Below, one piece after another: positions 1-64,000 of a stretch of DNA of 64,000 bases. The notes beneath the pieces were generated by a model that made no database searches, had not been told where the DNA came from, and saw only the letters and a list, made by a program, of their open reading frames with translations. Position 1 is the first letter of the stretch; each line of letters opens with the position of its first letter. A program made the translations under genes and the position numbers. The DNA is from Octopus sinensis. Taxonomy: Eukaryota. The DNA is taken from contig NC_043006.1 of the NCBI RefSeq assembly GCF_006345805.1, positions 11,780,001 through 11,844,000 of the forward strand, in the 5' to 3' direction.

Positions 1-712
1 TGACAGGCGATGAATAGCAAGAGCTATATAAAAAGTTACACATTATGCTTGAAGTTAGTCTGGATTAAGTAGCTCTGATTGCTATCAATGACACTCAAGC
101 CGAGTTAAACTGTATTCTTTTTTTATATATATAAGATGATTAGGACTTGGTTTAGAATAAACCTAGCATCTATTTCTATGATCTCAAACGAAGTTATTCC
201 GTTGGCTTGCCATCACGGATATGTCTTGACGCTGTTGATAGAACAGACTTATCATCAAAATGTATTCAATCCCTGATTATCTGTCACAATCTCCATAACT
301 CATCATCTTTCTTAAGACAAATAAGGGTGATTTATATCAAGACAAGCGTTCACGTAGATATATCTACACTGGCTCATATACAACTAATAAGATTTACTAT
401 AGATATTTTCCCACGAAATTCATTTTTATATGACTGCTGTTCGAAGTTTTCGTATATTCAAAATATCACTCTGCTTAACTTTTCCTTAGTATCATTTTAA
501 ATCCATGTTTTAATCTATTTATTAGAAATATGTTCTACTGAAGGATGTGGAATTGTATGTAAAAGAAGGTCGATAATAATTCTTAGCTGAAAAACAAGAA
601 TCAATAATATATTCCCAGATGATCAATTATGTATAATGTTGAACATTTTGTCTCGAGAATAAATTACGATTTTTTTCTGTGGCAACTTTATTTACAGAAA
701 AGGTTTAAATGA

Positions 713-747
<35 letters not shown>

Positions 748-869
748 GGTGTCTGTGTGTGTATGTGTGTTTCTGTCTGTGTATATATATCTAGATATAT
801 GTATGTAAACATACATTTGTATTCTATACATATATATGCGTATATATATATATGTGTGTGTGTGTGTGT

Positions 870-913
<44 letters not shown>

Positions 914-1446
914 GTGTGTGTCTGTCTGTATATATATATATCTAGATATATGTATGTATACATCTATATATATATGCATATGTATATATATATATATATA
1001 TGAACACACACACACATACACACACACACATACATATCTGTATGTATGCATAAATATATATGTGGAATTGTCAGAGTTGTCAGCTAAAAGAATATTCAAG
1101 TTATAGTGTTTCCAAATACGACGCAGTCGTATCTATAGTTTGATTTAAATTTGGCTGCTAGGTGCGTAATAAGTATTGAAACAATCCAATAAAGCAAGGA
1201 TGCCGTTAAAGACATTCAATCACTACCATTCATACAGAAATGTTTCCTTGGAAACTAGCTATCCATCGAAGCCAAATCAATGATGGTTTTCATTTTGGAA
1301 GAAATGTCCTTCGCATACAACCGACATTATTGGATAAAACTGCCTTTCCTAGAATCACAAACTGCGTGTAAATATACTGTTACAAGGCTGAACTTGTTGA
1401 CGGAAACCCTATTATAATCTGTGTACACACAGACAAAACACAGAAT

Positions 1447-1506
<60 letters not shown>

Positions 1507-1529
1507 GTATATATATATATGTATGTTTG

Positions 1530-1565
<36 letters not shown>

Positions 1566-1894
1566 GACAAGTTATATATAAACGTACATCGTTACATACA
1601 TAGAGACATACTGGCAGATATTCATACACATACCATACGCAATTGTGTATTAGAATATCTCTTTTCTGCTTGTCTGTACACACATGCATGTAGACAAAAA
1701 CAGACTACACACAGAGATGCACACATATGCTGATATATATATATATATTAATGCACATACATATACATACATTGATTGTCACACTGGCATCTCTTCCGTT
1801 TCATGATCATTATATCCATCCATTCATATATGCTTAGAATCATACAGACATACATTCATGCATACATACGTGCATACATATATAAACACAAACA

Positions 1895-1935
<41 letters not shown>

Positions 1936-2237
1936 TATTTACACACATATATACATTTATATGTACATACGTACGTATGTTTATGTGAAATTGTATATAT
2001 ATATATGTGGATGCATGTATCCAGCTATATATCTGTAAATGCATCTCTCTCTTACTCCTTCTATTTCCATCTCTTTCTCTCTCTCTCTCTATCTCTCTCT
2101 ATTTATATATATATATATATATAATATAATATATACAACATACATATATATATACATACACACACATATATATATATACATATATTATATATATACATAT
2201 ATATAGTATACATTCATATATATATATATATAATCAT

Positions 2238-2280
<43 letters not shown>

Positions 2281-2940
2281 TATATATATGCGTGTCTGTG
2301 TGTGTGTTGTAATATAACGTATCTCCTGGAAAACGCATATAATATATATATATATGTATATATGTGTGTGGGGGTGTGGTATGTAGGTATATATGAACGT
2401 ATGCGTGGGTGAGTGGTTGAGATATTCTCTCCCTAATAACGTGTTAAAAGATACGATTCCAGTGCTTGAAATTTTGAGTAGATGTCTTTTGCATGGCCTT
2501 GGGTTAAATGGAAACCTTGTGAGTGATATGTGTATAAGAACAACTTACATTTTAATTTAGGAACCAGTTCGTCAGATGATCAAACTACTGAATCCCCATT
2601 ACCACACGTCGGAAATCTAACACATACGCATGCTTGCACACGTACGCACACACACACACACACAAACACACACATACATACATTCGCGCACAGTGAAAGA
2701 CTACCTCAACATACAAAACTGAAAAAAAAAGCATAAAATAGCTTAGAGGAAATTCACAATTGAATTATTAGTTTGAAGCCCAGAGAAACAGAAAGAGTTA
2801 ACTGTTTCGACGTTTCAAACGTTATCCTTCTTTGAATTTGGTTGTAGAATAGAAAGAGAAGGGGACGTATGAAGAAAACTCGGATAATTATATATACATT
2901 TACATACATAGATACACACACACGGATCAACACACACACA

Positions 2941-2996
<56 letters not shown>

Positions 2997-3475
2997 AATG
3001 GAAGCTTTTAAGAAAGAAACGCATAATACTGTTCCGGAATTTCCTTTTCCCCATAAATTAGCCTCCTATAGAGACCTGGAAGAAAGCACAAATGATGTCT
3101 GTGCCAATACAATGGCGCAAATCAACCAGAAGGTTCATTGCAGAAAATTGAGGTGTTTTTTTTTTTTGAGGAAGCACAAATGTTACCTATGCTAATACAA
3201 TGGATCAAGTCAACCACGTGGTTCATTCCAGAAGCACTGAACCTTTTTTTCTTAGAAGAGGTAGTTACAACTATCGTAGATTATTCTAGTTTTAAAATAG
3301 TATTACTCTACATCTAATAAGCCGACTTGCCATCTTTTGTTATTCGAGATTGAAAGAGATGGCTGTAACAGCAGTTCGGACACACCCTATTAAATACTGC
3401 TTGTCTCAGTTGACTAATTAGCAGGATGCAGTTTAGACGCTTGGAAAATCGCTATGCAATAAAGATTTATTTTAA

Positions 3476-3780
3476 ACTAGCAGTATCACCCGGCGTTGCT
3501 CGGGTTTGTTTCGACCCTTTAGAATTGGAATTTTTGAAAAGTAAAAATTTTGCATTATGTAGTTTGTTATTCTCTTTAAGAGAGCATTTTTTTGGTTGAA
3601 ATACACCGAAAAATGGCGACACAGCAGTCAAAAAGTCGTAAAATATAGGGATTTTCATAGAAAAAAATACATTTTTGGTGTAAATAATTTTTGGTGTTAA
3701 CATGGTGCGATTTGAAGCTTTTCTTCTACGGAAGGAAGAGTAAGACTTCTAGCATACTCTCAATTTTGGTCAACTTTTTA
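3476..3780 (-). mobile_element. Helitron-like 3' end
   Basis: Minus strand GC hairpin cccgagcaacgccggg followed ~8 nt later by CTAG|T. The upstream extent is approximate. Confidence 0.6.
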
Positions 3781-3995
3781 GTGTTAGATTTTATTGTTGC
3801 TGTCAGCTTAGAATGTATGATACAATAAAAAGTAAATACGCATGTAGCACGAAGATGATGAATCAGACAATTTGAAGAGTTGAGATACGAGGCCTGTTTA
3901 GTCTGTCAAATGATTTATATCAGAAACACTGGTAACACCGAGACAAAGTTTTCTGGAAATCACCAAAAGATACGCTTAGCAGATTTTACATTTTC

Positions 3996-4229
3996 AAAGG
4001 CGGCGAGCTGACAGTAACGTTAGCACGCCGGGCGAAATGCTTAGCAGTATTTCGTCTGCCGTTACGTTCTGAGTTCAAATTCCGCCGAGGTCGACTCTAC
4101 CTTTCATCCTTTCGGGGTCGATAAATTAAGTACCAGTTACGCACTGGGGTTGATGTAATCGACTTAATCCCTTTATCTGTCCTTGTTTTTCCCCTCTATG
4201 TTTAGCTCCTTGTGGGCAATAAAGAAATA
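3996..4229 (+). mobile_element. tRNA SINE with Nin/Deu-like core (family S1)
   Basis: ggcggcgagctg...gttcaaattcc...cctttcatcctttcggggtcgataaattaagtacc. 15-bp TSD agattttacattttc / agatttgacattttc. Confidence 0.88.
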
Positions 4230-4810
4230 AGATTTGACATTTTCCCCAACACGAGTGCATTGCTATATAAACCAATATCTGAGTCCCTTTTACAGATAAC
4301 CATTTCAGAATTTTATAAAATATTGATGTATCTCGCAGGATTTTAAATGTCAGATGCAAGACGAAATTATAAAATAATACTTCATCAATCACTTATCATG
4401 TTACTTAATGATATAAATTAATTACTTTTGTTACTTTCAATTATCTAGTTGCTAATGAGTTTTTATCTTCACATCAAAACATATTAAAATTTCATCTTCG
4501 TATTCACACTTTTGACCAGAAGCGTATATCCATCCAACCATGCATGCATGCATGCATCCATCCATCCATCCATCCATCCATCCATCCGTCCGTCCATCCA
4601 TCCATTCATCCATCCATCCATGCATCCAGCCCGCCAGCCAGCTAGCTAGCTACTTATCTCATTTCTCCCGGCACACATGCACACATATTTACTTATGCAT
4701 ACACTCATATATATATATATATATATATATATACAAATACACAAATGCATATGCAATTTCATATATACATATTAGTCTGTCTCTCGCTCTGTATACAAAT
4801 AAATATATAT

Positions 4811-4850
<40 letters not shown>

Positions 4851-5727
4851 CGTATAATTATGTATATGTGTGTGTACATGTGTGAGCTTGTGCTCCTAAT
4901 ATATATATTTTTAATGTTGAATTATGTGTGCGTGTTTGTGTGTGCGAGAGAGAATGAGGGAGATATATAAAGATAAAGTTATAGATCTATGCTATGCCGA
5001 GCATTGATGCAAAATGCAACATAAATAATGCATACACATTGTGAAAAGTCTGACTCCGACTTTAGATTATTGGACGTGCAGTCTTTCTATATATATTGTG
5101 ACATTTTATGACTCTCTCGATTCATATTTATATGTAAAGCATATGAGAGAAAATGTGAGTGAACGTATTAAGTTTAAAATGATAAATATTTTATTTTAGA
5201 AAAAACAAAATCATCCTTTATCGTCAGTTTTATCACAGCACACATATAAACTTGTACGCCGATCCACGTTTATGGGCCATCAGTGAATTTATGATTAATG
5301 CTTTTAATAATTTATGACTAAAAAAAAATCATAGAACAGAATATCGATTTGCGTAAAGATAAATGCCATATATTTTAAGAAGAGTAGAAAAGGGATGTTG
5401 TGACTTCATTCTGTACCAAAGGGTATCAATCATGTAGAGAAGTGAGCTGAAGAGCGAGTCGCAGTTTCTCATTTTTATATTTTATATCACCATTTCATTA
5501 TCAATAGTGTTGATGGGTATATGTTTATGAAGGACTACTTCACTGGTAACATTGACAAGGGAGTGTCTGTGTAATTCGGTGAGGGATATATCAAGGAGCG
5601 TGCTCAAACAATATAAGAGTTTAGGATACAATAGTTTCATTTCTCTCTCTAATTTGAACATCATTCTCTGCTGACATACATCGATGTAAGATCTACTCAC
5701 ACGTACACATACGCACACATACACATG

Positions 5728-5772
<45 letters not shown>

Positions 5773-5774
5773 TT

Positions 5775-5955
5775 TTTCCGTCCGTTTTTTCCCAAGTCTT
5801 CCCTTTCTTGAATCTTTCCTTTTCCTATGTTTCTGACGAAGAGCTCCGCTCTAAACGTTAAATCCTCCTTCTTTGTTTCCTTTCCTGAGCGTCCAATAAC
5901 ACTATACTTGTTCCACGTCCTCGCGATGTTGAGTTTTCTCTTTGTGTTTGGATTA

Positions 5956-5960
<5 letters not shown>
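5775..5960 (+). mobile_element. Short TA-embedded element, family A, with hammerhead-like motif at 5829-5863
   Basis: Flanked by (TA)n. gtttCTGACGAAGAGCTCCGCTCtAAACGTTaaat followed by ttcctgagcgtccaataac...ccacgtcctcgcg. Homologous to 31645-31852 in reverse orientation. Confidence 0.75.
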
Positions 5961-5991
<31 letters not shown>

Positions 5992-7100
5992 CAGGCAAAC
6001 ATATATGCATATATACCATTTATTATATCTACGTACACATAATCATGACAGGTTTCTGAAGGTTTACTTCTAACAAATTTCATTTCTAAAGCGTGTCAAG
6101 CCTAGGCTATAGTACGTAACATTTGTCCAAGGTTGAGAGGGGTGGGATGGAAAGAGAGACGCTGAGGTTGAGAATCAAATTACTTATCCACACGTCCATG
6201 ACTCATCTATCTCTTTACAATTTTTGACTGATGCTGTTTTATATTTACTCAGTAAATTTTCTCGAGAAATGCATAAAAAATATCTCTTCGTTTTATTTCA
6301 CTTCTTGCATGAACTCTTAAAAAAATTGTATCAGAAATCCATTGCTTTAATACAATTTTCATGAGAACATTCGATATAATTTGAAATCCTTTTAATGGGG
6401 AAAATTTCTTAGTTTTCTAACATGTTTCCTTATAAATAGTTTTTTGATTTAAGGATGCCAAACATTAAAAATAATTTCTTTTAGCTCTAATGATCAAGTG
6501 TGGAGCAGTTGTGTTTTATATAAGAATAAGAAAAAAAAATAGCCAGGATATCAAATTTTGTGGGGAGCATATAGTCGTTCATGATCGATTTCATTACTTG
6601 ATTGATATTTATATTATCGACCCTTAAAACTCGATTCTTGCGTAAGTACAGAGAGCGTTCAATATAGATACTTCCCTCGCTCCTATAAATATGTGTCTAT
6701 AAAGAGATTTTCTATCAGACAAGAATCAAAACATCATGTCTGTAAAAGGTGTGTATACATTTCATATGATACACAGATGACGATTATATATATCATATCT
6801 TATTTCTGTTTCAACAGCGCTCACTGCGTTTTTTACAACCCAGCAAGCTTTCCACAATATCAGTGAATGTGGTATAGGATCTTTCCTACATATCGAAGAT
6901 CGAGACACAAATTTCACCTAAGTCCCAAGTACGATGAAATGAGTCTTCGTGAGCACTGTAGCGACGATGTTTCCTTCGTGCTAATGTATGTTGTGTTTTT
7001 AACCCAACATTTCGTCTATGAAGAAATTTTCTCTTTGGTAAAAGCCAAAGCATTATAGTTTTCAGGGTTGCATATACGTTAAGTTTGGTGCATATATCGC

Positions 7101-7134
<34 letters not shown>

Positions 7135-7589
7135 CGGAGTAAACACATAAATGTGAAACGAGGTGGAAAAAAGAGTACTCAAATACCAGTGGTAGAGTAA
7201 TATGCTTTATTTTAAGCAGCAGAAAATAAAGTATATATATATATATATATATATAAATATATATATTTAATGCTGCTTAAACTGCGTATACTGAGTATTA
7301 TTCAGCCCATCAAGCTTTCCGTAATATCGATGAAGATATTATTCACCATTCGCTATGTATCGAAGGGGAGGAATTTCGCCTATGGATAGGATGACAAACA
7401 AATGTCGTTGGCAATGTCCAAGAAGGTCGAAACGTGTCTGATGTGTTCATGAGTCACTCTCCGATATATACTGTGTGCTTGTAACACATTACGTCTATGA
7501 AGAGGTTGTTTCTCAAACAAAAACCACGGCATCATGTCTTTCAGTGGTGTATTTACCGTAAGTATAATACTCAAATGGCTATTATAATG

Positions 7590-8007
7590 GTTTCAAATTT
7601 TGGAACAGCGTCAACAGTTTTTGAGAGAAGAGGGTAAGTCAGTTACATTGACCCCAGTACACAACTTGTACTTATTTTATCAACCTCGAAAGAATGAAAA
7701 ACAAAGTCGACCTCGACGGAATTTGAAATCAGAATGTAAAGATTAAGCATTTTGACCAGTCTGCTAACATTTCCTATTTCTTTACTACCCACGAGGGGCT
7801 AAACACAGAAGGGACAAACAAGGACAGACTAACGGATTAAGTCGATTATATCGACCCCAGTAACTGGTACTTATTTAATCGACCCCGAAAAGATGAAAGA
7901 TAAAGTCGACCTCGGCGGAATTTGAACTCAGAACGTCAAGACAGACGAAATACGGCTAAGCATTTCCCTCGGCGTGCTAACGTTTCTGCCAGCTCGCCGC
8001 CTTCAGA
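7590..8007 (-). mobile_element. Composite of two S1 SINE copies (older plus younger)
   Basis: Two successive S1 cores. TSD gctattataatgg flanks the whole composite. Confidence 0.8.
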
Positions 8008-8595
8008 TCGCTATTATAATGGAAGATAATTTATTTGAGGAATATTCTGATATTTGCCATAGATTTAGATGAAGTAAGAGACTAAGTCGACATCAATATT
8101 TTACCAATATTTGATGCATTTATAGAAATTATGCTGACTTGTATGTATATTGTTCAGATTTATTTCGCCTAGTTTTTGCCTACACTGAGATAAATTATCA
8201 TAAAATTTTTCCGTTGAAAATAGCAAAGAATCTCAGATGTTTTGACAAGAAGTAAAACGTAAAATCATTATTAAAACGAGAGAAACATTAATAAAAATAT
8301 CGACAGCCTATCATATCTTCATTCTAATTACCAGCTCCATCGATTTAAATAAACTTTAATAAATTGAATCTGAAAAGCAAATAAATATATTTTATTGAGT
8401 ATATAGAATGTTTGATGTTTATTTCGTAATGTTAGCTGTCAGCTTAACGTGGCAAACTTTAATGCTGTGGGAATTAAATTTTGTTAGTTTGAATGCTATT
8501 TCATTAACCTGATGTATTATTCACTGTATCATTTAACATTCATTTACGTGTTGTATATGAAGCAATGACTTCCTTCTCTCTCTCTCTCTCTCTCC

Positions 8596-8631
<36 letters not shown>

Positions 8632-8999
8632 GTATGTATGTACGTACGTACTTATGCATCTATGTGCGTATGTTTTCCTTTTTACTTTTGTTGTAATCAT
8701 TGGATTGCTCCCAACGCTGGAGTAATGCGGCCATAAGGATTTAACTGAACAAATTAATCATACTACTTAATTTATCGGAATTTTTAGCCGAACCGCTACT
8801 TCATGAGGATGTTAACAAACCAACACCGGTTGTTGAGCAGCTTAGCATAGAGGGGTACAAACAAAAACACAGACACCCGGTAACACATACCTACGCGCAC
8901 GCACACACACACCACACACACACACACAAACATACACACACACGTATGTGTTATATGCTTCAGTTATGTGCATCTAAATTTATTGGGCAGGAATTTATA

Positions 9000-9345
9000 G
9001 GCGTTTGAGTGACTGTGTGGTAAGTAGCTTGCTCACGAACCACATGGTTCCGGGTTCAGTCCCACTGCGTGGCACCTTGGGCAAGTGTCTTCTACTATAG
9101 CCTCGGGCCGACCAATGCCTTGTAAGTGGATTTGGTAGACGGAAACTGAAAGAAGCCTGTCGTATATATGTATATGTGTATATATATATATGTGTGTGTG
9201 TGTGTATGCTTGTGTGTCTGTATTATTCCCACCAACATCACTTGACAACCGAAGAATAAGTCCTGGGGTCGATTTGCTTGACTAAAGGCGGTGCTTCAGC
9301 ATGGCCGCAGTCAAATGACTGAAACAAGTAAAAGAATAAAAGCGT
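9000..9345 (+). mobile_element. tRNA SINE family S2 with internal TA/TG microsatellite
   Basis: Head gtgtggtaag...ggttcagtccca, body ggcaccttgggcaagtgtcttctactatagc, tail gcatggccgcagtcaaatgactgaaacaagtaaaaga. Related fragments at ~2390-2530, 8680-8990(-), 25195-25390(-), 37180-37530(-), 41345-41540, 41585-41930(-), 46670-46955 and 54180-54350(-). Confidence 0.8.
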
Positions 9346-9962
9346 AAAAAAGGAATGTAGTCATTTTTGGCCGTATCTCTATGGTCAGACCTGAGAGCAT
9401 GAAGTAAGGCTGTCCAGAAAGAGCATTGGTTGAAAGTGCTTATATTCTGAATTTACTTTTTAAATTTCAAATTTAATTAAAAGGAATTTTTCATAAATCA
9501 AGTTTATATTAGTGGGATGTCGGTAGTTTTAACTTGTGTATGTCTGATATGCTTTTATAATTACTGTTGTATTTAATAATTATTGATAGATCAAGATTAG
9601 CAACAGTCGGTGCTATTATCACCAAATCAAAATCTAGGTTGCTTAAGGTGAGCCTGGTAACCGATGGTTTTGGGGTCTTTGTAACTTTTGGTGAGCCATG
9701 TTTGTTTGAACTTCTGGCGAGCCATGGTACAACCAACAACATGGTAAAAATCCTTGACATTAATTTGGTGTGGATGGGTAACATCACATAATTCAATCAC
9801 AACATATACTTGAATTAAACATGAAAAAAAATTGAAATATTATCATCACTTACAAGGGAAAATTGAAATATTATCTTTCAGTATTTATAAGTTAAAATCT
9901 TAAATTATTAATTGACACATTAATTATCTTATAATAGCAATGCCTGGGAAAATCATGGATTA

Positions 9963-10474
9963 CATGGAAAACTGCAAGCATGAAAAGTAATATTCTTAAG
10001 ATTATAAACCTGGAAAAGTACAAGATAAGTTATTACACCTGGAAAAGTATAGGACAAGCTATTGCTTCTAGTAGAGTAAAGAGTAAGAAACTTTTTACTT
10101 AAAATATTGCAGCAAAATTTAAAATTTGAATATTAAAAATTATTTTATTATAGTTTACAAATTACACTATACTTATTTAAGCAGAATTTGGCTAATTTAC
10201 TACCTTAAATACAGAAAAAAGTGACTAATTAGACAAACTTACAAATTAGCTAAACAGTTTTGTAAAGTAAATTTAAAAGATGAGAATTGTAAAGAGTAAT
10301 AAATTAGAAGAACTGGCATTCTTCGCTGTGATATTTTAAGTAAAAGTTTCTTATTCTTTACTTTACTTGATGTAATAGCTTATCCTATACTTTTCCAGGT
10401 GTTATAACTCGTCGTGCACTTTTCCAGGTTTATAATTTGAAGAATATTACTTTTCATGCTCGCATTTCTCCATG
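9963..10474. mobile_element. MITE/fold-back element with ~150-bp imperfect inverted arms
   Basis: 9963-10117 is the reverse complement of 10322-10474. Each arm contains two cctggaaaagt sub-repeats. Confidence 0.75.
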
Positions 10475-10585
10475 AACTAGATAATATTCATCGAATTTAC
10501 GAATGCAACGTGTTTTTGACTCAATATTTCAACTCTCTTATTAATAGCTTTATTTGCTTCCAGATTTACTGTTCATAATATATAT

Positions 10586-10636
<51 letters not shown>

Positions 10637-10639
10637 TTA

Positions 10640-10869
10640 TAGATTGGCCCAAATGTCGGTTTACAATTATTCCACTATCTCTTTCGCATTTATATATTAA
10701 CAGTTTAAGTCTTAATTATAAGAAAATATGAAACCATTATTCTATGCTAATTTAGTTACTTTTGACAAGCTCCCTTTTCAGTTTGTAACTGACATTTAAA
10801 TGAAATAATATGTTTTAAAAGAAATTTAAAATGCCTACATGATAACTGTAAACCTAGTTTTGGCCCACC

Positions 10870-10873
<4 letters not shown>
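10640..10873. mobile_element. Small Tc1/mariner-type MITE in (TA)n
   Basis: Right end reads tacagggtgggccaaaactaggtttacagttat on the minus strand. Degenerate left end is ttggcccaaatgtcggtttacaattat. Confidence 0.55.
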
Positions 10874-10905
<32 letters not shown>

Positions 10906-11884
10906 TCACACACACAGAAACACACACACACGCACACACATATGTCTCTGTGTGTGCGTGGGCGCAATCGTGTCTGCGTGCGTCCGTGTCTGTATATATG
11001 CTTGCGTGTGTGTATGTATGTATTTGTGCTTGTGTGAGTGCATGTGTGCGTGTTTTAGTGTGTGTGTGTATTCTGCCTTCAAAGAATTCATCACATGATT
11101 TCAAGTTCGGATTAAAAATGAAGAAAGAAATAATTTATTGATAAAGTGTGAAATATAATTTATTTTTTTAGCATTTAAGTACGTTTGTGTTTTACCAACG
11201 AAAACTAGGAGATAAATAAAAAAAATATTTTGTAAATCTTATTTTATCTTCATTTCTGTGGAGGTAATTCAATTTCGGAGTCCTCTAATCACATCAACGT
11301 TCCTTAATCATTAATAGCGCTTTTATTGAAGTGTGTATGAGAGTGGGTTATGGGGAGGAACCCACACAAATCAACAGAACATCAACAACGAGTAGTATTT
11401 CCTACCTATATATTTATGTCAGATTCTGCTTGGCTTTCAAATTACTACGTGCGATTGAGCACAGAAATTTGAAAAGATTTCAAAGGCATTGTTTTCCAGT
11501 CGGTGTTAACTTTGAATGAAATATTTAGGACAAAACCTAATTACTTTCGTGTTACACATTACTCTTTATTGTTCTCCCTTAAAAAAAAAGAGATCTAGAT
11601 TCTCTTTGTTATCTTTTCGAGACAAAACATTTTTTTCCCCCAGTGAATTGTTCCGCCTTTTAAAGTATACAGCAAGTCTTTATACTTTTAAATCTGGGTT
11701 GATGTCTTGTTTTCAGTTATTTAAATTGACTTACTCGATTAAATATATACAAGCATATACATATATGTATATATGTACATGTATGTATATATATATATAT
11801 ATATATATTAATATATATTATATATATATATATATAATATATATGTATATATATATACAAGCATATATATATGTATATATGTAC

Positions 11885-11930
<46 letters not shown>

Positions 11931-12461
11931 TGTATATGTATATATGAAGTCTATAAACTTGAATTTTCTGCCTTGTTCACCATAGTTGATTTATAGGAAT
12001 TATCGAATAATTAATTAAAAAATCATTTTAATATCGACTGAAACCATAGCGCAATGTTGTAGTAAGATTTAAATGAATAAATTACAAAGCTTGTGTGCCG
12101 TATAAGCAAAAATAGGTAATAAATATGTAGATTAGAACCATGAAAAGCAGTAATTATTTCGAAAATATACTCATCAACGAAAATAATGTCTTTTTTTTTT
12201 CCTTCTTGTCTTAAGACCTCGCATCGATAATTTCCAAGTTTAGAGAAAGTGGGTTTTATTTTAGAACTTAGTAAAGTAATTTTAAAAGTTATTGAGATTT
12301 AATCTATAATAATATTCTGTTACGGTCTATGTATGCCGTGCTTGGCTATGGAGCGTAATCGAAATCACAATCTATTATACACAAAAATACATGCGTTTGT
12401 ATGTGTGTATCTATTTGTATGTATTGTAGTTATATAACGACTGTATATATATATATATATA

Positions 12462-12610
12462 TCCTGTTTCCGAAGAAGAGCTTTGCTCGAAACGTATAAC
12501 AATTACTTCTTTCTCTTTCCTTTTTAGAGCGACTTATTAATAGGTTGCATGTACCACATCCTCACATTGTTGTTTTTCCGTCTTTTTTCTCTGTTTCTTT
12601 TTCATTATAT
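12462..12610 (+). mobile_element. Truncated family A element
   Basis: gtttCCGAAGAAGAGCTTTGCTCGAAACGTAtaac, then gagcg...ccacatcctcacattgttg, directly after (TA)n. Confidence 0.65.
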
Positions 12611-13068
12611 ATGTATGTATAGATGTACGTATTTATATTCATATGTGTGTGTCTACATATATGTGTGAGCGTGTGTTTATTACACTTTAACAAAGGAACG
12701 GCTGACAGTGACTTCGAAGTTAGGGCTTTCTTGGCTTCATCAATATGGGAAGCAGGTCGAAATGTATGAAACACTTTGTTGCTCGTGACTATACACTGTG
12801 TAGATTAAACAATATTCACCACTCAACGGATGGAACAATTTTCGGTGATCCTACCTTAACGGAAGGTAAACTATACTTGGATATATATTTATATTTATAT
12901 AAAACGTTTTTATTATTATTTTGCATTTTACTTAATCATCGGTATATTATTTTAATTTTAATATTTCTATTATATGTAATTTTCTAGATGGCTAGATGGT
13001 GTAATTTAATTGTTCATTTTGAATTGATGAAAGGTGTTCTTTTCTAATTATATATATATATATATAAT

Positions 13069-13101
<33 letters not shown>

Positions 13102-13204
13102 TGTATTTTGTGAAATTTGATTTAGTATTTCTAGATTGAATTTTTCTCTGTAAGTTAGGAATAATATTCCCTCAAATGATTATATATATTTATATATATA
13201 TATA

Positions 13205-14497
13205 CCCAGAACCACGCTAATAGCTTGTTATGTTTTCATTATTCTGTGTAAGATCCTTTCTTCTTTATTTAAAGATTCATCCGTTTTCGGGTGAACCACG
13301 CTAATAGCTTTTGAATGAAAATAGCCAATCTAAATATTCTTTTTCAGAAAATGATGGTTAAGGATACAGTTTAAGCCTACATTGTGTATATATTTAACAG
13401 AAAACCATAATAGTATTATAACATTTATTGACATAATGAATTGTTTAGCCACATGAGCAACAAGGAAGAAACGATCCGATTGTCGGACCTCCAAGACTGA
13501 CAGCTAGTGATTTAAGGGATATTGGCCGCGCGTTCAGTGGGAAACCTGGTCAAAGATGTAAAGACATTTTCACTGCCTCCGGACTTCCTCATGTACCAAA
13601 AACCACGCATACTTGGGACAATGGCTTCCGTGCAAGAACCACCAAAACTGCCTCCTCACAGAAGTCTGTGGCTTCATTAGGCCCAAATGTACATGACCTT
13701 AGACATGAGTTGTGTTCTGTTTTTGACGAAACTAACGGGTGGTTAAATGGTTGGGCCTATTTTGGAGATGAACGTCATCGACGTTTATGAGGTCAACAAA
13801 AGGGTGGGGGAGTCATGTTGTGAGATGGTATCATTGTGGACAGACTTTTTGGCCCAGTCAGGGTACCTGCAGAGGTCAAAGTGACCGCAACCGCCTTGCA
13901 TCCCTGCTAGGATGACGTCTGCCACTTCTAAGGAATTTCGTATTCATGCATGAAAAGACTTCTTTACACTCTGCTAGTACCCACCCAAATATTCTTAGGG
14001 CTTTACGGCATACAAGGTGAAAGATTGATGGTGTGACTGCCAGCATCTCCGGATCTCAAGCTTATCGAAAATCTTTGATCTATCATTAAAGAAGATGTTT
14101 AAGCTGATGGACGCCAATTTACGCCGAAAGATGTCTTATGGATGACCATCAAAGCGGCAGCAGAGGCAGTCCAACCTAATATTAAGAAATTGACAGATTC
14201 CATGACTAATAGGGTTTTTGAAGTTATCCGTCGAAATGGCGCTCATGTGGCTAAATAATTCATTATGTCAATAAATGTTATAATATTATTATAATTTCCT
14301 GTTAAATATTTACTCAATGTATGCTTAATGTGTATCATTAGCCTTCGTTTTCTGAAAAAAAATGTCTAGATGGGCTATTTTCTTTTAAAAGGTATTAGCG
14401 TGGTTCATGCAAAAACTGAAGAATCTGAAATACCAAAAAAGAAAGGACACTACACAGAATCATGAAACAATAACAATGGTGCTGACATAGCGTGCAA
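13205..14497 (+). mobile_element. Tc1-family DNA transposon, IR-DR type, internally deleted
   Basis: ~250-bp imperfect TIRs (13205-13458 and 14241-14497). Direct repeat gaaccacgctaatagctt at 13209 and 13293. Transposase remnants GGVML*DGIIVDRLFGPVRVP, FVFMHEK, PASPDLKLIENL*SIIKEDV. Inserted at TA. Confidence 0.88.
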
Positions 14498-15329
14498 ACC
14501 AAACCAGCTGGAAAAAAGTTTTAACGAAATAGATTCACAAAAAACCTAAATTTCACTCCTAAGCTATTACGCACATACACACACACATATATGGATATGT
14601 TGCCGAAAGTATGGCAGTGTCTTAAGAATTTGCTTCGCAACTACATGGTTCCGACTCGAAATAAAGACAATGTTAGTCCATCGACTAAAACCTCCCATTC
14701 CATAAGAAGACCAATCTTTACACTATAACATAAAAGAAATAAGCAGCGCCCTAACAGTGACATTGCTTCTAAGAGCTGTGAGTCATATCAACTTCAATTG
14801 CTGACTGAGAGGTGAATAGAGTAAACTACATCAAGGATTGGACTTTAGTCATAATTATTGAACAACTCTACTGTGTATTTTTCGAAAAGCATAATTATGA
14901 AAAGTTCGTCACTTTATCACATGAATCAAGTATAAAAGATAAGCAAATATCGAGAGATTTTACCATCAATGTATCAACATATTCAAATATTCAATTACAT
15001 CAATAATATAAATAATGGAAACGGAACAGTTGGAGAATTAGGAAATATATTTAACAGTACGATGCCAATATAATATAAGATTACATTCAAAAGGACTACA
15101 TCAGACAAGAAGACTCGTTAATAATCAAAACGTAAATGGGTAATCCACTTCCTAGATTGAATTTGCATTCATTTATTTTCAGTCAATAATACATACATAA
15201 ATGCATACATACATACATACATACATACATACATACATACATACATACACATGTAAATGCATGCGAGCTACGAAAGGAGTAGTGTGTAAATGCGTCTCCC
15301 AAAATTGTATAACATCACCCTCCTAATGG

Positions 15330-16640
15330 TTATTATGAAACTGGCGATTGGAAAAATCATCTGAAAGAGATCTGATCATAGGCTTTCTGGTACACAAAGT
15401 CGAAGGTCTGCGGGGAAATTTTCATGACCCTGCTTCAAAAATAAATGGACAGTGAGATAGATACATCAGTTTGGCAGACAGTTGCAAGGACTACTCTTGT
15501 CCTCTAGAACAAAGGGATCCACTTGGCAAAAAAAATACAAACCCATAGCATGTTTGAATCTTATGCTCAAACTGTACATCGGTTGTTGGAATATGTCTCA
15601 AAGACCATTGCCATAGAAACAGTGTGACAACAAATGAAGAGGCAAGAGGAAAGAAAGGTGACTTAACAGTTCATGTACAAAGCAGTCTTAAAAGGAAGCC
15701 AAACAACATCACCGTAACCTCTTAACAATATAGCTAAGCTACACGATGTTCGACGCTGTTCCTTACTCAGGGATACTAGAATTCCTATACCTTACCAAAC
15801 TACCAGCTGCCACAGTTAATGCCGTTGAGAGACTGGTCACAGCATGGTCCTCAGAGTTATCACTGACAACAACTAAAGCCACAGCTTTGTTACAAACAGA
15901 ATTAGATTATCAACTGGTATATTCCAGGATGGTAATTTATCCGTAATGTTGTTTGTACTGACAGCGAACTCCTTGTCAGCCCTGTTAACGTCAAGGGATA
16001 ATTAGAACTTGTCACAACATTCTCGCCGGACGTAGGAATGACACTGGGGCAAAATAAATGCTCATAGATCAACCGAGGAAGGATTGTAGGCCAGACAGAG
16101 AACATATACATCAATGGCTTGCTAATCTCTCTTATCTCTGACGAGGAAAACTATGAGTAATTCGGATTCGATGAGGATGTTGCATACGTTGGTGCTAAAG
16201 TAGAACCAGAATAGCAAAAGAGTGTTTCTGCAGACTCCATAGAACACAGATGTATCTGAATTTAACAAGACCATGTCTCGCACCACTTTTGCAGTGCCAG
16301 TGCTAGTACTAACATTTGGGATATTGGACTATATAGTTGGCGAAATTCACCGCCTGAACATCAAAACTAAGCTTAGCTTCCACATCAACATCGACACCAA
16401 TATGTGAGACGAAGCGTTGGTAGGAGAGGCATGAAGTCAGTCAGTCCAGACAGCTTTTAAATGTAGCATTGTATCACACAGACAACAGCTGCTGAACAGT
16501 AAGGAAATATATGAGTTCATTATACGTATACTCAAAAGTGAAAGCAACATCTCCAGATTAGAGGAAGAACTCCTGAGCAGTCTGAGAGCAGAACCGTCTA
16601 ATGTGATCAAAAAGTGGGATATAACAAACATGATAAGTCA
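15330..16640 (+). mobile_element. Degenerate RLE-type non-LTR retrotransposon (Dong/R4-like) RT region
   Basis: Motif remnants in the expected order: KYKPIACLNLMLKLY, MFDAVPYSGILE, GIFQDGNLSVMLFVLTANSLS, TFSPDVGMTLGQNKC, FAVPVLVLTFGILD, RRSVGRRGMKS. Many stops. Probably extends upstream to ~14680. Confidence 0.82.
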
Positions 16641-16784
16641 TTTTTAAGTTAACTTTTTGGGTATTACATCCTTTTCAAGTAGGTAGTTATTTACTGAGAT
16701 TTTCCAGGTATAGACGGTTAGACAGTGTCTGCTATATGTACATATATATATATATATAATATATATAATTATATTATATATATA

Positions 16785-16825
<41 letters not shown>

Positions 16826-16952
16826 GTCTCATAATATTAGGGAGTATAATCCAAACTTACAGGAAAAATTCAATTTACTATTAACTCAACTTCACAGTAT
16901 AATATATAAGATATATTATGCATTAGAGATAAAACCACTATGATGCAACTCA

Positions 16953-17002
<50 letters not shown>

Positions 17003-17019
17003 ATATATAATATATATAT

Positions 17020-17051
<32 letters not shown>

Positions 17052-17082
17052 ATATATATAGATATATATATTATATTAATAT

Positions 17083-20000
17083 TATATATTATTTGTTATT
17101 TATATATTGGTTTAAGTTGTATCACTGTTTGAGTTGCATCATACTGGTTTTTTATCTCAATTCATATTTTATATTTTATAAATATATATATATATATTAA
17201 TTATGATATAATATGTTATATTATATTACATATATTATATAATATTATATTATATTGTGTTATATATTACATTATAGCTGAATTCATAAGTATAAAATAT
17301 CACGTCAAAATTGAAAAGCAACAAGAAGAGAAGCTAAACTTTATTATTCACACATATACAAAAAGGAAAAATAGAAATAACATCACGTAGCGAGGTAATC
17401 TAAAGATTTGTAGAAGCATATTTGCTATTGTCAGAATGAATCACCTTTAGTATGCTAATTGTTTTAAGTGAACAAAATATCACTTGAAATCCAAAATGCG
17501 GCAGAGGAATAGCAAAAAACAAGGACTACAAAAAAAAAGCAAAGAAATTATGGAAGAAATATATTTTCCAACACAACAGCCAATTCTTTACTGATCAAAA
17601 GCTGTCTGGAAAAGGACACTGAAGAAACGAATTTCCAAAATCAAACAAAATATTGATGGAAAATATGATTATGTGGAACCAGAGACCATAAATTGTGCCT
17701 TCGTGAATCATAGTCCAATCATATTTCCGTAATGTCCATAATATCGACAAATCAAAAGCAATCCTCAAGGTTGTATTGATTTCTATCATTAGTACATGGC
17801 CGCAAATTTGGTGGGAGGGCATAGCGATTAAATCGATTCTAGATTTTGACTGATAATTATTTTATCGACACGAGAAGGATGAAAGATAGTGTTAACCACC
17901 GTGGCATTTGAACTCATGAAGTAAAGAGACTGACTAAATACCACAAGGCATTTAGATCGTAGCTCTCCGGTTTCAGCCACCCCACCACTGTTTTCGTCAA
18001 ATTATTCTGAAATGAATGAAAGGGGCAGTTTTTATATGCGTTTGGATATTTCTCAAATAAATTTGGTAAAATGATCGAATGCGAAGAACTGGAAAGAAGA
18101 TTTCTTAAATCTTTGCGAATGAAAATATAAAAGATTTCTATGATTAATGGATTGGATTTATATCATTATTTTGAGAACGGTGACGGATTGGCAGAACCAT
18201 TAGGAAAATTCCTTGTAGTATATGCCCCAGTTCGTTACGTTCTGTGTTCAAATCTCATCGATGTTGAATGTGTTCTTAACTTTTCAGGGACGATAACAAA
18301 AAAATTAGTACCGGGATCGATACAATCGACAAGCTGTCGTCTGCTACAAAATTGCTGATTTTGTGCTTAAATTCGAAACAGTTATTTTGGAAATAAGTCG
18401 CGAAAACCCAAACTAATTTGAAATAAGGAACTGAGTCTTCCAACTGTCTTATGATGATACGAAATAAAATCGCGAAGCTACCATTTATATTAAACATTTT
18501 CACACATATGCATAAATCTACATATAGATATATACTATGTATGTATGTATGTATGTATGTATGTATGTATTATGTATGTATGTATGTATTATGTATGTAT
18601 GTATTATGTATGTTTGTATGCATGTATGTATGTTATGTAGTATGTTTGTATGCATGTATGTATGTATGTATGTGTGTATGTATGTTTGTATGTTATGTAT
18701 GTATGTATGTATGTATGTATATGTGTAGGTTTGTATGCTTTGTGTTATGTATGTCTTCTCATGCATATTATTGCATATCTAGACATGCTCATATATATTC
18801 TTTTCTACTCTAGACACAAATCTCGAAATTTTGAGGGAGGAGATCGAAACAGTACGCAACTGGTACTTAGTTTATGGATCCCGAAAGGATGAAAGCCAAA
18901 GTCGACCTGCGGCGAATTTGAACTCAGAACGTAAAGACAGACGAATACCGCAAAGCATTTCGCCCGGCGTGCTAACGTTCTGCCAGCTCACCGCCAAGCA
19001 TGGAGCCCTGGATCTAGGTTAGAAACCGGCTCTTTGTCTATTGTCAAAATCTGAAATAAAACTGAATAATGACGTNNNNNNNNNNNNNNNNNNNNNNNNN
19101 NNNNNNNNNNNNNNNNNNNNNNNNNNNNNNNNNNNNNNNNNNNNNNNNNNNNNNNNNNNNNNNNNNNNNNNNNNNTATATATATTATTTGTTATTTATAT
19201 ATTGGTTTATGTGTATCACTGTTGAGTTGCATCATACTGTTTATCTCCAATTCATATTTTATATTTTATATATATATATATTTTATTATGATATATATGT
19301 TATATTAATTTACATTATATTATATCATTATATTTTTGTGTTATTATATTACATTATAGCTGAATTCATAAGTGATATAAATATCACGTCAGAAAATTGA
19401 AAAGCAACAAGAAAGAGAAGCTAAACTTATTATTCACACATATACAAAAAGGAAAAAATAGAAATAACATCACGTAGCGAGGTAATCTAAAGATTTGTAG
19501 AAGGCATATGTTGCTATTGTCAGAATGAATCACCTTTAGTATGCTATATTGTTTTAAGTGAACAAAATATCACTTGAATCCAAAATGCGGCAGAGGAATA
19601 GCAGAAAACAAGGACTACAAAAAAAAAAGCAAAGAAAATTATGGAAGAAATATATTTCCAAAACAACAGGCAATTCTTTACTGATTCAAAAGCTGTCTGG
19701 AAAAGGAAGCACTGAAGAAACGGAATTTCCAAAATCAAACAAAAATATTGATGGAAAATATGATTATGTGGAACCAGAGACCATAAATTGTGCCTTCGTG
19801 AATCATAGTCCAATCATATTCCGTAATGTCCATAAATATCGACAAATCAAAAGCAATCCTCAAGGTTGTATTGATTTCTATCATTAGTACATGGCCGCAA
19901 ATTTGGTGGGAGGGCATAGCGATTAAATCGATTCTAGATTTTGACTGATAATTATTTTATCGACACGAGAAGGATGAAAGATAGTGTTAACCACCGTGGC

Positions 20001-21173
20001 ATTTGAACTCATGAAGTAAAGAGACTGACTAAATACCACAAGGCATTTAGATCGTAGCTCTCCGGTTTCAGCCACCCCACCACTGTTTTCGTCAAATTAT
20101 TCTGAAATGAATGAAAGGGGCAGTTTTTATATGCGTTTGGATATTTCTCAAATAAATTTGGTAAAATGATCGAATGCGAAGAACTGGAAAGAAGATTTCT
20201 TAAATCTTTGCGAATGAAAATATAAAAGATTTCTATGATTAATGGATTGGATTTATATCATTATTTTGAGAACGGTGACGGATTGGCAGAACCATTAGGA
20301 AAATTCCTTGTAGTATATGCCCCAGTTCGTTACGTTCTGTGTTCAAATCTCATCGATGTTGAATGTGTTCTTAACTTTTCAGGGACGATAACAAAAAAAT
20401 TAGTACCGGGATCGATACAATCGACAAGCTGTCGTCTGCTACAAAATTGCTGATTTTGTGCTTAAATTCGAAACAGTTATTTTGGAAATAAGTCGCGAAA
20501 ACCCAAACTAATTTGAAATAAGGAACTGAGTCTTCCAACTGTCTTATGATGATACGAATAAAATCGCGAAGCTACCATTTATATTAACATTTTCACACAT
20601 ATGCATAAATCTACATATAGATATATACTATGTATGTATGTATGTATGTATGTATGTATGTATTATGTATGTATGTATGTATTATGTATGTATGTATTAT
20701 GTATGTTTGTATGCATGTATGTATGTTATGTATGTATGTTTGTATGCATGTATGTATGTATGTATGTGTGTATGTATGTTTGTATGTTATGTATGTATGT
20801 ATGTATGTATGTATATGTGTAGGTTTGTATGCTTTGTGTTATGTATGTCTTCTCATGCATATTATTGCATATCTAGACATGCTCATATATATTCTTTTCT
20901 ACTCTAGACACAAATCTCGAAATTTTGAGGGAGGAGATCGAAACAGTACGCAACTGGTACTTAGTTTATGGATCCCGAAAGGATGAAAGCCAAAGTCGAC
21001 CTCGGCGGAATTTGAACTCAGAACGTAAAGACAGACGAAATACCGCAAAGCATTTCGCCCGGCGTGCTAACGTTTCTGCCAGCTCACCGCCAAGCATGGA
21101 GCCCTGGATCTAGGTTAGAAACCGGCTCTTTGTCTATTGTCAAAAATCTTGAAATAAAACTGAATAATGACGT
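17083..21173 (+). repeat. ~2-kb direct duplication either side of a 100-N gap
   Basis: 17083-19075 is nearly identical to 19176-21173. Differences are mostly 1-nt indels close to the contig ends. Gap at 19076-19175. Confidence 0.92.
20930..21092 (-). mobile_element. S1 SINE (duplicate copy at ~18835-18995)
   Basis: gaaaggatgaaagccaaagtcgacctcggcggaatttgaactcagaacg...gccagctcaccgcc. Confidence 0.8.
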
Positions 21174-21299
21174 ACATACATACATTTATACATAGATACA
21201 TAGATACATGCATACATACATACATACATACATATACATACATACATACATACATACATACATACATACATACATACATAAATACATACATACATACAT

Positions 21300-21636
21300 T
21301 GCTTATATCTATATGTAGATTTATGCTCATATATATTCAAATGATAAACTTCTGGAAAGTTTTATAGATTTTTATAGTTCCAGTGATGGATTGGATCTGT
21401 AGTCTTCGAATTAGTTTTCTCCGTTGTGGTTTTGAGAGGCCTAATTTCTCAAGATTGATATTGAGACAGTATGTTACTTATACCAGGATCCCAATAATTA
21501 CAGGTATAAACCTGAACTTGTAATTTGGATAAAGCAACTGCAGATTTCTCAATAGTTCAGCGTAGGTATTCTCTTTTTCGCTGATCTTCAGCTTTATGGT
21601 AACAACCACTGGTCAACTGATTTCCACAACTGTATG
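21300..21636 (-). mobile_element. 3' end of Dong/R4-like LINE (restriction-like endonuclease C-terminus)
   Basis: TVVEIS*PVVVTIKLKISEKENTYAELLRNLQLLYPNYKFRFIPVIIGIL...LIRRLQIQSITGTIKIYKTFQKFII*, followed by ATGT repeats. Confidence 0.8.
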
Positions 21637-21830
21637 TATGTATGTCTCTTCTGTTTTTTTAAAATTATTATAAATCTTCCACTGAGGAGGGAGTCGGTTT
21701 CCAACAAACATACAAGGCTAAATCTTTGGGATGAAGTTAACACAGGCAAATTCACATTTTGAAGTTGAGAAATGTTTTGCATATTTTTACTGTTCCAATC
21801 ACAGATTGGACTTGTAATGTAGGGGCCAGC
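21637..21830 (-). mobile_element. Second Dong/R4-like 3' end (different subfamily) with (CATA)n tail
   Basis: LQVQSVIGTVKICKTFLNFKM* followed by a 3'UTR (gttggaaaccgactcc) similar to the plus-strand UTR at 21092-21175 (gttagaaaccggctc). Both end in CATA repeats. Confidence 0.65.
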
Positions 21831-21977
21831 CGGTGAATTTCTCTTTCTGAAAGTCCTAGTTTATCTAGAATCACCTTTAAGCATTTAGTAGCAAAACCTA
21901 GTGATCCATGTATGTATGTTTACATGTATATATGTATGTATCTCCATCCATCCATCCATCAATCCGTACCTCCGTCC

Positions 21978-22056
<79 letters not shown>

Positions 22057-22283
22057 CATCGGTTCGGTAGAATAAAGAGGATAGACAGAAGTATATATAT
22101 AAATATATATCAAGGAGTACACACACACACCACACACACACACACCATATATAGTATATATATATATATAATATATAATAAATAATTAATTATATCAATT
22201 TAAAACCAGCAGCCTAGCATATACAAACATCTAGCATACAAAACATCTGACAAATCAGAGAAAAATTCTACTACATGTGTATA

Positions 22284-22399
22284 TTGAAGAGCAGAGCCGC
22301 TATGTGTCGCGTGCCGTATGCTAGAAGTAGATCACCTACAATCATCGGGGTGATCTACTTCTAGCATACGGCCGACCACATAGTGGCTCTGCCCTTCAA
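22284..22399. repeat. Hairpin palindrome
   Basis: Perfect 24-bp stem gccgtatgctagaagtagatcacc (22313-22336 with 22349-22372), 12-nt loop, imperfect extension to ~52 bp. Confidence 0.9.
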
Positions 22400-22419
22400 A
22401 ATATATATATATATATATC

Positions 22420-22467
<48 letters not shown>

Positions 22468-22477
22468 TATATTCTGT

Positions 22478-22680
22478 TGGGGAGAGCATTCTCTTTTGAT
22501 GCCTAACATACTCCCGGTAAAATTTCCACTTATTTCTCTTTTATTTTCTAAAATTTTCGTTGCGTCTTGCAACATTTTCAATAGTTTAACTATTTTACAA
22601 GAATAAATAAGCGAATGAGTGGAAAGTTTATCGGTGAGAGTGTTAAATTATAAGGCACCAAAAGAGAATGACTCTCCCTA
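22478..22680. repeat. Imperfect inverted repeat enclosing a hammerhead-like remnant
   Basis: gggagagcattctcttttgatgcc...tttccactt versus gagtggaaag...ggcaccaaaagagaatgactctccc. Confidence 0.7.
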
Positions 22681-25401
22681 GACACAATAGGAATATTGCT
22701 TCAACACACGAACTCACATAAAGAATCTTGCAAAACCAAATCCACAAACGAAATCTGTATAGTATAGTATATATATATTATATATATATATAATATATAT
22801 ATATATTATATATATATTATTATTATTATTATTATTATTATTATGTTTATTATTATATTATTATTATCTTCAAAGCAGACACTCAAATCTGGAGCCAGAT
22901 TAAGAAACGTCAGGTACAAAACTTTTTGCCTTTAAGTCATTTTGTAACTTTGCCGGTTTACACACACACACACGTATGCATGTATGTGTGTGTATGTGTG
23001 TGTATGTGTGTGTGTAGTGATATTGTGTTGATATCACGTATATCGCGCCACAAGTATTTACTTACATACACATACAACGTGTTGATTTAATTAATTTTCT
23101 GCTGCTTTTAAATTATTTTGTAAATAATCAATAGATGATCTGAAATATTTTCTTAACAATATTCAGTCATTCTTCGCACAAAGTATTTAAATTTAGCTAT
23201 GTTTATTTATCATATTGTTTACACAGTTGTTAATTGCGAATATATGCATGCAACAGCAGAGCCTATTTACTTACGTACAATAATCTTCGCAGAAAATAAA
23301 TGCATTATTCATATACACGATGTAGCTGTTTAATTATAAGAATTCTAGTCGATTTTTATCAACTATCGATATTTAACACAACCAGTTAACGGGACGAATG
23401 GAATCCCTGGCGAATGATTCCATTCACAGCAATGCGCCACAAAGATTTTTAACTTAGCGAACGAAAAGACACAAATTCATTGCTATAGAATTAGCACGGT
23501 GTTTGATCGTTCGTTGATACTTATAAAAGAAAGAGAACAATGGAAATAGCGAAAGTTCCATCTTATCTGTAATAACGTCAGATTGCTCTCGAAATATATT
23601 CCAGAAATATCTCCAGCGAATGAAGAATCCAAATTAACATCGGCAGAACAATGAGCGCGGATGAAAAGCAAAAATATTTTTTCAAAAGAATGAAAGAAGT
23701 GTGGGAGAGATAGTGAAAAGTCAGAAATGGGGTTTGTAGGAGATATTAGAGAGAAAAGGAGAGCAACTGAGGATGGGGTTGAGGATGATTTGAGAGAAAA
23801 TAGAGAGAAAGAGAGTTACTGTGCTACTGGCAACTACGTTTCGTTTCGATTTTCTAACGCCTTCAGCAGTGGGCGTTTTAATTTCCGACGAAAGCGCTCT
23901 CTTATCAGTACTTTCTATCATTCCTATAACCGCCCGTTTCATGTAAATGGATAGCGAAATTGTTTGGTTTATCGATAATCGTTTTATTATTTATTTTATT
24001 GGACTCTGCAATAATTTCATTCAATTGTTTCTTTCAATAACTTATTTGCGTAATTTCTGTAAAAATACACGTCTATGAAGAGAGACAATATTGCTTTAGA
24101 CAAACTGACGGAGGAGACGTGAATGCAGCAAAATCCAAACCAAATTATGTCAATGCTTCGGACTAGCAGTAATGGACATGGAATATTAACAACTCCGTTA
24201 CTAATGACATCTGACAAAATTACTTAACTCCTCTCACATTCATTATTCCACGATATTAAATTAATACGCCACGTGTGTTTGCGTATGTATTCGTGCATAT
24301 GTATGTATATGTGTGTGCATATGTATTTATGAACCTGTGTGCATGTGCGTGTGTGTGTGAGAGTGTGTATGTGTGCATGTGCGTGTGTGAGAGTGTGCAT
24401 GTATGCATGTGTGTGTGTGTGTGCATGCAATTTTAGACGAAGGGATAAGAAGTGTGTTTTGTAATCATTTTTGGCGTAACAGGTTCGGTTCTACTGAGTG
24501 GCATTCCGACAGGGAATATATTCTCTAGTATCGAGACGGTTCATATATTGAAGTATAATTGCATAGACAGAAAATAAACGCACGGTCATGAGTGGCTGAT
24601 GATTTTATCTGTAATTCGAAATGTAGTGCTTATCAAATATTTCTTGTCAGATTGATTCTGCCTCAGACGTTAAAGGAACAGTGTTTGTTACATGGTTAGA
24701 AACATAGGTTAACTAGTGAGCAGAAAATTCAGTTGATGGAACAGAGATAAATCTTCCTCAACAAAACCAACGAAGAACCATGGCTACATCCATCCAGCCA
24801 ACCATCCATCCATCCATCCATCCATCCATCCATCTATCTATCAATCCATCCAGGCAACAGCCATCATTTCATCCATCTATCTATTCATCCATCCACCCAA
24901 TCATCCACGGTTATCCACCACGTATCCGTTCAACTAATGTTATATTAAAGCATGTTTGAAAATATCAGGGGCAGACTTACTGATAGTGTAAGTATATTCT
25001 GAGGGTAGAATCCTATCCTTTGTCAAGTTCAAGTTGATTGGACTTCAAATTTCGTCCACCGACTTGCCTATACATACATACATACATACATAAATACATA
25101 CCTACATTACATACATACATACTCACAACATGCATACGATATTATGTAAATTATATATATATGATATATATATTATATATATATATATATATACTCTCTT
25201 TACTCTTTTACTCTTTTACTTGTTTCAGTCATTTGACTGCGGCCCATGTTGGAGCACCGCCTTTAATCGAGCAACTCGACCCGGGACTTATTCTTTGTAA
25301 GCCAGTAACTTATTCTATCGGTTCTCTTTTGCCGAACCGCTAAGTAACGGACATAAACACACCAGCATCGTTGTCAAGCAATGCTAGGTGGATATATATA
25401 T

Positions 25402-25463
<62 letters not shown>

Positions 25464-25596
25464 CTCATATACATATAATAATAAAGGGTAAAATTAATTA
25501 ATCAATTAATAATTTTACCAAGTAGTTCGGTATGTTAAAAGAACCATTATCGGTAAAACCTATACAAAAATTCTATAATTATGAGCATAATATATA

Positions 25597-25641
<45 letters not shown>

Positions 25642-25721
25642 GGATGATTTTATTAAAATACCATCACGAGGGGCAAGTGAATTATCAGCCGTACAGGCAA
25701 ATTATTATATACATATAATAT

Positions 25722-26108
25722 AAGATATATACATATTTAAACAAGGGCACTACATGAGTACTTATATCGCTAAAGATAGAGGTAAAAATAATACTCCTGT
25801 GCTACCGAATAATCACAAATCTATTACAGACATGAGAGGAAAATTATCAATGAACAGTACTAACGTCTTACCTATGCTGGATCAGCAGAAGCAAATGCTG
25901 TCTAACTTGGTACTGGTTTCGAAATTTAGCGCCAAATCGGTGCCTGATTTCTCATCAGCCAAAGTCTGCTAGATAACTGATATTGTTTCCTATCATGTCT
26001 GTAATAGATTTGTGACTATTCGGTGGTACAGAAGTATTTTTTGACTTCTACCTTTAGCATTATAAGTACTCATGTAGTACCCTTGTGTATATATGTACAT
26101 ATCTAATA
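25722..26108. repeat. Inverted repeat (~130-bp arms) around a hammerhead motif
   Basis: acaagggcactacatgagtacttata...cacaaatctattacagacatga versus tcatgtctgtaatagatttgtg...tataagtactcatgtagtacccttgt. Confidence 0.85.
25904..25966 (-). ncRNA. Minimal type-I hammerhead ribozyme motif (canonical core)
   Basis: Minus strand reads gactttgg-CTGATGA-gaaat(caggcaccgatttggcgctaa)atttc-GAAA-c-ca-g-TA-ccaagtt. Stem I ttgg/ccaa, stem II gaaat/atttc, very short stem III, GUA triplet. Confidence 0.7.
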
Positions 26109-26146
26109 TTTTATGCATATATTTCACACATATATATATATATATA

Positions 26147-26215
<69 letters not shown>

Positions 26216-26216
26216 T

Positions 26217-26269
<53 letters not shown>

Positions 26270-26799
26270 TAATATATATATATATGCATACATATGAAAT
26301 AAGATTTGAAAATGTAAGCTTTGTATAAGCTTTGTTGTGTTAAGTACTGGTTATCACAAAAGTGTTAAAATACAGTCATACATCCTTTGATAATGATAAG
26401 AAAATGTTAAAAATAGTTTACAAGGAAGTATTCAAGAAACTATTCGAGAACGGGACTAGAATAAGTATTTTGAGTTCAATAAAAATCATGTTTGTTTTTG
26501 TTAGTATATATATATACTACCAAAATATAGTATATATATATACTACCAAAATATACTCCTGTATACAGGAGATATATTTAAGAATTTACAAAAAATTGGA
26601 GTGTAGTAACTGACCTCTCTGCCTGAAATTTTCTGTCTTGTATGAAGCTAAGGAACGTTTGCTATTTTAAGGGATAGTGTGGGAGGTTGGTTGAGGGAGG
26701 AAGGAACGGCAATGTGGAATCAAAAGGATCATTTTGTTTCTGGGCTAGTCTGTCATGGTTCAGTGGTTTTGGGACTGGTCTTGGAAGTCACAATGGTGT

Positions 26800-27990
26800 A
26801 AGTGTGTGTGTGTCCCTGTGCAGGACTCTATGTGAGTGGTGTGTGTCCCCGTGCACGACTCTGTGTGTGTGTGTGTATATATATGTGCTTGTGTTTGTGT
26901 GTGTGGGCCGTTTTTGATTGGTCCCAGTGTTTATTGTGATTTGTGTATATGGGTCTGTGTGTGTTTTATATTTGGTAAGATGGTGTGTGTATATGTATAT
27001 GTGTGCACGTTTGTGTGTGTGTGTGTGTGTGTGATTAGTATTTGTCAGGGTTTTGTGTGTGCGCATGTGTGTGTATGTGTTTGTTCACGTGTATGTGCGT
27101 GTGCGTGTGCGTCTGTGTCTGTGTGTGTATGTTCGTGTGTTTTGCGTTGGTGGGGATGTTACGTGTGTACGTGAGTGTGTTCTTGTCTGAGCATATTTGT
27201 GTTGTTATAATTGTCCTGGTGATGTGTGTGTGAGCAACCGTATGTCTGTGTGAGGGTGCATATGTATGTGTGTGTGTGTGTGTGCGTGTACATTCTGTGC
27301 ATGTTGGTGGTACTGAGTATGCGTTTATGTGTGTTTGTGTGTATATATGTGGGTATGGTTTATGTAGTTTCGAAGTGTGTGTGCTGTATTTGTAAGTGGT
27401 TTGTTTTGTTTGTATTGTTAGTGCAGTGTGTGTGTATACGTGTGGGTGTGTTTGTGTGAGTGTGTCTATGTGTCTTGTATTTGTCGGGGAGGTGTGTGTG
27501 CATGCGTGTGTGTATGTCTGTGTGTTTGTGTGAGTGTTTGTTGGGATTGTATTGTGTGTGTTTTTTTCTTTTGAGTGTGTGCGTGATTTTTACTGGGAAA
27601 CAGGCATATTGTGTTTGCGTGTGGGGGTTGCATAGTATTTGCGTGTTTGTATGTGTATGTGTGGGTGTGTTTGTGTGAGTGTGATTTGTAATAGTCAGGA
27701 TAGTGTGTGTAGGTGTGTGCATGTACGTGTTTACGTATGTGTGTATGTGTGTGAGATTGTGGATTATGGTTGCGAGAATGTACTGCAAGTGTATATATGC
27801 ATGTGTTTTTCTTGGAATGTGTGTGCGTTTGTGCTCAAGTGTGGGGATATTGTGCTTGTGCGTGTGTGTATATGTATGTGTGTGTGTTTGGGTGGGAGGT
27901 TTGCATGGTATTTGTGTTTGTGTGATTTGTACATCTGTATGTATTGTTGTGTGTGTTGGTTGTGGTTGTGTACCTGGGGGCTATGTTAGT
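26800..27990. repeat. 1.2-kb degenerate TG-rich low-complexity tract
   Basis: Cryptic (TG)n with strong strand bias, immediately 3' of the Penelope ORF. Confidence 0.85.
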
Positions 27991-28822
27991 GTATGTTGAG
28001 TTGTGGTCTGTATTTTTGAATAAGATTATTTTTCCTATTTATTCGTGTTTGTTCAGTGATGTTGTCTGGGCATTGCTATACTGAGAAAACTAGGAACCTG
28101 GGGTACTTGTTTTGTGCACAGAGATTTAAGTGACCACTAAGTGGTATCTGTCTTGTAGTGGGGTCCCTGAATTGTTTGCGGTGAACTGGTATCCTTTCTC
28201 GGAGAGTAAGACTTGCTTGTCCTATGTAATCTTTGTGGCACCCTTCACACTTTATGGCACCCTTCACACTTTATGGCATAAAGTAAATTCTTTGATGCGC
28301 AGGTGAAGTTATTTTTTACGACAAAAGTGTGTCCTGACTGGAATTTGTATATTGTTCCTTCCTGAAATTGGAACTACCACATTTTTTGACGGTGGGTGGT
28401 GGGCTTGTCTTGGATAATTTTGAATTGGTGAGTAGGCTTTTTAGTGATTTAGGTTGTCTTTTGCTTTTTATTATTTTATGGGTTTCGAGTACCTTTTTAG
28501 ACGTGGCTTTTGACTCAGTAGTGGGATGTTCTTGTATATAATTGTGTAAGCTTCTGCATTTCTTGGATCGTGTATTGAGAGATATGGGAGACTATTTAAT
28601 GTACCGTGAGTGTGCTTCACTTTTCGTAAGTCTTGGGTAGCGATTGTCTTAACCCGTTCTATTCCATTGTCAATTAATGATGCTGAGTAATGTCTTTCGA
28701 GGAGAATTGCCATCCTTTAGTTTTTGCAGTCTTTTATTTCACGTTCTATAATTTGAGACAATTGTACAGATTCTTCTTGCTAGGATGAAGGAGATGTTTG
28801 TCTTTGTGTGCTTTGGGTAATT
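27990..28822 (-). mobile_element. Penelope-like retroelement 3' fragment (RT thumb/linker plus GIY-YIG endonuclease), pseudogenised
   Basis: Stitched frames give HTKTNISFILARRICTIVS...LLERHYSASLIDNGIER...SKRQPKSLKSLLT...NNFTCASKNLLYAIKCEGCHKDYIGQASLTLRERIPVHRKQ...NLIQKYRPQLN. Stops and frameshifts are present, plus a 19-bp tandem duplication at 28236-28273. Confidence 0.88.
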
Positions 28823-30297
28823 GGAGGTGAGTGAACCAGAAAACCAACAAAAACTCAAGGAGAAATTGGCTTCCGAAAAATTCAAAACAGAAATAGAATT
28901 GTTACAGCTAAGAGCCAATTCCAGCGAAGAAAAATTCAAGGCACTTGACAACGAAATGCAAATTGAAATCTCAAAAAACTGTGAAGGTGCACTCTTTGAT
29001 AAAACCACCAAACTCTGGAGAAAAAGATTATGAGTATGAAGAACTACCATCCCTCCAACAACAGAACGGATTGAGAGGAAAAAATAAGAGAAAAGAAAAA
29101 AAACGGTGAGAGAAAACAAACAACACACACATACACACAAACACACACACACATACACACACACGCACACACATATATAGTTTACAACTATCAATAACCA
29201 TGCCTCCTCAGATTTGCCTCATCTTTTGCATATTTCTTTGGCTTTGACATTTCATGGCGATTCCGTCATGAAATCGAGTATAGCATTAAACCTGTTTTAA
29301 GTCTGTTCTACGTCCTCTGTTGCTCTTTCTGTTGCCTCGTACACTACCCGAATTATATTGATATTAAATTATTTAAATGCGTCGAACATAAATAACCATG
29401 TTGCTATCGTTGTTATCACAGATGTTGTTTAATCACATGCCAGCCCTTATACAGAAGAACTATGGTCATAAACACTGAAAGAGATATGGTCGTTATTTCT
29501 AGCATATCCCGTGATCATGTAAAGGATCCTTTATTACTGATGTCCTCATCGAAACATTCCGGTGCCTCCTTCTTCGCACACAATGCATACTGATATTCAA
29601 TTCTTGCTTTTGAGATGGCAATGTAAGTGTGAAAATGAATAATTTTAAGTGGTGTGTCTTTAATGATGGAAAGATAGAATCCAGTGATGCCGAAAACGAA
29701 TAAAATTGCAAAAATTTGGATTTTCATTGAGCGTTTACATGCAAAGCTATATTCGTAGTATCTTGACAGATATAATTCTCTATTTTTATATCTGCTCCTC
29801 AAAACAGAAATATAAGTATCAGTATTGCGTACAAACACTCGAAAACACTTGCTTGTAAAATATTCATTGTATACAATGCCAAGTATATAAGTTTGTATGA
29901 ATGCTTTGTGAGAACTAGCTCGAATAGATTTGCAGACTCCATCGCACACGATCTTGTAAATTATTCTAAAGCTTCACACATTTTATGAATATATATATAT
30001 TTTTTTTTATTGGTTTTCTTAATGTCCACACAGCGAAAGTCAGGAATATGTGTCTCAAGAGGAATCAACAATGCGTTTGCAGAGAAGCAGTTCTTTAACA
30101 GCTCTTTGAACAATAAGAAAATTTGTGTCTATTTCCTTCGCAGCTTCTAAGTTCAAGTATTATTGACAAGCAGTTCTCAAACTCTGCGTATATTCTATAA
30201 GTATAGAAAAGAATAGATTAAAACTAAAACCGCTGGTAAAACGATGATTGCCACGTGTCTATAATAGTTTAACCCAAACATATTTTGTGGATCTAAA

Positions 30298-30525
30298 GGG
30301 GAGAGGGAGAGAAAGAGAGAGAGACGTAGGGAGTGAGGGAGAGATGTAGGAAGTGAGAGAGAGAGGAGGTGAAAGAGAGAGCGAAAGAGGGAGAAAGAGA
30401 GAGAGACGTAAGGTGTGAGAGGGTGAAGTGAAAGAGAGAGGGAATGAGAGAAAGACATAGGGAGTGAGAAAGTCGTGAGACGAGAGAGAAAGAAAGAGGT
30501 AAGGAGGGAGAGGACGAGAGAGAAA
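30298..30525. repeat. GA-rich low-complexity tract
   Basis: Degenerate (GA)n. Confidence 0.85.
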
Positions 30526-31644
30526 TCGCGTTGTTGCCGTATGTACGCATAACAATGAACAGTGGTGAATCGGAACTTCCGTTTGTTTGCTCTTCCATCA
30601 TCGTTGCTTTGATGGGTTTACTTCACACACAGTCGGTCGTACTTCATGTGCATGTGGCCATATGTTGACTGAGGTTAGCAGAGCTATTCGCATGGGAAAT
30701 TGCCAATCAGCCTCTGTTTTTTCATCTGTACACGCAGTTTTCCAGCATGAAATTCAATTTTGTTGTTCTGGGGTTGACGGATGACTAAGTTAGTTTCTCC
30801 AATTTTATGTATACCATTCTCCAGTTACTCCTTGTTCTCTCTCGTGTGTTCAAGACACTTATGTCTATTATTCTTTCATAGTACCAGGTCCGACGAAAGT
30901 ATGTGTTATGTTGTCATCCTTAGAAACAGTTATTCTTATCAACAGATATTCGAGAATACAAAGTCTTTGCGGGTAGCCTTCCTTTAGTTCCATTTTCAAG
31001 CAGATTGTAATAAACCACAAAATGGATGACTGTTTTGAATAAATGAACAGGTTTATCGACACTCAGTAAATATTTTCCCATGGAAGCTGTATATCAGAAC
31101 TAATTGCTAATTATTCATTATTGTTCTTGTTATATACTACTTTTCTTAATTTGATGTGGCTTCATTTATCCTTTTTTCACATCGTCTCGTTTACAAAAAA
31201 AATTGCGTCTGATGTTTTAGATTCATGGGGTTGTTCTTTGGCTCTTAGTTTCTATAAAATATGGCGCGGTGTAAAGTGTTTAAGGGGTTGGAATCTGGGT
31301 CATAACGTCAAAGTTCAGGCTGGATTAAGAAAGACATGTGTCTTTTCTCCCAGGCACTATACCGACCAATACTCCAGTTCACGCACATGTCAAAAATATT
31401 TATTGAGACTGAGAGAAAGTCCGTTTAGCTCGAAGACAGTAGCATAAAAAATACACACACCTGAAGAGACACATCTACAGTTAAACAATTGTATCTTGTT
31501 TTTAAGTTTAATTCTTTCTGTTTTGTTCATAAGATATGGAGCCAATGTTACCGACTTGCAAACTTGTTAATACTTTGGAATCCATTAAAAAAATATACAG
31601 TTAATATAGTACTCAACTAGCGATGTATATATATTATATATATA

Positions 31645-31852
31645 TACATAGTTAATCCAAACATGAACAGGGGGAAAACCGAACAACGCGAGGACGTGGA
31701 ACATATATACTGTTATTGGACGCCCAGGAAAGGAAAGTAAGGAGAAGAATTTAACGTTTCGAACGGAGCTCTTCATCAGAAACATAGAAAAAGGAAAGGT
31801 CCAAGGAAGGGAAGACGGAGAAAGAAAATCGCCAACGATACACACGTGGTCA
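31645..31852 (-). mobile_element. Family A element
   Basis: Reverse-complement homolog of 5775-5960, flanked by TA repeats. Confidence 0.75.
31749..31783 (-). ncRNA. Hammerhead-like motif (family A) inside a ~210-bp TA-embedded element
   Basis: gttt-CTGATGA-A-gagc(tcc)gttc-GAAA-cg-TT-aaat, with palindromic AACGTT in place of stem III. Confidence 0.55.
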
Positions 31853-31943
31853 TACATACATATATATATATGTGTATATATATATATATCTGTGTGTGTA
31901 TATATATTTATATATATGCATATATATATATATATATATATAT

Positions 31944-31991
<48 letters not shown>

Positions 31992-32024
31992 TATATATAG
32001 ATAGATAGATAGATATAGATAGAT

Positions 32025-32212
32025 AGGGAGAGTTTACGATAAAAACAAAAGACGAAGACAGGTGGTATACAAAACAAACAGATGTCTTAGTATAACGCTC
32101 AGGAATAGAAAAAGCCTTACGTTTCGAGCCTACGCTCTTCTACAGAAAGGGACACAGAAAAAAAACAAGGAGAGAAAAAAAATTGTGTAGTGGCTAACGA
32201 TCTATCATGGCC
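32025..32212 (-). mobile_element. Family A2 element (CTGTAGAAGAGCGTAGGCTCGAAACGTA variant)
   Basis: Close inverted match to 34687-34872, flanked by TA/GATA repeats. Confidence 0.8.
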
Positions 32213-32706
32213 ACATATGTATATATATATATATATACACGTATACTTACATTCATATAATACACATACATATATCCATATAATACACACATACATACAC
32301 ACACACACGTATATATAATTTCGCCTGTCTATAACGTAATATTATTTATACCGAAGAAGTGCATCATACGGTAACACGTATTCAGTTTCGTAAGACAGCT
32401 GTGTTTCGTTATACGTGATATTTTCTGGATAATGGTGCCACTGCATCTAAGCGATATATTCTATGTCGTATATCTTCACATTGATATATAATGTGTCATA
32501 ATGTCACACGTTTTCATATTTTGTTTTCGCAAAATTTCGTGTTTGCTTTTTACAACTTTACACTATTGGTTGTCTCTATTACTTGATATTTACACCTATA
32601 AAACTAATATCCAACGTTTATATGTCTGCTTGCTGTCTGCACGTTTTTTTTTATTCCCTTTGCTCAACATCTCTCATTCTCTCTTTCCTTTTTTTTCATA
32701 TATGTA

Positions 32707-32816
<110 letters not shown>

Positions 32817-33074
32817 GTGTGTGTGGTGTGTGTATGTATGTATGTTTTTGTGTGCATATATATATATATATATATTTATATGTCTGTGTATGTGAGTGTA
32901 TGTATTTATGAGTGGAATTTTTGTGTGCGTACGTAAACACAACGACAAACACCATTATTGTGAGTAGGTGTATACATAGATGTGTTTTACACAAACACCA
33001 GCATACTAGTACACACACATATAAAGATTCTCATAATATTGTTTGTCAACATGACGTTGACTATACAATGCTGC

Positions 33075-33985
<911 letters not shown>

Positions 33986-34579
33986 ATCTCTGTTTGTGCA
34001 TATGTATCTACATATGTATGTAAGTATATGTATATGCGCGTGTGCATACGTTGACTGTATGTGGATGTGTGTGTATGTGTGTGTTATAGGCACAAGACCA
34101 GAAATTTATTTTTTTTTGGGGGGGGGCAAGTGAATATGATTATATCGCTGCCGGAGAGATAAAATGCAAAGTAGATCTCGGCTAGATTTCAGCTTTCAAC
34201 ATAATGAGCCGGAAGAAATTACTGCGAGGCATTTTGTGCGACACTGTTTGAATTCTGCCAGTCGACCGAGCAAAATTAATATGGCCGTCACAGGCAGTTG
34301 TAGTTTCTGTTCGCTTCGCTACTCTGACTTATCTGCTCACACGCGCATGCTGACACATGCCAGCGCGTGCAACAACACTACGCACAGACAACCAGACACG
34401 CAGACATACAGACACACACATTTGTATATACGCGTGCATATGTACATTACATATATATTACACACATATACAGCTCACGCGTATAATACATGCACCCGTG
34501 TATGTATATGTGTGTCTCTGTGTTTGCGTTTTTATATACACACGCACACAACACACACACACACACCACACACACACAC

Positions 34580-34683
<104 letters not shown>

Positions 34684-34686
34684 GTC

Positions 34687-34870
34687 GCCATGATAGATCG
34701 TTAGCTACTACACACATTTTTTCTCTCCTTGTTTTTTCTGTGTTCCTTTCTGTAGAAGAGCGTAGGCTCGAAAAGTTAAAGACTTTTTCTATTCCTGAGC
34801 GTTATACTAATACATCTGTCTGCTTTGTACACCACCTGTCTTCGTCTTTTGTTTTTTTCGTAAATCTCCC

Positions 34871-34872
<2 letters not shown>
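34687..34872 (+). mobile_element. Family A2 element
   Basis: gccatgatagatcgttagctactacac...ctttCTGTAGAAGAGCGTAGGCTCGAAAAGTTaaag...gtaaatctcccta, between (TA)n arrays. Confidence 0.8.
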
Positions 34873-34904
<32 letters not shown>

Positions 34905-35450
34905 ATATAGTATATATATATCTATATATATATATATCTATTATATATTTATATTACAAACGTCCAATATGTATTGTGTATATATATATATTATGCAACC
35001 ACATACAAACATATATATTTAACGCAACTCACTTTTATAGTGAAGACTTCATTCTCGTAAGTAGAAGATTATATTTAATGAAACTTTTGTGTGATATCTG
35101 AAATTTATTTATGGTTTCAACATTAGTTTCATACAGTTCGGTAAGTAAAGAGTGTTCACATGTTATTATTTATACCTATATATGCTTGATAACTTTAAAG
35201 GGGAAAGATACCAGGAACCAGCAACTGAGACGAACAATATATAAGAAATAGTACTCGAGTCACATTAAAATCACATCCTGGCATCTTAAAGCAAAGAAGA
35301 ATACATAAGATAATATAATTCTAGATATTTCTAAGAATGGTAGGATGACCAAAGCTAGTCTGTCTTTGATCTTGGCACTGATCGATCAAGCTTCACAACA
35401 ACTTAGACGCCATTCAAAACAATAAAAGATATGAATATTTTTTTACTTAC

Positions 35451-35650
35451 ACTCATCATATCTATACCATTTGTATATGACCAGGTATGTTGGAATGATT
35501 CTTGCAGTCTATTCGCCAAGGATTTTGGTAAATGGTGAAAGTTGATAAATTCTTTGATACTTTCTGTTTTTTCATTATATTCTTCTGTTCCTTGATAGAG
35601 CCGTAACATTATTGAAGACACATTACCGAATATAGCGGCACTCAGCAATG
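35451..35650 (-). CDS. Internal coding exon of an Erg-type (KCNH2/6/7-like) voltage-gated K+ channel: end of S6 plus C-linker
   Basis: Translates to (A)LLSAAIFGNVSSIMLRLYQGTEEYNEKTESIKEFINFHHLPKSLANRLQESFQHTWSYTNGIDMMS, which aligns without gaps to hERG [21 protein letters not shown]...YFQHAWSYTNGIDMNA. Acceptor ccttttaatAG at 35652-35651, donor GTAAGT at 35450-35445. Length 200 bp, phase 1 to phase 0, matching my recollection of the equivalent hERG exon 8. Confidence 0.95.
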
Positions 35651-36579
35651 CTATTAAAAGGAATAGAAGGAAACAAAAGAACAATAAAACAACTTCGAAT
35701 AAAAATGGTCGTAAAGAAACGGATAAACGTCAAGAAATAGTTTTGGCTTTGGTTGCTGAAAAGAAATCGCTGTTTGAACCATTAATGTTTGAATCATTAA
35801 TGTTTATTAATTGAATCGTTCTTATTAAGTAAATTTATTAATATTACCTCAAAGGAAATCCTATAATTAATGTTGTGTGACGCGTTTTCATTTGAAAGTT
35901 TTATAAATATTAGCAGTAAATCATGACAAATGAATATAGAAAGGTGTTTGATGAATAAATCAGAGTAGATAGAGGATTTTCCTTAACAAATGTTCGATTC
36001 CTGCTCCTAGAAATCGAACCTACTGTGATGATGATCTTGTTAATAAAATATGATGGCTGTTAGTAAAATACCCTGCACAGTTGAAATGAACGTCTAATCA
36101 TAGACAACTTGAATCATGAAAGAAAGTCCGTTATTAGTTTCTCGGTTCTGTTTTGCAAAATTTAGAATACATTAAGATAACCGCAGATGAGCGAATTGAT
36201 AAATTGTCGGATTATTAATGAAGTGTCGGTGATTTGTATGAATCAATGGCTTTTGCCAGCTGTTATAATCGTTATCTTCATCTGGAACGTTCCTTTTCAA
36301 AGCGCAGGCCCGGACAAGTTGCCCTTACTTGACGGTCTTCTTTGTCTCTCGTATTACACGATATCGATGTTCTCTACTGGAAAGGCAAAGACCGACTTAA
36401 TAATTTAACACCTAGAACAACATCATAATTTAAAAACCTACAACAAACACCACAACGTATCTTGTTTGATGAACTAACAATTCTTTTAAACCATTATCAG
36501 GGACTTGCGCTTTATTTATCGACTCAGAATGAATGAAACAGAAGATAAGTTCTGTTAGATTTGTACGGTAAAAAATACC

Positions 36580-36810
36580 TATTTCTTTACTACCCACAAG
36601 GGGCTAAACACAGAGGGGACAAACAAGGACAGACACATGGATTAAGTCGACTACATCGACCCCAGTGCGTAACTGGTACTTATTTAATCGACCCCGAAAG
36701 GATGAAAGGCAAAGTCGACCGCGGCGGAATTTGAACGCACAACGTAACGGCAGACGAAATACGGCTACGCATTTCGCCCGGCGTGCTAACGTTTCTGCCA
36801 GCTCGCCACC
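36580..36810 (-). mobile_element. Young S1 SINE with 19-bp TSD, nested in an older SINE
   Basis: TSD ttgtacggtaaaaaatacc at 36561-36579 and 36811-36829. Confidence 0.9.
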
Positions 36811-37689
36811 TTGTACGGTAAAAAATACCGTATGGCATTATTTCTGATGCTCTAACAACTCTGCTAGTTCGCTACTCTCACTCCTATGTAATTTCTGATA
36901 AGTCAGGCATGTTTCCCTTGAAAGTAAGACAACTTTCCTTAAAGGATTCTTAATAAGTAATTCACTTTGGAAGAGTTTCTTGATTTAGAAAAAAAAAAAA
37001 TTCATATCACAAATAATATAATGACTCACCCAAAAGGGTACAAATAAAAAAATTGCTACACTAGGTAACCTAAAGGAAATCAATTATTATAATGAGGATA
37101 CAAGAAGAAAAATCTTTTCTCTCTGTATATAACGAAATAATGAAATACAAACTTGAGTGCAAGTGTATTTTATCTTTTATCCCGTACATGATTCTGTCGT
37201 TAGTCTCACCCATTCTGAGGTACCGTGTTGAAGAATTTTAGTCGATAGAAACGGCTCCACTACTTATTTTTTCAAAGACTGGTACTTATTCAATCGGTTC
37301 TATTTTACTGAACTGCTAGATTACGGGGACGTAAATACACCTTCAACAGTTGACAAGCGGTGATGACATACACACACACAAACACACACACACAAACACA
37401 TACACACACGGGCTTCTTTCAGTTCTCCTCTAGCAGCTCTCCCACAAGACACCTGACTAAGGTACCATGCAGTAGGACTGAATCCTGAATCATGTGGTTG
37501 GAAAGTACACTTTTTAACACATAGTCACGCTTTGCTCTTAACATCCACACTTGTACCTCACAGACAAGCCTGCGCCTAAAAGCCAAATGCGTCTCACAGC
37601 CGCACATGTGCCTCATAGCAGCGCCTGCGCGACATACCTACACCAGTACCCATCTATAAGAAATAAAATTAGGTAAGGAAATCACCTGC

Positions 37690-38090
37690 AAAAACAGATA
37701 AGAAAACCTATAGATGAAAGCAGAATTCCAAATGATACAAAGGAAACCTAAAAATGGAGAGAGAACCCATCCCATGACTGTTCCTCTGTTAGATTTGATA
37801 GAGAGAAAATAAGTTGAAAGTCAAAAATGGCTTAAAAGTGCATATTAAAAGTGGAAGCATGTGTTGATTTTAACCATACTAGACCAACATCAAGAAAGAA
37901 ATAATAACGAAAGTATAATAACAAAAAGGTAAAAAAACGCTAAGCATAATGTGGGGATTATAAAAGCAGCACTTTCAGATAACCAAACACAATTTATAAT
38001 TACTCAGTTCTTGCCAGGTTCGATAATATTTAGTGGCACCATCGTGTCAGAAGATAAATCCAACTGGCAATATTGCAATACATCAGCGTG
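37690..38090 (+). mobile_element. Highly decayed RLE-LINE fragment
   Basis: Remnants KWLKSA and VLARFDNI*WHHRVRR*IQLAI resemble the post-zinc-knuckle RHN region of R4/Dong elements. Confidence 0.4.
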
Positions 38091-39019
38091 TATTATAAAT
38101 TATTGTTATAATCCAGCATTTGTAGAAGATTGCGACTTGATGAACTGTAAGGATTAATTATTTATGGGTGTTGCAATATTATAGCCATCCCTAATATGTC
38201 TTGGAGGACAACGTATCTGTACTTGGAATATTGTTCTTAAAAGCGCAGGCGTCCACTAAATAGTTTAATGTTAGGTTATAAATTCATACCTCCCGTTTTC
38301 GTACAACTGATCCATCTTGATATTAGTGACTTCACAGAAATTTCCGCCGTAACAACAAAGACTTAGTACTGATATTGCAAGCCATGCTGCCTGATGCTGC
38401 AACCATTAAGCAAATCCATCAACGTGTACTGCAACTTCAAGTTTATCTTCGCCTAGTTTGAATTCAGTTGCCAGAAATCCGGAACGCATAACGCGAGGCA
38501 TTCTATCCAATGTTCAAATAATTTGTACAAATTGCCAATTGCCTCCTTCACAAAAATTGGAAATATTTCATTTATATTATAGTTTTAATTTTAGCTATTC
38601 GTCGAGGACAAAAAAAAACCCGCATTGATTACGACCTTTTCTCTGAGGCCTCCCGAGATTGGTGCAAAGAAAGGAGAATGTTAGTATGTGAAGGCGTGCA
38701 ACATAATGGGCTCTACTATACGCATTAAAGACAGGAGCTGCGTTAAACAGAGGTACGGACTATATTTATTAATCAAGAACTCAGAATTTAGAGGACCGGG
38801 AGGAATCTTGAAAGACACCGTTTACGACAATATTACAGCAAATCCTGCACTCAGTAATTGCATTTAATTTTTTGGACTCCGAAGCGATAAAAGGCAGAGT
38901 TGACCACGGTAGGTTTTGAAATCAGAACGCATACACTCGCAAGAAATATAACAAGACAACTCTATAAACATGATAATCTTTTCACAGTTTCCGTTTAGTA
39001 AATTTATTCACAAGGTATT

Positions 39020-39250
39020 GGCGGCGAGCTGGCAGAAACGTTAGCACGCCGGGCGAAATGCGTAGCCGTATTTCGTCTTTCGCTACGTTGTGAGTTCAAA
39101 TTCCGCCGAGGTCGACTTTGCCTTTCATCCTTTCGGGGTCGATAAATTAAGTACCAGTTACGCTCTGGGGTCGATGTAATCGACTTAATACCTATGTCTG
39201 TCCTTGTTTGTCCCCTCTGTGTTTAGCCCCTTGTGGGCAATAAAGAAATA
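39020..39250 (+). mobile_element. Young S1 SINE nested in an S2 SINE
   Basis: Near-identical to 3996-4229, flanked by ggtattgg repeats. Confidence 0.88.
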
Positions 39251-40409
39251 GGTATTGGTGGGTCCAGGGATAAGTTGAACACGCTTGTTTAAAGGGCTGT
39301 TTGGTGGGACTAAACTCAAAACTTTGTGGTTGCGTGGCGAACTTCTCAACCACACAGCTACGCCTGCATTTATTTATAGGCGTACGTATGCTTTAGGATG
39401 ATTCACATTTACAGTATAAATTCTATGAGCAAACACTTAGTTCGTTATTATATTGGAGTCAATAAAGAATGAAGTTCCTGTAATATGAATCCTATTAAGA
39501 TTCAACATATTTAATGCGTAGAACATTAAATAACAACTAGACATAATAATGATATAAGGGTAAAAATGATATTAGTCAACGATAATTATTTTCAATTTTC
39601 AGCTAGTACGGAAAAGCAACACCGGATATATCTCGGATTTGATGTAAACTCATCAATGAAGCATAGACTTCAGTACAGTTGCTTGCAGTATTAATGAGAA
39701 AATCACTTACTAAATAAATGTCCGTGGTTATACATTAGCTAGCGATGGGAAACAGAATTGTTTAGAGAATAAATAATTGAGCGATGCCGTTCGAATTTGC
39801 AACACACATCGCCATCTCGTTAGAAGGCAAGACATTTTCATAGCTCAAATATATCATTATAAATATACAGCTCATTAAATTACAATGGATGATTAATCTT
39901 TTCACACGAAAAAAAAAAATCTAATAATAATAACAAAAACAAATGTGTTTTAGTTGATAAACTTATTTATATAACGAAACATAAAAGCATAACGTTGATC
40001 TTCGCAAAAAAAAAAAAATATATATAAATTGTATGTAAGACACATTGGAGGATATTCCGAATATATTACGAACGGTTAGGAATAGTGGTAAATAACAATT
40101 GCATAATTACAAATCTTATAAGACTAAATATCGCTAGGTTTCAGAGAAATGCATTGATGAACGTGAATAAGGGAAGAATTAATATTCCTAATACTTGTAC
40201 AGACTTGACGACGTAATGGCTGCATAGACAAATCAAATTAGTAATACGGAATTATGTGTTGCGTTATATTATCTATAAGAAGCAAACTTCAGAAAGTTTG
40301 CAGAAATTTCCAAGTATTGATAAATACACATACGAATATACACACACAAATATATACCTCACCCCATACACACACTATTGACACTTATGAGAATGCCTGT
40401 TTCTGTGTG

Positions 40410-40442
<33 letters not shown>

Positions 40443-40522
40443 CACATATATATACACATATACACATGCATATATATACATATATATATATGTATTTATA
40501 CAGACATATATACACACATACA

Positions 40523-40554
<32 letters not shown>

Positions 40555-40715
40555 CATATATATATATATATATATATATGAGCGAGCGAGGGGAGAGAGA
40601 AGGAGAAATAGGGAAAGTGTGTAAGAGTGAGAGAGAGAAAGAGAGAGAGACAGAGCCTCATATTTATATTTATGTCTATATATTCAGACTGTGTGTATAC
40701 GTGTGTGTATATATG

Positions 40716-40761
<46 letters not shown>

Positions 40762-40805
40762 CAGATATATTTATATATATACATATGTAAACACATATAT
40801 GGATA

Positions 40806-40849
<44 letters not shown>

Positions 40850-41119
40850 TTAGGGAAAGAAAGAGAGAAAGAAAGTGGGAGAGTCTTATGATTTTTATAC
40901 AATTCCCAATTCAATTCACAAAGTAAAGGAAATAGGATATCGAAAACTATTTCTGGAACTCGAGATACGGATTCGGTTCACCAGAATCTAACTTTGATTT
41001 TCATCCTCCTGGGTCGATAATCAAAGCAAACAGCAAAATGTAGTGGCGCCGATTCAACCGGCTACACAACACTTCGATCCGATCAATTATAAACTGCCCT
41101 TAAAATTAATGACCTAGCA

Positions 41120-41220
<101 letters not shown>

Positions 41221-41301
41221 GATTTATATATACATATAATATGTATATTATATATACATACACACACACCGCACCACACACACACAACACACACACAACA
41301 C

Positions 41302-41335
<34 letters not shown>

Positions 41336-41972
41336 CGCATATCAATGTATGTGTTGCTTTGTGTTTGTGTTCGCCCCGCCATTGCTTGGCAACCGGTACT
41401 AGTGTGTTTACGTACAGTAATCTGGTGGTTCGGCAAAAGGATCCGATAGACTAAGTACCAAGCTTTAAAAAAGATGTACCGGGGTCGAAACAGCCGACCA
41501 AATATTCTTGAAGGCGGTGTTCCGGCATATCCGCACTAAAAAAAAATACGCATACACACACACACACACACACACACACCACCTTTTATCTTTTACTTCA
41601 TTCAATTATGTGACTGCGGCCATGCTGGGGTAACCCCTTGTAGAGTTTTAGTCGAACAAATCGACTACAGGACTTATTTTCTAAAGCTTCGTACTTATTT
41701 TATCGAATCTTTCTGCCAAACCGCTATGTTGTCAAGCGGTGGTAGGGGAGAAAAAGACGCAAAGGCACAAACATATAGATGTATACATACATACATACAT
41801 GCATATATATATAATATATATTATATATATATATAATACGACGGGCTTCTTTAAATTTCTGCCTACCTGACCCACTCACACTCTTTCAAGCTGCCACGCA
41901 GTGAGACTGAACTCGCAACTTTATGGTTGGGAAGGACACACACACGTGTATACATACATACATGCATACAGG

Positions 41973-42005
<33 letters not shown>

Positions 42006-44616
42006 CACACACACACACACATATATACACGCATAAATATCTAGAACCATATTTAAAATGAGATGGGTATAATCTTCGACTCACTGAAGATTTCATAGTC
42101 ACTTGTGGCTCCATGGGTTGGGTGATTAGCCCCGGACACATATCTACACGTGAATGTACATACTTGCACACGCACACACACACAGATATTATGCAAGAGC
42201 GTGAGTGTGTGTGTAAAAGGCAATGAATAATGATATTCTGTTTTTATAATTCTAATGTTGATATAATGAATTCCAATGGTGCACTGCACTATAACGTTTG
42301 CTTGTATTAATGAAACCCCATCTTTTGAGCAAAACTGGCTGCGAGCTTAGTCCAAAGTAATCATTATTGTTGAATTAAACGAATAGTGTTTAGTTGTATC
42401 TGTCATCACTGAATTCTCACATAACTTTTCTGCTTTCTCTATTTCGTTTTTCATTTATTTAAAAGGAAATGGTGAAGCAAAGTGTGCCTCTATTTAGATC
42501 GTTACGTCTATATAACAATGAGGTGGGATAAAATGTTATTAATTTTAACAATTTAGAAAATTAGGAAAAAGGAAAAAGAAAATTAATGAATATACACACA
42601 GACACACACACAAATATATAGATGTATATGTATATATATATATATATATGTGTATATGAATACACACACACACACATATACATATACGCACTCGTATTTC
42701 TATATTCCTTTCTCCATCTACTTAATATAGTATTTGCGTTCTCTCTATAAAAGTGTATACTTTATAACTGGAAACAAATTGTCGAAGAATGTAAAATAAA
42801 TAAAGTGCAAAAGCTATTTTAAAAGATGTTTTTCCGGTTTGAAGAAATAATTCCATCCATTAGTTAAGCTTCACTAAATTATATGAAATTTGCTCCATAA
42901 ATAGCCGCAATTTTGATTTTTATTAGATAACTACCGATAATTTCCTACCAGACATCTTCGGTCGGTTTTCATCATTGGACAATTTATTTAATTTTAGTTA
43001 ATGATGAAGTTATTTTGCTGTAAAGATGGACGTTATTTTTTTTCACTTTGATTTATTTTTCATGATAACGTTTTTCTATCAACCATTTTTTTTTTGGTTT
43101 ATATCAAACAAATAACTTCAAACCGTCGTAATAAAAAGGGAAATGACTTGTATTAAGATAAATTTAGTTTGATTATAATAAGTTATCGGTCATTCCACTA
43201 ATATTGTCCAGATACAAGTGCGTTTGGTGCTTCTCGTGTCATATAAATGATAGATTTGAATAATGTGATTATTCATCATTCCAATCTGCCTATCTTAGGC
43301 TATAGAATAAAGATCTCTGCGCAAACAGATCTGAATATATGTGTGTGATAATATTAATTCTGTAAAATGAGAAACAGTCAAGAAAATATTATCTGAAAAA
43401 GAGTTACTGAAAGCCAGCGCCAGGAAATGATGCGTCAAGGATTTAATAATATTAAAGCAAGCCGACACGAAATGACAGATGGCCTATGGAAGTTTGTAAT
43501 GCTGTTAAGAGAGAATTAAAATAACGAAAAATTGAACAGTAATTCGTCACGATATACTGGTGAGAAATACTTGTAAGTAGTTTAAGCGACAGATAATTAA
43601 ACATTACCAGTAGAAACCAAACGAAGTAAAGGCCATTGAATTAACGGTTAATGTAGTTTAATGTAAGGTGAGTTACACGGATCAGAAACGATTGACATTG
43701 TCAGAAGATAAAACTGATTATTTGTGTTTCATTCTATGGTTAAGTAAGTAAAATGTCTGAATGAGTACAGCTCACATTAAATGATTTAATTTTACTTTTA
43801 AAGTTAAAATCTTGTAGATGACAACTTTTCTTCCTGTAGCGGCGATCATAAATGTCATGGGGACGATTGATTTAAAATCAGTGTCCATTCGCAAATGGAA
43901 CAAACTGTGACATAACAGCAATGAGGTTCTAAGAAATAAAGGGAGATAATGATTTCAACTTCACTGCTCAGAGTTGTTTTCTGCGGCTTCTAGTTAAATC
44001 CCACTTAAGTCAACATTTTTTTCATTTTACCAGAATAAGAAATTACAGGTGTTCAAATATTTGTTTAAATCCTTAACTGCAGAAATTGAATCACACCTAT
44101 CTAATATGAATCAATATCGTATAAGAGAGAAGTGATCTTGAACAGGATATTTCACTATTTTCACAAATTACTAATTTCATAAGTGTTTTTAACTGAGCTC
44201 GTCGACTGAGATTGAAATAATAATATGATGGTAGATTCATTTAAAACATGCAAGTAAATTTATATTGAATTTTTGTTATATTTTCGTAGAGTATTATTTA
44301 CTGTTGCGTCTCAGGTGTTGTACTATTATTGCAGTGAAATTTTATCAATGACCACGTTGTTGACCTACAATGATGTTAGTTGACAATTCCCGATAGTATA
44401 TAATATTTCAACAAAATGTACAGAGTAGTATCATATGATGTTACGAAAAGTGGATATCAAAAGTGTACATTAAGCGTTTTTCTACGATGTAATTAAACAA
44501 ATTTTTTATTCCTTTAAAAATTAGATAGCGATTGAATAATGTATGGCTATTTAAATAAGAGCATAATAAAATTCTTCAAAAATATGTATGCACAATCATA
44601 ATGTATGTATGATAAC

Positions 44617-44668
<52 letters not shown>

Positions 44669-44671
<3 letters not shown>

Positions 44672-44852
44672 GTGACAATTATTCGGTAGCCATGATAAAA
44701 TTCCGAGTTTCGGATGCCGAGGTGAAAATCCACGGCAATTTTTCATAGTATTTTTTTCGATGGCCGAATAACTAAAGAGATGGCGGCGTGGATTTCCACC
44801 TCGGCATCCAAAACTCGGAGTTTTATCATGGCTACCGAATAATTGTCACATA
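44669..44852. repeat. Inverted repeat (66-bp arms)
   Basis: 44669-44734 versus 44787-44852 with few mismatches, abutting (TA)n. Confidence 0.9.
44768..44826 (+). ncRNA. Degenerate hammerhead-like motif in a fold-back element
   Basis: ataa-CTAAAGA-gatg...gtgga(tt)tccac...catc-c-AAAA-ctc-g-gag-TT-ttat. The opposite arm retains CGAAAC (gtttcg at 44707-44712). Confidence 0.45.
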
Positions 44853-45241
44853 ATTGTCAAACTTCTATTTGACTAAGTTTTTCCCATATTTTGTCCAACC
44901 CCAGTCTATTAATGTTGTTTAGTCGGTTGAGTGATATTTCCATTCATGTTCTATAAAGTAGGGAGGGGGAAATTGAGAGTAGAAAAGAGGCATACCGAGA
45001 AAGATAATAATATAAGAAGTGCAGGCTAAATACATATAATAGGTTTTGCGACAGGCAATGAATGCATGGTCATACGCATATATGTATAAGTACAGAAATC
45101 AGGATTGCTTAGCATTACATAAATATATTTGCAAAAATTTCACGAAAACAACAACAACGGAAATATTAAAGAAACAAAATAACAGAAACTTCGTAGCTCT
45201 TCATCATCAGCCAACATCCAAGAGATCATTACAAGTTCGCG

Positions 45242-45338
<97 letters not shown>

Positions 45339-45840
45339 GAATGCAAATGATTACATGTACAGTCCCTATATGTGTGCATTATCATGCCATTAATATTATT
45401 AAAGACTGAAATATTGATCATTTCGTAATAATAGTTTTAACGATATTTGTTAGAAAGTTTTATTAAAATTGTAATGGGAGATAATCAAGGTTCTTAATAG
45501 TCATATTTTTATTGCTTTATATCAACATTAAAAATAAATAACTTGACACCCAGTAAAAGACGGTTTCATTTGATCTTTAGTGTTTATAAATTTTTATTTC
45601 TCAGATGCCGCATTACTATTGATTCTGTAACTTTTAATAACCGTTAATTTGGGTTTTATTTTCTTCATTGCACCCCATACGGAAAAATCAATTTGAAAAA
45701 CTGACTTTTCATTTCATTCAAGGAGATTTTTAATTCGTGAGATATCGGAAAATATTCACAACCCTATTGACTAATGTATATGGAAGCTTAGACATATTCT
45801 CCCTCCCCGCTCCCCCGATTCTTTTGCAATTTATATATAT

Positions 45841-46456
45841 ACTAGCTTAAGGTGACCCGCTCTACGCGCGGGTGAGGGTGTGGTTGTTACTTTCTGTTGC
45901 TTCCTTTCTGTTTCTTTCTCACTTTCCCACTCTCTTACTCTTCCCTTCTCTCGGACTCTCCCTCGCTTTCTCTTAATCTCTATCTTTCTCTATCTATTTC
46001 TCTCTCATTTATAAAAAACAAAAGATCTCGAGTAAGTTGAGAAATTTCTTTCAGAAAAAATTGAAAGCTGGAAACAATAAAAAATAAAAGTAAAACATAT
46101 GTAAAAATGAGAAACTTTTTTCAACTTCAAAAATCTTGCCTTAATTTTCAAAATTTCGAACCTATATTCCGCGCTTAAATTACAAATCTGCTTCCACTTT
46201 ACCATGTTGAAAATTTGATTGAAATCGGGCAAAAGGTGTCCAATCTAGACACCCAATTGTCTCCAAAAATAAATAAAATCCTCGTTTTCACACCAAAGCA
46301 ACCACTGTAGCACCCAAAAACGTCTCCCAATCAATTTCTCACCCCAAGTTAATCCCCTCCTGTAAATTTTAATCCCCTTCCAGCCCCATTTAGACCCCTT
46401 TTTACATAAAAACCCAATTTGCATCAACGTTCGCCTTCTTTATTTTATGGATTGTA
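45841..46456 (-). mobile_element. Non-autonomous Helitron-like element
   Basis: 3' hairpin acccgcgcgtagagcgggt plus CTAG|T at 45841-45873. Putative 5' end atccataaaataaaag near 46455. Both ends lie in TA repeats. Confidence 0.6.
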
Positions 46457-46591
46457 TATATATATATATATATATAATATATATACATATATTATATGTA
46501 TATATATATATATATATCTATATATATACACATATATACACATATATATATATGTATATATATACACACATATATATATGTATATATATAT

Positions 46592-46659
<68 letters not shown>

Positions 46660-47291
46660 CAATACATGCATCTGTTTTCCCATCCACATGCTTCTGGGTT
46701 TAGTTCTACAGCGTGAATCTTGTGTAAGTATCTTGTATTCTCTCCTCAGGCCACCTAAAGCTTTGTGAATGAATATGATAGCCGGTGCTGATGTATTTAC
46801 ATCGCCATAACTAAAATAGCCCGGTAAAGCAGTATGATAGAATAGTTACCAGGGTTTAGAAAATAAGTACCAGGGTATTCGTTTGACTAAGATTCCTAAG
46901 GACACTGTCACAGCATGGCTGTAATCTAATGACTGTCATATAAGTAAATGACGAAAGAAATATATAAATGTCACTCGGGTATCGTGAGATTGGTGTAGAA
47001 CCGGGTGTAGCGATTTGGAGTAGAACTCAATATGCATATGCTTCAGAATGAAGTCTTAGTCAAGTCCAGAGCGGAAATAAGAAAATGGGATGGTGAAGGA
47101 ATAAACGGAATAAATCTTATGAAGTTCATTAGCTTACGACTGTTTCTGCTATAAGGTGCAGTGAACTCACAGTTGAGAGCCTGAGTTGAGAGACGTGTAG
47201 CTTCACCGGAGCCTCGAATATGAAGCAGAAATAGTTGTAATCCAATGAAGTTCATAAGATGATCGTTTATTTCTTTGCCATCTTATTTTGT

Positions 47292-47341
<50 letters not shown>

Positions 47342-47405
47342 TCCCGGGTTGATTCGGGGTTAACCACAGTAAATAAGGTACTCAATACACAGCAGAGTAA
47401 AATTA

Positions 47406-47540
47406 ATTTATTATATAGAAGGAGCTTCTACAGGACTAGTACTGTTTCATTCAAGAGAAATCTTCAGGAAGCTTTCTCTTGAAGATTTCTCTTGAATGAA
47501 ACAGTACTAGTCCTGTAGAAGCTCCTTCTATATAATAAAT
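47406..47540. repeat. Perfect 61-bp inverted repeat with 13-nt loop
   Basis: 47406-47466 is the exact reverse complement of 47480-47540. Confidence 0.93.
47423..47473 (-). ncRNA. Minimal type-I hammerhead ribozyme motif
   Basis: Minus strand reads agcttc-CTGAAGA-t-ttc(tctt)gaa-t-GAAA-cag(tactagtc)ctg-TA-gaagct. 6-bp stem I, 3-bp stem III with palindromic ACTAGT in the loop, GUA triplet. The stem II closing pair is U-U rather than G-C. Confidence 0.7.
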
Positions 47541-49009
47541 ATATATATATATATATATATTCTTTTTTTTTCAATACATTCGTGTGTGTGTGCACGTACA
47601 CTTGTATATGTATGTATTTCGATTTATACTAAAACACATTTTCTGCAGCTTGTGTTCTTGAAATGAAGATGAAAATTAAAAGCTGTGGAAACAAAGTTAT
47701 TTGAAACAAAATCGAATATCCCATTACGTTTGGAAACGCCAAATCCAATAAAACTATGCCATATTCAATGTATGACTGTGAAAAGAAATCAAAGCAGAAG
47801 CAAATATGGACGTACTCATGTTTCTCTTTGCTCAATGAAATTTCATGCGAAATAATATAACAGATAATACAAAGTGTATATTGATAAATATTATCTCCCA
47901 GTGTTATGATCACGTAATGGCCATAACACAAGAATGTTATAAGGTAATATAGATTTACGATATTTTTTCTTCTGTTCTACTTCGATAACAACCTGGCATG
48001 CGTTTTCTTAATCGATAAATATTTTATTTGTCTCGTGGGCGGCTCTTTGTCAGAGATGGCAGCAGACCAGACTAAATACATTACAGTGTTTAGTTTCATC
48101 TTTCTATTATCCAGAATTAGAATCATTTGGCAGGTGACTTCAAATTTTATTTCTCCAAAAGTAGATCAAATAACAGTGATATATACTAAAATCGATTAAA
48201 ATTTATTCTTCCAATTATTTCACTCATAAAATAAATATCAATAATATTCAGTTAGATTATACATCTTGGCTCTAACCTTCTATCTTGTTGGTATCGAATG
48301 CTAAATCTCTTACTAATTGTGACTGACAACTGATTATATTCTGCTAAAAGACTAAAGCAATGCTATTGTCTGAATTTCTATTCATTTCACTTCTCTTGTC
48401 TCGACAATGACCTCTGAAGAATCTAAGGGTGGCGGCACACATCTAAATCCAACTGCACTATCCTTAATTAAATGAAAGCAGTTGTAAAGAAATTCTCCGT
48501 GTAGAAATCTGCAAAATTTAACTATTTGCACGACGTATATATTATGTACAATACAGTATTAATGCTTTATGATCTCAAACGTAAGATCTCTTTCCTGCAG
48601 ACGGAGGCTCATCTCATCCTACGTTAAATGCATCCATACAGCAACATTCTCTAATGGAATTAATCTACAAGCATCATTATGGATCGCCGAGGCCCCAGAA
48701 ACAACTGATGAATATAATCCATCAACTACCGCGAGTGTTACGTTCCAAAACCTTCCATGGAAATAATTAAAATCTAAAAACTATAGATATCTATTCAGCC
48801 GCAGGAACCCGGATATACTGAGGGGTACGCGATATAGATTTACACATACTAACCAGAAAAATCCGCGATATACTGAGTGCGCGATAGGTGAACTGCGACG
48901 ATGTATATATTACACATACATGCACCCACAAACACACACATGTACACATACATATATACATACACTTATAGAAATGCATTTATACATTTACATATATTCA
49001 TCAATGAAG

Positions 49010-49179
49010 TGTTGATTTCTTTTCCTTTTCTCCTTTTGGACTTTTCCCTTTCGCCTATCCGACGAAGAGCTATGCTTGAAAGGTCAGACTGTCTCTTTTG
49101 ACCGAGCGTCAACCTAATACATTACATTTCTTGTGCACGTCCTCTTGTCCGTTAATTTTCCTTGTTTATTTGAATTGAC

Positions 49180-49180
<1 letters not shown>
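49010..49180 (+). mobile_element. Diverged family A element
   Basis: CCGACGAAGAGCTATGCTTGAAAGGTC...gagcgtcaac...cacgtcctc, ending in (TA)n. Confidence 0.55.
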
Positions 49181-49243
<63 letters not shown>

Positions 49244-49535
49244 ACATGTATATATATATATATACATATATATATGCATACATACATATATACATACATA
49301 CATATATACATACATACACATATATATATATATATATAATACATATATATATACATATATATATACATATATATATATACATACATATATATATATACAT
49401 ATATATATATACATACATATATATATACATATATATATATATACATACATATATATATACATATATATATACATACATATATATATACATACATATATAT
49501 ATATATACATAAATATATTTATATATATATATAAG
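49180..49535. repeat. (TA)n/(TACA)n compound microsatellite
   Basis: Directly visible; representative of dozens of similar tracts in the window. Confidence 0.9.
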
Positions 49536-50904
49536 GCATGTATAAATTTAAAATAAGAGTGAAAACACACACACAAACACACACACATATACACACATAA
49601 ACATACATACATACATACATATATATATTTATGCGTATATATATATATATATGTATATGTACACATTTCCATATAACTTCTTGATTTTTATATTAACTAA
49701 AGCACTTAAAATCTCATGTAGCCACGGATAGCACTATTTCATCCGCCTTCTGGACTCTACTGCACGGCATAACTCGATTATGTATGTATATATATATGTA
49801 TCTATGCATGTATGTATGTATATATATACATACACATATATGTATGTATATGTACAATTTTGGAAAATTTCGATTAATAAGCGTCAAGCTGTGTATCAAA
49901 CTATACTATCAAATTAATTTGATGTTACTACATGACTTATAACATCTTATTCGCAAACTCTTCATCCCATGATCCTCTGCGTTTATTTTGAAACAATATA
50001 CAATATTATTACCAAGCTTATACGCTAGTTACACAATTTTATCTCCCTTGCATATCGAGAAAATCTCTCATGAAATCTATGCACAACTATAGCAATCAAT
50101 GGCAAGTCACAATATATTTTAATCTATATCCGTTTTGTGATTACTGATGAAGAAAATCTGGAACATTTTCTGCCAGGTTTGTTCTACTCTCATGAACTGT
50201 GTACACATCCGTCTCTGCTAATATTTACCGAGTATGTCCATGCTGGAAAATGGAAATAACTAACGTGTTCATTTCAAATCCGATATTGTCGCTATTGATG
50301 TAAAGGACGTGACTGCTAGGCGTTGTGTCATTGCTTCGTTCTTGCTTAGAATGTGTGAAAGAACGGAATTCTAATATGTGTTTGTTTTTATTGATTGACT
50401 TGAGAAGGAAAACAGATGCCGACAGAAAACATTTTATGTAAATCATCTACAAGCTATTTCGCAAAATGACGACTAAATAACACAAGAAAATTAAAGGGTG
50501 GAAAATTTCATTCTGGCAGAGCAATTTATTTTATGAGGTTAACACGTAATGGATTGAAGAATGACAGTTTCCATGGAAAAGTAGTCCCACTGCTAAGGTA
50601 ATTTCAAAAAATCGAAATGATTTAAACTGTGTTGCAGGTATAGTCATACACATTATGCTAGATAGAATTTGAAAAGCGGTTATGTTTTTATCACGTATAT
50701 TGTGCTATATATGTAACAGAAGAAATTTAGTACTTAAAATGTATTGTAAAATATCTGATAATATTTGGCTGTCAGATAAATTAAAAAAATACTTTTGTCA
50801 TACTGTTTTATGTTGTATTTTTTCAAGGTGTTTTTTCTCCAACAGCTTTTGTTTATCGTATTTGAAATTTTAATATATTTAACTGTTTTCAGACATATGA
50901 CGTA

Positions 50905-51192
50905 ATGTGCCAAGTAGAAACAAATGAGCATGTCCATCACTTGTTTTTCTTCCCTTTCAGTCAATGTTCCAAAGCTGCTAAGGCCGCTTGACACATTTGT
51001 GCTGTGTACGGAGAAAGCCTACTACTGAAAGAAGTACACAGACAGGGTTTGCTCTTCAACGATGGGAAATTCAACCTCACAGGCTCCGCTTTTCAGCTGA
51101 CCTGATCATTTCATTGAAGACCGATTGAACAACCTCATCTATAAAGATCCACGGCAATCCCCTAGGGAATTGGCCCAGCAGATGGGATGCGT
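50905..51192 (+). mobile_element. Mariner transposase N-terminal fragment
   Basis: VETNEHVHHLFFFPFSQCSKAAKAA*HICAVYGE...GKFNL...EDRLNNLIYKDPRQSPRELAQQMGC (paired HTH region). Confidence 0.8.
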
Positions 51193-51280
51193 AAGGAAAT
51201 TGCTGGAGGGAGAAAGTAATTAACCCTTCTTTGGTTTCATTCAGTAAAACCTTAGTACATTAATATCAACTGACATCATA

Positions 51281-51490
51281 AGGTGGCGAGTTAGCAGAGT
51301 CGTTAGCCGGGCAAAATACTTAGCAGCATTTCGCCTGTCTTTATGTTCTGAGTTCAAATCCTGCCGAGGTCAGAATTGCCTTTCATCCTTTCGGAGCCGG
51401 TAAAATAAGTATCGGTTGAACACTGAGTTCAATATAATCAGCTTAATTCCTCCTTTAAACCTGCTGGCCTTGTGCCAAGATTTGAAATCA
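51281..51490 (+). mobile_element. Older S1 SINE
   Basis: ggtggcgagttagcagagtcgttagc...gttcaaatcc...gcctttcatcctttcgg. Confidence 0.75.
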
Positions 51491-52494
51491 TATAAATTGT
51501 CATCATGAATGGAGTTAAAAGGTAAATCAGACCTGAAATATGAAATCAGAATATAAAATGTCTGTCGTAAAATAAGTTTTGATTGATAGATGGGAGCTGA
51601 ATAATTTCTAAATGATCTTACAGGACAAATATTTAGTGTTGTGGGTCAGGTGTTTATTTATTTGGAACGTTTATACATACGCTACACAAAAAACAATACT
51701 ATCGCTAATTTAAATACCCGCTTTATAAATTTTTAATAAATCAAAGTCGATTTTTTTTATCAAATGTCAAACGTCAAAACCACTTCAATAAACACAAATA
51801 TTTCGCTACTAACAAGACTTTTATTTTAATGAATCAGTCCATGGTCCCCGGACTTGGTAGAAATAGCAAACAAATTTCCCTGAAATAATACTCTATCGCC
51901 GTAAAAAGATGAAGATACGTTAGTCAATGTTGGCAATACATACAGCCAACACTTCAAAATAATAAAAAAAAAGATTTTCACAGTGAAATGCCTTTTATGA
52001 GACTTTTGCTCTGTTAAGGTCCACGTTGGTGTAAAACATCGAGCTTGCTTTACATGAGGTTGTTATCGTCACCAATGAGCCAACGTCTGCGCATCTGATT
52101 TCAAAGACTTCAAGAGTGATGTCACTTGCTCTGCACATTTATTCGTGCCTAATAAAGTTGGCTCAGAAGCAGGCATCAAGCTATAAATCTATAATCTTGT
52201 TGTTTAACTCCAAATCATGTCTGATCGAATACCAGATCTATAAACAAATGCATTTCAGCCGTTATCGATCCGTCTTATAAAACCATTTCGTTGACTTGTA
52301 CTATGTTTAACAGTATGGGCTCACACGCAGGGGCTTCCTCATTGACAATTTCACCACAGCATTACTTGAGTGGGTAATTACACGAGCAGTTTTCTTTTCT
52401 GTCTATTCAACACGAGTTGGGGCATTGCCTCATTTGACAGTTTTCAATTCGATAGAAAAAAACATGATAATATAAAATAACTAACAAAGAAATG

Positions 52495-55342
52495 AAAAAG
52501 AAAGAAAATATCAAATGTAGAGTCTGTTATCATTCATGTCTTTCAGTCATTAACATCCATAGTCCTCAAGAATCCTATCAGCGTGAATATCGGATTCAGA
52601 AGCAATATAAAAAAAAAACTTATTTGTTATCATCGATACAGCAATCACCAATCAAGGTGGTGTCATACGTCTTAATTTTCTGTCTTAAAATATTTGAAAT
52701 TGATATTTTTAACGTTATTTAGTCTAAATATTTCTTCATTAATTACCTGGTGTTTTAGTTAATAGAAAATAATGAGAAACCACTGTTGATTTAGGGCTTT
52801 GTTTAATTAGTACATTGACAAGTATTCCATTGAGAACGAATGCATTTGGAGGGTGGACTTCAGGCCTTATTTTCTGTATTCCATGGAAGCGTTTGTTTTT
52901 CTTGACATCAATAAATCCACGTTCACTTGTGCCAGAGTCTTTGAACTGGATTATATTAGTGGTACCTTCACAACCTAATCAATTATGAAAATTCTCAAAA
53001 GAATTATTTCAAAAAAATTAGTTTTCAGTTTATCAGTCTGTAAACATCACAAAAGTGTAGAATTGCACAAGTAGTTTCCTTTCCGGAAATTTAGTTTTAC
53101 GTTGTTTTACATATTATTCTAGAAAACTTCATTTAAACATTGCAATGGAAAAGATATTAAATATGATGTTAATATGGCAATAAATTACATTTTATTGCAT
53201 AACAAAAGACCCAAGGAAATATTTTACCATTCATATGATTTGTAGAAAATCAATTAGACTACTTGTTCTTATTTGCCAATAGTATTTGTTTCCATTTTGG
53301 ATGATAATTATCGCACAGAAAACACATTATATCGACATTGAATGAAATAAGGATGACAATGAAAGAAAAATTGAAGTATTGTTTCATTAGAAAACCAAGT
53401 ATAGGCATTTTTTGTTCCACTCATAAAAATAGAAAACCATTATTTACTATAAAAACATTCGATTAGGACGAAATATATTTCAATATGGTTTAGTGTTTAA
53501 TGGTTAATTTGAATTCAAGTGAGTCTATCTGGGGAAAATATATGAGACAATTTTAAAGTATTAAGTTTAAATATTTCCCACAATAATTCTGTGACTACGA
53601 AGGGAACAGATATTCTACGATTTTTACCATTAAATATAGAAGTAATAATCGTGAGATTTTAGTTAGTCAGAGACTAGTAGCCTGTGAGTTGTTTTAACTG
53701 TTTAAAGAACTCAAAATAATCTTTTTTTTTTTTGTTGTCGCATACAGACAAGACTAAGCTATTGTTTTCTTACGCTCTCTCACTGTCAGCAAGTGATTAA
53801 CTCTCTCTGTTTGCTTCGACGCAATAACATCTAAACTTCTCTACACAAGTACATTATCTGCTTTTCGCTTTGCGGCTGGTCATTTTCAAATTGCAGACAT
53901 TTGAACTCTACAACACAAATTATTCCACCGAATCGATCATTCTTAACACACATACTACTAGTAACTTTTAAAACATCAAAATATAAACGTATTTCCCATA
54001 TCATTTTTTTCCCGATACAAATTATGTACTAGACTAATATACACAGATTATAAACAATTTATGTAAACTCTTCTTAGAGTGATATTCTAAATTAACATCT
54101 GTTATATTTACTATTTCATTTCTGCTTTATTTTACAATGCATTTACCAGCCTTGAATGGTGTAACTATCTATTATTGCTTATCTTTTACTTGTTTCACTC
54201 ATTTGATTGAGGCCATTTTATGGCACCAACTTAAAGGGATTTAAGTCGAACAAATCGACTCCAGGACTAATTGTTTTTGAAGCCTAGTACTTATTCTATC
54301 AGTTTCTGTTGCCTAACCGCTAAGTTATGGGAGACGTAAGCACACCAACAACGTTAATATGAATAGAATTACGGCTGAAATACTTGGTTTCATTAAACAG
54401 AATGTCTAAGATAGGACTTATATTCCCTTAATTCTTGCTAGCAATGTAATAATTTTTCTTTCTTTTCTTTTTATATCATTAATCAATTCAACTTTTTCAT
54501 TTAACTCTTTCAGATGTACGTTTTCCTCCTCTACCACCCTGTAATATCTCTTTTCGCATTTACTATGTATTAGATTTTTCATTTGCTTTACACACATAGA
54601 TGTATAGTCACAGAGGCACCTGCGCACATATATACACACCTTGACACCAATACAAGCACTGTACACGTGACGAGTTAGATTTGCAAGCGAGCTGCATTTC
54701 GCTTTTGCAGTCATCAGTTCAGACATTTAATCCCCGCCAATCTCAGTATTCATTCAAAGCACGTTGTGACACGAAGGCAAACCAAATACCTATGGTTGCA
54801 AAATACTAATATCATTGATCGCTTCACCTTTATGCAGGACCCTTTTATTTTGCACGTGTAGGCAAACAAACACAGAACTAGCCGATAGCTAACAACAGCA
54901 CCCATTTGCATACTTATGCACACATGCAGTCACTCTGTTTGCACCTAACACATACATGCATAGTATTATATTTAGTTTCCTTGAACCGATTCACTATTTT
55001 TATCATTTCCTACTGTTCGTAATTTTCATTCATCTTCAACTTGTTTTCCCAATCTGCTGTCTAATGCCTGCTTCTTTAGCAATCTAGCAGAAGATAACGC
55101 AGTGAGGTTAGCTTCAGTTGAGCCATGTGTTAAGTCCCAACAATCTGAGATCGCAGATTGTCGCTAATTTTCGTTATTGACCAGCTAAGTAAAATACACA
55201 ACCATCTTTCACCGTTGTCACATGAGTTATTTTAACCAGAGACTAGTATACCGCAAGCCATATTTTGGCTTTTATACGAACTCACCATAGTATGATATAC
55301 TTTAAGCTACCACCAACACCTATAGCTAAGCTGTCTCATTTT

Positions 55343-55379
<37 letters not shown>

Positions 55380-56060
55380 CTATGTTAATGGGTAAACTTT
55401 TGTCTTAACAGCGACAAAATTACTTCTACCAGTTCTAATCACGTGTCTTCTGTATTTTTCTCTTTCTGACAGCTCGCAGACGGCAGTAATTTGATTCTAT
55501 AACATAACAATTTAATATTTATTATATACGCATAAACCACTGGATTTTGTAAAGCATAGGGGAAAATAAATGTACAACCTCCATAAGATTTATAGATTTT
55601 TAAATTGCCAAATGTATGTACATTTATTTAGGAACATATTTATGTAATCTCAAACTTCGTTGATATTTTAAATTAATATATGTTATATACACTTCATTAA
55701 CTTGTATTCACAAAACATATGCTGTCTAAGAAGAGATCTATTTCCTGTTGTTATATACGAAATAAGTAAAATGCATAATTCATTATTGTTACTAACCCTA
55801 TGTTCATCTTTATAAATTTCTACACACTCATATAAACTATTTTTGAAAATGAAATTCTTTTATTAATTCTAAATAAAGGATTCACTTTTCAAAATATTTT
55901 TCATAAGTCGAATATGCTAAAAACATATTTTGTAATAAAATATATATTATAGATATTTCAAATGACAGAATATATATACATACACATATACATATATATA
56001 TATACATACACATATACATATATATATATATACATACACATATACATATATATACATTAT

Positions 56061-56111
<51 letters not shown>

Positions 56112-56172
56112 ATATAGATAGATATATACTATATATTTACATATACGCGTGTGTGTGTGTGTGTGTGTGGTG

Positions 56173-56207
<35 letters not shown>

Positions 56208-58665
56208 GTGTAACACTTCCAATGAGATTTCATTTATAATGTTCTTTATCACTGATTATTAAAATCAAAGAACTGAACAAAATCGAATCTCCTAACAGAT
56301 CTGGCAAAGGAAGTTAGCAACCAAAGAGTTCTTCCCGAATGACAATAGTTTGTCTCCTTATAATAAAGTATTGAAATGGCATTTTAAAATCGGTAATGAT
56401 AAAGCCTAGACTACTATTAGGATGCCATTTGTAAGGTAAAATAACAATACGTAACCACTGATATCTGTTTAGTTCCATTTGATCTTAATAGAAAGGAAGA
56501 ATATATTTCTGATGAAAAAATCAGATACTAGCAACGTATTAGCTCTCTAAGGGAAATATTTTAGCGTAGTATTTGTATGTATTCCATTTAAACAGATCAC
56601 AAGTAAGGGGTACTGGTTCAAACCCAACTGCATCTGCATCTAATGATAAAAATATTTGCTCGATTAATATTTAGATATAAAACAGGCAATTATCGCTTCA
56701 TTATTCACCCGAAGGAAAATAAAAACAGCAACAACAATAAACCACGACAACAAAACAACGAGAAAGAAATCGTATCTGGCAAGCATACATGCCAGCTAAG
56801 AATTAAAGTATAATAATTGACGGCGATGAATACAAATGCAAGAAGGATAAATTAGGTTACTATTTTCCAAATGTTACTCAAAGCGTAATGCTTATGCTAA
56901 AATATGCTCTTCAATTACACAATATATTAATTATAGTGAGGTACATTAACTGTTACTCAAACTAGGCAGATGTTTTCTTCCATTTGAGAAGCCACAGCTT
57001 ATTATACACTAACAGAAGATATGTTGGTGAATGACAAAAGATATTTAATTAAGAGTTAAATCTAAGCTGGGTTTTTTTTTTGTCTTGAGGAAATCTCTCA
57101 AACACGTGAATTAACATTTTGTACAGCCAGTAATGATGGTTTAAATGTTGTTATCGTTACAAATGAACCGGTCCGTCACGATTTTAATTTCTTAAAGTGA
57201 TTTCATTTTTTTTCTGTAGGCTTACTATCGCTTAATACATCTAAATCGAACATTTTAACACGCTCTCAACCGATATCAACATAAAATTATTGTTATCTCG
57301 AAGAAGACGAAGGCGGCGAGCTGGCAGAAACGTTAGCGCGCCGGGCGAGATGCTTAGCGGTATTTCGCCTGCCGCTACGTTCTGAATTCAAATTCCGCCG
57401 AGGTCGACTTTGCTCTTCCTCCTTTCTGGGTCAATAAATTAAGTAACAGTTGTGTACTTAAGTCGATCAAATCGACTGCCCTCTTCTCCCAAAATTTCGA
57501 GCTTGCGCCTCGCGTAGAAAATAATCTGTAGCACGCGGGGCAAAATAATTAGCGGCATTACTTATGTTCTGAGTTCAAATTCCGCCGAGGTCAACTTTGC
57601 TTGCCCTACTTTCGGTAGGTCGTTGAAATAAGTACCTACTGGCGCAGATGTAATCGTCTAACTTCGACCCCCAAATTCCATGCCTTTTGCCTATAGCAAA
57701 AAGGATTATTTACCTTTCTAAGAAAACAGGGATCAGGTAGAATTGATAGAGCTTCGAAAGGAAATGCTTTGCGGTATTTCTTTTGTCTCTTTACGTTATG
57801 AGTTCAACTGGCCAAGATCTAGTTTGCTATTCATCCTTCTGCTGTCGATAAAGTGATCCATTGGAGGCAATGCTATTAAATTACGCCTCCCCTCAAAAAT
57901 CCTAGCTTTGGGCCTAAATCAGAACCCCCTACTGAACCCCAAGTTGACTCTGAATAATACTATATTTAAAAGGCATTCTAAACAAGATCATCCAGTATCG
58001 GAGTACATTATCTAAATTGGTTTCCCATTTTCTTTTCTTTTAAAGATAATACACTGTGATTTGAAAGAAGATTTCCTGTTATTTTCTGCGGATCAAGCAA
58101 ACACGTAGAAGGTCTGTCGTTGGTCCGTTCACTGTAATAGTGTGAGAGTGGGTCATTAGAGTTATATTTTTTTTCAGCTACTCATCTCGAAGTGAAGCGC
58201 TTCCTGTTTTGACAGGTAGCGGTCTTACTAATCAGTTTACTTCAAGTTGCAAGTCAAGAAGAAAAATAAAAACAATCATTAAACATAAAGGGAAAAAAAA
58301 TATAAAACCTAAATCATAAAGAAATACACACACACACACACACACACATATATAAGTTATAAAAATTAAAGGAAGAAGAAATAAAATTCCTACTGTAGAA
58401 TCTGTCATCGGTAGTGTCATTGAAAAATCAACATCCATAGTCATCAAAAATGATATCGGCAGGAATATCGGCTACAGGAGAAGCAACACAAAAACCTATT
58501 TGTACTGATCGATACAACGATGATTACCAATCAGGCTGCTGTCATATGTCTTCTTAATTTCTAATCTTCGAATATTTGTGATTTATATTTTTTATAATGT
58601 TTAGTCTAAATATTTCTTCACTAATTACATGGTGTGTTTTAGTTAATAGAAAATAATGAGACAAT
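52495..58665 (+). repeat. Two diverged copies of a ~280-bp dispersed repeat (52495-52780 and 58375-58665)
   Basis: Shared tgtagaNtctgt...aacatccatagtc...atcgataca...accaatca...tttagtctaaatatttcttca...ttttagttaatagaaaataatgaga. Confidence 0.75.
57312..57925 (+). mobile_element. Three head-to-tail S1 SINE copies of increasing divergence
   Basis: S1 cores start at ~57312, ~57530 and ~57740. Confidence 0.7.
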
Positions 58666-59533
58666 ATCTGTAGAATAGACAATTGAAGAAACGTTACTGG
58701 CAAAATAAATTACCCATCTTATGTAAAACGTCTCTTTTCCCAGTTCTCTTCTTTTCTTTCATAAAATAACAAAGAAAATTCCGATATTAGAATGATGCAC
58801 TCTAAATTGACAATAACAACGATCAATAAATCACCACAGCTGTTGTTCCAATCTGTTATTTTTTCAATGATGGGAACCAAGGGTAAGACACTCAAATGGA
58901 AATAATAGCTAATATGAGTTTGAAAAGCATAGAAAAAGATTGGAAAATAATATTAATGTATATTTTTGATTTTACATTGAACTGCTAATTAAAATCGAAC
59001 TTTTAATAAAAAATCCTACATAAACATGTTTTATTTTTTTGTCTTTTCGAATTTAGTTGGGCAGAAGCGAGAGGAACTGAATCAAACTGTATACTTTTGT
59101 AAATTTTATTAGAAAAAATTCAGCTCAAACAGTAAAGAATACAACTAAATGCTATTTTGCATATGCTTCTGTCTTGATTAATTAAATTCTTTTTCCGAGG
59201 CCGAAAGGCACGCTATCTTTCCTAGTAGAGTTACTTCGCATAACACATCTTTCTTTTCGCTATGTCGAAAGACATTGTATAAACATTTGTTTAGTTTTGT
59301 ATTTTTCGTTTTTCACTATTTATTTGCCTGATTTTATACTTTTATATTTTCTTCCTCTTCTCCCTACAACTTTACCATTCAGTCTACAGACTTCATTTCT
59401 TCTCTTAACACACTTGCCTTATTGTTTTCTATTCTTGTTTCTTTATCGTGTTGGTGCGTTCATATCCGAGTAGCTCGTGTTTCGGACTCTGCCAAATTGA
59501 ACGCTGTTGTTGAAAGGCTTCGAAACTGTAATG

Positions 59534-59956
59534 GGATCTTTTCGGTTTGAACGGCAGTTTTTTCTAGCGGTGTCATATGAAATTGTCTCCCATAGTTATG
59601 ACCCTAGTATCGATCTATTGCATTTCAATCTGTTTTAAGGTTAGGGTTAGGGTTAGGGGTGGGGGAAGGGTATCTTTTTTCTTAACAAATGTAAATAAAC
59701 CCAATCTGTTTCTTAAACGAGGAACATGTTCATATGGCACAGAATGATTTCTTTTACCTCAATGGACGTCATTGATTGGTTGAAATTGCAGAAATTGAAG
59801 AAAAAAACAACAAATACCTTACAAACTATAGAATTTTCTCAAGAAAGCCAAGGGAAAAAGATGTTTTATAAACACATTCTACCAGTATACGAAGTTTAAA
59901 ATTTTTTAGTTACCTAGAAATTATGTTAAAAACTGCCGTTCAAACCGAAAAGATCC
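59534..59956. mobile_element. Non-autonomous DNA transposon (Merlin-like MITE) with 8-bp TSD
   Basis: Perfect ~29-bp TIRs GGATCTTTTCGGTTTGAACGGCAGTTTTT. TSD ctgtaatg at 59526-59533 and 59957-59964. Superfamily inferred from GG termini and 8-bp TSD. Confidence 0.9.
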
Positions 59957-60886
59957 CTGTAATGGTATTTGGTTGGTCACTGATGACGGATTCAGCTTGT
60001 TTGCCTTTCTGTTTTTTCTCCTCTTAAATTCTTTCGTTTTCCACCTTCGTGCCACATTGTCATTGTTATGTATATGGTTTATACACTGCAATGTCTGCTA
60101 ATTCACCAATAACTAGATGGTATATAATCATCGTTTACCGTGTTAGAGATTTAGTAGTCTGATATAATGTTGATTTCTCTATCTATAGAAGTCATCCACA
60201 TTACAACCTTACAATCTAGCAGCACAATATTGAAGTACAACTAACTATTTGTTTCTAGCACCCGTTTACTCTCTGCTACTCATCCACTCTTTTGTCACTC
60301 AATATCGAATGCAATTTATGAATATTTAAAAATAAACATACACCGCGATCGAATACACTTAAAGTATAACATTATTGGAAAAGATTTTAAATTTATCACA
60401 CGAAGAACATTAAAATACTTTATGAGCAAAACAATGAAAAATTGAAAACAAAGAATAAAATTTGATACTGAATGTCTAAAACTGTCGATAAGTAGAGAAC
60501 AAGTTTGGAAAATATCTGAAGTGATTATTCTGTGAATTTATAAATATTGTCCGTGAGTTTTATGACGAGATATCACATGAGATTTAGATTGTATATACAG
60601 TATCTGAGATATATAATCGCAGTAGAAGTTCACCTGCCGTCTTCCCAAACTGTAACCACGGGGAGAATTAAACTACTCGATTTTAACAACCCTTACACCT
60701 TTAAAATAATCGGCTTAAAAGTTGTACAGTTGTAAGATATCCGTTGTTATCAACCGCGAATAAGTATATTCATAATCAATCGCATTCATCCATGACCATC
60801 TCGTCTTTTTATGCTATTTCATGGGTTAAATTATCTAATTTGTAATTCTCTTTATAGAAGACTTAGAACGTGTATTAAGGGAGATT

Positions 60887-61281
60887 TGTGGAGGCGCAAT
60901 GGCCCAGTGGTTAGGGCAGCGGACTCGCGGTCATAGGATCGCGGTTTCGATTCCCAGACCGGGCGTTGCGTGTGTTTATTGAGCGAAAACACCTAAAAGC
61001 TCCACGAGTCTCCGGCAGGGGATGGTGGTGATCCCTGCTGTACACTTTCACCACAACTTTCTCTTACTCTTACTCTTACTTCTTGTTTCTGTTGTACCTG
61101 TATTTCAAGGGGCCGGCCTTGTCACTCTCTGTGTCACGCTGAATATCCCCGAGAACTACGTTAAGGGTACACGTGTCTGTGGAGCGCTCAGCCACTTACA
61201 CATTAATTTCATGAGCAGGCTGTTCTGTTGATTCGGATCAACCGGAACCCTCATCGTCGTAACCGACGGAGTGCTTCCATC
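60887..61281 (+). mobile_element. Full-length tRNA-derived SINE with 13-bp TSD
   Basis: A box TGGCCCAGTGG, B box GTTTCGATTCCC. TSD attaagggagatt at 60874-60886 and 61282-61294. Confidence 0.9.
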
Positions 61282-61819
61282 ATTAAGGGAGATTCATTTG
61301 CTCTACTGAGGGGTGCCAACAACCGTACAGAAACTTATTTACTGAAGTGTCCTTTTTTTGAGCCAGAGTTACTGCAATAAGGAAAAGCCTCCGAGAACTG
61401 TGTTTTCATTTGAGATGCCCTACATATTTGCAAGGGAAAGGATTGGTGGAATTTCTGCGCAAGGACTTTCTTACTTTTCCATTCGCGTGACGTGGAGAGA
61501 GAGAGAGAGAGAAAGAGAGAGAAAGAGAGAAGAAATCGGTTCCAGTTTTCCGAATTTCATTTAACGACTTCAGATAGATAAATAACAAAGTCGGCCTCGG
61601 CGTCGTTTAAATGGAGAGCACGACCAGCTGGAGCATTTATCGCTAGTTATTGTATTCAATGCTCCAACCATTCTATCAGTTCACTGTCTTCACTGACTGC
61701 TAATTTATTACTATTTTAATTTAACAATTAATACCTTTCGATGCATTTGTAGTTTAAATATATATCATGGTTTATTTCTATCAGTGTGAAAGATTTCGGT
61801 TTTATAAAAATGTTTAGAT

Positions 61820-61840
61820 TTATTATATCTATATATATAT

Positions 61841-61890
<50 letters not shown>

Positions 61891-61909
61891 ATTTATATAT
61901 ATATATATT

Positions 61910-61949
<40 letters not shown>

Positions 61950-62085
61950 TATATATATATATATTTATATATATATATATATAATATATATTTATATATA
62001 TATATATTTATATATATATATATTATATATATATTATATATATATATATATTTATGTATATATATATTTATATATAATATATTTA

Positions 62086-62125
<40 letters not shown>

Positions 62126-62191
62126 GTATAATATATTTATTATATATATATATTATATATATATATATATATAATATATATATACTTATAG

Positions 62192-62239
<48 letters not shown>

Positions 62240-62275
62240 ATATATTTATATTATATATATTTATATATATATATC

Positions 62276-62311
<36 letters not shown>

Positions 62312-62316
62312 TATAT

Positions 62317-62348
<32 letters not shown>

Positions 62349-62416
62349 ATATATTAGTTATATATATATATATAATATTATATATATATATTATATATAT
62401 ATATATTATATATATA

Positions 62417-62453
<37 letters not shown>

Positions 62454-62706
62454 GTATATATATATTTATATATATATATATATAATATTATTATATATAT
62501 ATAGATAATATATATTATTTATGTATATATATATTTATATATATATATATTTATATATATATATATATATATAGATATAGAATATATTATATATAATATA
62601 TATAGATATATATAGATTATATATTATATATATATATATTTATAATATATATATTATATATATATATATCTTAATTATATATATAGATATTTATATAATA
62701 TATATT

Positions 62707-62753
<47 letters not shown>

Positions 62754-62755
62754 CG

Positions 62756-62791
<36 letters not shown>

Positions 62792-62824
62792 TTATATAAG
62801 ATATATATTTATATATTATATATT

Positions 62825-62871
<47 letters not shown>

Positions 62872-62873
62872 CG

Positions 62874-62909
<36 letters not shown>

Positions 62910-62961
62910 TTATATAAGATATATATTTATATATTATATATTTATATTATATATATATATT

Positions 62962-62992
<31 letters not shown>

Positions 62993-63300
62993 GATATTAT
63001 ATATATATATTTATATATATATATATATTTATAATATATATATATATTATATATATATATTTATATATATATATTATATATATATATTATATATATGTAT
63101 ATTATATTTATATATATATTTATATATATTTATATATATTTATAGATATTTATATATATATTTATATATATTTATATATATATATATATATAAATATAAT
63201 ATATATTATATATATATTTATATATATTTTATATAATAATATATATATAGTTATATTATTATAATATTATATATATATATTATATATATATAATTATACG

Positions 63301-63353
<53 letters not shown>
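61820..63353. repeat. ~1.5-kb imperfect (TA)n array
   Basis: Almost pure A/T with TATTTA interruptions. Confidence 0.95.
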
Positions 63354-63357
<4 letters not shown>

Positions 63358-63538
63358 CGTGACCGACAAGGCTATCAGATGTTGCTACACATCGCTGGTC
63401 ACAAAGCACTTCACATTGTTTTAGCCTTCAAATGACGCCACCCCGCAGGCTAAGCGAGTAGGCCAACATAAGAAAGAGGGAGAGAGAGTTGTGGCGAAAG
63501 AGTACAGCAGGGATCTCCACCCCTCTCTGCCGGAGCCT
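63354..63538 (-). mobile_element. 5'-truncated SINE sharing its core with 60887-61281 but with a different tail
   Basis: Minus strand ctccggcag...gatccctgctgtactctttcgccacaactctctc matches 61010-61063. The tail abuts the giant (TA)n array. Confidence 0.7.
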
Positions 63539-63746
63539 TGACTTCAACAGGGAGATCGAAACCATATCTTGTTGGATTAGGATATTTTGGCATAGAAATG
63601 GGCTATATCTAAACAGAAAAAAAAGTGTATTTTCAAGGAAATGAACATTAAGTTGACATAAAAAATTTTGATATGAAATTTTCGCATAAATTCGTCGTTT
63701 AAATGAGGGTGATCATAGTAAGGCGGTGATAATTATATGGGCGACA

Positions 63747-63783
<37 letters not shown>
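63747..63783. repeat. (GAT)n microsatellite
   Basis: About 12 units. Confidence 0.9.
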
Positions 63784-64000
63784 CACCGATAATATATATT
63801 TTACTTTAAGAGACACAAGGTAAATTTTATTATTGTAATAAATATAGTTGATCAAATCGCCTCGGTACTTTTACATGTAATAACTTAATCAACCTTCACA
63901 AGATGAAAGACGATTGCAAATCCTTCGACCCTAATTAGAAAAAAAAAGGAGAGAGGAGATAATAAATTCTTAAGGTTAGTGCTTTTCCCATTTTTATATT

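What the first reader, a model, noticed from the sequence alone, without database searches (positions are those of the whole stretch)
25722..26108. Canonical hammerhead core placed in the loop of a 130-bp-arm fold-back element
The minus strand 25904-25966 has intact CUGAUGA/GAAA/GUA boxes, a G-C-closed stem II and stem I, enclosed by diverged long inverted arms and (TA)n flanks. It lies on the same strand as the KCNH exon, so it would be transcribed in the pre-mRNA. Stem III ACCAGT looks like a mutated palindrome ACCGGT (inference). Cleavage would nick the loop of a long dsRNA hairpin.
Basis: partly seen in the sequence, partly recalled or inferred. Interest (0 to 1): 0.75.

Follow-up and report, generated by a model that had tools for sequence, protein, structure and literature searches.

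The report
Decayed retrozyme copy, Penelope-style inverted insertion
This is one worn copy of a scattered, protein-free repeat that carries a hammerhead ribozyme motif; its long hairpin is likely a by-product of how Penelope-type jumping-gene enzymes paste DNA in, and the lone ribozyme is predicted to cut the host ion-channel RNA poorly or not at all.

Summary
In detail: an intact type I hammerhead core (minus 25958-25911) sits between ~145-bp inverted arms, sense within a ~60-kb KCNH intron. The ACCGGT guess is right: 68 of 91 genomic core matches have it; ACCAGT is CpG decay. The interpretation mostly fails. The element is one of hundreds of copies of an ORF-less 446-nt unit, and it ends at 25642, not 25722. 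The hairpin is not a fixed design: 21 of 51 loci have an inverted 5'-truncated copy, with different junctions, the published Penelope-like (PLE) footprint. This copy's ribozyme arm is the most diverged of 62 long segments (13%). It lacks the palindrome needed for dimer cleavage (-0.2 versus -10.3 kcal/mol) and has no partner nearby. The core is not conserved above background in an unbiased sample. One point of interest: copies end at two fixed sites ~70 nt apart, and the two arms of an insertion use opposite sites in 14 of 16 loci and share rare alleles. This suggests one two-strand priming event. No two-ribozyme tandem, circular RNA or partner PLE was found. New member of a known kind.

The parts
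25642..25976 (-). Sense copy of the 446-nt unit (unit positions 103-442), 5'-truncated just upstream of the ribozyme; 13.2% from the family majority
25976..26124 (+). Inverted, 5'-truncated second copy (unit positions 228-376) ending at 3' site A; 6% from the family majority; forms the other hairpin arm
25903..25966 (-). Type I hammerhead motif: proximal stem I 25966-25959/25910-25903, CUGAUGA 25958-25952, stem II 25951-25921, GAAA 25920-25917, predicted cut 25911/25910; the family's distal stem I helix is altered here
25912..25917 (-). Helix III/loop 3 ACCAGT, a CpG-decay variant of the family palindrome ACCGGT
   Evidence: 68 ACCGGT, 6 ACTGGT, 6 ACCAGT, 11 other, of 91; tallied by hand
25642..25704 (-). 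One-sided tail between 3' site A (unit ~374) and site B (unit 446), ending in a 9-bp family stem-loop that is damaged here (25665-25643)
25595..25639 (.). (TA)n run at the sense 3' end; likely target site
26130..26290 (.). (TA)n run at the inverted arm's 3' end; likely target site, no duplication discernible
35451..35650 (-). Host KCNH2-like exon (S6/C-linker) upstream of the ~60.4-kb intron that holds the element

Best explanation
This is a decayed copy of a dispersed, ORF-less 446-nt hammerhead-bearing repeat (retrozyme-like), likely pasted into a (TA)n run by a borrowed Penelope-like reverse transcriptase/endonuclease, and the fold-back is likely the footprint of that single insertion, not a selected RNA device. 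Shown: the family, the unit length, head-to-tail partial tandems, inverted 5'-truncated arms with variable junctions, two fixed 3' ends, (TA)n flanks, and decay of this copy. Inferred mechanism: the enzyme nicks both strands in the TA run. One nick primes copying from site B (unit 446) and the other from site A (unit ~374) of the same RNA or same source lineage. The two cDNAs stop early and are joined head to head, giving two arms and a tail on one side only. In source elements the ribozyme likely cleaves as a dimer through the ACCGGT palindrome, to release or circularise the unit. Here it is alone and has lost the palindrome, so it is predicted to be inactive or nearly so; its likely only effect is a ~145-bp duplex in KCNH pre-mRNA.
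For: Family: 619 and 947 first-look candidates; 91 exact core matches vs 0 control. Unit 446 nt with its own 3' end directly upstream in 16 of 51 loci. Inverted arms in 21 of 51 loci, and 12 of 28 places in the set picked by the core pattern alone, with different junctions. 3' ends of main segments cluster at unit 357-383 and 438-446 and mostly run into (TA)n. Arms use opposite ends in 14 of 16 classifiable loci (p 0.002). In a set anchored on site B, 4 of 6 inverted arms end at A, 2 are unclassifiable, 0 end at B. Arms of one locus share rare alleles (0.0076/site vs 0.0018 permuted, p 0.0005; still p 0.001 without L007). PMC8557442 describes partial tandems, an adjacent inverted 5'-truncated copy, a tail at one end and microsatellite bias as PLE features. 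PMC11167929 shows a PLE protein cleaving and extending both strands, starting at two internal sites, without needing ribozyme cleavage. Decay: most diverged of 62 long segments, 13.2% vs median 5.8%; dimer helix -0.2 vs -10.3 kcal/mol; core not conserved above background in the unbiased set, 4/143 vs 63/1415, p 0.51. An abundant RT + GIY-YIG-like element with open frames up to 776 aa exists in G000.
Against: No sequence link to an autonomous PLE: only an 18-nt match, BLAST E 0.77, reached by 4 of 300 shuffles; only one PLE family was examined. No locus with two ribozymes in direct tandem was found (0 of 19 hits belonged to the family; exact pattern only), so the source element is unseen. The tail is ~70 nt, against 30-40 in the literature. 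One locus (L019) has both arms at site B, and 5 of 21 two-armed loci could not be classed. Sites A and B are AT-rich, so ends blur into (TA)n, and L010 shows a TA expansion at site A with the tail beyond it. All 13 core positions are intact in this copy (chance 0.16 at its divergence). Its local hammerhead fold is not worse than that of typical copies (4.6 kcal/mol above the ensemble; range 2.1-11.3). A trans dimer with another copy's RNA is possible on paper (-4.1 with ACCGGT, -8.8 with ACTGGT).
Confidence: 0.85

Rival explanations
1. The copy has been co-opted: the ribozyme cuts, or the hairpin is edited or processed, in KCNH pre-mRNA and so tunes channel expression.
For: Sense and intronic. 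All 13 core positions intact. Arm mismatches include 8 G-U vs 3 A-C on the transcribed strand. Changes here create an alternative 6-bp helix extending stem I.
Against: The G-U excess is not significant (p 0.23) and an intact core is expected 16% of the time. It is the most diverged copy sampled. In the whole-element fold the stem I pair probability is 0.06-0.09 and the core is mostly paired. No cis partner.
Confidence: 0.06
2. Two independent insertions of the same family landed head to head in one (TA)n hot spot.
For: The arms here differ at 20 of 143 sites, and the sense arm is about twice as diverged (18 vs 9 changes).
Against: The asymmetry is not significant (15 vs 6 private changes, p 0.08). 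Across 18 arm pairs, rare alleles and diagnostic sites (95/122 vs 0.52 permuted) are shared beyond chance, and A/B usage is opposite. About 40% of sampled loci are two-armed.
Confidence: 0.05
3. A MITE or fold-back DNA transposon with terminal inverted repeats that captured a ribozyme and moves as a unit into TA sites.
For: Long inverted arms and TA flanks.
Against: Arm length and junction differ at every locus, 30 of 51 loci have no arm, 5' ends are scattered while 3' ends are fixed, and partial tandems occur.
Confidence: 0.02

Closest known systems
Metazoan non-LTR retrozymes (PMC7229834, passages seen; bioRxiv 10.64898/2026.07.22.740005, parts 1-2 of 5 read)
   Same: ORF-less unit of a few hundred nt with one type I hammerhead, short palindromic helix III as in amphibian elements, dispersed monomers, proposed PLE origin.
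   Different: Only partial tandems were found here, no two-ribozyme dimer, so no locus meets that preprint's 'active' definition; 446 nt is above the 170-400 nt of the 2020 paper; circular RNA not shown.
Penelope-like element insertions and pLTR hammerheads (PMC8557442, passages seen; PMC4209133, parts 1-2 of 4 read)
   Same: Partial tandem, inverted 5'-truncated copy at the 5' end, tail on one end, microsatellite targets, ribozyme pairs on opposite strands a few hundred bp apart.
   Different: No RT/GIY-YIG ORF in or next to the unit; tail ~70 nt instead of 30-40; ribozyme has an extended stem I and II and no bulge between positions 9 and 10.1.
Anolis Poseidon PAc in vitro system (PMC11167929, parts 1-2 of 4 read)
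   Same: Two internal reverse-transcription start sites delimiting a tail, AT-rich targets, both strands cleaved and extended, ribozyme inactive alone.
   Different: PAc is autonomous and its start sites lie in an AC-rich stem-loop inside the ORF; the parts read report no strand difference in start site, whereas the arms here use opposite sites.

Membership tests
Type I hammerhead ribozyme | Core CUGANGA, GAAA, NUH and G10.1-C11.1 pair | tested here: met
Type I hammerhead ribozyme | Stems I and II can form around the core | tested here: met
   constrained fold 4.6 kcal/mol above the ensemble locally, 5.5 in the whole element; not the lowest-energy fold
Type I hammerhead ribozyme | Stable helix III, or a palindrome allowing a dimer helix III | tested here: not met
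   This copy: 2 bp, self-dimer -0.2 kcal/mol. The family meets it in 68 of 91 matches.
Type I hammerhead ribozyme | Match to an Rfam hammerhead model | tested here: not met
   (no hammerhead row at E<=10)
Type I hammerhead ribozyme | Self-cleavage; loop 1-loop 2 tertiary contact | not testable with these tools
   needs an in vitro assay
Metazoan non-LTR retrozyme | Short non-coding unit with one type I hammerhead, dispersed in many copies | tested here: met
Metazoan non-LTR retrozyme | Head-to-tail repeats with at least two complete ribozymes | tested here: not met
   (exact pattern, 0 of 19 hits from this family); no direct pair among 91 matches; only partial tandems, the longest from unit 196. 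Diverged or collapsed arrays would be missed.
Metazoan non-LTR retrozyme | Expressed as linear and circular monomer RNA | tested here: inconclusive
   only assembled contigs of runs whose RNA status is a guess
Penelope-like element (autonomous) | ORF with RT and GIY-YIG endonuclease | tested here: not met
   no such ORF in the unit or reported in the flanks of 60 loci
PLE-type insertion | Partial tandem plus inverted 5'-truncated copy | tested here: met
   16 and 21 of 51 loci (one duplicate row dropped)
PLE-type insertion | Tail at one end only; microsatellite targets | tested here: met
   tail ~70 nt, longer than described
PLE-type insertion | Sequence shared with an autonomous partner's pLTR | tested here: inconclusive
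   none found with the one family examined
MITE / fold-back DNA transposon | Fixed terminal inverted repeats shared by copies | tested here: not met

The most novel reading that the evidence does not exclude
Two-armed insertions of this family record one event in which a PLE enzyme primes both DNA strands from two different fixed start sites (A and B) on the same RNA. That single rule would explain both the inverted repeats and the one-sided 'tail' of Penelope-like insertions, and this small ORF-less unit would be a minimal substrate to test it.
Probability: 0.5. Interest if true: 0.55.

Novelty: new member of a known kind. Interest (0 to 1): 0.3.

Why it matters
The locus itself is ordinary: a worn mobile-element copy in a long intron. 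The family has modest value. PMC8557442 names the formation of tandem/inverted PLE structures as an open mechanistic question, and the opposite use of two fixed start sites by the two arms gives a concrete prediction for the existing in vitro PLE assay. It also warns that ribozyme-in-hairpin motifs in this genome are a common insertion footprint; the scan already holds similar notes for other families here.

Tried and rejected
Rfam scans: no hammerhead match. Search for a two-ribozyme direct tandem: 19 hits, all an unrelated satellite. Apparent strong conservation of the core (4/420 vs 535/9486) was rejected as ascertainment bias after the unbiased set showed none. Link to the PLE fragment 2 kb away or to its family: no shared DNA. 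Copies starting at unit 232 did not lead into an autonomous element; three are one segmental duplication. A-to-I editing footprint in the family: no A>G excess (77/6498 vs T>C 151/9657). Pfam scan of 196 window reading frames missed the KCNH exon, which was found by eye and by PDB search. The cNMP-domain genome search did not list this gene. Expression: no RNA holder listed. Contigs of 3 of 4 guessed-RNA runs carry family fragments, one with an opposite-strand joint like the genomic two-armed copies, but contigs cannot show strand, ends or circles. Locus-specific coverage and presence in related organisms remain untested. Paper search for 'hammerhead ribozyme' with 'octopus'/'cephalopod' listed only PMC8557442 with the ribozyme term among the 20 rows shown of 2,558; supplements were not read, so a listing of this family there or in Repbase/Dfam is not excluded.

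Full report
Observation. The window is G000:C10:11780001-11844000 of a 2.72-Gb animal genome; an earlier scan note calls it an octopus, which I did not test. The hammerhead core, stem II with G-C closure, proximal stem I and the predicted cut at 25911/25910 are as described. The arms are ~145-149 bp, 123 of 143 positions Watson-Crick plus 8 G-U. A KCNH2-like exon lies at minus 35650-35451, and the next two exons were found beyond the window at C10:11,755,051 and about 11,739,800. The element is therefore sense in an intron of about 60.4 kb. Rfam does not recognise the motif.

Family. A DNA search gave 619 candidates (40 scored), and a search with the 3' half gave 947 (40 scored); these are lower-bound indications, not copy numbers. 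An exact core pattern gave 91 matches against 0 for the control. By hand tally, helix III reads ACCGGT in 68, ACTGGT in 6, ACCAGT in 6 and something else in 11. The equal C>T and G>A classes are what CpG deamination on either strand gives (established knowledge). Using the real locus L030 as reference, the unit is 446 nt with the core at position 121. Where sequence continues upstream of position 1 it is the unit's own 3' end, so the unit is head-to-tail and has no ORF.

Anatomy. Of 60 loci duplicates were dropped before and one more (L044) after, leaving 51. Of these 21 have an inverted copy at the 5' side and 16 a direct partial copy. The one search set is biased towards arms, but the set picked by the core alone gives 12 of 28 places. 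Junctions differ between loci and 5' starts are scattered, while 3' ends cluster at unit ~374 (site A) and 446 (site B), mostly running into (TA)n. The window copy is inverted 228-376 joined to sense 103-442, so it spans 25642-26124 with a tail on one side. PMC8557442 (passages, Fig. 2 legend) describes this arrangement for PLEs.

Two start sites. Of 21 two-armed loci 16 were classifiable and 14 use opposite sites (8 B/A, 6 A/B, 1 B/B, 1 A/A; p 0.002 against one half). The A/A case continues past a deletion into tail sequence on inspection. Three ends counted as B (unit 415, 415, 433) pass site A but stop short of 446. In 29 loci anchored on site B, 6 have an inverted arm: 4 end at A (one is a place already counted), 2 are unclassifiable, none ends at B. 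Arms of one locus share rare alleles four times more often than permuted pairs (23 alleles, p 0.0005; 16 and p 0.001 without L007, whose arms are identical) and agree at 95 of 122 diagnostic sites vs 0.52 expected. This favours one event, but cannot separate one RNA molecule from one source lineage. PMC11167929 shows a PLE protein cleaving and extending both strands from two internal start sites; the two-strand, two-site model here is my inference from that.

Is this ribozyme active? PMC4209133 states that a 1-2 bp helix III impedes monomer cleavage and that a nearby second copy allows an active dimer. The family palindrome gives a 6-bp duplex of -10.3 kcal/mol; this copy gives -0.2 with itself, and -4.1 or -8.8 with other variants in trans. 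No other copy lies in the window or the 120 kb downstream. The sense arm is the most diverged of 62 long segments, 13.2% against a median of 5.8%. In the whole element the stem I probability is 0.06-0.09. Against my reading: the core is fully intact, and the local fold is no worse than in typical copies, since the model cannot score the 2-nt loop. An intact core is expected by chance 16% of the time, and the copy was noticed because of it. Family-wide, the core looked conserved in the query-selected set but not in the set chosen by the 3' half (4/143 vs 63/1415, p 0.51), where only 11 of 29 loci contain the ribozyme; that sample is small.

Partner and expression. G000 holds a very abundant element with an RT domain (PF00078) and, by recalled motifs, a CxxC linker and GIY-YIG endonuclease of the Neptune type (9,401 candidates; frames up to 776 aa). 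A broken fragment of it lies 2 kb from the finding, but it shares no convincing DNA with the unit, so the mobilising enzyme is unidentified. No two-ribozyme tandem was found.

Verdict. It works like a non-autonomous PLE passenger and resembles metazoan non-LTR retrozymes, but fails their two-ribozyme tandem criterion on present evidence, so I file it as retrozyme-like. The locus is a decayed copy; the hairpin is an insertion footprint. Papers: PMC8557442 and PMC7229834 passages only; PMC11167929 and PMC4209133 parts 1-2 of 4; bioRxiv 10.64898/2026.07.22.740005 parts 1-2 of 5; no supplements seen.

Noticed in passing
window 27990-28800, minus: Broken fragment of an abundant Penelope-like element (RT C-terminal part and GIY-YIG-like endonuclease, with stops and frameshifts), followed by a (CA)-rich tract; 9,401 candidates in G000.
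   Followed up: partly
window 31753-31779, minus: A second, minimal hammerhead-like core inside a different ~220-bp dispersed repeat that is also present in L024, L041, L116, L125 and L144.
   Followed up: partly
window 17600-19050 and 19700-21150: Near-identical ~1.4-kb segments on both sides of the 100-N gap at 19076-19175 (identical translations); likely an assembly overlap.
   Followed up: no
L007:1482-1968 (oriented), G000:C14:56934312-56934679: Two-armed copy whose arms are identical over 180 nt while 5% from the family majority; the inversion removed the first half of the ribozyme. Gene conversion, a recent event or an assembly artefact.
   Followed up: no
window 21481-21612 minus; 14103-14255 plus: Short frames resembling, from recall, a restriction-like endonuclease of a non-LTR element and a Tc1-type transposase end; untested.
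   Followed up: no
family unit positions 419-441 (window 25665-25643): A 9-bp stem-loop sits directly before 3' site B in the family; candidate enzyme-recognition signal, damaged in this copy.
   Followed up: partly

What the first reader, a model, noticed from the sequence alone, without database searches (positions are those of the whole stretch)
47340..47540. Perfect 61-bp hairpin built from a hammerhead unit and its truncated inverted copy
The left arm encodes a full hammerhead on the minus strand (6-bp stem I AGCUUC/GAAGCU, GUA site). The right arm is an exact inverted copy that begins inside the CUGAAGA box. Zero mismatches imply a recent event. Inverted partial pLTRs are a known Penelope insertion signature. 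The antisense arm would sequester the ribozyme as dsRNA, which suggests a self-silencing arrangement (inference).
Basis: partly seen in the sequence, partly recalled or inferred. Interest (0 to 1): 0.7.

Follow-up and report, generated by a model that had tools for sequence, protein, structure and literature searches.

The report
Twin-copied stub of Penelope retrotransposon
This perfect hairpin is one of many hundreds of short stubs that a Penelope-type jumping gene has left in TA repeats across this genome, likely made when both ends of the cut DNA each copied the front of the same RNA and the two copies were joined head to head, which would explain these elements' mirror-image insertions.

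Summary
The hairpin is real (61-bp arms, 13-nt loop, type I hammerhead shape on the minus strand) but not a one-off. It is the shortest insertion product of an abundant, young Hydra-clade Penelope-like element (RT + GIY-YIG) that inserts in (TA)n: 6,269 exact ribozyme-bearing arms genome-wide, with 29 short hairpins among 61 consecutive loci. All 47 two-armed insertions in that sample have one arm with the tail and one without. Either arm can be the longer, the ORF can lie in either, and some arm pairs share no sequence, so the second arm is not a fold-back copy. Arms stop sharply at the ribozyme's first base, 29 nt below a TATA box, often with an extra G; few stop at the cleavage site. Best reading (inferred): two target-primed cDNAs copy one uncleaved, capped RNA, run off its 5' end and are joined by microhomology. 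Self-silencing is a by-product at most. Inverted Penelope arms are known; I did not find this mechanism in the papers searched. The scan's own unreviewed notes reached similar readings on other DNA of this and another genome. Cleavage and RNA start are untested.

The parts
47294..47339 (.). (TA)23 target microsatellite, left side
   Evidence: sequence; the fetched copies are flanked by (TA)n
47340..47473 (-). Arm 1: tail-bearing copy of the element's end repeat, +1 (47473) to +134; inferred first cDNA, primed at the tail end
   Evidence: same sequence follows the ORF in L063 and precedes the ORF in L106/L179
47340..47405 (-). One-sided tail (66 nt not repeated in arm 2), the stretch between the two inferred priming sites
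   Evidence: loose ends into (AT)n at both sites in short-read contigs
47423..47473 (-). Type I hammerhead motif of Hydra-clade form (stem I 47473-47468/47428-47423, core 47467-47461, stem II 47459-47450, stem III 47445-47430, predicted cut 47429/47428); activity untested
   Evidence: published Hydra motifs; no Rfam match
47414..47432 (-). Predicted competing 8-bp hairpin (+42..+60) that takes up the cleavage-site strand and lies just upstream of the second priming site
   Evidence: folding, (prediction only)
47406..47466 (.). Left arm of the perfect 61-bp inverted repeat
47467..47479 (.). Loop/junction: 47467-47473 = +7..+1, present only in arm 1; 47474-47479 = templated insertion (join to +14, run to +24, slip back to +8 through a 4-nt TGAA match)
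   Evidence: sequence; the first-step junction without the slip occurs in L002 and L012 and in contigs of runs X15 and X16
47480..47540 (+). Arm 2: tail-less copy, +8 to +68, ending in the AT-rich site against (TA)n; inferred second cDNA
47540..47559 (.). (TA)10 target microsatellite, right side
   Evidence: sequence
35451..35650 (-). Host context (approximate bounds): S6/C-linker exon of an ERG/KCNH2-like potassium channel gene; the pore exon lies about 2.2-2.6 kb beyond the window end, so the hairpin is in a ~30-kb intron with the ribozyme in the gene's sense
   Evidence: (E 1e-21 to KCNH2)

Best explanation
The hairpin is a 200-bp stub of a Hydra-clade Penelope-like retrotransposon, likely formed when the two ends of a cut in (TA)n each primed a separate cDNA on one uncleaved, probably capped RNA, both cDNAs ran off the RNA's 5' end at the hammerhead's first base, and the two were joined head to head. 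Shown: family identity, (TA)n target, two fixed end sites about 70 nt apart, one tail arm plus one tail-less arm per insertion, independent arm lengths, a sharp 5' edge at +1, and few ends at the cleavage site. Inferred: transcription start at +1 from the TATA box at -29; cap-templated extra G; both cDNAs from one RNA, the tail-primed one displacing the other (or stopping at it, which gives non-overlapping arms); joining by 1-6-nt microhomology with templated insertions. Priming near the RNA's front gives stubs, priming at a downstream end repeat gives long insertions with the same two-arm layout. The stub has no promoter and is probably a dead end; masking of the ribozyme by the second arm is a side effect.
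For: Family: ORF with RWR, DKT, YRDD, CxCX5C, GIY-YIG without CCHH, CxxC/CxH matches the Hydra description. Abundance: 1,495 exact tail 24-mers, 6,269 exact core arms, 238 zero-loop junctions centred on the stem I 5' AGCT versus 1 centred on the other AGCT. In 61 consecutive loci: 29 short and 18 long pairs, 47 of 47 tail + tail-less. Short pairs: tail arm longer 9, tail-less longer 9, equal 11 (hand count). Of 20 ORF loci, the ORF runs into the tail arm in 10 and the tail-less arm in 7, 3 unresolved; in L241, L244, L248, L251 the opposite tail arm is kilobases shorter. Six loci have arms with no shared sequence (L118, L233, L291, L293, L301, L309), three stopping at about +66 to +71 beside the second site. 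Arm haplotypes agree in 30 of 31 typed pairs against 0.26 by chance. 26 of 64 truncated arms score at +1, no other position above 5 (two of the 26 run 15-25 nt further, one other arm is a misfiled long arm). TATAAA/CATAAA lies 29 nt before +1 in 35 of 42 arms while the spacer varies. Base before +1 is G in 85 and C in 15 of the first 100 of 333 hits; G not explained by either neighbour in L211/212, L228, L293, L180, L184 and a joint in run X15. Only 14 hits, 9 of them true truncations, start at the cleavage site. In vitro, a Poseidon PLE protein cuts and extends both strands, starts at two internal sites that bound the tail, and uses unprocessed RNA (PMC11167929, parts 1-2 read).
Against: No RNA data: start site, cap and cleavage are not observed. 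In about 20 of the first 24 G junctions the G could come from the partner arm. The AGCT overlap pushes both arms of zero-loop junctions to +1 and inflates that peak. Small length differences between short arms could be later deletions in an unstable palindrome. Haplotype agreement could reflect one subfamily being active at a time rather than one RNA molecule. Two-tail insertions exist (L215, L302). The unbiased sample is the first 38 Mb of one contig and requires an exact 29-mer; the 20 loci were picked by me's list. The Poseidon study saw no difference in start site between strands, unlike the strict tail/tail-less pairing here.
Confidence: 0.75

Rival explanations
1. Fold-back (self-priming): one cDNA folds on itself and copies back to the AT-rich site, or priming occurs on an antisense template, as proposed for palindromic Penelope junctions in Adineta.
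For: Arms are nearly identical within a copy; many junctions carry short templated insertions that look like snap-back synthesis, including this one; proposed in PMC3846280 (passages).
Against: Tail-less arms hold sequence absent from the tail arm, up to a whole ORF; six loci have non-overlapping arms; 4 of 5 stem-I-microhomology junctions have the tail-less arm as the long one; both arms can carry the extra base (L211/212, L219/220). Local snap-back may still shape the junction.
Confidence: 0.08
2. Two cDNAs, but from two separate RNA molecules (or a circular RNA) held by an RT dimer.
For: Explains independent arm lengths equally well; PAc is predicted to be a dimer; multi-unit arrays of this repeat exist in both arms of an insertion (L311, L197-L201), which a circular template would explain; one discordant loop III base in L125.
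Against: 47 of 47 pairs are tail + tail-less; 30 of 31 haplotypes agree; tail arms that stop beside the second priming site suggest a shared template; stubs end at +1, which a circle would not impose.
Confidence: 0.12
3. A master palindromic mini-element (MITE- or SINE-like) that was copied as a hairpin, with the antisense arm kept to silence the ribozyme or feed small-RNA silencing.
For: 238 identical zero-loop junctions; the hairpin is very stable (-114 kcal/mol) and abolishes predicted stem I pairing; this copy lies in the sense strand of a host intron.
Against: The same junction recurs on at least five haplotype backgrounds (L125, L134, L154, L163, L174 and the major type), junctions vary widely, long insertions have the same layout, and stubs lack the TATA box.
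Confidence: 0.04
4. Library or assembly fold-back artefact.
For: Perfect palindromes are a known long-read artefact (own knowledge); the junction private to this copy was not covered in four runs laid, which proves nothing either way.
Against: Unique flanks on both sides; inverted loose ends at +1 in 22 contigs of X15 and 4 of X16; the L002-type junction in contigs of X15 and X16.
Confidence: 0.01

Closest known systems
Hydra clade of C-terminal EN+ Penelope-like elements (Craig et al. 2021, PMC8557442; read: passages, section 11, supplement part 2 and search hits)
   Same: All listed protein motifs, (TA)n insertion, hammerhead in the end repeat with U and U flanking stem II (14 of 26 Hydra rows in File S2), inverted 5'-truncated copy, one-sided tail.
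   Different: Different family from Hydra-1_Obim (other hammerhead; three motifs of this unit not found in the supplement). About 3-4 kb simple-repeat 3' UTR against <3 kb total for described members; tail about 70 nt against 30-40; about half of sampled insertions are ~200-bp hairpins.
Poseidon_Ac (PAc) in vitro system (Frangieh et al. 2024, PMC11167929; parts 1-2 of 4 read, plus term search)
   Same: Two internal RT start sites bounding the tail, extension of both DNA strands, unprocessed RNA as template, AT-rich target.
   Different: Other clade; there priming needs no homology and both strands use both sites; the paper does not link this to inverted arms (the one 'inverted' hit is a reagent). 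Here both sites resemble (TA)n and are used one per end.
L1 twin priming (own knowledge, not read here)
   Same: Second target strand primes internally on the same RNA and gives an inversion joined by microhomology.
   Different: In L1 the arms do not overlap and the internal site varies; here the site is fixed and the first cDNA usually runs through it, so the arms duplicate each other.
Metazoan non-LTR retrozymes and PLE minimal hammerheads (PMC4209133, parts 1-2 read; preprint 10.64898/2026.07.22.740005, part 1 of 5 read)
   Same: Non-coding PLE-derived repeat with a type I hammerhead; near-palindromic stem-loop III; tandem arrays of this unit exist elsewhere in G000.
   Different: This copy is an inverted pair, not a head-to-tail tandem; no G10.1-C11.1 pair; ends are set by +1 and the priming sites, not by the cleavage site.

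Membership tests
Hydra-clade PLE | Single ORF with RT and C-terminal GIY-YIG endonuclease | tested here: met
   (by motif; Pfam gave no RT or GIY-YIG hit)
Hydra-clade PLE | RWK-type N-terminal motif and DKT in place of DKG | tested here: met
   RWR in L106, DKT in L089 and L092 (definition)
Hydra-clade PLE | CxCX5C linker, no CCHH, CxxC and CxH around the conserved E and N | tested here: met
   CNCPDKTTC; one C between VY and YIG; CDLC and CTH/CMH
Hydra-clade PLE | Insertion into (TA)n | tested here: met
Hydra-clade PLE | Hammerhead motif in the pLTR; pLTR precedes the ORF in partial tandems | tested here: met
   (52 pLTR-ORF junctions at <=1 mismatch)
Hydra-clade PLE | Phylogenetic placement with described Hydra RTs | not tested
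   no tree built; published alignment snippets compared by eye only
Type I hammerhead ribozyme | CUGANGA and GAAA boxes, three stems, NUH site | tested here: met
   among 46 arms matching the scan pattern N7 was A 30/U 16 and loop II varied (the pattern fixed the other positions)
Type I hammerhead ribozyme | G10.1-C11.1 pair closing stem II | tested here: not met
   U and U at these places; common in published Hydra motifs but unlike the PLE consensus in PMC4209133
Type I hammerhead ribozyme | Rfam covariance-model match | tested here: not met
Type I hammerhead ribozyme | Self-cleavage | not testable with these tools
   needs in vitro assay; insertions rarely start at the cut site
Non-LTR retrozyme | Head-to-tail tandem of units each with a complete hammerhead | tested here: not met
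   this copy is an inverted pair; arrays of the unit exist at other loci
MITE / non-autonomous DNA transposon | Fixed terminal inverted repeats and fixed length | tested here: not met
   one-sided tail, variable junctions and lengths, link to an RT ORF

The most novel reading that the evidence does not exclude
Penelope-like elements of this clade insert by obligatory double target-primed reverse transcription: one RNP uses two fixed sites on one capped, uncleaved RNA, one per DNA end, and strand displacement duplicates the arms. The transcription start sits exactly on the hammerhead's first base, and a built-in hairpin keeps the ribozyme off in the insertion template. This would account for PLE inverted repeats, the one-sided tail and thousands of MITE-like hairpins in one mechanism, replacing the self-priming model.
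Probability: 0.55. Interest if true: 0.7.

Novelty: new member of a known kind. Interest (0 to 1): 0.48.

Why it matters
How PLEs form tandem and inverted insertions is named as unresolved in PMC8557442 (passage), and the printed proposal I found is self-priming on an antisense template (PMC3846280). This family gives thousands of young insertions whose arm geometry separates the models and names the exact priming sites and RNA start for an in vitro test. It also warns that such stubs can be misfiled as MITEs, SINEs or miRNA-like hairpins, and it points to a source of perfect intronic dsRNA (here in a KCNH2-like channel gene). The single locus itself is ordinary: one of many.

Tried and rejected
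Rfam: no hammerhead match; miRNA hits lie far below gathering scores and mostly on simple repeats. Pfam on three ORFs: nothing above cut-off. RNA runs: no RNA holder listed; only contigs were available, which cannot show start, end or strand; the junction private to this copy was not covered in the four runs laid. Hot spot due to AGCT self-complementarity alone: rejected, 238 versus 1. RT stalling on ribozyme structure: unlikely, because the edge is at the 5' side of stem I, which is already unwound by then (inference). A 3' splice site at the AG of +1/+2: rejected, arms keep the AG and show no fixed upstream exon; stubs and long copies are colinear over +1..+134, so no leader intron in this family. 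Templates cut by the ribozyme: rare. Target-site duplication: not readable inside (TA)n. First energy evaluation of the active fold was invalid (length slip) and was redone; the 'alt' probabilities printed used a wrong index and are not used, only the printed structures. Literature: seven searches listed no paper tying PLE inverted arms to twin priming or cap run-off; Pyatkov 2004 is not held and Evgen'ev and Arkhipova 2005 and Arkhipova 2006 were not looked up, so an earlier statement of the model may exist; bioRxiv supplements are closed. PMC13282606 and PMC2377424 (passages only) gave no description of these stubs; D. virilis Penelope has a TATA-less internal promoter, unlike the TATA box inferred here.

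Full report
Observation. The inverted repeat is exact: arms 47406-47466 and 47480-47540, 61 bp, 13-nt loop, inside (TA)23 and (TA)10. The minus strand from 47473 (called +1) to 47423 has type I hammerhead anatomy with a GUA site. Rfam does not recognise it, and U/U stand where most hammerheads have G10.1-C11.1, but 14 of the 26 Hydra-clade rows in File S2 of PMC8557442 have the same U...U form.

It is a family, not a single event. A search of G000 with the unit scored 40 places at 96-100% identity, with 38 further matches on the opposite strand beside them; 29 of the 30 loci fetched carry an inverted arm (this query favours hairpins). Exact counts: 1,495 tail 24-mers, 6,269 ribozyme-core 29-mers, 1,286 arms that continue into upstream sequence, many as divergent pairs, 238 zero-loop junctions. 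The first 100 core hits form about 65 loci; I examined the first 61. They hold 29 short hairpins and 18 long pairs. Extrapolated, that is roughly 4,000 insertions, about half of them short hairpins; this is a rough estimate from one contig.

The parent element. Following the sequence upstream of the ribozyme led to copies with an ORF. In L063 the ORF, a 3.9-kb simple-repeat 3' region, the hammerhead and the tail are colinear; in L106 the same unit precedes the ORF start, and 52 such junctions were found. The protein has RWR, DKT, YRDD, CxCX5C, a GIY-YIG domain without CCHH, and CxxC/CxH, the features given for the Hydra clade. It is not Hydra-1_Obim. No tree was built.

The second arm is a separate cDNA. 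All 47 pairs in the sample have one tail arm and one tail-less arm (L164's second arm carries part of the tail; two-tail cases L215 and L302 were seen outside the sample). Among the 29 short pairs the tail arm is longer in 9, the tail-less arm in 9, equal in 11 (hand count). Among 20 ORF-bearing loci the ORF runs into the tail arm in 10, into the tail-less arm in 7, unresolved in 3; in L241, L244, L248 and L251 the opposite tail arm is kilobases shorter. Six loci have arms with no shared sequence (L118; L233; L291, L293, L301, L309, the last four among 20 loci that I picked's list). A fold-back of the tail cDNA cannot give these. Three of them stop at about +66 to +71, next to the second priming site, as in L1 twin priming (recalled). 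Arm haplotypes agree in 30 of 31 typed pairs against 0.26 expected at random, which fits one RNA but also fits one subfamily active at a time. PMC11167929 shows in vitro, for another clade, extension of both strands, two internal start sites bounding the tail, and unprocessed RNA as the main template. PMC3846280 instead read palindromic junctions as self-priming on an antisense template.

Why the stubs end where they do. 26 of 64 truncated arms score at +1 and no other position has more than 5 (L143 and L175 run 15-25 nt further, L150 is a misfiled long arm; the pattern hides ends beyond about +23, and AGCT overlap inflates +1). A palindrome on the other AGCT occurs once against 238. A TATAAA/CATAAA box lies 29 nt before +1 in 35 of 42 arms, 28-30 in all, while the spacer sequence differs between subfamilies (the scan required the box). 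Where the genomic T before +1 is replaced by G or C, it is G in 85 of the first 100 of 333. In about 20 of the first 24 G cases the partner arm could supply the G, but in L211/212, L228, L293, L180, L184 and one short-read joint it comes from neither side. I read this as run-off at a capped transcription start; it is inferred, with no RNA data. Only 14 hits, 9 of them real truncations, begin at the cleavage site, against about 1,500 tail arms, so the template is mostly uncut. Folding predicts why: a hairpin at +42..+60 takes the cleavage-site strand, and stem I pairing falls from about 1.0 (+1..+51) to 0.02 (+1..+137).

This copy. Arm 1 reaches +1; the junction joins to +14, runs to +24 and slips back to +8 through TGAA, which is why arm 2 starts inside the CUGAAGA box. 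The same first-step junction occurs in L002 and L012 and in short-read contigs of X15 and X16; inverted loose ends at +1 occur in 22 and 4 contigs of those runs. The junction private to this copy was not covered in four runs. Identical arms are common (11 of 29), so they date the copy only weakly. The insertion lies in a ~30-kb intron of a KCNH2-like gene on the minus strand, so the pre-mRNA would carry the antisense arm first and form a -114 kcal/mol hairpin with no predicted stem I pairing.

What is known and what is not. Inverted truncated copies, one-sided tails, hammerheads in pLTRs and (TA)n targeting are all described. Seven searches listed no paper that derives the inverted arm from a second target-primed cDNA or describes cap run-off stubs; several older PLE papers could not be read. 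I stated this reading before opening the scan's notes; unreviewed notes on other DNA of this genome and of another genome reach similar readings and are not independent evidence.

Verdict. A real, ordinary member of a large new Hydra-clade family; the family's geometry makes an open mechanistic question testable. Interest 0.48; family identity about 0.95, mechanism 0.75.

Noticed in passing
G000:C16:42874700-42877900 (L311) and G000:C9:87420563-87422221 (L197-L201): Head-to-tail arrays of this unit (about 247-bp and 420-bp repeats: TATA box + hammerhead + tail + ORF start) present in both arms of a head-to-head insertion; retrozyme-like, with their own promoter, and a possible sign of a circular template and an active ribozyme in tandem form.
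   Followed up: partly
L177, L180, L184, L189, L204: Short direct tandems in which the ORF's first 40-300 nt are joined to about +1 of a second unit, in two cases with an extra G: looks like RT jumping from the RNA's 5' end to another RNA end.
   Followed up: partly
window 22284-22405: Second imperfect hairpin (24-bp perfect core, 12-nt loop) ending at (TA)n; possibly a stub of another element.
   Followed up: no
window 32020-32230 and 34680-34880: Inverted pair of about 200-bp arms 2.5 kb apart in (TA)n, with a hammerhead-like stretch and a deviant core; the same end sequence flanks L020, L042 and L225. Probably another Penelope-like family.
   Followed up: no
window 44669-44852, 25749-26078, 59533-59957, 9977-10460, 13414-14285: Further inverted-repeat pairs of MITE or DNA-transposon look.
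   Followed up: no
L025:1695-1960: A piece of this element's tail fused to an unrelated 125-bp segment that is itself inverted around a (TA)n run.
   Followed up: no
L063:3650-7300 and other long copies: The element carries a 3-4-kb 3' region of (TA)/(TG) simple repeats that differs in length between copies and collects other insertions; the family may spread microsatellite DNA and its own targets.
   Followed up: no
window ~17600-19950: A roughly 2.1-kb local duplication (same reading frames at 17861-17598 and 19956-19738; repeats at 18510/20603 and 18880/20974).
   Followed up: no
window 35451-35650 and G000:C10 about 11846166-11846630: Exons of an ERG/KCNH2-like potassium channel gene on the minus strand; a further exon lies about 115 kb beyond the window end.
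   Followed up: partly
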